In this document: piece by piece, positions 1 through 41,768 of the stretch
How positions within the stretch are numbered: position 1 is the first letter of the stretch
How the letters are laid out: each line of letters begins with the position of its first letter
From: a virus
Direction: 5' to 3' (one strand)
IMG/VR virus record: IMGVR_UViG_3300029303_000014
DNA length: 41,768 nucleotides
The notes under the pieces: generated by a model
What the model was told of the DNA's origin: nothing
What the model saw: the letters and a program-made list of their open reading frames with translations, nothing else
Databases searched by the model: none
Program-made: the position numbers and the translations under genes

Positions 1-80
1 GGTGGAGTGATGGAACGACTGACATACCGCGATAAAGACGGATTCCCGATGATGAAAAAACGTGGTGGATTCAAACAGGG
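1..80 (+). repeat. Terminal direct repeat, copy 1 (identical to 41689-41768)
   Basis: Base-by-base comparison of both ends of the window. Confidence 0.95.
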
Positions 81-474
81 AGGCGTTGAGCTCCTCGCAG
101 CCTACGAGGACACGGGGCTGACGCCGGAACTTGTGAGAGAAACCGCAGAATTGGCGATATGGGTGCATGATAATGGCCTTGAAAAGATTAAGGAATGGAT
201 TAAAGCTGACAAGGATGGGCGGCTGGTGGTGCTGCCAGTAAAGCCAGTACTTACGCCGATTCTTTCAAGCATGTTGTACATAATCGAGGACGGAGACATC
301 TATGAAGATGCTCTGTATGAAGCTATTGTTGGGATGTCGGAAAATGGGGAGATGAATGTAGTCTACACGACGCTTTCCGACCAGATAACCTTTGAACAAG
401 CCGACATCGGCAAGACGGTATTTCTCGCCCACGAGAAGGCGGAGAAAGCATTGGAGGCGATGAAAGATGGCTGA
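10..474 (+). CDS. Hypothetical early protein (154 aa)
   Basis: ATG at 10 is preceded by GGAGGTGGAG across the circular junction. The stop overlaps the next ATG. No family recognised. Confidence 0.7.
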   Translation: MERLTYRDKDGFPMMKKRGGFKQGGVELLAAYEDTGLTPELVRETAELAIWVHDNGLEKIKEWIKADKDGRLVVLPVKPVLTPILSSMLYIIEDGDIYEDALYEAIVGMSENGEMNVVYTTLSDQITFEQADIGKTVFLAHEKAEKALEAMKDG

Positions 475-751
475 ATTGAAACCGTGCCCCTTTTGCGGCA
501 ACACAAAACTCAAGGTCGAGCGAAAGTCTCGTCTCGCTGGGTGGAATGGTCTTGATATGCGCGTAGAAATGCACACCTACTCTGTCCGATGCAACACCTG
601 CCACGCGCGAGGTGGCGCTGTCGGGGGCCGAGTTATAAATGACACGTGGACACGCTGCGCTCAGCTTCCCGACTGGGCTACGACAGACAACGCTCTGGAA
701 GAAAAAGCAATCGAAGCATGGAACAGGAGGGCGGACAATGGATGGAGGTGA
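467..751 (+). CDS. Lar-family restriction alleviation protein (candidate)
   Basis: 94 aa with N-terminal LKPCPFCG, a second CNTCH pair and a C-terminal AIEAWNRR motif typical of the Lar family. Confidence 0.65.
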   Translation: MAELKPCPFCGNTKLKVERKSRLAGWNGLDMRVEMHTYSVRCNTCHARGGAVGGRVINDTWTRCAQLPDWATTDNALEEKAIEAWNRRADNGWR

Positions 752-756
752 CAGCG

Positions 757-909
757 ATGCGAAATCCGTGTAAGGACTGCATCTATTTCCACAAAGAGAA
801 CAGGACTTGCCAGTCGAAAAAATGTGCCACTGGCGGCAGCGGAAAAGTGTCTTGGGTTGATAAGCTGTTTTGTTCTCCATGCAAAAAGAACGGAGGCGCT
901 AAGCGATGA
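757..909 (+). CDS. Small Cys-rich protein (50 aa; alternative ATG at 742)
   Basis: GGAGGTG lies 7 nt upstream of ATG 757. Contains CKDC...C...C...CSPC pattern. Stop overlaps the next ATG (ATGA). Confidence 0.55.
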   Translation: MRNPCKDCIYFHKENRTCQSKKCATGGSGKVSWVDKLFCSPCKKNGGAKR

Positions 910-1196
910 GGCTGATTGACGTTGATGAATTGGGTGTGGGGAGGTGCAGCAAAGATGTTCTCCCCGCGGCGTATTGTGCTGGTTGGAACGGCTTACTTGG
1001 CTTGATAGAAAAAGCCCCAACAGTAGATGCTATGGTCGTGACGCGGTGCAAGGACTGCAAGCACTATCGCAACCACCCGAACGGGCTGTGCTATTTGCAC
1101 ACTGAACCGAAAGAGAACAAACGCGGGTATTCCGGCGGGCTGGTTTGCGTAGAGCCGGACGATTTTTGTAGCTACGGCGAGCGGAGGTGGGAATAA
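906..1196 (+). CDS. Hypothetical Cys-rich phage protein (96 aa)
   Basis: ATGA overlap with the upstream gene. Contains CKDCKHY...FCSYGERR motif. Confidence 0.65.
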   Translation: MRLIDVDELGVGRCSKDVLPAAYCAGWNGLLGLIEKAPTVDAMVVTRCKDCKHYRNHPNGLCYLHTEPKENKRGYSGGLVCVEPDDFCSYGERRWE

Positions 1197-1198
1197 TA

Positions 1199-1414
1199 AT
1201 GGCTGAGTATTTTGCAGAAAGAACGTGCGATGTGTGTGGAACCAGAGTTGCAGTCAAAAAAAGGTTGTTCTTCAAGACGTATTACGACTATACAAGGATT
1301 CGCTTCAACGGAAGAAATGAGCGAGCTATCTTGTGCCAAAAATGCTATGCGGACATGGTGCTGGAATTGCGCGAAAAGCTTGAGGGAAAGAACCATGCTG
1401 ACGATCACGATTAA
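1199..1414 (+). CDS. Small zinc-ribbon protein (71 aa)
   Basis: GGAGGTGG lies 8 nt upstream of ATG 1199. Contains CDVCG...CQKC pairs. Confidence 0.65.
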   Translation: MAEYFAERTCDVCGTRVAVKKRLFFKTYYDYTRIRFNGRNERAILCQKCYADMVLELREKLEGKNHADDHD

Positions 1415-1559
1415 AGCCAATATTCCCGCCGCCGATGCGCAGGGCATCAAGGAGCGCGTCGCCATGGACATCGAGCGATACGGCGACTGTAAGGTCGTGA
1501 AGGTCGAGAGCGACCGGGGGCGGGAAGAACAACTGCGAATGAAAGGAGACAAGTTATGA
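1395..1559 (+). CDS. Hypothetical small protein (54 aa)
   Basis: Internal ATG of track ORF 1212..1559, positioned just before the stop of the previous gene. Plausible composition. Confidence 0.5.
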   Translation: MLTITIKANIPAADAQGIKERVAMDIERYGDCKVVKVESDRGREEQLRMKGDKL

Positions 1560-1660
1560 GCATGGATGGAATTTGCGTTAACGATGATTGCCCGTTGTGT
1601 GCCGACTATTGCCCAGTTCCGGACACCGAAGGCGTGTGCCGTCACGAAGACAGGAGATAA
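1556..1660 (+). CDS. Cys-rich micro-ORF (34 aa, below the track cutoff)
   Basis: AAAGGAG lies 8 nt upstream. ATGA overlap with the upstream stop. Translation MSMDGICVNDDCPLCADYCPVPDTEGVCRHEDRR. Confidence 0.45.
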   Translation: MSMDGICVNDDCPLCADYCPVPDTEGVCRHEDRR

Positions 1661-1663
1661 GGA

Positions 1664-1882
1664 ATGAGCACATTTCCTGACCGCCTGCGCAAATTACGGG
1701 AACGCCAGCAGCTAAAGCGCTGCGTGCTGTCCGAACTGTGCGGGCTGAATCGGAATACCATCAAGCGGTATGAGATGGGGACGCAGAAACCGTCAATGGA
1801 CGCACTAATAAGCATCGCTGATTATTTCAGCGTGTCTATTGATTATCTGCTCGGTCGATCGGACTACCCAAAAATTTTATAA
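1664..1882 (+). CDS. XRE-family HTH transcriptional regulator (72 aa)
   Basis: HTH_3-type pattern LRKLRE..LKRCVLSELCGLNRNTIKRYEMG...SIDYLLG. Confidence 0.8.
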   Translation: MSTFPDRLRKLRERQQLKRCVLSELCGLNRNTIKRYEMGTQKPSMDALISIADYFSVSIDYLLGRSDYPKIL

Positions 1883-2638
1883 AATTTTTTTACAAAACTC
1901 ACTTATAAGTGAGTCAGGGCGTTGCAATAATGAGAAAATCGAACCGCAGAGGTGTAAAAGCCTTTGCGGTTCTCTCATTTATGGCGTTTAACCTCCTGCG
2001 CCATAGCGGGGCGCGGTGTTTTTCATCTTTTCACACCGCCCCCGCGATATGCCGAACGCACGATGCAGCCCACGATCAGGGCCGAGAGGTCGCACCTCTC
2101 ATGCGGCACAGGACTCCCCGCACCTCTCAACGATGTGGCCCAGGGGAGACATACGCAGACGTAGCTCAATCGGTAGAGCACCGCGCCAGGAGGTAGATGC
2201 AGGTTCAAACCCTGCCGTCTGCACCAGATGTATGCTACCGCATTGCGGCACGAAAGGGTAAGACCGCTACAAGGGGCTTGCCTGTGCGCTGTATGAAAGC
2301 GGCAGGCCGAAGAATATTTATTTAGCTGGCTCCGGCCTATAAATGAAAAAACGGATGCGACCGACATACCGGCGCAGGGCTGAAAAGTTCCGTGGTTATC
2401 CGGCGCTGCTGTCTTTGCGAGGAGGCTGAGGCGGTAAATGGATGTGGCGTGGTGACGGCAATCGAGAGATTAGGCCGTTGTGTAGGCCATGCCGAACAGA
2501 GCGCAGCGCCGGAGACTGTGTAAGTATCAAGCCCCTTAGCGGGCATAGAGTAGCCCTTCGGGGCGGGTAAAGTTTGCTATGTAAGGCCAAGGGGTGGGGG
2601 CTGGTAGCAAAAAAATGCGACAAGAGAGGTGGTGACGA
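1883..2638 (+). ncRNA. Candidate large structured non-coding RNA or leader (756 nt) upstream of terS
   Basis: No credible ORF on either strand. Many hand-paired helices: 1929-1979, 2006-2045, 2084-2100, 2280-2307, 2400-2408/2504-2512 and 2531-2564 (with a UUCG tetraloop). Contains an embedded tRNA-like element. Confidence 0.45.
2155..2226 (+). tRNA. tRNA-like element with a truncated anticodon arm (probably non-decoding or a pseudo-tRNA)
   Basis: Acceptor stem GCAGACG/CGTCTGC. D arm GCTC-AATCGGTA-GAGC. T arm GCAGG-TTCAAAC-CCTGC. Discriminator A plus encoded CCA. Only 18 nt lie where anticodon arm plus variable loop need about 21-22, and no 5-bp stem can form there. Confidence 0.5.
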
Positions 2639-3010
2639 GTGCCATTAACAGCAAAGCAAGAGAGATTTGTTCAAGAGTACCTTGTGGACTTAAATGCCAC
2701 TCAGGCCGCCGCGAGAGCCGGTTACAAGAATGCTGAAAAGGGTAGGCAGTTAGTTACGAATAGTAACGTTTCGGCTGCTATCCAGAAGGCAAAGGCAGAA
2801 AGACAGAAACGAACGGAAGTAACGCAGGACTATGTTATAGAAAAACTCAAAGAAATCGCAGACAAGCCTGCGTCTGATTGCACGGAAAGCGATTTGAAAT
2901 ATGCGAATAAGCTAAAAGCGCTTGAAATGCTGGCGAAGCATACGGGTGTGTTCGATAAGCAAGACAACACAAGCGCCGATTCCGTTGTCAAGGTGATTAT
3001 TGATGTCTGA
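2639..3010 (+). CDS. terS: Terminase small subunit
   Basis: Terminase_2-type N-terminus LTAKQERFVQEYLVDLNATQAAARAGY. GTG start after GAGAGGTGGTGA. Confidence 0.85.
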   Translation: MPLTAKQERFVQEYLVDLNATQAAARAGYKNAEKGRQLVTNSNVSAAIQKAKAERQKRTEVTQDYVIEKLKEIADKPASDCTESDLKYANKLKALEMLAKHTGVFDKQDNTSADSVVKVIIDV

Positions 3011-4241
3011 CATTCGTTTGTCAGAAAAGATCGGGCCTGCGTTTTATGACATTGCACATGACATTTTCCGGCATGGTCACACGCATTACGATTTTAGCGG
3101 TGGACGCGGTTCGTTGAAATCGTCCACGGTATCAATTATCGTCCCGCTTTTACTGGTTGCCAATCCGGGCACGCACGCGCTTGTGCTGCGCAAGGTGGCA
3201 AACACCATCCGCGATAGCGTCTATGCCCAGTATATTTGGGCAATCGGTGAGTTGGGCATGGCGGCGTATTGGGAAGCCAAGGTTTCTCCGATGGAGCTGA
3301 TCTATAAGCCGACAGGACAGAAGATCATGTTCCGTGGTGCCGATGACCCCATGAAGATCAAGTCTATCAAGGTTCCGTTCGGCTATATCGCCGTGACGCA
3401 CTTTGAAGAGAAAGACCAGTTTGCTGGACGCGCGGAAATCCGAAACATTTTGCAGTCCACCATGCGCGGCGGCTCGGTTTTCTGGAATTTTGAAAGCTAT
3501 AACCCGCCGATCTCGCGCGACAACTGGGCGAACAAGGACAGCTTAGAAGAACGCGCTGACCGGCTGTGCCACAAGTCAACATATCTGCAAGCCCCACCTG
3601 AGTGGTTGGGCGAGCAGTTTCTTGCAGAAGCGGAACACTTGAAAGAAACGGACGAGCGCGCATATCAGCATGAGTATCTCGGTATTCCGGTAGGAACTGG
3701 CGGCAATGTGTTCGATAAGCTGGAATTGAGGGAGATCACCGACAAAGAAATCGAAAGCTTCGACCGCATCTATCAGGGCGTTGACTTCGGATGGTTCCCG
3801 GATCCGTTCGCGTTTATCCGCCTGCATTATGATCGGGCAAGAGAGACGATATATCTGTTAGACGAGATTTATCAAAATAAACTATCCAACGAGCAAAGTG
3901 CGACCATGATAAAGCAGCGCAGATATAACAACGTTAGAACAATCTGTGACAGCGCGGAGCCAAAGAGCGTGGCTGACCTACGGGCAATGGGATTGCCGGC
4001 GTATGAGGCGGTCAAGGGACCCGGCTCGGTCGAATACGGCATGAAGTTCTTGCAGCGGAGAACAATTGTCATTGACAGGCGGCGCACACCGCGCGCTTAC
4101 AATGAGTTCGTGGGATACGAATACGAAAGAAACAAAGACGGCGACATTATCAGCGGATACCCAGACGCGAACAACCACTTGATTGACGCGACGAGGTATG
4201 CGTTAGAGCCTGTCAGCCGCAGAATGGGAGTTATTGCATGA
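3003..4241 (+). CDS. terL: Terminase large subunit (PBSX/Terminase_3-like)
   Basis: 412 aa. Walker-A-like GGRGSLKS, nuclease-half motifs, and position after terS. ATG 3003 (TTG 3000 is also possible). Confidence 0.93.
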   Translation: MSDIRLSEKIGPAFYDIAHDIFRHGHTHYDFSGGRGSLKSSTVSIIVPLLLVANPGTHALVLRKVANTIRDSVYAQYIWAIGELGMAAYWEAKVSPMELIYKPTGQKIMFRGADDPMKIKSIKVPFGYIAVTHFEEKDQFAGRAEIRNILQSTMRGGSVFWNFESYNPPISRDNWANKDSLEERADRLCHKSTYLQAPPEWLGEQFLAEAEHLKETDERAYQHEYLGIPVGTGGNVFDKLELREITDKEIESFDRIYQGVDFGWFPDPFAFIRLHYDRARETIYLLDEIYQNKLSNEQSATMIKQRRYNNVRTICDSAEPKSVADLRAMGLPAYEAVKGPGSVEYGMKFLQRRTIVIDRRRTPRAYNEFVGYEYERNKDGDIISGYPDANNHLIDATRYALEPVSRRMGVIA

Positions 4242-5671
4242 GCAATGCAGTTATCCAAAAGTTAAAAGAACTTGGCTATACGACGATCCCGGAAGAGTTT
4301 TACAGCCAAGTTGACCTCTGGAAGTCTTGGTATCAAGGAAACGTCAAAAACTTCCATAGATACCGCAAGTATAACGGGCATGAATGGGTTAATTGTGAGA
4401 GAGAAACACTTGGCATGGCAAAGAAAGTTTGCGAAGACTGGGCCAATTTGCTTCTGAATGAAAAAATCCAAATCACAGTTGATGGAAAAGCCGAACAGGA
4501 TTTCATTAACCGAATTTTGAAAGAAAACAACTTTTCGGTTAAGGCGAATGAAATGCAGGAGTTAAAAGCTGCACTTGGAACAGTGGCATATATCCCAAGA
4601 GTTGTTGGGCAGCGTGTTAATGATTACGGGGCGTTAATGGCTGGAACCGCAGACGATATTTTCATCGATTATGTCACAATGGAACACATTTACCCGATTT
4701 CATGGCAAAACGGAGTAATTACGGAGTGTGCATTCGATAATATCGTAAACCGAGGCGGGAAACGATATTTATTCTTACAAATTTTTAGGAAAGCAAAAAC
4801 AGGGAATTACATTATCGAAAACAGCATTTACGGGTATGAAAACGAAGTATTGACACCAGCAAACTTATCCGATGTATCAGGGTTTGAACGCATTCCGGAT
4901 TATGTAGATACTGGAAGCAGTGAGAGACAATTTGTTATTGACCGACTTGCGATTGCAAACAATGTCGATTATTTGCTTCCTACGGGGATCCCGGTATTTG
5001 CAAATTCAATAAGCGTGTTGCGCGTCATTGATAAAGCGTATGATTGCTACGCAAATGAATTTGATAATGGTGCGTTGCTTTTAGCCGTGAAAATGCCCGC
5101 CACAAGATACGAGGACGGCAGGCCCACATTTGATAAGCATGACAATCGCATTTATCTGCTTCCGGAAGATACGCAGCAAGGGAATGTTGTAGATGCGATT
5201 TCCCCGCAGTTGCGAACCTCGGAACTTAATATCGGGTTGCAAGATCAGCTAAACGTTTTGTCAAGTAAGTGCGGATTTGGAACGAATTTTTACCAATTCA
5301 ATCAGGGCGCAGTTATGGCAACGGCGACACAAGTTATTAGTACAAACTCAAAACTTGCGGAATCAAGAGGGAAACACCAACTTATTTTGCGTGATGCACT
5401 TACCGAACTATGCCGCATTCTTTTAAGACTTGGCAATAAAGCTATCGATGTAAACCTTAATGAAAATGCAGAAATCTCAATTGCGTTTGATGACTCCATT
5501 TTTATTGATACTGAATCTGAACGTGCACAGGACAGACTTGACGAAAACATGGGAGCAATGAGCCTTTTAGAATACCGTATGAAATGGTATGGAGAGGATG
5601 AAACGACTGCAAAAGCTGCGTTGGAAAAGGTGCATGAGATGGTCACAGAACCTCAAAATGAGGTCGAATAA
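4238..5671 (+). CDS. Portal protein (SPP1 gp6-like)
   Basis: 477 aa, ATGA overlap with terL, canonical position and length. Confidence 0.88.
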   Translation: MSNAVIQKLKELGYTTIPEEFYSQVDLWKSWYQGNVKNFHRYRKYNGHEWVNCERETLGMAKKVCEDWANLLLNEKIQITVDGKAEQDFINRILKENNFSVKANEMQELKAALGTVAYIPRVVGQRVNDYGALMAGTADDIFIDYVTMEHIYPISWQNGVITECAFDNIVNRGGKRYLFLQIFRKAKTGNYIIENSIYGYENEVLTPANLSDVSGFERIPDYVDTGSSERQFVIDRLAIANNVDYLLPTGIPVFANSISVLRVIDKAYDCYANEFDNGALLLAVKMPATRYEDGRPTFDKHDNRIYLLPEDTQQGNVVDAISPQLRTSELNIGLQDQLNVLSSKCGFGTNFYQFNQGAVMATATQVISTNSKLAESRGKHQLILRDALTELCRILLRLGNKAIDVNLNENAEISIAFDDSIFIDTESERAQDRLDENMGAMSLLEYRMKWYGEDETTAKAALEKVHEMVTEPQNEVE

Positions 5672-5674
5672 AGT

Positions 5675-6844
5675 ATGGCGAAATATCCGTTTACGCCGGA
5701 AATCCTCGATGCTCTCCCAGAAGAATTAGCAAAAATCTATCGCGCTCTCGAAAACACGCTGCTTGATGAGATTTGCAGCCGATTGGCCTTCGCAGATCAG
5801 CTCAATGAAGTTACGGTGCAGGATATTCGAGCGCTGAGATCGCACGGCATTGACCTTAGAAGCATCGAAGAAGCTATTAGCAAAACAGCAGGGATTAGCA
5901 AACAAAAGCTAAATAGTTTGCTTAATGACGTTGTAGAGCGCAACCAGAAGTATTACACCGAAGTCATCGACCTTGCGCATGTAACGCAGCCAGAAACGCT
6001 TGTAGACGCGGCTACAGTGGATGCAATTAAGCGGCAGACCCATGATACATTCCGCAATTTAACGGCTTCTATGGGTTTCCTCGTGGGTAACACGATGTTA
6101 AAGCCCGCGCGCGCTTATCAGTGGGCTTTGGATAACGCAGAAATGCAGATCCAGAGCAGCGCGATCAGCTACAATCAGGCTATTGCAAACGTTGTAAGGC
6201 AGCTCGCAGATAGTGGCATTAAAGTTGTAGACTACGAAAGCGGGCATCGTGATTTCATTGATGTAGCGGCGCGTCGCGCTGTGATGACCGGCGTAAATCA
6301 GATTTGCGCCAAGTACACCGAGAAATCGGCGGAGTATTTAGATACCCCGTATTTTGAGGTTTCTGCCCATGCGGGCGCACGCGATATTCCGGGCAAATCA
6401 CCGTGGTCATCTCACAAAGCATGGCAAGGCCTCGTATATTCCACTCGTAGCAATGACATTTACCCCAGCATTTACGATGTGTGCGGTCTTGGGGCCGTTG
6501 ATGGGCTTGAGGGGGCTAACTGCCGACACAGGCGGAATGTTTGGGTTGAGGGCGTAAGCGAACGCACATACACTGATGAGCAACTTGCCCATATTGATGA
6601 TGATCTTGGCTGCACGTTTGACGGAAAGAAATACACTGCATACGATGCGACGCAGATGCAACGGCGCGTTGAGCGACAGATTATCAAGCAGAAAAAGCTT
6701 GTAACAGCATATAAGGCGAGTGAGCAAAAGGACGAATATTATGCCGCAAAAGCAAAACTGGCAAGACTGAACGCCAAATATAAGGCTTTTAGTAAAGCGG
6801 CGGGGTTGCCGCTGCAATGGGAAAGGACAAAGGTGCTGTATTGA
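5675..6844 (+). CDS. Minor head protein, MuF / SPP1 gp7 family
   Basis: 389 aa following the portal. Central region is Phage_Mu_F-like. Confidence 0.8.
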   Translation: MAKYPFTPEILDALPEELAKIYRALENTLLDEICSRLAFADQLNEVTVQDIRALRSHGIDLRSIEEAISKTAGISKQKLNSLLNDVVERNQKYYTEVIDLAHVTQPETLVDAATVDAIKRQTHDTFRNLTASMGFLVGNTMLKPARAYQWALDNAEMQIQSSAISYNQAIANVVRQLADSGIKVVDYESGHRDFIDVAARRAVMTGVNQICAKYTEKSAEYLDTPYFEVSAHAGARDIPGKSPWSSHKAWQGLVYSTRSNDIYPSIYDVCGLGAVDGLEGANCRHRRNVWVEGVSERTYTDEQLAHIDDDLGCTFDGKKYTAYDATQMQRRVERQIIKQKKLVTAYKASEQKDEYYAAKAKLARLNAKYKAFSKAAGLPLQWERTKVLY

Positions 6845-6975
6845 ACTTTGACGAAGCCATCAAAACCGTGCAAGCAATCCTAAAGCGCGGCAACGATGCA
6901 GAGATACGTAGAAAAGGCGATGGGTATATCGTCTTAGAGGTCAAAAAGACAATCAAATACAGCACTCAAACATAA
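6841..6975 (+). CDS. Possible small ORF (44 aa, TTG start)
   Basis: TTG overlaps the MuF stop and AAGGTG lies upstream. Below the track cutoff. Weak support. Confidence 0.3.
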   Translation: MNFDEAIKTVQAILKRGNDAEIRRKGDGYIVLEVKKTIKYSTQT

Positions 6976-6981
6976 AAGAAA

Positions 6982-7001
6982 CCGCCCCGGTTAAGGGGCG
7001 G
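6982..7001 (-). terminator. Hairpin terminator for minus-strand gene 7041..7238
   Basis: CCGCCCC-GGTTAA-GGGGCGG. The A-run on the plus side gives a T-tail on the minus strand. There is no T-tail on the plus strand. Confidence 0.6.
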
Positions 7002-7040
7002 GGAAATCGTTATCTTTACTGTCTTGAATGTCCATTTAAG

Positions 7041-7238
7041 TTAAAACCCAAGTTTCGTTTGACGATTGATCTCGTAAGCAACTCCTGCATCATAAGCCTT
7101 AATAAGTGGCAAAAGTCCGTTTTCCACTTCTTCCATGAGAGCGTACATCGCGTTACTTTTGCAAGCGGGAACAATTTCCCTTTGCTCGTGCGCCTCCTTG
7201 ATGCCAATTTCATAAGCTTTTACTTCAACGGCGGTCAT
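7041..7238 (-). CDS. Hypothetical 65-aa protein, reverse-oriented inside the head module
   Basis: Clean ORF with its own terminator, divergent from the RHH gene. No family recognised. Confidence 0.6.
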   Translation of the reverse strand: MTAVEVKAYEIGIKEAHEQREIVPACKSNAMYALMEEVENGLLPLIKAYDAGVAYEINRQTKLGF

Positions 7239-7295
7239 GTCAAATTCCTTTCCGGCTTTCGCCTGTCACATTTGTTCCTTGTGAGTATAGGATAC

Positions 7296-7311
7296 TATAA
7301 GTTTACTTATA
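7296..7311. promoter_or_regulatory. Operator-like inverted repeat TATAAGT-tt-ACTTATA
   Basis: Perfect 7-bp arms in the divergent intergenic region. Confidence 0.55.
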
Positions 7312-7362
7312 TTTCAAGATGGGATATTCCACAATAAATTGGGGGTTGAATTGTTAAAAATG

Positions 7363-7397
7363 TATAAGTTGACTTATTACAGAGAGTGTGATACTAT
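7363..7397 (+). promoter_or_regulatory. Promoter TTGACT-17-TACTAT, overlapped by a second operator TATAAGT-tg-ACTTAT
   Basis: -35 at 7369-7374 and -10 at 7392-7397 with TGa immediately upstream. The inverted repeat at 7363-7377 overlaps the -35. Confidence 0.6.
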
Positions 7398-7419
7398 GTT
7401 GCAAAAGGAGGTTTGCAGC

Positions 7420-7596
7420 ATGGCAACAGAGGCGCAGATAAGAGCAAGCACGAAGTACAACCGGAAACAGGACTCCTTAACGGTGAGGGTGGATAAAGAA
7501 ACCGGCAAAAAGATACGCGATGCCGCAGAACGGCGAGGCGTAAGCGTAAAAGAGTTTATTCTTGCGGCGGTAATGCCGCACATCAACGATAAGTAA
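7420..7596 (+). CDS. Ribbon-helix-helix (Arc/CopG-like) DNA-binding protein (58 aa)
   Basis: AAAGGAGG RBS. Pattern KYNRKQDSLTVRVDKETGKKIRDAAERRGVSVKEFILAAV is typical of Arc-like RHH proteins. Confidence 0.7.
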   Translation: MATEAQIRASTKYNRKQDSLTVRVDKETGKKIRDAAERRGVSVKEFILAAVMPHINDK

Positions 7597-7637
7597 ATAA
7601 CAACTTCCGCGTAATTGGGCGCGGGAAAGGGCAATAG

Positions 7638-7685
7638 GAGCCGAACGGTACGCGGATTTTGCGGGTTGTTCGGCTCTTTTGTTTT
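7638..7685 (+). terminator. Rho-independent terminator
   Basis: GAGCCGAAC ... GTTCGGCTC (9 bp) followed by TTTTGTTTT. Confidence 0.75.
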
Positions 7686-7698
7686 AGGAGGGCTAAAT

Positions 7699-8361
7699 AT
7701 GGCAGATGAAAATGGAGTTTGGCGCACAATCAGCGGGCGGCGTGTTTTCATTCGAGACGGACAGAGCCTAACGGACGCGATGCGGGAAAGCGGGAAGTTT
7801 AACCGCGAGGAAACTGGTGGCGCGGGGCACATTGACGAGGGTGATTTGTATGAGGCGCTTGAAGATCTACCAGATGACGAGGCTGAAAAGCTAATCCAGT
7901 CAATTAGGTACTACACAGATGATTATACGTGGTCGCTTGAAACAAAAGAAGAAGTGCAAAACATCAACAAAGCCATAGAAGAAGCAAAGTCCGTCCACTG
8001 GAACGATGGCGAGCTTTATCGTGGGATTAATGTTGATTCGGATTTTTTGGAAAGTCTCAAAGAGGGAGACGTGATCGAAACAGGGCTGCCCAGTTCTTGG
8101 AGTTCGGACGCTTCGGTTGCAGTCGAATTTGCGTCCGGACAGCATTTAGAATCTTCAAATGGCACAAGCGCTGTTCTGGTTGACACTACAAGTGGGGCAA
8201 GAAACGCAATATCAATTCGAGATTTTTCCAGATACCCAGATGAGCAGGAAGTTTTATATAGCGGCAACTCTTCTTTCCAAGTAGTCGGCTTCCGCGAAGA
8301 AGAGAACCCAGCTGATGGGAGCACTATTTATATGGTTGAAGTTGAGGAGGTCAGAAAATGA
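7699..8361 (+). CDS. ADP-ribosyltransferase (R-S-ExE class, exoenzyme-type)
   Basis: 220 aa with AGGAGGG RBS. Motifs ELYRG, LPSSWSS and YPDEQEVLY in the correct order and spacing. Confidence 0.78.
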   Translation: MADENGVWRTISGRRVFIRDGQSLTDAMRESGKFNREETGGAGHIDEGDLYEALEDLPDDEAEKLIQSIRYYTDDYTWSLETKEEVQNINKAIEEAKSVHWNDGELYRGINVDSDFLESLKEGDVIETGLPSSWSSDASVAVEFASGQHLESSNGTSAVLVDTTSGARNAISIRDFSRYPDEQEVLYSGNSSFQVVGFREEENPADGSTIYMVEVEEVRK

Positions 8362-8507
8362 AAAGCGAGAATGGGATTACATTGCAGCGAAAATGGGAAT
8401 CAAAATTCAATGCTGTTTCTGTGAAAAAGAGTTTGCAAACCAGGCTTAAAACACAAATGCAGAAAAACGCTGTGGCAAAAAAACGCAGTGGAAATAAAGG
8501 AGAATAA
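8358..8507 (+). CDS. Small basic ORF (49 aa, below the track cutoff)
   Basis: GAGGAGG lies 7 nt upstream. ATGA overlap with the ART stop. Fills the gap before the scaffold gene. Confidence 0.45.
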   Translation: MKSENGITLQRKWESKFNAVSVKKSLQTRLKTQMQKNAVAKKRSGNKGE

Positions 8508-8510
8508 AAA

Positions 8511-9008
8511 ATGGCAGACGAAATCATTACTTTTGATGAAATACTGGCTGACCCCACCTATAAGGCGGAGTTTGACAGGCGAATCACAAAGGCGCTTTCG
8601 ACTGTTCAGAGCAAACTGGACGCGGAAGTGGAGAAAAACAAGCAGTTTGCGGCAAGTGGAAGCGCGGAAACGGAAGCGCTCAGAAAGGAGATCGAGGGCT
8701 ACAAGTCTAAGATCGCCGATTATGACTACGCAGATGTGATCCGCAAGACGCTTGCTGAAAAGGGCGTGAAATTCAGCTCTAAGGCTGCGGAAAAGGCATA
8801 TTTGGCAGACCTGAAAGCAAAGCACCTTGAAATCAAGGACGGTGCTCTTGATGGGTTTGACGAATGGCACAAGGCGCAAGTCAGCGCCGATCCATCCGCG
8901 TTCCAAGACGGCGTAAAAATCGACTGGTCTGCCGCTGTTGGCGGCGGCGAAAAGAAAACAGATACCAATGCCGCGATGAACAATCTGATCCGCGGCGCAC
9001 TCAAGTAA
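8511..9008 (+). CDS. Scaffolding protein (DUF4355-like)
   Basis: 165 aa, coiled-coil and acidic, immediately upstream of the capsid gene. Confidence 0.78.
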   Translation: MADEIITFDEILADPTYKAEFDRRITKALSTVQSKLDAEVEKNKQFAASGSAETEALRKEIEGYKSKIADYDYADVIRKTLAEKGVKFSSKAAEKAYLADLKAKHLEIKDGALDGFDEWHKAQVSADPSAFQDGVKIDWSAAVGGGEKKTDTNAAMNNLIRGALK

Positions 9009-9026
9009 CAAAAAGGAGATTACAAC

Positions 9027-10241
9027 ATGGCAAGTATTGATCGTTCCGCCCTTTCCGGCCTTATTCCGGAACCCGTAACCCGCGAGATCATGCAGGGCGC
9101 TATCGCGGAATCCGCTGTCCTGCGCATGGGCCGTCGTCTGGCGAATATGTCCAGCAAGACGCAGACCATCAACGTGCTTGACGCACTTCCCTCCGCGTAC
9201 TTCGTGAACGGCGAGGCCACCGACAGCGGCGCTGGTGAGGCGTTCAAGCAGACCACCAAGATGGCGTGGGACAAAAAGAAACTGTACGCCGAGGAAATCG
9301 CGGTTATCGTCCCCATTCCCGAGGCTGCTCTCGATGATGCGGACTATGACATTTGGGGCGAGGTCAAGCCCCGTCTGACCGAAGCTTTCGGCAAGGTCAT
9401 TGATGCGGCTATCCTGTTCGGCACCAACAAGCCCAGCACTTGGCGCACTGGCGTTGTTCCTGCTGCTATCGCTGCCGGTAACGGTGTTCCCGTCGGCACC
9501 AGCGTGTTTGACGACATCATGGGCGAGAATGGCCTAATCTCCAAGGTTGAGCTGGACGGCTTCAACCCCAACGGCGTTATGTCCGCTATCCAGATGCGCG
9601 GTAAGCTGCGCGGCCTGAAGGACACCACCGGTCAGCCCATCTTCAAGTCCGATATGCAGGGTGCCACCCGCTATGGCCTTGATGGTATGGACATGTACTT
9701 CCCGATGAACGGCGCATTTGACCCCGCACAGGCGCAGATGATCGTCGGCGATTGGAGCCAGCTCGTCTATGCCATTCGCCAGGATATGACCTTCAAGGTC
9801 TTTACCGAGGGCGTGATTCAGGATCCCGCCACGAAGGACATCGTTTACAACCTCATGCAGAACGATATGGTCGCGCTGCGCGCTGTCATGCGTCTTGGCT
9901 GGGAGATTGCAAACCCCATCAACGCTTACAACGCAGAAAAGGTGAACCCGTTCCCCTTCTCCGTTTACGGCAAGGGTGGTGCTATTTCCACCGTTGCTGT
10001 GTCCCCTGCTACCGCCACCGTAAAGAAGGGCGAGAGCAAGCTGTTTACCGCCAAGGTTGACGGCGAGGGCATCATCAACGGCGAGGTTGAATGGTCTCAG
10101 GACGGCACGAAGAGCAAGATCAGCGATGAGGGCGTTCTGACCGTTTCTGCTACCGAAACCAAGAGTAGCATCACCGTTACCGCGAAGTCCAAGCAGGACG
10201 GGACCAAGACCGGCACTGCCACCGTTACTGTTTCTGCCTGA
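9027..10241 (+). CDS. Major capsid protein (HK97 fold) with a C-terminal Ig-like (Big_2-type) domain
   Basis: 404 aa in the expected position. The C-terminal ~85 aa, VAVSPATATVKKGESKLFTAKV...TATVTVSA, is Big_2-like. Confidence 0.88.
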   Translation: MASIDRSALSGLIPEPVTREIMQGAIAESAVLRMGRRLANMSSKTQTINVLDALPSAYFVNGEATDSGAGEAFKQTTKMAWDKKKLYAEEIAVIVPIPEAALDDADYDIWGEVKPRLTEAFGKVIDAAILFGTNKPSTWRTGVVPAAIAAGNGVPVGTSVFDDIMGENGLISKVELDGFNPNGVMSAIQMRGKLRGLKDTTGQPIFKSDMQGATRYGLDGMDMYFPMNGAFDPAQAQMIVGDWSQLVYAIRQDMTFKVFTEGVIQDPATKDIVYNLMQNDMVALRAVMRLGWEIANPINAYNAEKVNPFPFSVYGKGGAISTVAVSPATATVKKGESKLFTAKVDGEGIINGEVEWSQDGTKSKISDEGVLTVSATETKSSITVTAKSKQDGTKTGTATVTVSA

Positions 10242-10261
10242 TTTGAAAGGAGATGACCCGT

Positions 10262-10699
10262 ATGACTTACGCAGACTTTGAATACTACTCCGGCGTTTAC
10301 ATGGGCGCTGTGAGTGGAACCGACTTCCCGCGTCTTGTTGTCCGCGCCAGCTCCTTCCTCGACTACTACACGCGCAACAGAGCACAAGACAACGCTGACC
10401 TGGATGCGGTGAAGATGTGCTGCTGTGCGCTGGTTGACAAGTATGCGGTCATCGAATCCGCACAAGCACTGGCGATGAAAAATCTTGCCAATGCTGCGGC
10501 AAATGATGCGGAAGTAAAAAGCGAAACGGTAGGCAGTTACTCCAGAACGCTTGCAACAGGCGGGGAATCTGCTTTGTCCGCCCTCAATGCGACGGACGAG
10601 GCAAAGAAACTTCTGGCAGAAACGTGCATGGAATACCTTGCACATACCGGGCTGCTGTATCGTGGAGGTGGTTGTAGATGTACGCTCCCCACACTGTAA
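10262..10699 (+). CDS. Head-tail adaptor/connector protein
   Basis: Position after the capsid gene. AAAGGAG lies 9 nt upstream of ATG 10262 (track start 10253 abuts the RBS). Confidence 0.65.
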   Translation: MTYADFEYYSGVYMGAVSGTDFPRLVVRASSFLDYYTRNRAQDNADLDAVKMCCCALVDKYAVIESAQALAMKNLANAAANDAEVKSETVGSYSRTLATGGESALSALNATDEAKKLLAETCMEYLAHTGLLYRGGGCRCTLPTL

Positions 10700-11127
10700 C
10701 GATCTACAACATCGTGCAGGAGATCGACCCGACAACTCTTGATGAGGTCGAAAAGGTCTACACCACGATATTGCGCGGTGTGATGCTCCAAGCGTCTAAA
10801 GGCGTGAACGTGCGTGAAAGCGGCCTTGAAGGTGCTGACGCTGTAAATCTGTATATCCCGTTCTCCGTGAAAGCGGTGGACGGGGTAACAGGTAAACCGA
10901 AAAACTACATCGGCCCGCAATCGTTTTTCAAAGCGGCGGATAAGTCTAACCTATGGACGCTCTCATACAAGGGTAACGGCGGCATGACGTGCTTTGTAAA
11001 GGGCGAGTTTGTGTCGGACAACATGACCGTCGTGTTGAGCCATGACGATTGTTACAACGTGACGAAGGTTGATGCAATGGACTACGGTAGCGCCGATATG
11101 CAGCACTGGGAAGTCGGAGGTGCGTAA
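10678..11127 (+). CDS. Head closure / stopper-like protein
   Basis: 149 aa, by synteny in the SPP1-type connector module. Confidence 0.55.
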   Translation: MYAPHTVTIYNIVQEIDPTTLDEVEKVYTTILRGVMLQASKGVNVRESGLEGADAVNLYIPFSVKAVDGVTGKPKNYIGPQSFFKAADKSNLWTLSYKGNGGMTCFVKGEFVSDNMTVVLSHDDCYNVTKVDAMDYGSADMQHWEVGGA

Positions 11128-11546
11128 TGGGTATCAAGTTTTCCGTGCATACCGATGGAATGGACGCTGCAAGAACCGCCATTGCAAAGGCTTGTACGCG
11201 CGCTGAGCACGTTTTATCCGAGCAGATGGAGAAAGACACTCAGCCTTTTGTGCCGATGCTCACAGGCTCATTAACGCAGCGTACAAGGGTAGTTGGCAAC
11301 GACATCATCTACCCCGGCCCTTACGCGAGATTCCTGTATTACGGGAAAGTAATGGTTGATCCAAATACCGGCAGCACATATGCGCCGAAAGGCGGTACAA
11401 AGGTCGTGACTGACCGCAATTTGGTATTCAACCACACGGCTCATCCACAGGCACAAGACCATTGGTGTGAAGCATCAAAAGCACAGAACCTTGGCAAGTG
11501 GGCGCGCGTAGCAGAAAAGGCGGTGAAGAAGTACGGAACAGGTTAA
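11127..11546 (+). CDS. Minor capsid / tail attachment protein (HK97 gp10-like)
   Basis: 139 aa, ATG overlaps the upstream stop (TAATG), by synteny. Confidence 0.6.
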   Translation: MGIKFSVHTDGMDAARTAIAKACTRAEHVLSEQMEKDTQPFVPMLTGSLTQRTRVVGNDIIYPGPYARFLYYGKVMVDPNTGSTYAPKGGTKVVTDRNLVFNHTAHPQAQDHWCEASKAQNLGKWARVAEKAVKKYGTG

Positions 11547-11631
11547 AAAGACGGTTTCGTCGGCGGAAGAAGATCAGGTCTCCCGCAAGCTGCTTGCGTG
11601 GTTAAACACGTTCCCGGATAAGCCGGTTGAT

Positions 11632-11988
11632 TTGATTCGATTCGAATTTCTTCCCGCCGATACTCCGGCAATGGCGCTGTCTACGATTCAGGCGGCGTAT
11701 ATCGTCAAAAAATACATTCTCGGCGGGTATCAAGCGGAATACCAATTCAAGGTCATTTACCGCATGAAACCGGGGAATAGCAACGACAAACGGCTCAAGG
11801 CTGACGAGCTGCTTAACGCCTTGGGCGATTGGGCAGCAAGCGAAACGCCGCCTGACATTGGCGACGGTCGCCGCGTCATTCGCATTGAGCCGACAACGCG
11901 ATCCTCTCTTTTTGCCGTGTATGAAAACGGCGATGAGGATCACCAAATCCTTATGAAAATGAACTACGAGGTGATTAAAAATGGCTGA
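11632..11988 (+). CDS. Tail completion/terminator-like protein; true start unresolved
   Basis: TTG start from the track. The frame is open from 11527 with protein-like sequence but no ATG, GTG or TTG. Confidence 0.55.
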   Translation: MIRFEFLPADTPAMALSTIQAAYIVKKYILGGYQAEYQFKVIYRMKPGNSNDKRLKADELLNALGDWAASETPPDIGDGRRVIRIEPTTRSSLFAVYENGDEDHQILMKMNYEVIKNG

Positions 11989-12505
11989 TACGACATTTAA
12001 CACTCCGGCGGGGCAGACCGTAGACCGCGAACTTCTGATCGCGTGTCTCAACACGGGCGAAACCGGAACCCCCACATGGTCTCCCTTTGGTACGCGCGTC
12101 ACGGATTCCAGCATGGAATACGACTGGCAGGAGGATTCCTCGAAGGATATTCTTGGCACGACGCGCACGACCATGAAGAAACCCATCATCACGCAGACCT
12201 TTGACCCGTCTGATCTGGACGCTGGTGACCCCGCCATCGTCAAGATTTGGAATCTCGCGGTCAAGGAGCAGAACGCGGCGGCGCTGGCAAATCAGGACGT
12301 GCTGATTGTCCACGCCTATGCAGGCACGGCAAAGACCGCAGTATTTGCGGAGCGCTATTCGTCCTGCATGGTTAAGCCCTCTTCCCTCGGCGGCGAGGGT
12401 GGCGGCTTTATCGGTATGCCTATCGACGTGACGCTTGGCGGCACGCGCACGGTTGGCACTGCCGCTATCTCTGGCAATACGGTCACGTTTACCGAGGGCG
12501 AATAA
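11981..12505 (+). CDS. Major tail (tube) protein
   Basis: 174 aa in the position before the chaperones and tape measure, followed by a strong terminator. Confidence 0.78.
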   Translation: MADTTFNTPAGQTVDRELLIACLNTGETGTPTWSPFGTRVTDSSMEYDWQEDSSKDILGTTRTTMKKPIITQTFDPSDLDAGDPAIVKIWNLAVKEQNAAALANQDVLIVHAYAGTAKTAVFAERYSSCMVKPSSLGGEGGGFIGMPIDVTLGGTRTVGTAAISGNTVTFTEGE

Positions 12506-12511
12506 ACCATA

Positions 12512-12540
12512 GAGGGCTGGCATCTGTCAGCCCTCATTTT
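12512..12540 (+). terminator. Rho-independent terminator after the tail tube gene
   Basis: GAGGGCTG-8 nt-CAGCCCTC followed by ATTTT. Confidence 0.7.
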
Positions 12541-12550
12541 GGAGGAATAT

Positions 12551-12976
12551 ATGGAACTGAGTTTTGATTCCGGTGTAAAGGAATATACCATTCGCGGCGT
12601 GAACGGCATCGTAACAGTGCACTTTAACCCTGCGGATGTCAACTTCGCAAAGAAAGCATATAAAACCTTTGATGACCTGCGCAAAAAGCAGGAGACCCGA
12701 GCAAAGACACTCGAAAAGGATATCCCCGACGACGAGCTTTTTGACATGGTTGATTCTCTTGACAAGGAAATGCGCAGCATCATCAATGATCTGTTCGGAC
12801 AAGACATTGCCGATACGCTTTTTGGCAGCGTCAACGCCTATTCCGCGGCCAACGGTGCGCCGGTTTGGCAGAACTTTATGACCGCCATCATCGAGCAGTT
12901 TGATGAGGCAGTAAAGCGCGAACAGGCGCTTGCCGATGAGAAAATCCGCAAGTATACGCAGAAATACCGTAAATGA
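12551..12976 (+). CDS. Tail assembly chaperone
   Basis: 141 aa and acidic, between the tube and tape measure genes. GGAGG lies 5 nt upstream of ATG 12551. Confidence 0.62.
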   Translation: MELSFDSGVKEYTIRGVNGIVTVHFNPADVNFAKKAYKTFDDLRKKQETRAKTLEKDIPDDELFDMVDSLDKEMRSIINDLFGQDIADTLFGSVNAYSAANGAPVWQNFMTAIIEQFDEAVKREQALADEKIRKYTQKYRK

Positions 12977-13542
12977 TGTACGATCTTCCAACGTCGCTGA
13001 ACGTCTGCGGCGTTGACTATAAAATCCGCTCGGACTATCGTGCGGCGTTGGACGTGCTTTCGGTCTTTTCTGCGGTCGATTTGGACAACGGGCAAAAGGT
13101 TCTGGCTGCTCTGGATATTTTCTATCCCGATTTTTTGCAAATGCCGGACGAGCATATCCCTGATGCGGTGAAGCAAATGACATGGTTTCTTGACTGCGGC
13201 GACGAGGGAGATAACCGGAAACGCCCAAAGCTGATGGATTGGGAACAAGACTTTCAATACATTGTGGCTCCCATCAACCGTGTTGTGGGACATGAAGTAC
13301 GCGCAATGCCTTATTTCCATTGGTGGTCATTCGTCTCGGCGTACTACGAAATCGGGGATTGCTTGTTTGCAAACATTGTGCGAATCCGCAATTTGAAAGC
13401 AAAAGGGAAAACGCTCGACAAGTCGGATCGAGAATTTTACCGAGAAAACAGGCGGCTTGTCGATCTAAAGAAGCCGATGACAGAAGAAGAAAACGCCACG
13501 ATCAATGCGTGGTTGGGCAAAAAAACGCCCGACGCAAAATAG
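12973..13542 (+). CDS. Gp15-family tail assembly protein
   Basis: 189 aa with ATGA overlap. The pattern YDLPTSLNVCGVDYKIRSDYRAALDVL is recalled as the phage Gp15 family. Confidence 0.65.
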   Translation: MMYDLPTSLNVCGVDYKIRSDYRAALDVLSVFSAVDLDNGQKVLAALDIFYPDFLQMPDEHIPDAVKQMTWFLDCGDEGDNRKRPKLMDWEQDFQYIVAPINRVVGHEVRAMPYFHWWSFVSAYYEIGDCLFANIVRIRNLKAKGKTLDKSDREFYRENRRLVDLKKPMTEEENATINAWLGKKTPDAK

Positions 13543-13551
13543 CATCGGGCG
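13519..13551 (-). terminator. Rho-independent terminator of minus-strand gene 13559..14137
   Basis: On the minus strand, CGCCCGA-12 nt-TCGGGCG is followed by TTTTTTT. It lies within the 3' end of the Gp15 gene. Confidence 0.7.
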
Positions 13552-13558
13552 AAGGTGG

Positions 13559-14137
13559 TTACTTGTTTGCAATGAATGTGATTTCGTTTCCAGACCAAAA
13601 GTCAGGAGTAAAGCGAATTTCAATTTCTTTCCAGTCTTTGGGGACTTCGTATCCGACAACGCCGGTCATTTTCTTACCGGCAGCAACGGCTCCGTCTAAC
13701 TGGGTTTTATCGGTTGCGATGGTGGCCGAAATGCTCAGGTTTGTCGAGTAGTCATCAACATAGGCGTTGAACGATGCGATAGAGCTAACGGCAATATCTT
13801 TATCCGACTGGTTATCAATGGAGAATTCGCAAAGCAAAAACACATTGCCATCATCAGGGGTGTTGAACTGCGATCCATTGCTTTCGGTGTAAGAATCAAA
13901 CTTTACACTGATTCCGTTTAGCTCGGCGGTTTCTCCAACGCTAAATGTTTGTTTCTCCGCGCCAGAATCATCGCCCATGCCGTTTAATGCGGCGGCAATC
14001 ATGCAAATGCCGAAAATAGCAATGATAATCCCCAATACTGGGTGGCGCTTTTTCTGCTTGGCTCCACACTGCGGGCAAGTGGTAGCGGATTTTGCGATAG
14101 ATGCCCCGCATACCTTGCAAGTAGTCATCTTATCCAT
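13559..14137 (-). CDS. Membrane-anchored protein: N-terminal zinc-ribbon, one TM, extracellular DUF4352-like beta domain (moron)
   Basis: CKVCG...CPQCG, then HPVLGIIIAIFGICMIAAAL, then a beta-rich domain. GGAGGAATGAA RBS. Opposite strand to the tail genes. Confidence 0.8.
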   Translation of the reverse strand: MDKMTTCKVCGASIAKSATTCPQCGAKQKKRHPVLGIIIAIFGICMIAAALNGMGDDSGAEKQTFSVGETAELNGISVKFDSYTESNGSQFNTPDDGNVFLLCEFSIDNQSDKDIAVSSIASFNAYVDDYSTNLSISATIATDKTQLDGAVAAGKKMTGVVGYEVPKDWKEIEIRFTPDFWSGNEITFIANK

Positions 14138-14174
14138 TTTTCATTCCTCCTTGCCATTATTTATGGCTTCTTGG

Positions 14175-14203
14175 ATGATATCACGCAAAAAACCTAAAAG
14201 CAA
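14175..14203 (-). promoter_or_regulatory. Promoter of the moron: TTGCTT-17-TATCAT with TGa extended -10
   Basis: Read on the minus strand: -35 = 14203-14198 and -10 = 14180-14175. Confidence 0.6.
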
Positions 14204-14215
14204 GAAGGTGATATT

Positions 14216-16177
14216 ATGGCTGACGGCGAAGTCGTATTTGAAGCGACTATTAGCGACAAAAAACTCCATCAGGAGTTAAACAAAGTTAAAAGCAATATCG
14301 AATCCTTACAAAAGGAATTCAACCGGCTCGGCGACCAGAAAACGCCGATGGAAGACCGGCTGCGCAGCATCGGAGCAGAGCTGGATGCGGCAAAACAGGA
14401 GCTTGCAGATATGCGTACAGCGCCGAAAGGCACGTATGAGAAAATCGACGTGTCCGAGCAGGCCGAGCGCGTGCGAATGCTGCAAAGCGAATTTAATAAA
14501 ACTGCAAATAGCATTGATAAGCTCAACGAAAAGCTCAAAAAAACCGGCGATAAAATTTCCGACGCGAAAACGCAGGCAGTCGAGCTAACACAGCAGATCG
14601 AGGGCAGAGCCAAAGGCGCAGGACTGCGCAATGCAACCGAAGCGGCGGCAGATTCCATGAAAGTATTTGGACAGCGCTTAAAATCTGTTGTCCGAAGTGC
14701 ACTTGTTTTTACAGTTATTACCCAAGCATTAACAAAAGTGCGCGACTGGGTAAAAAATGTCGTAATGGTAAACTCCGATGCAAGAGAATCCATTGCGCAG
14801 CTTAAAGGAGCGCTTTTGACGCTGGCACAGCCTCTTGTAAGTGTAATTGTCCCCGCTTTTACACTGCTTGTAAAAGTTATCACGGCAGTAGTCTCACAGA
14901 TCACTCGTCTTGTGGCGCTTATCTCCGGCAAGAGTGTCAAGGCAACTGCTAACTCGGCAAAGGCGCTAAACAAAGAGACCAGCGCATTAAAGGGAACGGG
15001 CAGTGCCGCGAAGAAAGCGGCAAGCCAGCTTGCGGCGTTTGATGAGATCAACCAGATTTCCACCGATACCGCAAACGATGCGGGCGGTGGCGCATCCGCT
15101 GACGCAATCACTCCGGACTTTAGCTACATGGACGACATCAGCGACCGCTTAAAGAAAATCGCTGATGCAGTCATGCTCATTGCGGCAGGCTTAGCGCTGT
15201 GGAAAATCAGCAGCAGTTTGCCGGGTGTGCTTGGCACTATTTTGCAAAAGCTTGGCGGCATCCTTATCGCGGTTGGCGGATTGATTCTTCTGTGGGACGG
15301 CTTATCCGACGCATGGAATAACGGCGTCAACTGGGGGAATCTGCTCGAAATGCTTGCAGGCACAGCGGCGCTTGCCGGGGGGCTTGCAATCGCATTCGGC
15401 AAAGTCGGCGCAGGCATCGGCCTTGTAGTGGCTGGCTCAGCAATGATTATCACAGCGTTTAAGGACATTTGTGATAACGGTGCAAATCTTCAAAATACGC
15501 TGTTATTGATTGCTGGCATTGTGGCAACGGGGCTGGGGTTCTTTTTTCTGACCGGCAGCGTTATCCCTCTTGTTATTGCTGGCATCGCATCTGTAGTTAC
15601 GGCGGCGCTTGCGCTTACAGGTAATTTGACAGAGTTTGCCAGAAACTTGAAAGATAATATCCTCGGTGGAATTATCCAATTTATCAAGGGCGTGTTCACG
15701 GGCAACTGGAAATCTGCGTGGGAAGGTGTCAAAAAAGTTTTCTCTGGCATCTGGAACAGCATCGTTATTATTGCCGAGAGCGCCATCAATGCCGTCATTA
15801 AAGGCTTGAACTGGCTGATTAGTAAAATCAATACGATCAAGTTTACTGTTCCGAGTTGGGTTCCCGGTGTCGGCGGCAAAAGCATTGGCGGGCATATTTC
15901 TTCGCTCTCTGAGGTTCGTTTGCCGCGTTTGGCGACCGGTGCAGTTATCCCCCCGAACAAAGAATTTCTTGCCGTGCTGGGCGACCAGAAAAGCGGGACG
16001 AACATTGAAACGCCACTTGCAACGATGGTTGACGCATTTAAACAGGCTATGGCGGAATCTGGCGGCGGTGCAACCACTGTTGTTATCCAGCTTGACGGTA
16101 AGGAAATCGCACGCAGCACCGTGACGAACATCAACAACATGACACGCGCGGCGGGTAAGCCCGTGCTGCTGTACTAA
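14216..16177 (+). CDS. Tape measure protein
   Basis: 653 aa with an N-terminal coiled coil, multiple hydrophobic/Gly-rich segments and the canonical position. Confidence 0.9.
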   Translation: MADGEVVFEATISDKKLHQELNKVKSNIESLQKEFNRLGDQKTPMEDRLRSIGAELDAAKQELADMRTAPKGTYEKIDVSEQAERVRMLQSEFNKTANSIDKLNEKLKKTGDKISDAKTQAVELTQQIEGRAKGAGLRNATEAAADSMKVFGQRLKSVVRSALVFTVITQALTKVRDWVKNVVMVNSDARESIAQLKGALLTLAQPLVSVIVPAFTLLVKVITAVVSQITRLVALISGKSVKATANSAKALNKETSALKGTGSAAKKAASQLAAFDEINQISTDTANDAGGGASADAITPDFSYMDDISDRLKKIADAVMLIAAGLALWKISSSLPGVLGTILQKLGGILIAVGGLILLWDGLSDAWNNGVNWGNLLEMLAGTAALAGGLAIAFGKVGAGIGLVVAGSAMIITAFKDICDNGANLQNTLLLIAGIVATGLGFFFLTGSVIPLVIAGIASVVTAALALTGNLTEFARNLKDNILGGIIQFIKGVFTGNWKSAWEGVKKVFSGIWNSIVIIAESAINAVIKGLNWLISKINTIKFTVPSWVPGVGGKSIGGHISSLSEVRLPRLATGAVIPPNKEFLAVLGDQKSGTNIETPLATMVDAFKQAMAESGGGATTVVIQLDGKEIARSTVTNINNMTRAAGKPVLLY

Positions 16178-16188
16178 GGAGGGGTAAC

Positions 16189-16548
16189 ATGGAAGTCCTT
16201 ATTATCAACGGCACGGACTACTCGTCCGCAATCGCAACTAAGGGGTATGGGTGGAGCAGAAACGACCTTGACAGCGACAAGACCACCCGTACCAAAGATG
16301 GCAAGATGCGGCGCGACAAGATCACCACCAAGCGAAAACTGAGGTATACAACGCACTCCGTCAAGCGTGACGTGCTGGCAAAACTTGATGACGATCTGAA
16401 CAAACCCACATGTACAGTCCAATACCTTGACCTGCATGGCATGAGAACAAGCACGTTTTACTGCTCGTCGATGGAATGCACGCTTGAAGAAGCAGCGGAC
16501 GACAATGAGGTGTGGGGCGGTGCGACGTTTAACTTGATTGAGGTGTAA
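16189..16548 (+). CDS. Tail component (post-TMP, distal tail region)
   Basis: 119 aa, by synteny, with AGGAGGGG RBS. Confidence 0.6.
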   Translation: MEVLIINGTDYSSAIATKGYGWSRNDLDSDKTTRTKDGKMRRDKITTKRKLRYTTHSVKRDVLAKLDDDLNKPTCTVQYLDLHGMRTSTFYCSSMECTLEEAADDNEVWGGATFNLIEV

Positions 16549-16550
16549 AT

Positions 16551-17228
16551 ATGGGGCAGACAACAAGTGCGCTGTGGCGCGAGCTGCTCCACAAGCCAGG
16601 CACAGAACGGGAGTATAAATTTGACGTCGCGGGCACGGAATATGGTAAAGACGCGGAAGTTTCGCATTCTGTCGAATCGCAGTTATTTGAAGAATTCGGC
16701 ATCGGAAACGCCTGCTGCGCAACATTAAAACTGGCACTGTATGCGGACAACGTACCGCGCGCCGCGACGATCAAGCGGTATCTCAGGCTTGTTAATGGCG
16801 GTCAGGCGACGGACTGGATCCCAAAAGGCGTGTTTTTTACCAACCGTCGTTCCTGCGATGGAGATTATTGGGAACTCGAAGCATACGACGCTATGAGAAA
16901 GGCTGACGTTGTGTGGGGGCCAGACCAGTCGCTTAACTTCCCGATGACTATGCCTGACGCTGTAAACATCTTTTGCCAGTTGATGGGCGTGGAGCTGGAC
17001 AGCCGAACAGTGCTCAACAGCTCGTACACCATCGACTATCCCGCAAATGATTACACTATCCGCAATGAGCTATGTTTTATCGCAGCGGCGCACGGCGGGA
17101 ATTGGATTATTACCGATGCAGGGAAACTATTGCTTATTCCCCTGTTGTCTATGCCTGCCGAGACGAACTATCTCATTACGGAAGCGGGCAATGCTATCAC
17201 GTTTGGAGGGGTGAGGATCCTTGTCTGA
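16551..17228 (+). CDS. Tail component (distal tail/baseplate)
   Basis: 225 aa, by synteny. Confidence 0.6.
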   Translation: MGQTTSALWRELLHKPGTEREYKFDVAGTEYGKDAEVSHSVESQLFEEFGIGNACCATLKLALYADNVPRAATIKRYLRLVNGGQATDWIPKGVFFTNRRSCDGDYWELEAYDAMRKADVVWGPDQSLNFPMTMPDAVNIFCQLMGVELDSRTVLNSSYTIDYPANDYTIRNELCFIAAAHGGNWIITDAGKLLLIPLLSMPAETNYLITEAGNAITFGGVRILV

Positions 17229-18570
17229 AAAGTATTATGTCGGCAAAGACGTTACAAGTTTTTCCGATAAGGGCAAGTACAAGCCTATCTCCCGTGTGAC
17301 ACTGCTTGTGGACGATGAAAATAGCCTGACGGCGGGCGATGATACCGGAATGGAAGTCATTGCAAGTTGCCCTCACGCCACGCAGCCAATGGTAAATGCT
17401 TTACTGCAAACCATGAAAGGTTACCAATATCAGGCATACGAAGCAGGTGCGGCAAACATCGATCCAGCGGCAGAGCTGGGCGACGGCGTGACGGTTGGTG
17501 GCATTTATTCGCCGCTGTCTAAAATCTCTGATGATGGTCGCGGATACGCGGGGATTTCTTCCCCCGGCGAACTGGAAATGGAAGATGAATACCCATCCGG
17601 CGGTTATATCACGCAGGAATTCAATCGCAAGATTGCCGAAACACGCTCTCTCATTACCAAAACCAGCGAGGAGATCAACCTCAAGGTCGAGGGCATCGAC
17701 GGGCGGGTATCGGACATCACGCAAACGGTCGATGGGATCAGTTTATCCGTCACGTCGGCGTCCAACCCGGACGGCCAGACGACCGCGACGATCACGCTCA
17801 AGGTCGGCCCCAACAACTATACGGGCTACATCAAGCTCGCCGGCAACGTGGATGTGTCCGGGCAGCTTTCTGCGGACGCGCTGTATTCTGCGCTCGGTGA
17901 GATCGCGGACTTGAGCGTCAACCGGCTGTCGACCTCGCGCCGGGTGGTCAAGTACCTTGCGGGCGACACTTCAGATGACAATTTTATTCGCGTGGCAGAA
18001 CAGAGCCTTGAGTTCGTCGCGGGCATCGCCAAGGGCACGACAGAGCAGGCTCGCAACCCTAACGGGGAGCTGATCTACTGGGAGGCAGACCCCGCGGGCG
18101 CGTCGATCGGCTCGGACGGCTATCCCTACGCAAACGGCGAGCGCATTTTTACCACCACCAAGCAGACAAACTGGCCGGTGATGGTCTATCAGTACGAGGA
18201 GCAGGTCAAGCGCGCGATCTCGTTTCAGTCAGACGGGAAATACTACTACCCTGTGGACGTCTTCGGTGCGGGCGACAACAACGGCAAGCAGCGCGGCTAC
18301 CTCGTCAAGCGGCAGAACTCGCTGGAGCTGACGTATGAGACGAGCACGGGAAAACAACTCGGTCTCGCCGCGCGGGACGAAGGATATTTAGACTTGATGG
18401 GGATGCGGAGAACCGTTGGGCTCAACTTTTCCGGATGGGACAAGGGCAGTTGGGGTGTCCTGCTGGAAGGCGTTAAGGAAATGCTGGATTACGGCGTCAC
18501 GCTGAACAGTGCGGGAGTCCCGGTTAAGATCACATACCCGGATGGGACGGACTGCCCCATCTACTGGTAA
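17221..18570 (+). CDS. Tail-tip structural protein (minor structural/tail fibre-like)
   Basis: 449 aa with a TTG start after GGAGGGGTGAGG, by synteny. Confidence 0.65.
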   Translation: MSEKYYVGKDVTSFSDKGKYKPISRVTLLVDDENSLTAGDDTGMEVIASCPHATQPMVNALLQTMKGYQYQAYEAGAANIDPAAELGDGVTVGGIYSPLSKISDDGRGYAGISSPGELEMEDEYPSGGYITQEFNRKIAETRSLITKTSEEINLKVEGIDGRVSDITQTVDGISLSVTSASNPDGQTTATITLKVGPNNYTGYIKLAGNVDVSGQLSADALYSALGEIADLSVNRLSTSRRVVKYLAGDTSDDNFIRVAEQSLEFVAGIAKGTTEQARNPNGELIYWEADPAGASIGSDGYPYANGERIFTTTKQTNWPVMVYQYEEQVKRAISFQSDGKYYYPVDVFGAGDNNGKQRGYLVKRQNSLELTYETSTGKQLGLAARDEGYLDLMGMRRTVGLNFSGWDKGSWGVLLEGVKEMLDYGVTLNSAGVPVKITYPDGTDCPIYW

Positions 18571-18581
18571 GGGGGCGGACG

Positions 18582-20063
18582 ATGGCGATCAAACACAAAA
18601 AGAGCTTTTTAACAGGATATCTGACCGGGCAGGCAATCAAGCGCGGGTTCAACAGCACGTTTGACGCGCACCGCCCGGACGGCAGCGGCACGCTGCGCGG
18701 CTATGATGCAGCCAGCTTTAAGGCAGGGCTGGCCGCAGGGCTGTGCGGAGACGGATATTTGCTGCCGTATACGCCGCCGGAGAAAAAACCGGGGATATTT
18801 GACGTCGAGGTCAACTGTGATGAAGTCATCATCGACCTGTATCTGCGCAATGCCCGTGGCGAGGCGACCGCGCCGAGTATCTACGGACTGCAGGACATGG
18901 GGGGATGGCTGCGGGACAACAATGTCAAGACTATCAGCGACTTCTATGCCTTCTGCGAGCGCGCAGCGCCGCACTTTGGTGGGGTGTTCAGCAAGAAAAA
19001 TGCGGCGCGGGTCACGGCGTTGTTTTATAACCGCTCTTATTTGCACGAGATATGTGCAAAAAAAACTCTCCCCTTCTCCTATCTCATTCGCGATGCTTAT
19101 ATGGCCGGCAAGATGACCTGGGAGCAATTCATGGACAACAAGCTTTCCGTGGATTCCCGTCTGGACAACTGGACATTCACACTGACACAGCATGTAAAAG
19201 CGGACTGCGGAGCAAGTGGCACGGCAGCTTTGACGCCGGTATATGTCATTAAGACCTATGTTCTTTGCCCTGGGAGGTATAGGTTCTCATTCGTTGAGAC
19301 AGTGTCTCCTCCGTTTGACGACGACGACACTTCTAAGGCATGGGTAGCAGTTGCTGTCCCTGGAGTATTTGGCAATACGAGCAACCTTAAAACGAAACAC
19401 AGCCAAGGTGACCTTTACTATCTTGCATCCGGAGAGAGCCTTGAGTTTGAAGTCCCAGTGGGGTCACTAGAGCATTCGCATCTCTTCATCAATCTGTGGC
19501 CGTGGCCACCCTTTAAGGTGGACGGATATAATGCTATGACAGATCAGGCACACCGCAGCTACCATGCAGGGATGACCCATGTTCAGACGCTCGCCATGGA
19601 TCTGCAGCTTGTTGAGATATATCCGATGCGCACACCGAACAAAAACGCGAATTTGACAAGTCTGCTCCGGGCGGTCGACGCGCTCGATGATTACAAAATC
19701 AAAAACGAGGAGCTCGACAGGCTTGAAGACCTCACGCTGGTGGACGAATACAGGCTGATGGTCAGCGGTTCGCCGCACGATCCAAAGGCATATCGGGCGA
19801 CCGCAGCAAAAACGAAGCACAGTGTCGGAGAGGACGACCTGCCGAAAGCACAGATCACCGCTCTTGCAACAGTTGAAAGCGGCATGAACGAGGTAAACGC
19901 CAACGGAGTGGAGACGCCGGTCGACGCGGTATCTCTCAGCCTCGTTTTGGGGGAGGCTGCACCGGGGCTGTCTTACCAGAAACACCAGATCGCGGGAGAA
20001 AAACTGAATTTGATCAATTCGTGGACTGCTCCGATCGTACGGAGGAGGGATGAGGAGAAGTGA
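18582..20063 (+). CDS. Putative receptor-binding / tail fibre protein
   Basis: 493 aa, by synteny. Contains an internal segment of lower G+C. Confidence 0.55.
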   Translation: MAIKHKKSFLTGYLTGQAIKRGFNSTFDAHRPDGSGTLRGYDAASFKAGLAAGLCGDGYLLPYTPPEKKPGIFDVEVNCDEVIIDLYLRNARGEATAPSIYGLQDMGGWLRDNNVKTISDFYAFCERAAPHFGGVFSKKNAARVTALFYNRSYLHEICAKKTLPFSYLIRDAYMAGKMTWEQFMDNKLSVDSRLDNWTFTLTQHVKADCGASGTAALTPVYVIKTYVLCPGRYRFSFVETVSPPFDDDDTSKAWVAVAVPGVFGNTSNLKTKHSQGDLYYLASGESLEFEVPVGSLEHSHLFINLWPWPPFKVDGYNAMTDQAHRSYHAGMTHVQTLAMDLQLVEIYPMRTPNKNANLTSLLRAVDALDDYKIKNEELDRLEDLTLVDEYRLMVSGSPHDPKAYRATAAKTKHSVGEDDLPKAQITALATVESGMNEVNANGVETPVDAVSLSLVLGEAAPGLSYQKHQIAGEKLNLINSWTAPIVRRRDEEK

Positions 20064-20335
20064 GAAAGGAGAAAGAGACGCGCGGAGCTGTCATCGCATA
20101 CACCCTAAATCTACTTGACCTATCATGCACGCTCTGGGCGCTGCATGGCGGGGCGGTGGAGCTTAATCCCCTGATGCGCTCCGTCCCGTTCATGGTCTGC
20201 TACAAGGTCGTCATCGTGGGGGTGCTGCTGTGGTGGCTGTCTACCCGGAGGGAGAGGGCGGCGCGGTATGCGCTATACGTTGCTGCCGCGGTCTACGGGG
20301 CGGTGGACGTGTACCATATGATCAACATTTTATGA
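20060..20335 (+). CDS. Small integral membrane protein (DUF5658-like)
   Basis: 91 aa with about 3 hydrophobic helices and a GTG start overlapping the upstream stop. Confidence 0.55.
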   Translation: MRKEKETRGAVIAYTLNLLDLSCTLWALHGGAVELNPLMRSVPFMVCYKVVIVGVLLWWLSTRRERAARYALYVAAAVYGAVDVYHMINIL

Positions 20336-20349
20336 AAAGGAGGGGCAAC

Positions 20350-20586
20350 ATGGACAAAACCATTGACGATCTGCTTGCGGCGGAAGCTGTAACGGCGGAT
20401 GATCTCTTTGTGGTGCAACAAAATGCGACGGCAAAAAAGGTGTCCGGTGACACTTTGCACAAATATTTTGGGCAGGAGGCCGGGTTACCAAAGCCTGATG
20501 GCGCGGAAGAAGGTGCTTTTCTCCGCGTCCGAAATAAAAAGTGGGTGGCGGAAACCGTGCCCGCAGCGGAAGGAGGGACGTTCTGA
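20350..20586 (+). CDS. Hypothetical tail-fibre-module protein (78 aa)
   Basis: AAAGGAGGGG RBS upstream of ATG 20350. Confidence 0.6.
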   Translation: MDKTIDDLLAAEAVTADDLFVVQQNATAKKVSGDTLHKYFGQEAGLPKPDGAEEGAFLRVRNKKWVAETVPAAEGGTF

Positions 20587-20828
20587 TGGCTGATTACTTG
20601 GTACAGGACACGAGCCTAACGGCAGTTGCGGACGCCATCCGGGAACGTGGCGGGACAACCGCGCCCTTGAGCTTCCCAGATGGGATGGCTGAGGCGGTGC
20701 GCAACATCCAGAGTGGGGGCGGCGATCTATCGTCCGTTGATGTGTACATTGCGGATTTTACCGCCCCGGCGGACTTAATTGTAACGGCGGGCGCAGTGGA
20801 CAAATACGCGCGCATCGTTGTTGCGTAA
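20586..20828 (+). CDS. Hypothetical tail-fibre-module protein (80 aa)
   Basis: ATG overlaps the upstream TGA (TGATG). Confidence 0.6.
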   Translation: MADYLVQDTSLTAVADAIRERGGTTAPLSFPDGMAEAVRNIQSGGGDLSSVDVYIADFTAPADLIVTAGAVDKYARIVVA

Positions 20829-20843
20829 GGAGGTGCGGCAAAT

Positions 20844-21785
20844 ATGGCAAGACCAATCAGCGGAATCGACCTGACCGAAGTCCTCCACTACACGGAAACC
20901 ATCAGCGGCGTGACACAGACCGTTGCTTACTGGCCCATCCGCAAGGACGCGGACGGCGTGGTACTCCTGCGGAAAAATGTGCTGGACGAGCAGCGCAAAA
21001 TGAGCACAACCGATGAAGCAACGTACATCAATAACCTGGTGGATACATGGCTGAATGACGAAACAGCGGGCTATCTCTCGTATTTTGACGAGAAAATGCG
21101 GGCGTGCATCATCCCGTCCACAATCAAAATCAAGCCATATAACTCCGACGTCGTAACCGAGATCGCGCGGCAAGTGTATCTGCTCAGCGAGGACGAGGTA
21201 GCGACCGGCGGCGTGGAGGGCGAGAGCATCCTGCCGATGCTCAAGGCGCATACGGGCGAGACGAACGATAACAATGCGCGAAAAGCATTCAATACAGATG
21301 GTGTCTTGAAAAACTGGTGGCTACGCAATGCCGTGAGTGCCGAGCAGTTCCAATTTATCCTTTCAAATGGCGTGCTTTCATACACCTCTGCGAGTACTAA
21401 TGCTTCAGTCCGCCCTGTATTCAAGGTGGCGAACAATACTCTGGTATCCGACAAAACGTCGGACACTATCTACATCCTGCCGGATGCCAGCAAGCCTTAC
21501 CGGGAATTAAGCTTCACGGCGTTTTTGGGCAGCACGGCACAGCGACCCAAACGGGCAAAGGTGCAGGTGGCGATCAACTATGCAACGGAGAAAACCATCT
21601 ACATCAGCAACAACGCCAAGGACGCTAACCCCGTGTGGGTGACGTGCGAACCGGATCAGGTGGTGGAGCTGCCCAACGCCGAGAAAACCACGGAATTGTG
21701 GGAGCTAGGCGTGAAAATCTACGCCAAAGGCGAGGGCAGAGTGACATGTGGGGAGCCGGTGGCGATCGCGGAGGAGGCAAAATGA
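20844..21785 (+). CDS. Tail fibre accessory/receptor-binding candidate (DUF6273-like core)
   Basis: 313 aa. The pattern KNWWLRNA...VRPVFKV is recalled from DUF6273-type domains. Confidence 0.6.
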   Translation: MARPISGIDLTEVLHYTETISGVTQTVAYWPIRKDADGVVLLRKNVLDEQRKMSTTDEATYINNLVDTWLNDETAGYLSYFDEKMRACIIPSTIKIKPYNSDVVTEIARQVYLLSEDEVATGGVEGESILPMLKAHTGETNDNNARKAFNTDGVLKNWWLRNAVSAEQFQFILSNGVLSYTSASTNASVRPVFKVANNTLVSDKTSDTIYILPDASKPYRELSFTAFLGSTAQRPKRAKVQVAINYATEKTIYISNNAKDANPVWVTCEPDQVVELPNAEKTTELWELGVKIYAKGEGRVTCGEPVAIAEEAK

Positions 21786-21934
21786 AACTTTGTGATTACA
21801 TCCAAAAACGCAGTGAAGAAAGCGCAAAGCAGGCAGAAAACATGCGGGTGTTAGAAAGTGAGAATCAACTGCTGAAAGAGCAGGTAGAGGACACGGAAAC
21901 GGCTGCTAAAATTTTGCTTGGGGAGGAGCAGTAA
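21782..21934 (+). CDS. Small coiled-coil protein (50 aa)
   Basis: ATGA overlap with the upstream gene. Confidence 0.5.
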   Translation: MKLCDYIQKRSEESAKQAENMRVLESENQLLKEQVEDTETAAKILLGEEQ

Positions 21935-22098
21935 TGGACAAAACCTACACGGAGCGGGCACGTGAGTGCGTGGCAGAGACGCGAGAGGCACTGCAAGCGG
22001 TCTACAACGACCTTAATCAAGGTCAGAGAAAGAAGCTGCTGCGTAACCCTGCCATCCGCTCGATGTTTGAGCGGTATGGGGTGGAAATCGAAAAGTAA
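21934..22098 (+). CDS. Small ORF (54 aa, below the track cutoff)
   Basis: TAATG overlap and GGGGAGGAG upstream. Translation MDKTYTERARECVAETREAL... Confidence 0.5.
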   Translation: MDKTYTERARECVAETREALQAVYNDLNQGQRKKLLRNPAIRSMFERYGVEIEK

Positions 22099-22117
22099 CG
22101 GAGAAAGGGAGCGGGAT

Positions 22118-22420
22118 ATGGATAACGCAAAGCACTACGATGACGCAGAGATCGCGCTGATTGAAAGTCGATGCAAGAGCAATACGCATCGAATCAACGA
22201 GCTACAGGAGCATCAAACGGCGCTTGACAGGCTGGCAACGTCGGTCGAGGTGCTGGCGACCAAGCAGGAGACCGTTGAGGAAGACGTCAAGGAGATCAAA
22301 GAGGACGTGAAAGCCATCACGGGCAAGGCGGGGAAACGGTGGGACGGGCTGGTCGACAAGGCTCTCGCGGCGCTGGCGGGCGCGTTTATCGCGTGGCTGC
22401 TGAGTGGGGCGGTCGGATGA
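22118..22420 (+). CDS. XhlA-like lysis-associated membrane protein
   Basis: 100 aa with a coiled coil plus a C-terminal TM (ALAALAGAFIAWLLSGAV). First gene of the lysis cassette. Confidence 0.62.
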   Translation: MDNAKHYDDAEIALIESRCKSNTHRINELQEHQTALDRLATSVEVLATKQETVEEDVKEIKEDVKAITGKAGKRWDGLVDKALAALAGAFIAWLLSGAVG

Positions 22421-22665
22421 AGCGCCTTATCAAAAAGGCATCGAAATTGCGAACGAGGAACATCATTTTGATTATCGTTGGCATTTTCATCGCCGCTTTT
22501 GTGATCTACACGGTCATCTTTTACAGCATCAAGGGGTGGCAGTGGGACAACATCTTCCCGTACCTGCTGGGTACGGGCGGCATCATCGAAGCCTTTACTG
22601 GGCTTTTGACACTGGTAGAAATTATCGTTGGACGGAAACGAAAGGAGAAAGACAATGAAGTTTGA
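22417..22665 (+). CDS. Holin-like two-TM membrane protein
   Basis: 82 aa with ATGA overlap, two hydrophobic helices and a charged C-terminus. Confidence 0.6.
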   Translation: MKRLIKKASKLRTRNIILIIVGIFIAAFVIYTVIFYSIKGWQWDNIFPYLLGTGGIIEAFTGLLTLVEIIVGRKRKEKDNEV

Positions 22666-22879
22666 AATGAGCAACAAGGTGTACGATGTGCTCAAGTGGC
22701 TCGTGCTGATCGTGCTGCCCGCGTGTTCTGGACTGTACGCCGCGCTGGCGGGCGTTTGGGGCTGGGGGTATGTAGAGCAAGTCACGACCACCATCAGCGC
22801 CGTGGCACTGTTTATCGGCGCGCTCATCGGCGTGTCCAGCGCCAACTACAAAAAGGAGCACGGCGATGTATCACAGTAG
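22655..22879 (+). CDS. Holin (Dp-1-type holin family)
   Basis: 74 aa. NKVYDVLKWLVLIVLPA...LYAALAGVWGWGY resembles Dp-1 family holins. AAAGGAG RBS. Confidence 0.75.
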   Translation: MKFEMSNKVYDVLKWLVLIVLPACSGLYAALAGVWGWGYVEQVTTTISAVALFIGALIGVSSANYKKEHGDVSQ

Positions 22880-23474
22880 GGACATTGCTGACCTGCGGGC
22901 GGACGTGCGCGCAAACTGCGTCATCTTCCTCGGCCTCTGCAAGGAGGCGGGGCTTCCGGTTCTGGTGACGGAAACGGTCAGAGACGACGAGTATCAGCGC
23001 TATCTTGCCGCGAACGGCTACGCGGCAAAGGCTGCGACGCGCCCGACGTTCCACGGCGTCAAGGCGGGGCTGGCGTTCGACATCTGCAAAAATGTCAAGG
23101 GGCATGAGTACGACGATCCGTCGTTCTTCGCCCGCTGCGGGCAGATCGGCAAGCAGGTCGGCTTTTCGTGGGGCGGCGACTGGAAGAAATTCCCGGACAA
23201 GCCGCACTTCCAGTGGGACGATCATATGCGATACACAGGGAGCATGATCTTGGCGGGCAAGTACCCGCCGGAAATGGAGGAGTACATGGATCAGGCAACG
23301 TTTAACAAGATGATGGACACTTACCTTGCGCAGCTCGACACCAAGCCCGTCTCTTCATGGGCGGCCAAAGACTGGGCGGCGGCAAAGGCTGCGGGCATCA
23401 CGGATGGCAGCGCCCCGCAGGGGCTTATCACACGGCAGGAAGCCGTGACGATGATCCGGAGAGCGGCAAAATAA
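22866..23474 (+). CDS. Endolysin, M15-family (VanY / L-Ala-D-Glu peptidase-like) metallopeptidase
   Basis: 202 aa with H..G.AFD and DKPHFQ zinc-ligand-like motifs. Follows the holins. Confidence 0.82.
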   Translation: MYHSRDIADLRADVRANCVIFLGLCKEAGLPVLVTETVRDDEYQRYLAANGYAAKAATRPTFHGVKAGLAFDICKNVKGHEYDDPSFFARCGQIGKQVGFSWGGDWKKFPDKPHFQWDDHMRYTGSMILAGKYPPEMEEYMDQATFNKMMDTYLAQLDTKPVSSWAAKDWAAAKAAGITDGSAPQGLITRQEAVTMIRRAAK

Positions 23475-23535
23475 CGGTGTCCGATTCGGGCACGGAAAGG
23501 AAAACGGGCGGGAGACCTGCAACGTCTCCCCTCGC

Positions 23536-23811
23536 GTGAGCGCTCTGCAAGCCCCAGCGCACAGCATGGACAAGCAGCACCGAGCGATCCGCGCGCAACT
23601 ATCCTCTATGGCCCCGCGCAGGGCTATAGCATACATCCAAGCCTATGACCTGCCGCCCGATGAAATGGCATGCCTCATCGAGTGTGACGTGCGAGGGCAT
23701 TCCCTCGTGCAGGTCGCCGCTCAGCTCCACATGAGCGTGGACGGCCTCGCCAAGCTGCGCCGCCGGGCTTACCGCAAGCTTGCCGACGGGCAGAAAGAGA
23801 GCACCGACTGA
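23536..23811 (+). CDS. Sigma-70 region-4-like / small HTH protein; start uncertain
   Basis: C-terminal LPPDEMACLIECDVRGHSLVQVAAQLHMSVDGLAKLRRRAYRKL resembles sigma70_r4. None of the candidate starts has a good RBS. Confidence 0.5.
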   Translation: MSALQAPAHSMDKQHRAIRAQLSSMAPRRAIAYIQAYDLPPDEMACLIECDVRGHSLVQVAAQLHMSVDGLAKLRRRAYRKLADGQKESTD

Positions 23812-23832
23812 TTAGTCGGTGCTCTCTTTTTT
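23794..23832. terminator. Bidirectional terminator: perfect 16-bp stem with a GATT loop
   Basis: AAAGAGAGCACCGACT-GATT-AGTCGGTGCTCTCTTT followed by a T-run. The stop codons of both convergent genes lie in or next to the loop. Confidence 0.85.
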
Positions 23833-24402
23833 GACTTCGCTTTGCTTTGATTTCGTCCCGCTCCGGCGCTTGGCGTCCGCGCGATGCTGGACCTCTTTTC
23901 GGTGGGCTGCGGCGCACTCAGGGGAGCAGGTAACGGTGGGGGTGCCGGGGACTATCTCCCGGCCACAGACGACACAGACCTTAACGCCGCTGCGGGATTT
24001 TTCGTGGCGTTTTATGTAGTAATCGTGTACGGCGTTCCAGCTTTTTGACTGCGCACGGTCGATTTCACGGACGGCATCCGGGGCGCATTTTGGACAATAC
24101 TTTTGCAATCCAGATTGGACGACATACTCTCCACCGCAGATCACGCAGTTATCGATATCTCCCAGATGCCGGGAAAAACCGGTGGCCCGGTACTTTTGTT
24201 TCCTGACCTTCTCCCGCTCTGCCCGGCAGGTTAGGCAGTAACTGGCTCTGGGCCCTCCGATGAAGTTGGCCCCGCAGGTGTGGCAGGTTCGCGTGCGCAG
24301 GGTGGTCGACCGGGATGCGGCAAGGCAGTCATCGCACTTCGCCTGCTCTGCGCGATCGGTGGAAAAAATCTTGCCGCAGGTGATACATTTTTTAGTCCGC
24401 AT
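23812..24402 (-). CDS. Protein with four CxxC...CxxC zinc-ribbon repeats (196 aa)
   Basis: Internal ATG 24402 with an AAAGGAG RBS. The longer track ORF overlaps the upstream HTH gene. Four CxxC pairs are spaced regularly. Confidence 0.7.
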   Translation of the reverse strand: MRTKKCITCGKIFSTDRAEQAKCDDCLAASRSTTLRTRTCHTCGANFIGGPRASYCLTCRAEREKVRKQKYRATGFSRHLGDIDNCVICGGEYVVQSGLQKYCPKCAPDAVREIDRAQSKSWNAVHDYYIKRHEKSRSGVKVCVVCGREIVPGTPTVTCSPECAAAHRKEVQHRADAKRRSGTKSKQSEVKKESTD

Positions 24403-24422
24403 ACACAGTCTCCTTTGCCGCG

Positions 24423-24704
24423 TTATAACAAAAATTTTGCATCTACGACCAGCGCGTCGGCGATGGCAAGCAGGTTTTTGGCGGTCAGGTTGCCCGCCTC
24501 CGCCTCCCCCAGCTCCACGCGCTGGATCTGGCGGATATTGACGCCGGACTTCTTGGCAAGCTCGGACTGAGTCATGTCCGCCATGCGGCGCGACCACTCC
24601 AGCTTGGTGATCGGGCGGTTATGGCAGTCTCGCCCGTAATTGACCAGCGAGCAGGCGGTGCAGTCGCCGTCCTCTCGCTGGCAGTCGCTGTACTTTCGTC
24701 TCAT
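24423..24704 (-). CDS. XRE-family HTH regulator with an N-terminal 4-Cys cluster (93 aa)
   Basis: ATG 24704. C-x7-C-x2-C-x9-C is followed by MTQSELAKKSGVNIRQIQRVELGE (HTH_3). Confidence 0.8.
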   Translation of the reverse strand: MRRKYSDCQREDGDCTACSLVNYGRDCHNRPITKLEWSRRMADMTQSELAKKSGVNIRQIQRVELGEAEAGNLTAKNLLAIADALVVDAKFLL

Positions 24705-24718
24705 AGCCGCCACTTCCT

Positions 24719-24937
24719 TTAAAGGAGATCGTAGCCGACGAGAGGGAAACTGCCGTATTCGTCCGGCTCCTGCCCATACACGGGACGGAGGCGGCAGCCC
24801 TCGTCGATGTCCCATTCCTCACCGTTCCAGCAGTCGTCGCCGTACTGCTGAAGCCATTCGCCGAGAGCGGAGAGATTTTCGTCGGTGGGGTTCTTAATGG
24901 CCGCCTCGCGGAGTTCTTCATATTTGTATTCGTTCAT
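24719..24937 (-). CDS. Small highly acidic protein (72 aa; 18 D/E vs 5 K/R)
   Basis: ATG 24937 with a GGAGGAAGAAC RBS. Residue counts done by hand. Confidence 0.7.
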   Translation of the reverse strand: MNEYKYEELREAAIKNPTDENLSALGEWLQQYGDDCWNGEEWDIDEGCRLRPVYGQEPDEYGSFPLVGYDLL

Positions 24938-24959
24938 GATGTTCTTCCTCCTGTAAGTT

Positions 24960-25220
24960 TTATAGATTGAGCATGGACGCTCCGCCATTGCGGGCGTCGA
25001 CAATGTTGGTGATCTCCTCATAGCAGGCCGTGGGGTCCGGCTCGCCGCCCTCCCAGCCGTCGGCGATGGGGTCTCCGCCCGCCTTGAGCGCGTCCAGCGT
25101 CCCAACGACCAGAGCGCGGTCCGCGTCGCAGAGGTAGTAGATGAAGGAGCCGTTCTCGTCCATGACAGCGAGGTGAAGGCGGCCGGCATTGTCTTCATAA
25201 ATGCTGTAATTGTACTTCAT
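24960..25220 (-). CDS. Small highly acidic protein (86 aa; 15 D/E vs 5 K/R)
   Basis: GGGAGGAAATAGAA RBS. First gene after the consensus promoter. Confidence 0.7.
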   Translation of the reverse strand: MKYNYSIYEDNAGRLHLAVMDENGSFIYYLCDADRALVVGTLDALKAGGDPIADGWEGGEPDPTACYEEITNIVDARNGGASMLNL

Positions 25221-25264
25221 TTCTATTTCCTCCCGAGGTGTTTCCCTCTCTTGTTTACATGTTT

Positions 25265-32142: not shown

Positions 32143-32194
32143 TTCGTAATATTACGAAAATCGACTTGATTTTTCGCAACATTACGAATATAAT
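32143..32194 (+). promoter_or_regulatory. Operator palindrome TTCGTAATATTACGAA plus promoter TTGATT-17-TATAAT with a half-site in the spacer
   Basis: Palindrome at 32143-32158, -35 at 32166-32171, -10 at 32189-32194. ATTACGAAT recurs at 32181-32189. Confidence 0.65.
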
Positions 32195-32322
32195 AGCCTT
32201 ACAGAACTTAATTAAGGCAACAAAAAACCAAGCCCCCAACGGATTTCCCGTTTTCGCGGACTTATAACCGATATTTTGTTGGCTGACACTTACATAATAG
32301 CGGTGTTGGTTGCGTTTGTCAA

Positions 32323-32343
32323 TATAAAGTTCTGAACTTTATA
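32323..32343. promoter_or_regulatory. 21-bp perfect palindrome TATAAAGTTC-t-GAACTTTATA abutting the RBS of 32359..32583
   Basis: Read directly from the sequence. The AAGGAGG RBS starts at 32343. Confidence 0.5.
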
Positions 32344-32358
32344 AGGAGGGGAGAACGC

Positions 32359-32583
32359 TTGGAATTAAAGGCAATCCGAGAAAATGCCGGTTTGCGGCAG
32401 GAAGACGTAGCAAAGAAACTCCGTGTAAGAGTTTCCGCAGTGTCGAACTGGGAACGCGGTGTAAATGGTATCGCAAGTAAGTACATTCGACCGCTGACCA
32501 GATTGTACGGCGTGACCGAAGCGGAAATCAGAGCGGCATCGGAAGCCGCCCAGACCGAAAGAACGGGCAAGGAGGGCGAATGA
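32359..32583 (+). CDS. XRE-family HTH protein (Cro-like, 74 aa)
   Basis: TTG start after AAGGAGGGG. HTH is LRQEDVAKKLRVRVSAVSNWERG. Confidence 0.72.
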   Translation: MELKAIRENAGLRQEDVAKKLRVRVSAVSNWERGVNGIASKYIRPLTRLYGVTEAEIRAASEAAQTERTGKEGE

Positions 32584-32774
32584 AACGATTTATTAAATTG
32601 TTTTTGCTTCTCTGTTCATGGGCTCTGGTCGCTATTGCAACTGCCACTATCTTAATGCTTGTTTCAGCATGGATTGCAGGATCGACGGAAAGCGTTTTGT
32701 TTAGCGCTGTTTTTTTGGCCTTGACCATTTTGGTTTGCGCTGCGATTTTGGCGATAAGTGGGGCGGACATATGA
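32580..32774 (+). CDS. Small two-TM membrane protein (64 aa)
   Basis: ATGA overlap with the upstream gene. Almost entirely hydrophobic. Confidence 0.6.
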   Translation: MKRFIKLFLLLCSWALVAIATATILMLVSAWIAGSTESVLFSAVFLALTILVCAAILAISGADI

Positions 32775-32891
32775 AGGCAGTAAAAAATGCCCCGCCCAAT
32801 GTTGCAGCATCGAGCGGGGCGGGTGGGACAAATCTCACCACAAGATATTGTGTCCGTGCTTATTGTAGCACGAGAGAAAGGAAAAGGCAAG

Positions 32892-33137
32892 ATGCTAAAG
32901 CCACAACAGTTAACGCGACGGCGAAACGACCTTGAGCGAGCCGTGCGCGGCGCGATGGGACGGGCGTTGATTCGCACCGGCAAAGAGCTGGGCGAGGAAA
33001 TCGGCTTGTCGGAAACGCAAATTTGCAACAGAATGGCGGGGCGTTCCCGCTGGACGTTAGAGGAAATCTGGGAACTTGACCGAGTTTTGCAATTCACGGA
33101 CGCGGAAAAGCTCATGCTGATCGGAGGCACGAAATGA
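32892..33137 (+). CDS. Small HTH-like protein (81 aa), start chosen at the internal ATG
   Basis: GAAAGGAAAAGG lies upstream. Contains EEIGLSETQICNRMAGRSRWTLEE. The N-terminal extension in the track ORF looks non-coding. Confidence 0.5.
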   Translation: MLKPQQLTRRRNDLERAVRGAMGRALIRTGKELGEEIGLSETQICNRMAGRSRWTLEEIWELDRVLQFTDAEKLMLIGGTK

Positions 33138-33289
33138 TTGACACGCTGTTTTTCGGCGGCATCGCCGCTGCGGTGATCGTGCTGAACGGCTGCGACTTTG
33201 CCACGAGCCTTGCCGTCATCGGCGCGTGCGCGGTGTGCAAGGTGCTGTATGAGCTGCTGCCTTACATCGACAGGGGGTGCAGACGGTGA
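33134..33289 (+). CDS. Small hydrophobic ORF (51 aa, below the track cutoff)
   Basis: ATGA overlap with the upstream gene. Translation MIDTLFFGGIAAAVIVLNGC... Confidence 0.45.
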   Translation: MIDTLFFGGIAAAVIVLNGCDFATSLAVIGACAVCKVLYELLPYIDRGCRR

Positions 33290-33819
33290 GACGGCACGAC
33301 AAGCGCACGAGGGCGCAGCGCAAGGCAGACGAATCGGCGCTGTTTGCGGCGGGCTGTTTGGGCGCGACGATCCTCTTGATCGCGATCTCAATCTTCGCCA
33401 CCAGCGCGCAGGCGGTCGAAGTAATTCCCGGGGAATCCTCGGGAATCATTGAAGCGCATGACCCCGCGTGGGACATTCCCGCAACGGAAAGCGTGGTGTG
33501 CAACGACGTTTTTCTCGGCGAGTTTACGCTGACGGCCTATTGTCCCATGAGTTGCTGCTGCGGAAAGTGGGCAAACGGCTACACCGCGACTGGCACGCCG
33601 GCGACCGAGGGACGCACGATCGCGGTCGACCCGAAGGTGATTCCCTACGGGACGCGCGTGCTGCTGATCTGGCCGGACGGCACTCAGCACAGCTACATCG
33701 CCGAGGATTGCGGCGGCGGTGTGAACGGAAACCACATCGACGTGTTTTTCAACGACCATCAGGCGGCGCGCGTCTTCGGCGTGCAGAGCGCAATGGTGTA
33801 CATGGAGGTGGAGGAATGA
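33286..33819 (+). CDS. Membrane-anchored 3D-domain (RlpA/MltA-like) cell-wall-binding/lytic protein
   Basis: N-terminal anchor LFAAGCLGATILLIAISIFA. C-terminal FTLTAYC...GTRVLL...YIAEDCGGGVNGNHIDVF is typical of the 3D domain. Confidence 0.75.
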   Translation: MRRHDKRTRAQRKADESALFAAGCLGATILLIAISIFATSAQAVEVIPGESSGIIEAHDPAWDIPATESVVCNDVFLGEFTLTAYCPMSCCCGKWANGYTATGTPATEGRTIAVDPKVIPYGTRVLLIWPDGTQHSYIAEDCGGGVNGNHIDVFFNDHQAARVFGVQSAMVYMEVEE

Positions 33820-34007
33820 TGCACTGCGAATCGTGCGGTGCGGATTTTGAGCACCCGGCTATTTACCGCGAACGAGAAAACCTTGACGGAGAACACGGGT
33901 ATTACTGGCATGAAACGCTGGTATGCCCCTTCTGCGGTGAGGAATGGATAACGGAGGTAAAAGATGAAGACTGCCGGCGTAAGCGAGTACACTCACTGCA
34001 CGGTTGA
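33816..34007 (+). CDS. Small zinc-ribbon protein (63 aa)
   Basis: GGAGGTGGAGGA lies upstream with an ATGA overlap. Contains CESCG...CPFCG. Confidence 0.6.
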   Translation: MMHCESCGADFEHPAIYRERENLDGEHGYYWHETLVCPFCGEEWITEVKDEDCRRKRVHSLHG

Positions 34008-34179
34008 CATCTACTTCCCAAACAAAGATGTCAAATGTATGTTCTGCCCGTTACTTGAAACGTACTCGCGCAACCAGTGCCGGAGAACCGGCGAATACAT
34101 TGCAGACACGCGCGGCATCGGCATCTGGTGCCCGCTGAAAATGGAGGAGTTAACTGATGGAGAACCATGGAATCTATGA
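33964..34179 (+). CDS. Hypothetical Cys-rich protein (71 aa)
   Basis: GGAGG lies 6 nt upstream of ATG 33964. Confidence 0.55.
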   Translation: MKTAGVSEYTHCTVDIYFPNKDVKCMFCPLLETYSRNQCRRTGEYIADTRGIGIWCPLKMEELTDGEPWNL

Positions 34180-34795
34180 AAAGCTCGCTGCAATCCAACA
34201 GGAGCTGAAAGCTCCGAAGGGGCAGTACAACAGCTTCGGCAAGTACAAGTACCGTAGCTGTGAGGACATTCTCGAAGCGGTCAAGCCCATCTGTGCGAAG
34301 CACAAGACGGCACTGGTGCTGCTGGACGATATCAGAGAGGTAAGCGGTAGGTTCTATGTGGTCGCACAGGCTCAACTGCACGACTGCGAGAGCGACAATG
34401 CAGTGACCGCCACGGCGTTTGCCAGAGAGCCGGACGAGAAGAAGGGTATGGACGACAGTCAAATCACCGGCACGGCATCGAGCTACGCCAGAAAGTATGC
34501 GCTGAATGGCCTGTTTTGCATCGATGACACGAAGGACGCGGACACGGACGAGTACAAGCAGCAGGATAAGAAGCCGAGTAAGGAAGAGATGGACGCGTTT
34601 AATGCGCAGTACAAGCGCGAGGTTGAGAAAAACACCTGCAAGGACTGCGGCAAGCCCATCTACCCGGTGACGCACGGCGGCAAGTCGTATTCCGTTGCAG
34701 AGATCGCGGAGAACGCGCGAAAGACCTATAAAGCACCGCTCTGCTGGGCGTGCATGATGGCGAGGAGAAAAGCGAATGAAAGCCCGACTGCATGA
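34157..34795 (+). CDS. ERF-family single-strand annealing recombinase
   Basis: The pattern KLAAIQQELKAPKGQYNSFGKYKYRSCEDILEAVKP ... SYARKYALNGLF is typical of the ERF superfamily. Confidence 0.85.
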   Translation: MENHGIYEKLAAIQQELKAPKGQYNSFGKYKYRSCEDILEAVKPICAKHKTALVLLDDIREVSGRFYVVAQAQLHDCESDNAVTATAFAREPDEKKGMDDSQITGTASSYARKYALNGLFCIDDTKDADTDEYKQQDKKPSKEEMDAFNAQYKREVEKNTCKDCGKPIYPVTHGGKSYSVAEIAENARKTYKAPLCWACMMARRKANESPTA

Positions 34796-35297
34796 TCTAT
34801 CCCTTGCGCGCGATGGTGGGTATTTGCTCACCATCGCTACGCGGGAGAACGTCGGCACACTATACGACGAGCTGCACGAGGTAGACGTTGACGTGACCGT
34901 CAAAAAGCACCGCGAGAAGCGGAGCCTTGACGCCAACGCTTACGCATGGGTATTGATGGACAGGCTCGCAGAAGCCACAGGAACGCCTACAAGCGAGGTT
35001 TACCGGCAGGCCGTGAAAGATGTCGGCGGGAACACGGAAACCGTCTGCGTGCGAGAGAAAGCCGTACAGAAACTATGCGACGGCTGGAACAAGAATGGTA
35101 TCGGATGGCAGACGGAAGTGATGGACAGCAAAATTGACGGCTGCAAAAACGTGGTTCTGTATTACGGCTCGTCCACCTTTGACGCAAAGCAAATGTCACG
35201 CCTGATCGACAACATCGTGCAGGATTGCAAGGAGCTTGGCATTGAGACATTGACCCCACAACAGCTTGACGCACTAAAGGAGGAATGGGGCAGATGA
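34776..35297 (+). CDS. Recombination/replication-associated protein (NinB/HNHc_6-like?)
   Basis: 173 aa with a KRSLDANAYAWVLMDRLA motif. Family assignment is tentative. Confidence 0.55.
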   Translation: MKARLHDLSLARDGGYLLTIATRENVGTLYDELHEVDVDVTVKKHREKRSLDANAYAWVLMDRLAEATGTPTSEVYRQAVKDVGGNTETVCVREKAVQKLCDGWNKNGIGWQTEVMDSKIDGCKNVVLYYGSSTFDAKQMSRLIDNIVQDCKELGIETLTPQQLDALKEEWGR

Positions 35298-35593
35298 CTA
35301 AAAGCATCATGCAGGACAAGAGAGAATGCTATATCTCAGGATTTTCGACGAACCTCGCGCGGCATCACATTTACGGTGGTGGCCGTCGGCAACTATCCGA
35401 TATTTGGGGCTGCTGGGTGTGGCTGCGTGCTGACTGGCACAATATGGCCGACTACGGCGTGCACGGGAAAGACGGTCACGAACTGGATATGCGGCTGAAA
35501 CGTGAGTGCCAGAAGCGTTTCGAAGAACTTTATGGCCATGACACGTTTATGTCGGTATTTAAGAAAAACTATTTGGAGGAAGAATCATGCTGA
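35285..35593 (+). CDS. Putative HNH-like (Ref/DUF968-like) protein
   Basis: 102 aa with the pattern C..SG....ARHHI.GG..R..S...G..V.L....H. Tentative. Confidence 0.5.
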   Translation: MGQMTKSIMQDKRECYISGFSTNLARHHIYGGGRRQLSDIWGCWVWLRADWHNMADYGVHGKDGHELDMRLKRECQKRFEELYGHDTFMSVFKKNYLEEESC

Positions 35594-36000
35594 ATAGAAT
35601 TTGCATTATGGGGCGCATTACGCGCGATCTGGAATTGCGACGCACGCAGGATGGAACGGCGGTCACGAGTTTCACCATCGCCGGCGATGACGATTTCAAG
35701 AGCAAGGCAACCGGCGAAAAGAAAACCTATTTCCTCGATGTGGTGGCGTGGCGGCAGCAGGCAGAGTTTGCTTGCCAGTATTTGAGCAAGGGACGCATGG
35801 TCGTGGTCGAGGGGAATCTCACCGTCCGCGACTGGATAGACAAGGAAGGAAATAAGCGACGCAACGCGGAAATCATCGCCGACAACATCTATTTCGGTGA
35901 CAGTAAGCGCACCGATAGCACCGAGCCTCAGATCGCCCCAGAGAGCGCCGCAGGCGGCTTTACGGAAGTCATCGAGGACGAATCCGAGTTGCCGTTTTAA
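35587..36000 (+). CDS. ssb: Single-stranded DNA-binding protein
   Basis: OB-fold pattern MLNRICIMGRITRDLELRRT...FLDVVAWRQQAE and an acidic C-terminal tip DESELPF. Confidence 0.9.
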   Translation: MLNRICIMGRITRDLELRRTQDGTAVTSFTIAGDDDFKSKATGEKKTYFLDVVAWRQQAEFACQYLSKGRMVVVEGNLTVRDWIDKEGNKRRNAEIIADNIYFGDSKRTDSTEPQIAPESAAGGFTEVIEDESELPF

Positions 36001-36012
36001 GGCGGTGACAGT

Positions 36013-36666
36013 ATGGGAGCTGCATCTACAAGGTGCTATGTAAAGGCATATTACGACTGGATCGAGCAAACAGCCGCGCTGGAAGATGACGAAAAAGGCC
36101 GTCTGTTTGTTGCGATTTTAGAATATGCCAGGTCGGGTGAAATCCCTGATACCCTCGGGAGAGAGGCCCTTTTATTTCCGGTATTCAAGGCGGTCGTTGA
36201 CCGTGACGCTCAAAAATCCGGTGCGCTGGCTCAAAACGGAGCGGCTGGCGGCAGAGTGTCAAAAACAAATGCAAGCAAATGTAAGCAAACGCAAGCAAAT
36301 GCAAGCAAATGTAAGCCTACTAATAACATAAGACATAAGACAGAAGACAGAGAACAGAAGACAGAAGACGATATACCCCCTAAATCCCCCTCTACGGGGG
36401 ACGCATTCGAACGTTTCTGGTCAGTTTACCCGCGAAAAATCGGGAAACAGTCTGCTAAGAGAGCTTTCGAGCGGGTCAAAGTCCCACTCGAAACACTTGT
36501 GACCGCGGTGGAGCGGCAGAAGTGCAGCGACCAATGGACGCAGAACAACGGGCAGTTTATTCCACACCCCGCTACATGGCTGAATCAAGGCCGGTGGGAC
36601 GATGAGCTGCCCGAGAGCGGCAGAGGGTATCACTACGACTACGGCAACACGGAGGGAAGCCTATGA
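36013..36666 (+). CDS. Replisome organiser / DnaD-like replication initiation protein
   Basis: C-terminal FERFWSVYPRKIGK...ATWLNQGRWDDE. Has internal iterons and is followed by a DnaC-like loader. Confidence 0.72.
   Translation: MGAASTRCYVKAYYDWIEQTAALEDDEKGRLFVAILEYARSGEIPDTLGREALLFPVFKAVVDRDAQKSGALAQNGAAGGRVSKTNASKCKQTQANASKCKPTNNIRHKTEDREQKTEDDIPPKSPSTGDAFERFWSVYPRKIGKQSAKRAFERVKVPLETLVTAVERQKCSDQWTQNNGQFIPHPATWLNQGRWDDELPESGRGYHYDYGNTEGSL
36261..36320 (+). repeat. Tandem 10-bp iterons G(C/T)AAGCAAA(T/C), about 5-6 copies
   Basis: aaaaacaaat gcaagcaaat gtaagcaaac gcaagcaaat gcaagcaaat gtaagcctac. Confidence 0.85.
36328..36369 (+). repeat. Tandem 7-bp repeats A(T/G)A(A/G)(G/A)AC, 6 copies
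   Basis: ataagac ataagac agaagac agagaac agaagac agaagac. Confidence 0.85.
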
Positions 36667-37490
36667 ACGTTGACGCATTGATCGACAGCATCGCAGAAAA
36701 GGCCGAGCCTGTGCGCGATCTGGTCGACTACGAGAAAGATGGGCTGCTGTACTGCGGCCATTGCAACACACCGAAGCAGTGCCGCATCCCCATCGGCGGG
36801 AACGTCCGCCTTGTCGGCTGCCAGTGCGCTTGTGCGGCGCGAGAGTACGAGGCCGAGAAAAAAGCTCGCGCTGACCGCGAGAAGCGGTTGCGCATCGAAA
36901 CGCTGCGCGCTGACGGAATCCGCGACAAGAGCCTGACGGCGTGCCGGTTTGACACGGCAACGATGAGCGAGGAAATCGTCAAGTGCAAGCGCTATGCCGA
37001 CGCGTGGGACGATATGCGGCGCGAGAACAATGGGCTTCTGCTGTGGGGCAACACCGGCAACGGCAAGACCTTCGCGGCTGCGTGCATCGCCAACGAGCTG
37101 ATTGATCGCGGAATCCCTGCGATGATTACGAGTTTCCCGCGAATCCTCAACGCGGGATATGACAAGCAGGAAATCATCAAGCAGGTGCGATACTACCCGT
37201 TGCTGGTGATTGACGATCTCGGCGCAGAGCGCAGCAGTGAGTACGCAATGGAGACGGTTTACACGGTCATTGACGAGCGATACAAGGCAAAAAAGCCGCT
37301 GATCGTCACCACGAACCTGACGCTGGACGAGTTGTGCAAGCCGAAGAACATGGACTATCAGCGCATCTATGATCGCGTGATCGAGATGTGCACGCCGCTT
37401 GTGTTCAAGGGCGACAACCTGCGACGCGAAAAGGCGAATAAGCGCCTGCGGTATGTCAAGTCGGTGTTGGAGGGCAGCAATGGGCATTGA
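36663..37490 (+). CDS. DnaC/IstB-like AAA+ helicase loader
   Basis: Walker A is GNTGNGKT, Walker B is LLVIDDLG, plus an N-terminal Cys cluster. Confidence 0.85.
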   Translation: MNVDALIDSIAEKAEPVRDLVDYEKDGLLYCGHCNTPKQCRIPIGGNVRLVGCQCACAAREYEAEKKARADREKRLRIETLRADGIRDKSLTACRFDTATMSEEIVKCKRYADAWDDMRRENNGLLLWGNTGNGKTFAAACIANELIDRGIPAMITSFPRILNAGYDKQEIIKQVRYYPLLVIDDLGAERSSEYAMETVYTVIDERYKAKKPLIVTTNLTLDELCKPKNMDYQRIYDRVIEMCTPLVFKGDNLRREKANKRLRYVKSVLEGSNGH

Positions 37491-37917
37491 TATTTCTCAG
37501 CTGGGCAAGGACGCTCAAGCCCAAGTCATGGCAAAGATGGCCGTGCAGGAAGTCAAGAAGCGCAGTAAGTACGGAAACCGCAAGGTCGTGTGCGATGGCA
37601 TCAAGTTTGATTCCGAGCGTGAGGCGGCGCGGTTCGGCGAGCTGAAAGTGCTGCGATCGATGGGCAAGATTCGCGATTTGCGGCTGCAAGCGAATTTTAC
37701 CCTCGTGGAGGGCTACACGACCATCGAGGGCGAGAGGATCAAGCCGATGGTCTACCGCGCGGACTTTACCTACGAGCGGACGACTGAGCCGGACTGCAAC
37801 GGCACGGTGCACTGGCTGCGCGAGGTCGAGGACGCAAAGGGCGCGAAAACGAAGGACTATCTGCTGAAAAAGAAACTGATGCAGGACAAGTACGGCATCA
37901 CGATCCGCGAGGTGTGA
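37480..37917 (+). CDS. DUF1064-family (PD-(D/E)XK, resolvase-like) protein
   Basis: Internal ATG 37480. Pattern KYGNRKVVCDGIKFDSEREAARFGEL...YRADFTY. Confidence 0.72.
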   Translation: MGIDISQLGKDAQAQVMAKMAVQEVKKRSKYGNRKVVCDGIKFDSEREAARFGELKVLRSMGKIRDLRLQANFTLVEGYTTIEGERIKPMVYRADFTYERTTEPDCNGTVHWLREVEDAKGAKTKDYLLKKKLMQDKYGITIREV

Positions 37918-37918
37918 G

Positions 37919-38116
37919 ATGAGCTTTGAGCATTGCCACAGCTGCAAGCCGCCTGTGAGGCATCCGGGCTGTCACAGCGAGTGCCCGCACTATCAGGCGG
38001 ATATCGCCAAGTACAACGCGGCGAGGGACGAAGAGCAGCGGGAAGCGCAGGAGAAAGATGACTACTTAGGCGCGCGCCATTTCAAAACGCGGCGTATGCA
38101 GAACTTGAAAAAATAA
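37919..38116 (+). CDS. Small Cys/His-rich protein (65 aa)
   Basis: Clean ORF. Contains HCHSCKPPVRHPGCHSECPHY. Confidence 0.55.
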   Translation: MSFEHCHSCKPPVRHPGCHSECPHYQADIAKYNAARDEEQREAQEKDDYLGARHFKTRRMQNLKK

Positions 38117-38132
38117 AAGGGAGCAAGAAAAG

Positions 38133-38399
38133 ATGTTGACAGAAAAAGAGTTGGGCGAACGGCTCAAAAACGTTCGCGAAGTGCGCCGCATCAGCCAGTT
38201 TCGCCTTGGCGAAATGGTGGAATGCGGGCAGGGGCATATCGGGAAACTGGAAAAGGGCGAGCACTACCCGAAGCTGCCGACGCTGTACAAGATCAGCGAA
38301 GCGCTGAATATTTCCGTAAGCGATATTTTGGCGGAATCTCCGCCCTCAAAGAATGGGATGCTTTCGCCGGAGGAAGTCGGCGCAAACATCCGCAAATGA
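38133..38399 (+). CDS. XRE-family HTH protein, first half of an apparent tandem-HTH reading frame
   Basis: HTH is ISQFRLGEMVECGQGHIGKLEKGE. Ends at TGA 38397-38399, in frame with the next HTH ORF. Confidence 0.72.
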   Translation: MLTEKELGERLKNVREVRRISQFRLGEMVECGQGHIGKLEKGEHYPKLPTLYKISEALNISVSDILAESPPSKNGMLSPEEVGANIRK

Positions 38400-38405
38400 A
38401 GAACC

Positions 38406-38579
38406 ATGCGGGGGCTTGGCGTGAAGAAGCTGGCGGAAAAGTCGGGCGTATCGCGCAACAGCATCCGAAACCTTGAAACCGGAAAGTGCATGAGCTTTCT
38501 GCTGACGTATCAGTACATTGCCGAAGCGCTGGGCGTGACTGTCGGGACGCTGCTCGGAGAGGTGCAGGAAAATGAGTGA
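38406..38579 (+). CDS. Second XRE HTH unit (57 aa, below the track cutoff), in frame with 38133..38399
   Basis: Translation MRGLGVKKLAEKSGVSRNSIRNLETGK... The helix-1-like GANIRK lies upstream of the TGA. Confidence 0.5.
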   Translation: MRGLGVKKLAEKSGVSRNSIRNLETGKCMSFLLTYQYIAEALGVTVGTLLGEVQENE

Positions 38580-38808
38580 GAACACGAACCACGTGCCGTT
38601 TAAGACGGTCGTATATCCACAGCTCAAGGCGGCATTGCAGGACTCCGGTATCACGCCGCCGGCGTTGAGCAAGAAGCTCGGCGTTTCCCCGCTCTGCGCG
38701 TGGCGATGGACAACGGGGAAGAACGAATTCAGTATTCGCGTGATCAAGGCGATCCTTGCGGTGACTGGGCTGACATTTGAAGAGGCCTTTGGGGAGGTGC
38801 GGGCATGA
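38572..38808 (+). CDS. HTH-like small protein (78 aa), paralogue of the next gene
   Basis: Shares the pattern VYP.LK.AL......L...LG.S......W..G ... TG(L/M)TF.E.FGE with 38805..39059. Confidence 0.62.
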   Translation: MSENTNHVPFKTVVYPQLKAALQDSGITPPALSKKLGVSPLCAWRWTTGKNEFSIRVIKAILAVTGLTFEEAFGEVRA

Positions 38809-39059
38809 GCAAGGTCATGAGACCGAAAACGCCGTTTGAGTTCTGCGTTTATCCAGTGCTCAAGGAAGCGCTGGAAAAGACGAACTATAACCAGACAGAA
38901 CTGGCGCAATCCCTCGGAATGTCGCAGTTTACGGTGTCGGCGTGGGCACGCGGCGACCGCGATACAACGGTGAGGCTGCTGCTGGCGCTGAAAGACCTGA
39001 CGGGGATGACGTTCCGCGAGCTGTTCGGGGAATGCGAGGGACGTCATGGAAGGGTATAG
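38805..39059 (+). CDS. HTH-like small protein (84 aa), paralogue of the previous gene
   Basis: ATGA overlap with the upstream gene. Shares the pattern described for 38572..38808. Confidence 0.62.
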   Translation: MSKVMRPKTPFEFCVYPVLKEALEKTNYNQTELAQSLGMSQFTVSAWARGDRDTTVRLLLALKDLTGMTFRELFGECEGRHGRV

Positions 39060-40125
39060 CAATCAGCCAATTCCGAAAGAAGCGGCGAAACAGCTTTTAG
39101 CCCTCGACTTGGAAGACAAAGAAATTTTAACCTACGAAAAGCTCGACCAGTGGTACACCGCGTGGAACGGGAAGTGCTATGTGTCATTCTCCGGCGGCAA
39201 GGATAGCACGGTGCTGGCATACTTGGCGGCGCGTTACCTGTCGAGCTTCAGGGCACCGCCGTGGGAGCTGAATCTGGTGTTTGTGAACACGGGGCTGGAA
39301 TATCCGGAGATTCAGCGGTTCGTGAACGAATATACGGACTGGCTGCGGAGGGAGTTTCCCCGCGTGACCGTCAAACTACACCGTCTGCGTCCGAAGATGA
39401 ACATTCGGCAGGTGGTAGCAAAGTACGGGTACAGCATCGTGAGCAAAGAGGTTGCGGAATATGTCAGAGATGCCCGCAGGAACCCAAGCTGCTTGAGAAT
39501 GAAGCGGTTGCGGGGGGAAGCCGTGCGAAAAAACGGTCAGCCGTCTGCCTACAACTGCGAGAAATGGGAATATCTGTTGTACGCACCGTTTGTAATCTCC
39601 TCGACGTGCTGCGCCATTATGAAAAAGTCACCGCTGAAAACCTACGAACACAAAACCGGGCAGCAGGCTACAACAGCGACGATGGCGGAGGAAAGCAGAT
39701 TACGCATGACGAATTGGCTGAATACTGGGTGCAACGCCTTTGATGGCAAGCGCCCGATGGGAAAGCCCATGAGTTTCTGGACGGAGCAGGACGTGTTGCG
39801 ATTCATCGTAGACCGAGAGCTACCTATCGCCAGCGTATACGGCGACATCGTGGCGAGCGACGGCGAGAACGACTATGCGGAAACGCTGATCGACTGCAAG
39901 CTGCACTGCACGGGGTGCCGGCGCACGGGGTGCATGTTCTGCGCATTTGGCGCGCACCTCGAAAAGGGAGAAAACCGGTTTGAGCGCATGAAGCACACGC
40001 ATCCGAAGCACTATGCCTTTTGCATCGGTGGTGGGGCTTACGATCCCGCTGACGGGATGTGGAAGCCAAACGAAAAGGGGCTGGGCTATGGGCGAGTGCT
40101 GGATTACATTGGAGTGAGGTATTGA
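39046..40125 (+). CDS. PAPS-reductase-family PP-loop protein with a C-terminal Cys cluster
   Basis: PP-loop is SFSGGKDSTVLAYL. C-terminal CTGCRRTGCMFCAFG. Confidence 0.82.
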   Translation: MEGYSNQPIPKEAAKQLLALDLEDKEILTYEKLDQWYTAWNGKCYVSFSGGKDSTVLAYLAARYLSSFRAPPWELNLVFVNTGLEYPEIQRFVNEYTDWLRREFPRVTVKLHRLRPKMNIRQVVAKYGYSIVSKEVAEYVRDARRNPSCLRMKRLRGEAVRKNGQPSAYNCEKWEYLLYAPFVISSTCCAIMKKSPLKTYEHKTGQQATTATMAEESRLRMTNWLNTGCNAFDGKRPMGKPMSFWTEQDVLRFIVDRELPIASVYGDIVASDGENDYAETLIDCKLHCTGCRRTGCMFCAFGAHLEKGENRFERMKHTHPKHYAFCIGGGAYDPADGMWKPNEKGLGYGRVLDYIGVRY

Positions 40126-40126
40126 G

Positions 40127-40792
40127 ATGAAGATTTTAGAGCTTTTTGCGGGGACGCGAAGCATCGGCAAGGCGTTCGAGCGGCGCGGACACGAGGTGTA
40201 TTCCATCGAGTGGGATAAGGACTTTGACCATATCGATTGGTACGCGGATATCATGACCGTCACAGCGCAGGATATCTTGGAACGTTTTGGGCGTCCGGAC
40301 GTTATCTGGGCAAGCCCAGATTGCGCGACCTTTAGCATTGCCGGAATTTCACACCACAGGCGGAGAAATCCCGAGACCGGAGCTCTGGACCCAATCAGCG
40401 AGTATGCCCGTTTCTGTGACGAGGTCGACCAGCATGTGCTCGACCTTATCCACGAGCTGCGCCCGCGCTATTGGTTTATAGAGAACCCGCGCGGCGGGAT
40501 GCGTAAGATGCCGTGGATGCGGAGCCTCCCGCGCTACACCGTTACTTATTGCCAATACGAGACGGACAAGCCCGTTGAGCAGCGCCGGATGAAGCCCACC
40601 GATATCTGGACAAATCACCCAGCCCCAAAGTTCAGGCCCATGTGCCACAACGGGTCTCCCTGCCATGCGGCAGCCCCGCGCGGGTCGCGCAGCGGAACAC
40701 AGGGACTAAAGAACAGCAGGGATAGAAGCGTTATTCCCCCACTACTGTGCGAGCACATTGTAGATATTTGCGAGGAGGGCAGTGAAGGATGA
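40127..40792 (+). CDS. Short DNA (cytosine-5)-methyltransferase
   Basis: Motif I is LELFAGTRS, the PC motif is ASPDCATFS, and the ENV-like motif is FIENPRG. Confidence 0.75.
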   Translation: MKILELFAGTRSIGKAFERRGHEVYSIEWDKDFDHIDWYADIMTVTAQDILERFGRPDVIWASPDCATFSIAGISHHRRRNPETGALDPISEYARFCDEVDQHVLDLIHELRPRYWFIENPRGGMRKMPWMRSLPRYTVTYCQYETDKPVEQRRMKPTDIWTNHPAPKFRPMCHNGSPCHAAAPRGSRSGTQGLKNSRDRSVIPPLLCEHIVDICEEGSEG

Positions 40793-41124
40793 AAATGTTT
40801 CTCATTGGATTTTTCACGTGCTACTGCGCCGCGTCGCTGCTGATCTTCCTCGCGGACGAGTACGATTTGGACTTCACGGCGATGGCGTTCATCCAGCCTT
40901 GGTGCGCGCTGATAATCGTCGTGTTGATGCTGCCGTTCATCGTGTGGCGGCTGCTGTGCCACATTGTCAATCCGGTGGAGCCGGAGACCGTGTACGCGCT
41001 GCGGAAGCTCGGTATGCAAGATAGACACCTGTTTGGGCGACTGTACTTCTGCTACGACAGGGACGCCAAAAAGTGGTATAACCGCGCGTTCTTTTTCCGA
41101 ATCAGGAAGGAGACGCAGCGATGA
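40789..41124 (+). CDS. Membrane protein (111 aa)
   Basis: ATGA overlap with the upstream gene. Two hydrophobic helices. Confidence 0.6.
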   Translation: MKMFLIGFFTCYCAASLLIFLADEYDLDFTAMAFIQPWCALIIVVLMLPFIVWRLLCHIVNPVEPETVYALRKLGMQDRHLFGRLYFCYDRDAKKWYNRAFFFRIRKETQR

Positions 41125-41348
41125 GATACCGACAGCTTTACATGAAGATCGACCGCAGCCACGCGGGGATCCCCGTGTGCGTGGCGGACTCACCAAGCGA
41201 GCTTGCGCGGCTGTGCAGTGTGTCGTTGTCTCGCGTCTCTCACGGTATCGCGGCGACAAGGAAAGACCCGTCTCGAAAGGGCAGCTACGTCAGCGTGTGG
41301 ACGGCGTGGAGTGATCGAGACTACAAGAAATATTTTGGAGGAATATGA
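41121..41348 (+). CDS. Hypothetical small protein (75 aa)
   Basis: ATGA overlap with the upstream gene. Possible HTH (SPSELARLCSVSLSRVSHGI). Confidence 0.55.
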   Translation: MRYRQLYMKIDRSHAGIPVCVADSPSELARLCSVSLSRVSHGIAATRKDPSRKGSYVSVWTAWSDRDYKKYFGGI

Positions 41349-41698
41349 AAATGAGCATGGACGCTTTAGAATTTTTGAAAGAACGCAAGAGAATGTGCAA
41401 CTACTACAGTCATTGCGAGGGCTGCCCGCTTGACGAAAGCAAATGCGTTATCGATAGCACCATCTCCGATGAAGATTGCAAGAGAATTTCCGCTGCAATT
41501 GAGCAGTGGTCGAATGAGCACCCCATCAAGACGCGGCAGAGCGTGTTTCTGGAGCAGTGGCCTAACTGCCAGATGGACAATGATGGCATTGTCGGGACGT
41601 GCCCAAGAAGTGTTGACAAGAATTATATCTGCGATGTGAATCGTTTTGCTGGATGCCCCAATTGCCGCCGCGAGTTCTGGATGCAGGAGGTGGAGTGA
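41345..41698 (+). CDS. Cys-rich hypothetical protein (117 aa)
   Basis: ATGA overlap with the upstream gene. Its stop lies inside the terminal repeat and overlaps the start of the first gene of the window. Confidence 0.6.
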   Translation: MKMSMDALEFLKERKRMCNYYSHCEGCPLDESKCVIDSTISDEDCKRISAAIEQWSNEHPIKTRQSVFLEQWPNCQMDNDGIVGTCPRSVDKNYICDVNRFAGCPNCRREFWMQEVE

Positions 41699-41768
41699 TG
41701 GAACGACTGACATACCGCGATAAAGACGGATTCCCGATGATGAAAAAACGTGGTGGATTCAAACAGGG
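41689..41768 (+). repeat. Terminal direct repeat, copy 2 (identical to 1-80)
   Basis: Base-by-base comparison of both ends. ORF 41345..41698 ends inside it and the ATG of the first gene follows as GTGATGG. Confidence 0.95.

Follow-up and report, generated by a model that had tools for sequence, protein, structure and literature searches.

The window analyzed here, a 41,768-nucleotide stretch of viral DNA (IMG/VR virus record IMGVR_UViG_3300029303_000014), contains a gene-free stretch (1883-2638) ahead of the phage packaging genes. The last gene before this segment (1664..1882, + strand) encodes a 72 aa XRE-type helix-turn-helix protein (Pfam HTH_3, E=1.3e-10), which is likely a regulator binding a palindrome located just 3' of the gene. 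The first gene of the packaging/late module is that of the small terminase, terS (2639..3010, + strand; Pfam Terminase_2, 2.3e-23), followed by terL (3000-4241; Pfam Terminase_3, 4.4e-35) and the portal gene (4238-5671; Pfam SPP1_portal, 1.1e-15). A blastn search against GenBank phage records returned only two matches, MT835513 and MT835520, both uncultured faecal phages, and a look-up of contigs carrying the terL of the window found none on record.

No credible gene was identified in the 1883-2638 segment, in agreement with a preliminary description made from the sequence alone, which had seen no plausible open reading frame there. Mechanical open reading frames of 81-114 aa occur on both strands, none of them with a match in a PHROG search, and alignment with the 82%-identical homologue MT835513 reveals many 1-nt indels that shift the frame. 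Direct reading of the sequence located all the helices that the preliminary description had paired by hand exactly where it had placed them. Its proposal that the 756 nt form one RNA has to be abandoned, because homology breakpoints and flanking tRNAs limit the RNA to roughly 300 nt (about 2227-2523); the segment is a chain of separate modules. These modules differ in folding energy relative to shuffled sequences: positions 1883-2154 fold far better than shuffles (z = -6.7) and 2527-2638 at chance level (z = 0.06), with 2227-2526 showing a modest gain (z = -1.9) in spite of its strong covariation.

Putative control cassette and leader

The palindrome behind the XRE-type gene (CTCACTTATAAGTGAG, 1898-1913) is a perfect 16-bp element, identified by direct reading, and constitutes a candidate operator that extends over the -35 region of a putative promoter. 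The XRE protein family is found at equal distance 5' of the structured RNA in 29 related loci, and the equivalent palindromes in related loci differ with each XRE variant (TTCCCCTTTTAAGGGGAA, TTCCACTTAAAAGTGGAA, TTCCTCCATTTGGAGGAA). The putative late/island promoter is marked by an extended -10 element, TGCAATAAT (1923..1931, + strand), from which transcription would be expected to start at about 1937-1939. At the equivalent site, most divergent versions of the cassette present TGN and then a hexamer whose second base is A and whose sixth is T (TGCGACAAT, TGCAAAAAT, TGCGAGAAT, TGTCAGAAT and TTTTATCAT). A strict two-hexamer promoter scan of the window did not report the 1923-1931 element; a sigma-70 scan of related loci reported promoter-like sites ending where the terminator hairpin or stem begins (L025) and at the start of the hairpin, with a terminator close behind (L032).

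Two terminator-like hairpins follow on the + strand. The first, t1 (1929..1982), is a bulged hairpin with an inner stem of 12-13 bp (1941-1972) and a U-rich tail (TCTCATTTAT), and the second, t2 (1996..2026), is a GC-rich 7-bp hairpin (CTGCGCC..GGCGCGG, stem 1996-2016) with a U-tract (TGTTTTTCAT). The preliminary description had stated that none of the hairpins is followed by a U-tract; this was wrong, as a terminator scan flags both 1941-1972 and 1996-2016 with these tails. As predicted sites, the two are of different quality: the combination of GC-rich hairpin and directly adjoining U-tract that defines an intrinsic terminator is present at 1996-2016, and the tract of 1941-1972 is weaker. 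Across positions 1500-3000 the scan reported 6 terminator-like sites against 1.8 expected, and a terminator is reported at the equivalent site in the window and in another related locus (L059). A hairpin with U-tract lies right behind the -10 element in every version inspected, and the TTTTTCAT tract of the t2 region also appears in the post-hairpin tract of other versions. In MT835513 the t1 stem has partly decayed, without compensatory changes.

The minimum-free-energy fold includes both the bulged hairpin at 1929-1979 and a hairpin at 2006-2045, and the t2 hairpin is mutually exclusive with the alternatives in that fold at 1980-2005 and 2006-2045. A terminator/antiterminator switch built from these three elements (1980-2005, 1996-2016 and 2006-2045) was considered but gains no support: transcribed in this order, the hairpins would not function as a switch, and sequence differences among homologues are too few to discriminate between the pairings.

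In several sequence-divergent versions the elements follow in the order palindrome, -10, hairpin, U-tract, GC hairpin and first tRNA or tRNA-like element, and this layout behind the XRE-like gene is conserved. The XRE-type protein would bind the palindrome, as an operator covering part of the extended -10 promoter at its -35 region, and the terminator-like hairpins directly after the promoter would shield the late unit from read-through of early transcription. Promoter and terminator 5' arm adjoin each other in several relatives, so that transcripts initiated there could not fold the terminator, an arrangement suggesting that escape depends on the position of the transcription start and not on antitermination. 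The alternative put forward in the preliminary description, a leader of the late operon, is upheld in part, for 1883-2050 only, as a conserved cassette of putative operator, promoter and promoter-proximal terminator that lies outside the ornate RNA. The cassette offers a concrete model of late-gene control for uncultured Oscillospiraceae phages.

A leader (2046..2154, + strand) with hairpins at 2084-2100 and 2114-2148 connects the cassette to the tRNA-like element. The first hairpin pairs GAGAGGT with ACCTCTC (2084-2100), CGCACCTCTCA being duplicated at 2119-2129, and the second pairs CTCCCC with GGGGAG (2114-2119/2143-2148). The motif CAGGACYCCCGCACCTCTCAACGATGTG (2108-2152) recurs near tRNA-like elements, lying 5' of such an element in one related locus (L056); in three others (L037, L038 and L049) it is found on the 3' side of the RNA.

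A tRNA-like element and a structured RNA in phage tRNA islands

The tRNA-like element (2155..2226, + strand) combines a 7-bp acceptor stem (GCAGACG/CGTCTGC), discriminator A and encoded CCA with normal D and T arms, T-loop included, and an anticodon arm reduced to a 13-nt stub (CCGCGCCAGGAGG). Its score against the Rfam tRNA model (RF00005) is 55 bits, compared to a gathering threshold of 29, over the full model length, which bears out the tRNA-like cloverleaf of the preliminary description; the element adjoins the structured RNA. The anticodon region measures 9 nt where the model expects 13 and has neither the 5-bp anticodon stem nor the 7-nt loop of a tRNA; ARAGORN rejected the element and found no tRNA in the window. 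With its anticodon arm replaced by a stub, the element, judged by its sequence, cannot decode. We identified 20 distinct relatives that share this acceptor stem. Covariation is seen in the T stems (GCAGG, GTTGG, GCTGG, GTGGG), and the anticodon regions, of any length, comprise a real Met(CAU) arm, the 13-nt stub or arbitrary inserts of ~30 nt; one locus (L112) has an identical acceptor stem and encodes a normal tRNA-Met(CAU). We infer that the element serves as a processing handle, which would keep just the features used by processing enzymes: acceptor stem, T arm, D/T elbow and CCA. In Bacillus, tRNAs with an encoded CCA are poor substrates of RNase Z, and for this reason the enzyme that would free the 5' end of the RNA is not obvious here. 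An attP site carrying a tRNA fragment was ruled out, since the cloverleaf is complete and the integrase gene (29145-30170) lies on the opposite strand, ~27 kb away.

The structured RNA that follows (2227..2523, + strand, ~300 nt) belongs to a family without an Rfam match. It is delimited by homology breakpoints at the 3' end of the tRNA-like element (2223/2224) and in the RNA tail (2521-2523) and by flanking tRNAs, and the model R1 of the family has a single match in the window, at 155.5 bits. Helix Pb (2245-2248/2264-2267) encloses the loop CACGAAAGGGUAAGA and is followed by P2 (2277-2290/2298-2312, encompassing a hairpin previously described at 2280-2307) and P3 (2325-2328/2333-2336). P4 (2351-2355/2389-2393), P4a (2356-2363/2370-2376) and P4b (2379-2381/2386-2388, with a GAAA loop) come next. 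The 3' domain is closed by the long-range helix P5 (2399-2409/2503-2513), which contains CCGGCGCTG/CAGCGCCGG (2400-2408/2504-2512) and surrounds P6 (2453-2459/2474-2480, with GACGGC/GCCGTT at 2454-2459/2474-2479) and P6a (2460-2463/2468-2471). Conserved single-stranded motifs are GAGGCG (2428-2433), GUGUAG (2480-2485) and the tail ACUGUGUAA (2515-2523).

Covariation in homologues is strong for the 2227-2526 part and establishes the structured non-coding RNA that the preliminary description had proposed, on the + strand. In the 5' domain, 95% of the cells of 33 pairs are paired, and 18 pairs have changed on both sides (210 such cells). None of 500 shuffles reached these pairing and covariation values, slid controls paired 37-52% of cells, and an alignment made with MAFFT only gave the same picture. 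Covariation is seen in P2, P3, P4a and P6, and RNAalifold detected compensatory changes in 15 of 36 pairs among 43 representatives, P6 included. P5 keeps its place although its arms occur in more than 15 unrelated sequences, and has a mean score of 10.0 versus 6.8 in shuffles. G-U pairs exceed A-C pairs by 182 to 21, which fits selection on one RNA strand and not on duplex DNA. P4, P4b and most of P4a never vary, so that covariation is uninformative for them, and their invariance is partly imposed by the search patterns. The RNA has a near-invariant three-way-junction core of roughly 45 nt (ACGGAUGCGACC..GGCGCAGGGCUGAAAAGUUCCGU), the hairpin of which, GCU-GAAA-AGU, is present in 235 of 243 copies, those six bases being unconstrained by the search pattern. 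Inspection of the alignments by eye revealed no consistent pairing for a helix closing the RNA 5' end onto the tail, nor for pseudoknots involving GAGGCG, GUGUAG or the P3 loop.

The family is present in at least 120 IMG/VR contigs and at least 120 metagenome contigs, several of which, among the matches listed, are titled human gut metagenome. Only six matches were obtained among 185,579 species genomes, five in Oscillospiraceae, Oscillibacter, Eubacteriales or Ructibacterium MAGs (Oscillospiraceae-like Clostridia) and one in a MAG labelled Staphylococcaceae. Clustering of the 230 full-length copies gave 83 groups at 97% identity and 26 at 90%, and the distribution of the family is restricted to phages. 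The phages that carry it differ in their terS and terL, which belong to several families, and no partner protein is consistently encoded near the RNA across loci.

The RNA nearly always has a tRNA or tRNA-like element on its 5' side, and often another tRNA on its 3' side, all on one strand. A perfect 7-bp acceptor stem with NC(C/A)A ending at the RNA 5' boundary occurs in 170 of 195 loci, compared to 13 of 195 for a control window. ARAGORN tRNAs lie directly 5' of the RNA in 73 of 196 loci and directly 3' of it, as tRNA-Gly or tRNA-Gln, in 48 of 196, and those within 1.5 kb are without exception on the strand of the RNA (286/286). In one locus (L029) the next tRNA begins 4 nt past UGUGAAACA. 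The same islands hold a second element without a match.

Between the RNA and terS, the window contains a 3' extension and 5'UTR module (2527..2612, + strand, within a region reaching 2638) that includes a GCCC-UUCG-GGGC hairpin and a UGCUA..UAGCA stem; the C(UUCG)G hairpin at 2553-2564 was confirmed by reading. Positions 2550-2612 are reused ahead of different first late genes, and past GGTAGCAAA a ribosome-binding site precedes open reading frames that vary among loci. The window has no tRNA 3' of the RNA and, according to the terminator scan, no terminator between the RNA and terS, so that the RNA could here stay on the late mRNA and form its leader.

The preliminary description had suggested that the RNA is a member of the GOLLD/ROOL class, and covariance-model searches argue against this. 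With Rfam 15, at a threshold as permissive as E<=10 and with relaxed filters, positions 1600-2900 of the window and a divergent homologue (L127) matched only tRNA, and 14 island loci yielded no GOLLD, ROOL or HEARO match at gathering score. A HEARO or IscB-type omega RNA is further discounted by the neighbouring genes, the XRE-like gene and terS, with no IscB, IsrB or HNH. No tmRNA, 6S or ribozyme family was found in Rfam, a permuted-tmRNA score of 13.5 bits reflecting the T arm and CCA alone. The sequence GUGGU resembles that of a T-box riboswitch, but there is no Rfam match and no covariation with the discriminator: the base after GUGG varies with helix P6 (U-G to C-G) and independently of the upstream tRNA's discriminator, and loci with a tRNA-Gly ending in UCCA have UGGC. 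RNase P RNA likewise had no Rfam match, and a P4-like pairing of CCGGCUU with AAAGUUCCG was ruled out, since the CCGGCUU-like strand lies in the local hairpin P3, where compensatory changes occur. A search for the core motif sequences found none in the papers covered.

Interpretation and relation to known systems

Taken together, we consider it probable (roughly 60%) that the segment is the modular non-coding head of the late/packaging unit, carrying a tRNA-island RNA, of a class new among the named families compared, that is released by tRNA enzymes and acts in trans. The RNA would begin directly behind the CCA of the tRNA-like element and would be a regular component of the tRNA islands that phages of Oscillospiraceae-like hosts carry. 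The tRNAs, tRNA-like elements and RNA would be co-transcribed, 3' maturation of the upstream tRNA or tRNA-like element would release the RNA, and in many relatives an RNase P cut at the next tRNA would also free it. Both the processing, in which RNase P and an endonuclease acting at tRNA 3' ends would take part, and an action of the freed RNA in trans, late in infection, are what we infer from this arrangement.

A function in cis is a less probable alternative. The RNA would then be a late-operon leader, mediating processive antitermination like the put and EAR RNAs or controlling how stable the terS message is or how it is translated. Both in the window and in close relatives, the RNA is directly 5' of terS without an intervening terminator, and the 29 loci with an XRE-like gene have the RNA island behind the promoter-terminator cassette. 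Many loci place the RNA ahead of packaging genes (terS variants, terL or a ~355-aa putative ParB-methylase-like protein), and the module at 2550-2612 is a conserved 5'UTR. However, in the 48 of 196 loci mentioned above it is a tRNA, not a gene, that lies within a few bases 3' of the RNA, where RNase P would sever the RNA from downstream sequence. In about 20-27 loci the RNA follows an integrase gene and tRNA-Gly and precedes unrelated small genes instead of packaging genes. The terminator-like hairpins of the window sit 5' of the RNA, not 3', so that the RNA cannot help polymerase past them, and the RNA has no likeness to any Rfam cis-regulatory family.

We regard as improbable that the RNA is a selfish or hitch-hiking tRNA-island module, such as a recombination hotspot, or that its core is a DNA-level site (pac, origin or protein-binding). 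The breakpoints exactly at the tRNA 3' end (2223/2224) and in the tail (2521-2523), the occurrence with several terS and terL families and the almost invariant core sequence would all fit such an origin. Nevertheless, compensatory changes preserve at least five helices despite sequence drift, loop indels keep the pairing, and the predominance of G-U over A-C pairs fits selection on the RNA strand; moreover, the position of the RNA relative to terS varies, unlike that of a pac site.

Still less credible is the idea that the RNA belongs to GOLLD or ROOL as a truncated or strongly diverged member. These are phage and prophage RNAs frequently close to tRNA islands, with tRNAs sometimes internal to GOLLD, many members of which exceed 800 nt (PMC12286853). 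The RNA described here shares with them a phage-borne location by tRNA islands and many helices, a setting common to other RNA classes and insufficient alone for membership, but neither the window and its divergent relative at E<=10 nor the 14 loci at gathering score produced a match. Its conserved module, at roughly 300 nt, is also shorter than the GOLLD members above and than ROOL, which averages ~580 nt. Finally, a hidden protein gene, possibly with a recoded stop codon read by the tRNA-like element as a suppressor tRNA, can be dismissed for practical purposes, since the mechanical frames on both strands and a short frame open across the core in many copies are set against the lack of a family match, the 1-nt indels in MT835513, core-loop length differences of +1 and -2 among copies that retain the pairing, and a tRNA-like element without any 7-nt anticodon loop.

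The conservation of the core, almost invariant in more than 240 copies while other helices vary freely, allows a further, tentative reading. The family might be a third tRNA-island RNA class beside GOLLD and ROOL, with a core that docks a universally conserved host machine or forms an active site; the RNA could be a ribozyme or decoy acting on tRNA-like ends, or could self-assemble in the manner of GOLLD and ROOL. If so, tRNA-processing enzymes, the ribosome and RNA polymerase would be candidates for docking.

To our knowledge, few large, intricately folded bacterial or phage RNAs of unknown function have been described. A further family with the genomic habit of GOLLD and ROOL, folded in an unrelated way, suggests that the tRNA islands of phages commonly house structured RNAs in addition to spare tRNAs, a notion with which the second unmatched island element agrees, and the degenerate tRNAs nearly always found 5' of these RNAs suggest a simple route for their production. 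At ~300 nt, smaller than GOLLD and ROOL and seen in several human gut metagenomes, the family is compact enough to be attractive for determining its structure and for studies of its role in infection.

The 1883-2050 cassette resembles the late control region of lambda, PR'-tR', in which a terminator lies immediately behind the promoter: in both, a promoter (here a putative one) just 5' of the late genes has an intrinsic terminator (here a terminator-like site) some tens of bases behind it, and the two differ in that no Q-like antiterminator was identified here. The palindromic site for a small helix-turn-helix protein overlapping the promoter is likewise reminiscent of small XRE/C-protein operators. 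The tRNA-like element has the standard acceptor stem, discriminator, CCA, D arm and T arm of a canonical tRNA of the elongator tRNA-Met(CAU) lineage, from which it differs in the stub that replaces the anticodon arm and would make it tRNA-like and non-decoding.

GOLLD and ROOL, which reportedly form RNA-only nanocages, resemble the RNA family in their many covarying helices, in a function and protein partner not known for either, and in their genomic layout, here a tRNA before, often a tRNA after, and a single strand. The family differs from them in its own near-invariant core, in that neither of their covariance models matches it by sequence or structure, and in its hosts, the genome matches here being to Oscillospiraceae-like Clostridia with the one exception noted above. 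RNAs arising from tRNA transcripts have precedents. The species 1 and 2 RNAs of phage T4, which are smaller and unrelated, lie in the T4 tRNA cluster and are processed from tRNA transcripts, and in mammalian MALAT1/mascRNA a tRNA-like element sits 3' of a long RNA, whereas here it is 5' of an RNA whose processing would follow from its position. The nearly constant tRNA or tRNA-like neighbour and the abutting tRNA on the 3' side suggest for the present family what these systems have in common, a non-tRNA RNA in a precursor shared with a tRNA or tRNA-like element, with its ends set by tRNA-processing enzymes.

Make-up of the segment upstream of terS

The window represents a temperate phage of the siphovirus type, or else a prophage in circularly permuted form. 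It encodes a tyrosine integrase (29145-30170, minus strand) and an ERF recombinase and DnaC-like loader (34-37 kb region). Several small genes, the last of which encodes a 72-aa XRE-type HTH protein (1664-1882), lead up to the packaging genes terS (2639-3010), terL (3000-4241) and that of an SPP1-type portal (4238-5671), so that segment 1883-2638 covers the early/late gene junction. Small cysteine-rich ORFs at 467-1660 precede the XRE-like gene; one encodes a Lar-like restriction-alleviation protein (467-751), and another, of 71 aa (1199-1411), matches a zinc finger below threshold. The early region also carries a PAPS-reductase-domain protein and, after it, part of a cytosine-C5 DNA methylase (39046-40792). 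The listed terL ORF has a TTG start that places its first 11 nt within the end of terS (3000-3010); an exact-sequence look-up of this TTG-started product matched no record, and the real start may be an ATG a few bases downstream (translation MMSD...).

A preliminary description had proposed these 756 gene-free nt as a candidate large RNA of the GOLLD/ROOL class or, alternatively, a cis antitermination leader. The observation is real and interesting, yet the size and class assignment are wrong. Direct reading of the sequence located every helix listed there at its given coordinates, most of which also appear in minimum-free-energy folds, and the absence of a credible gene holds, with mechanical ORFs lacking PHROG matches and many single-base indels relative to MT835513, an 82%-identical GenBank phage homologue. 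Excess folding energy relative to shuffled sequences is very uneven (z = -6.7 for 1883-2154, -1.9 for 2227-2526 and 0.06 for 2527-2638). Comparison with related loci (L-numbers) shows that homology begins and ends at fixed points: in many loci it begins at 2223/2224, the CCA of a tRNA-like element, and in many it ends at 2521-2523; 1802-2055 accompanies the XRE-like gene, and 2108-2152 and 2550-2612 are each found as separate units. These breakpoints resolve the 756 nt into several units, one of them a structured RNA of ~300 nt (2227-~2523, plus strand). The segment combines a putative control cassette for the late operon, a tRNA incapable of decoding and a member of a widespread ~300-nt structured phage RNA family.

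The motif CAGGACUCCCCGCACCUCUCAACGAUGUGGCCCAGGGGAG (2108-2152) recurs in L056, 5' of a tRNA-like element, and in L037, L038 and L049, where it lies 3' of the ~300-nt RNA. The ~63-nt module at 2550-2612 (GUAGCCCUUCGGGGCGGGUAAAGUYUGCUAUGUAAGGCCAAGGGGYGGGGGCUGGUAGCAAA) is reused immediately 5' of first late genes that differ among loci. It occurs as well where the RNA has another 3' domain (L059 and L110) and in L020, which has lost that domain by deletion.

Structure and distribution of the ~300-nt RNA

The 5' domain of the RNA comprises helices P2, P3 and P4, the latter with two branches. When 47 representatives were aligned with MAFFT, pairing held in 94% of cells and 14 of 33 pairs had changed on both sides, a level of covariation reached by none of 500 shuffles. 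Alignment of 83 representatives to R1, a covariance model of this domain, gave 95% paired cells, against 37-52% in slid controls, with both-side changes in 18 pairs (210 cells; 0/500 shuffles), this alignment being fitted to R1 and hence biased towards it. R1 matched the window once, at 2256-2396 (155.5 bits). RNAalifold with 43 representatives also supported P6, one pair of which showed 18 double changes. The long-range helix P5 (2399-2409/2503-2513) keeps a constant position while its arms take over 15 unrelated sequences. In most members 91-109 nt lie within it, and a conserved tail, YUGUGWA, follows on its 3' side; the mean score of P5 was 10.0, versus 6.8 in shuffles. The excess of G-U over A-C pairs (182 versus 21) identifies the plus strand as the RNA strand. 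The three-way-junction core hardly varies, with a hairpin that reads GCU-GAAA-AGU in 235 of 243 copies although those six stem bases were left free in the search pattern, and loop-length changes of +1 and -2 in the core preserve pairing and break any reading frame.

A blastn search against GenBank phages matched two uncultured faecal phages. An 18-base core motif was found in at least 120 IMG/VR contigs, and a looser 27-base pattern in at least 120 metagenome contigs; among those listed, several were titled human gut metagenome and many were of phage-genome length. The looser pattern occurred in only 6 of 185,579 species genomes, five being Oscillospiraceae, Oscillibacter, Eubacteriales or Ructibacterium MAGs and one a MAG labelled Staphylococcaceae. 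This distribution indicates a phage-borne element, not a housekeeping RNA. At an identity threshold of 97%, the 230 full-length copies among the matches listed formed 83 clusters; a threshold of 90% gave 26.

tRNA neighbours and a proposed control cassette

ARAGORN placed 286 tRNAs no more than 1.5 kb from the RNA, every one of them on its strand. A tRNA (Gly, Trp, Met, Ser, Thr, Cys or Phe) ends exactly at the RNA 5' boundary in 73 of 196 loci, and one (Gly or Gln) begins a few bases past the tail in 48 of 196. In 170 of 195 loci the 5' boundary shows a perfect 7-bp acceptor stem followed by NC(C/A)A; a control interval had one in 13 of 195. ARAGORN found no tRNA in the window; the tRNA-like element that had been noted by eye at 2155-2226 was recovered by the Rfam tRNA model (2155-2223, 55 bits), with an anticodon arm of 9 nt where the model expects 13. 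It is one of 20 distinct related sequences sharing the acceptor stem GCAGACG/CGTCTGC and discriminator A, with covarying T stems and, in some, CAA instead of CCA ends. Their anticodon regions vary without limit, from a genuine tRNA-Met(CAU) through a 13-nt stub (the window and eight other variants) to inserts of up to ~30 nt. Selection has thus retained the parts recognised by tRNA-processing enzymes and dropped decoding. The elements would then serve as processing handles, and the ~300-nt RNA would be excised from a tRNA-island transcript.

Further ARAGORN-negative tRNA-like elements, of a 95-nt type (e.g. L004, L006, L070, L056) and a 110-nt type (e.g. L008, L046, L055, L066), lie directly 5' of the RNA. 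Of these, one reads GCGGCAU..AUGCCGUACCA and has a non-canonical T loop; another has an 8-nt 'anticodon' loop and an exceptionally long variable arm. The tRNA islands of related loci (L070, L006, L098, L020, L113, L044, L069, L075, L016, L118, L023, L026, L109, L126), though not the window, also contain a second conserved non-coding element of ~170 nt (GCCGGGUAGCNCCCGG..UGUGAGA..UCUCACA..GCUGAAAACUGCGC..GUGUGACAAUCUAAGCG), usually flanked on one side by a tRNA(-like) element and on the other by the tRNA-like element preceding the main RNA. Compensatory changes occur in its first hairpins, its UGUGA tail resembles that of the main RNA, and it matches no Rfam family. It may represent a further new class of RNA. 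L127, a Eubacteriales MAG contig with a divergent copy of the ~300-nt RNA, also has a type II hammerhead ribozyme at 5090-5158 and a RAGATH-5 RNA at 6762-6813.

The first third of the segment keeps, behind the XRE-like gene, the same order in several sequence-divergent versions: a palindrome, different in each; TGN and a -10-like hexamer (1923-1931 in the window); a hairpin beginning 0-9 nt after it; a U-rich tract; a GC-rich hairpin; and the first tRNA(-like) element. The 16-18 bp palindrome differs with each XRE-like variant (1898-1913; equivalent positions in L018, L025, L032, L039 and L023), so that regulator and operator specificity look to co-vary. Scans reported a sigma-70-like promoter ending where the terminator-like stem begins in L025, a promoter with a terminator-like site close behind in L032, and terminator-like sites in L059 and the window. 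The last of these, at 1941-1972 and 1996-2016, have U-rich tracts, contrary to the initial impression that no helix is followed by one. Judging from this layout, a transcript from the predicted promoter of L025/L032-type relatives would lack the terminator 5' arm, so that early read-through would be stopped and late transcripts would not; in the window, the inner stem at 1941-1972 and the site at 1996-2016 would still be transcribed, and some read-through or antitermination would be needed.

Mode of action and relation to known RNAs

Nothing intervenes between the ~300-nt RNA and terS in the window, as would suit a leader acting in cis. Across the family, however, a tRNA often lies directly 3' of the RNA, and in one group of loci an integrase and tRNA-Gly precede the RNA and small, unrelated genes come after it. 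We therefore favour a free, trans-acting RNA and regard the cis-acting leader as unlikely. T-box-like, RNase P-like, attP and coding readings of the segment were each tested and rejected.

The tRNA match was the only one in the whole window with Rfam 15. With relaxed filters and E<=10, region 1600-2900 yielded no GOLLD, ROOL, HEARO, RNase P, T-box or tmRNA and nothing else credible, and the outcome was the same for one divergent family member and, with the gathering threshold, for 14 related loci totalling 141 kb. The family, found here in phage and gut-metagenome contigs, has no Rfam match. Its core sequences were absent from the literature searched; unnamed candidates in large catalogues may include the family. 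GOLLD and ROOL are phage RNAs of unknown function 'often near tRNA islands' (PMC12286853). The ~300-nt RNA belongs to neither by sequence, structure or size, but it resembles both in genomic context, in phages and their tRNA islands.

Follow-up and report, generated by a model that had tools for sequence, protein, structure and literature searches.

Temperate phages of Gram-positive bacteria are known to bring enzymes into the next host mainly by way of MuF-linked toxins and polyvalent proteins, and to our knowledge both have so far been defined by physical fusion. In phage T4, a capsid-targeting sequence is cleaved by the prohead protease. Extra transcription units between conserved phage genes are known as morons, and the immI region of P22 holds the ribbon-helix-helix (RHH) repressors Arc and Mnt within the late operon. 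MuF polymorphic toxins are by definition single proteins in which a MuF domain stands at the N-terminus of the toxin (Jamet et al. 2017, PMC5576092; PMC12226406); a small ORF follows the toxin in 89% of them, the variable part and this small ORF being swapped together (PMC5576092; PMC12226406). Iyer et al. also note 'solo' versions of effectors, as well as ADP-ribosyltransferases (ARTs) encoded beside head genes (PMC5512222; PMC9503650).

We analysed a stretch of viral DNA of 41,768 nucleotides (IMG/VR record IMGVR_UViG_3300029303_000014, hereafter the window), in which a small cassette stands between a MuF gene and an ART gene (Table 1). The explanation that we consider probable as a whole is that this region is the hypervariable MuF-scaffold slot of a temperate SPP1-like siphophage of gut Clostridia, and that the cassette is an autonomous moron with no specific link to the ART. 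The slot holds three independent layers: a backbone of a short MuF, a conserved 52-aa ORF (p52) and a two-hairpin terminator-like element; an exchangeable effector unit, in which an arginine-type (R / S-x-S / E-x-E) ART domain follows a constant module and a disordered linker, with a 49-aa ORF (p49) always alongside; and a 639-bp moron.

Table 1. Features of the MuF-scaffold region, with positions in the window
Feature	Position	Strand	Basis or remark
Portal gene, SPP1-type	4238-5671		directly before MuF
Short MuF-type minor head protein (MuF2 / Phage_min_cap2), without C-terminal extension	5675-6844	+	Pfam, PHROG
p52, conserved 52-aa small ORF	6817-6975	+	homologues after MuF
Inserted cassette (moron), 639 bp, flanked by the 3-nt repeat ACT	6967-7605		BLASTN and junction comparison
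Intrinsic terminator of the 65-aa gene	6982-7001	-	stem of 7 G-C pairs, then TTTCTTTTAT on the minus strand
Remnant of a third cassette gene (last 14 codons and stop)	6991-7034	-	58-aa gene intact in L019
65-aa three-helix protein	7041-7238	-	homologues, codon bias, AlphaFold
Promoter-like site of the 65-aa gene, TTGAAA-17-TATCCT	7289-7317	-	promoter scan, 9/12 matches
Operator-like palindrome O1, TATAAGTTTACTTATA	7296-7311		palindrome search; identical in L019
Operator-like palindrome O2, TATAAGTTGACTTATT	7363-7378		overlaps the -35 of the RHH promoter
RHH gene promoter, TTGACT-17-TACTAT with TG extension	7369-7397	+	promoter scan
58-aa ribbon-helix-helix protein	7420-7596	+	Pfam TacA1, PHROG Arc-like repressor
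Terminator-like element of the phage backbone, two hairpins with a final U-run	7605-7686	+	kept in relatives
Free-standing R-S-E ADP-ribosyltransferase: module, linker, ART domain	7699-8361	+	Pfam, conservation, fold
Constant 34-aa N-terminal module of the effector, GVWRTISGRRVFIRDGQSLTDAMRESGKF	7699-7800	+	conservation, profile search
p49, 49-aa basic ORF	8358-8507	+	co-inherited with the ART domain
Scaffolding protein gene, downstream border of the variable slot	8511-9008	+	Pfam Phage_scaffold

The backbone of the slot

An integrase gene at 29142-30170 identifies the phage as temperate. Its MuF ORF (389 aa, stop at 6844) matched Pfam PF06152 (Phage_min_cap2, E = 2.5e-80) from model position 2 to 364 of 366, as well as the minor head protein family phrog_581, and since the ORF spans nearly the whole Pfam model it is termed a short MuF. 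The scaffold ORF was assigned by a Phage_scaffold match (E = 1.5e-7) that lies under the gathering cutoff (32 vs 35 bits), and similarity to three other loci (L010, L014 and L001) picks up again at 8483. The order portal, MuF, (p52), module-bearing effector and scaffold recurs in 68 of the 80 IMG/VR loci; in ART loci of relatives the usual order is MuF, small ORF, hairpins, ART, 49-aa ORF and scaffold, with no cassette (21 of the 26 ART-carrying loci). Matches in the GenBank phage collection were confined to three unannotated faecal contigs.

The features listed in the initial annotation proved real, but two conserved ORFs, p52 and p49, had been missed. Homologues of p52 lie 3' of MuF in four relatives (L002, L004, L019 and L105) and in most of the 80 IMG/VR loci. 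The third-codon-position bias of p52 is 21 vs 7 and 6, and searches of Pfam, PHROGs, NCBIfam and PADLOC returned no family for it. An obligatory adaptor role of p52 for module-bearing effectors was rejected, as either occurs alone: effectors but no p52 are present in L010 and L014, and p52 but no effector in L002 and L019.

The two-hairpin element is present in the same four relatives, where the stems differ but stay complementary, and an Rfam search returned no family for it. The hairpin at about 7636-7686 (folding z-score -5.0), which had been taken as the right-hand edge of the insert, is phage backbone outside the cassette; it was rejected as a cassette boundary because it occurs in relatives that have no cassette. 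That this terminator-like hairpin closely precedes the ART, scaffold and capsid genes is a point against our overall explanation.

Boundaries, regulation and distribution of the cassette

Comparison of the cassette junctions with the cassette-less loci L105 (95.7% identical downstream) and L002 revealed a clean 639-bp indel in the last codons of p52, with an empty site in both. The p52 product ends in KYSTSAQ-stop at the empty site of L105 and in KYSTQT-stop in the window, the insertion having altered its last codons. Alignment with related phages thus bears out the indel that the initial annotation had described as an insert of ~720 bp between hairpins, but at a smaller size. The left-hand hairpin (folding z-score -2.8) is present as described, but it is a terminator for the 65-aa gene alone; that gene and the T-run both lie on the minus strand.

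As had been proposed, the cassette is an autonomous divergent two-gene unit, for which its own promoters, operators and terminator were found. The reverse-oriented 65-aa gene, the RHH gene and the RHH promoter were all recovered, together with the two operator-like inverted repeats, each of 16 bp (2 found vs 0.03 expected by chance in the window). O1 fills the spacer of the promoter-like site of the 65-aa gene, and the RHH promoter is followed by AAGGAGG and then by the ATG at 7420. The RHH protein matched TacA1 with 23.2 bits (cutoff 21) over residues 20-54, which have the beta-alpha-alpha arrangement of an RHH domain, and sub-threshold matches to HicB, RHH_1, NikA-like, ParD and CopG fell on the same residues. 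In L019, the sole other cassette lineage, the RHH protein is 95% identical and the intergenic region nearly identical. The RHH product would bind O1 and O2, which overlap both promoters, and hence repress both; the position of the operators suggests that it is probably the autorepressor of the two divergent promoters.

The 65-aa protein has 38 homologues (66-97% identity); its gene displays a third-position bias of 38 vs 17 and 10 (compared with L020), and its AlphaFold model has a pLDDT of 94. Searches of Pfam, PHROGs, NCBIfam and PADLOC returned no match, no PDB or BFVD structure matched the model in Foldseek at E < 1, and a profile search against the PDB returned a designed repeat protein only. 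Assignment as a VbhA-antitoxin-like protein (TM 0.72, E = 5.8) was rejected, the S/T-x-x-x-E-G/N motif being absent. In L019 a 58-aa ORF lies downstream of the 65-aa gene, and the window lacks 173 bp of that ORF; judged by this sequence comparison, the window cassette derives by deletion from a unit of three genes.

One of three roles initially suggested for the cassette was a toxin-antitoxin pair; as a type II pair, it would have the 65-aa protein as toxin and the RHH protein as antitoxin and repressor. The antitoxin-like Pfam matches of the RHH protein (TacA1, HicB, RelB and ParD) and the palindromic operators, typical of autoregulated toxin-antitoxin loci, are consistent with such a pair. 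Type II systems, however, consist of adjacent, co-transcribed genes that are inherited jointly, whereas the genes here are divergent and lack co-transcription, and homologues of the 65-aa protein occur without this RHH protein. Moreover, at only 58 aa the RHH protein lacks a neutralising extension at its C-terminus, no toxin family or fold matched the 65-aa protein, and the ancestral cassette included a third gene. We regard a toxin-antitoxin pair as highly unlikely.

The distribution of the cassette was compared with that of the ART. The initial annotation had the cassette splitting MuF from its ART, which did not hold: the ART is an ORF separate from MuF in all 26 ART loci, including every cassette-less relative (21 of the 26). 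It stands free without the cassette in L004-L009 and in 10 of 10 places that carry an ART at least 90% identical. The ART was a separate, swappable gene before the cassette arrived. The related phage L019, whose type accounts for about 40 collection blocks, has the same cassette before the scaffold gene and no effector gene. The occurrence of cassette genes at unrelated positions elsewhere had been named beforehand as an argument against a link to the ART, and the 65-aa gene was indeed found in early or replication regions of other prophages (L020, L021, L102 and L104).

These data bear directly on the suggestion that the cassette provides immunity to the ART, the 65-aa or the RHH protein neutralising it in the lysogen or the producing cell. 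The cassette does adjoin the ART on its upstream side, the RHH promoter is directed towards the ART, and the RHH protein resembles the DNA-binding domains of the TacA and HicB antitoxins. But the cassette is missing from the 21 ART loci counted above, including all ten with a near-identical ART, L019 carries it with no effector, the 65-aa gene sits in early regions elsewhere, and perfect covariation with the ART is shown by another small ORF, p49. An immunity or antitoxin function of the cassette towards the ART was abandoned and receives almost no credence from us.

A regulatory function was also considered, in which the cassette is a switch of P22 immI-like layout for prophage-state read-through into the ART and p49, or the 65-aa protein is an antirepressor-like early regulator. 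A late operon here encloses an RHH regulator and divergent promoters covered by operators, a hairpin alone separates the RHH gene from the ART, and in other phages the 65-aa gene opens an early operon behind a strong promoter. This function is nevertheless unlikely, as the L019 cassette precedes the scaffold gene with no effector, a hairpin with a U-run should stop RHH transcripts, and no Ant-like gene is present. Among the three options initially listed, the data favour an unrelated moron: the cassette brings a promoter and a terminator of its own, separates genes that are neighbours in relatives, and is an ordinary, probably self-regulated two-gene moron.

The ART, its N-terminal module and p49

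The assignment of the 220-aa ORF as an ART with an intact catalytic set was confirmed by profile, conservation and predicted fold. It matched PF01129 with 29.4 bits (cutoff 22.3), PF03496 with 21.4 bits, slightly under the cutoff of 23.4, and the PHROG 'RNA polymerase ADP-ribosylase' at 1.1e-4, and 'NAD:arginine ADP-ribosyltransferase' is the annotation of a near-identical protein, DAZ47932.1. Sixteen homologues, with identities as low as 36%, all retain R108 (LYRG), S132/S133/S136 (SSWSS) and E182/E184 (EQE), and the AlphaFold model (pLDDT 82) matched Vis (4xzj), Tre1 (6drh), C3, iota, CDTa and VIP2 with a Foldseek probability of 1.0. By sequence and predicted fold, the ART is catalytically intact. 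The MuF-ART fusions brought forward in the initial annotation exist elsewhere, as in P0154, where MuF (1218-1337), the module (at 1978) and the ART (2029-2213) are part of one protein, but in the ART relatives of this phage the ART is separate.

Positions 7801-8482 form an exchanged segment that includes p49, which swaps together with the ART domain; the ATGA start of p49 overlaps the ART stop. All 26 ART loci contain the ORF, whereas none of the 79 loci with other effectors does; the count of 26 overstates the independent support for the link, since the ART loci are phylogenetically related. It is conserved in L004 and L007 and has a weak codon-position bias; its homologue search returned 3 near-identical proteins only, and it had no match in Pfam, PHROGs, NCBIfam or PADLOC. 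Because it co-occurs and swaps with the ART, p49 is a better candidate than the cassette for a cognate partner or immunity-like protein of the ART.

The ART begins with a constant N-terminal module, which the initial annotation had missed. At 75-100% identity the module recurs in about 90 short proteins, at the N-terminus in every one and with C-termini that are all different, and a profile search extended it to 1,266 protein clusters (50% identity), whose genes almost all directly follow MuF. Its pattern, GVWRT-x-x-GR-x-VFI-x-x-G-x-x-L-x-x-AM-x-x-x-x-KF, contains 10 invariant residues and is predicted to form a beta-hairpin and a helix, followed by a disordered linker. The C-terminal partners include PBECR1, PBECR3, ART, Zeta toxin, LPD3, LPD13, CdiA_C and ATLF. 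At the nucleotide level, the module is an island of 89-92% identity to L010 and L014 between diverged or unrelated flanks. It also occurs in MuF-containing polyvalent proteins of 750-2221 aa, directly before effector domains; there it stands between MuF and a terminal ART and also directly after Acb1 domains. The module had no match in Pfam, PHROGs or NCBIfam, and its profile returned spurious Tako8 repeats only from the PDB. PF26816, assigned to one ART orthologue, was rejected as the module, as it marks 1 of about 110 module-bearing proteins.

The module is a candidate virion-targeting or pre-toxin element, which would direct the effector into the head, to be ejected along with the DNA, and would act as a homology anchor for swapping effector-plus-partner cassettes. 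Its presence in cis with MuF means that docking onto MuF in trans is not required, and a processing site or a recombination junction is equally compatible with the cis occurrence. We consider it a real but rather doubtful possibility that the ART is not virion cargo, being instead a late intracellular host modifier (like T4 ModA/ModB) or a lysis-released toxin, with the module as a recombination junction or a regulatory or degradation tag. The cis arrangement, which removes the need for trans docking, and the high nucleotide conservation of the module, which fits a recombination anchor, both agree with this. On the other hand, the MuF-scaffold position is invariant in 68 of the 80 loci, the module co-occurs with known virion-delivered polyvalent effector domains and with MuF itself, and its 10 invariant residues are more than a DNA-level junction would need. 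We tentatively propose, at less than even confidence, that the module is an undescribed portable head-incorporation or ejection tag, which would define a 'trans-MuF' polymorphic effector family with effector-plus-partner cassettes exchanged by recombination at the module. If true, this family would comprise over 1,000 clusters of proteins (50% identity), each with a different enzymatic payload, short-MuF phages would carry swappable injected cargo that is not fused to a structural protein, and the tag could be used for loading chosen proteins into siphophage capsids.

Comparison with described systems

The insert is similar to morons in having its own promoter and terminator between genes adjacent in relatives, and to P22 immI in its divergent promoters under palindromic operators and its small RHH repressor. 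Unlike immI, it has no Ant-like antirepressor and its 65-aa product has no relative of a known family; unlike either, it is the deletion derivative of a three-gene unit. The ART resembles T4 Alt, which is packaged in the head and injected, as a free-standing R-S-E ART among head genes that is presumed to be delivered with the DNA. The module, however, is unrelated to the capsid-targeting sequence of T4, the window virus belongs to the siphoviruses, and its portal and capsid genes have no evident protease gene between them.

The effectors ART, PBECR, Zeta toxin, LPD and Acb1 are shared with the polyvalent proteins in the searched text of Iyer et al. (2017, PMC5512222; 2022, PMC9503650), where the module is not named among the polyvalent-protein domains. 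The window protein has one effector domain, whereas polyvalent proteins have two or more. With the MuF polymorphic toxins, the locus has in common a temperate phage, a muf gene directly after the portal gene, and a variable toxin-type domain (the ART) with a small ORF behind it (p49, with a putative immunity-like role). It differs in that MuF and toxin are not one polypeptide: the MuF is short, and the ART is separate with its own 34-aa module, which is undescribed in the MuF-toxin paper PMC5576092 and in the Apk2 work PMC12226406. The locus points to p49, not the eye-catching cassette, as the partner of the ART, and through the candidate tag the packaging of a free-standing ART becomes directly testable. 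Compared with both fused systems, it would represent an unfused version, very common in human-gut phage contigs: directly behind a short MuF lie exchangeable effectors, among them ART, RNases, zeta-like kinases and CdiA-type nucleases, that all begin with one short constant module.

Head-gene backbone and the inserted cassette

Gene content identifies the window as a temperate siphophage genome or prophage. All elements listed in the initial annotation (the 65-aa ORF, the RHH ORF, promoter, two palindromes, both hairpins and the ADP-ribosyltransferase, ART) were present, and its description of the locus largely held, with the boundaries of the insert corrected and two ORFs, p52 and p49, added.

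Features located in the window (strand given where assigned)
Feature	Position	Strand	Remarks
tRNA gene	2155-2223	+	Rfam RF00005, 55 bits; just 5' of the terminase genes
Terminase large subunit	3000-4241
Portal	4238-5671		SPP1-type
MuF-type minor head protein	5675-6844		Pfam Phage_min_cap2, E = 2.5e-80, model covered full length
p52	6817-6975		52 aa; conserved ORF missed in the initial annotation
Cassette insertion	6967-7605		639 bp
Hairpin	6982-7001		G+C-rich; T-run on minus strand
Third-gene remnant	6991-7034	-	last 14 codons
65-aa ORF	7238-7041	-
Promoter-like site	7317-7289	-	TTGAAA-17-TATCCT
Palindrome O1	7296-7311
Palindrome O2	7363-7378
RHH promoter			TTGACT-17-TACTAT with TG extension
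RHH ORF	7420-7596		58 aa
Two-hairpin element	7605-7686		with U-run
Strong hairpin	~7636-7686		with U-run; z = -5.0
ART ORF	7699-8361		passes Pfam ART threshold
p49	8358-8507		49 aa
Scaffold	8511-9008
Capsid protein	9027-10241		HK97-type
DUF6273 gene	20844-21785	+
Tyrosine integrase	29142-30170	-
IstB/DnaC-like ATPase gene	36663-37490	+
PAPS-reductase-like gene	39046-40125	+	5.4e1 bits

The cassette of two divergent genes had been proposed to split MuF from the ART, which the relatives' loci contradict. Loci L004-L009, whose ART is 72-83% identical, show the order MuF, small ORF, hairpin, ART, small basic ORF and scaffold with no cassette, and the identical cassette-less order was found in 10 of 10 loci (L105-L114) carrying an at least 90%-identical ART on the same backbone; an ART at this level of identity is indexed in 362 collection blocks. 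The ART occurs in 26 of 115 compared sequences; only five of these 26 contain the cassette, all of the window's own phage type. The reverse situation was met in L019, representative of a type with index entries in about 40 collection blocks: the cassette occupies the same slot with 88-92% nucleotide identity and identical operators, but no effector gene is present, and after the RHH gene come the hairpins and the scaffold gene, in that order. Cassettes without an effector and ARTs without a cassette (21 of 26 loci) argue against the suggestion that the cassette provides immunity to the ART; the two are independent.

A toxin-antitoxin pair, also considered initially, was likewise disfavored: more distant homologues of the 65-aa protein (45-75% identity) were found at unrelated positions, namely the replication or early regions of further prophages from Oscillospiraceae, Acutalibacteraceae and Clostridia. 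There the gene shares the orientation of its neighbours, and no divergent RHH gene accompanies it. The term moron denotes an additional transcription unit, complete in itself, that separates genes neighbouring each other in related phages. Since the cassette occurs independently of the ART, is self-contained and lies between such genes, it fits this definition, in agreement with the third initial option, an unrelated autonomous unit; the cassette itself is ordinary.

Alignment with the empty site of L105 confirmed the insert as an exact indel flanked by a 3-nt repeat (ACT). The insertion point is in the last codons of p52, changing the ORF end from KYSTSAQ* to KYSTQT*. ORFs of the p52 type (43-52 aa) lie 3' of MuF in most related phages, with or without an effector gene, and no family match was found for p52. 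The insert had been described as hairpin-bounded; it is real, but the hairpin pair on its right lies outside the insertion and is also present in cassette-less L002, L004 and L105 with different yet complementary stems, and thus belongs to the backbone. This two-hairpin element (L002 5225-5304; L004 ~4907-4985; L019 ~3557-3640) stands just 5' of the effector or scaffold gene in several backbones. A terminator-like structure in the late operon, directly 5' of the most highly expressed head genes, is odd, and the element may partition, attenuate or stabilise late transcripts. The backbone varies elsewhere too: L105-L114 carry two extra genes between portal and MuF (~28-1292; one DUF4417), both missing from the window, making this interval a second point of variation within the head module.

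The window contains two occurrences of the palindrome pattern, where 0.03 would be expected, both of them in the cassette. O1 occupies the spacer of the minus-strand promoter-like site and O2 overlies the RHH promoter's -35 element, the geometry expected if RHH represses both promoters; an RHH dimer on O1 and O2 would thereby silence the cassette. The T-run of the left hairpin indicates a terminator of the 65-aa gene, and this terminator (7001-6982) together with the backbone hairpin at 7686 would insulate the cassette, from which the 65-aa product is probably expressed in the prophage. Codon-position bias marks the 65-aa ORF as a real gene. A three-helix structure was predicted for its product with confidence (pLDDT 94); no significant relative was found by sequence in Pfam, PHROGs, NCBIfam or PADLOC, nor by fold with Foldseek (PDB, BFVD) or a PDB profile search. 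In L019 a third gene of 58 aa follows 3' of the 65-aa gene (4245-4421; MMNINLKTRTIKLSRREV...), without a family match, and from this locus the ancestral cassette held all three. Of this third gene, 173 bp are gone from the window, a loss which shows the cassette to be in decay or undergoing streamlining.

The ART gene and its neighbour p49

Judged from alignment and structural modelling, the ART fold and catalytic residues are intact, as initially annotated. R108, S132/S133/S136 and E182/E184 are invariant among homologues down to 36% identity, and the predicted structure matched Vis, Tre1, C3, iota, CDTa and VIP2, each at a probability of 1.0. About 20 ART homologues were retrieved by the homologue search, of which 18 are orthologues with at least 60% identity.

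The partner role once considered for the cassette falls more naturally to p49, which accompanies the ART in all 26 of its loci and is absent from all 79 loci that carry other effectors. This linkage makes p49 a candidate cognate partner or immunity-like protein, with the reservations that the ART loci come from related lineages and that the codon bias of p49 is weak. It would restrain or chaperone the ART in the producing cell.

A module shared by swappable effectors

About 90 short proteins have only their first ~34 residues in common with the ART (75-100% identity) and diverge completely afterwards. Behind this module we found PBECR1 and PBECR3 RNases, other ARTs, Zeta-toxin kinases, LPD3, LPD13, CdiA_C and an anthrax-LF-like domain, and most C-termini belong to no family. 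The module itself, predicted to form a beta-hairpin (residues 6-19) and a helix (24-33) ahead of a disordered linker, had no match in Pfam, PHROGs, NCBIfam, PADLOC or PDB. A 37-position profile retrieved 1,266 clusters at 50% identity from 1.84 billion representatives, 950 of them at E <= 1e-10.

The order portal, MuF, (p52), module-effector, scaffold holds in 68 of 80 module-carrying IMG/VR loci (e.g. L010, L011, L014 and L015), with 13 unrelated C-terminal types among those with the MuF-to-scaffold order. The module is constant and linked to MuF. Compared with L010 and L014, the window DNA is similar (89-92%) in an island of exactly 7675-7800 and not again until 8483, just 5' of the scaffold gene, indicating that the exchanged unit comprises the ART domain and the p49 ORF. 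The locus brings to light swappable, module-tagged effectors beside short MuF genes, a very large family that apparently has no name.

Two loci show other states of the slot. L012 has tandem module-bearing genes (4001-4603 and 5036-5683), both CdiA_C nuclease-type, 5' of a DUF4355 scaffold gene, so more than one tagged effector per phage is possible. L001, the nearest relative in GenBank as judged by MuF (87% identity), retains at 7424-7729 just the last 101 codons of a module-effector of 286 aa (P0045 type); with the module and ~180 codons gone, this is a decayed cargo gene.

Fused forms and relation to known systems

The module also recurs, in two to four copies, within MuF-containing polyvalent proteins of 750-2221 aa with Phage_Mu_F, Acb1, Zeta toxin and ART-PolyVal domains, where it lies directly N-terminal to effector domains. 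P0154 combines MuF (1218-1337), the module (1978) and ADPrib_exo_Tox (2029-2213), and P0193 has the order module, ART, module, Zeta toxin. Fused MuF-ART proteins, raised initially as the counterpart of a split locus, therefore exist; the split, however, is old and unrelated to the cassette. What the window encodes as a gene of its own, a module-ART unit, forms the C-terminal portion of a MuF polyprotein elsewhere. The anti-CBASS domain Acb1 occurs in P0150, P0154, P0155 and P0158 (1,935-2,221 aa), with a module copy directly after it in P0154 and P0158, which suggests anti-defence enzymes among the delivered payloads. Some relatives encode a long MuF (L007 2322-4028, 568 aa; L003 4198-5724, 508 aa) whose C-terminal extensions matched no known family. 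Since L007 also has a separate module-ART gene, its cargo may be of both kinds, in cis and in trans.

Occurrence of the module in cis with MuF as well means that it need not act by docking onto MuF. A junction or processing site, or an incorporation or ejection tag acting through another partner, would fit equally well, and so would a recombination anchor, the last resembling the VENN/pre-toxin motifs of other polymorphic toxins. We propose that the ART is made late, together with the head proteins, and that the module would bring it into the procapsid. By analogy with T4 Alt, which is ejected into the next host and ADP-ribosylates a host target there, the ART would then be ejected and modify a target in the new host, probably on arginine. 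In the portions of the literature on MuF toxins and polyvalent proteins accessible to us, MuF toxins are defined by fusion, 'solo' effectors and head-gene-linked ARTs are mentioned in passing, and the module is not named. We rate the locus as a variant of the MuF polymorphic toxins and polyvalent effectors.
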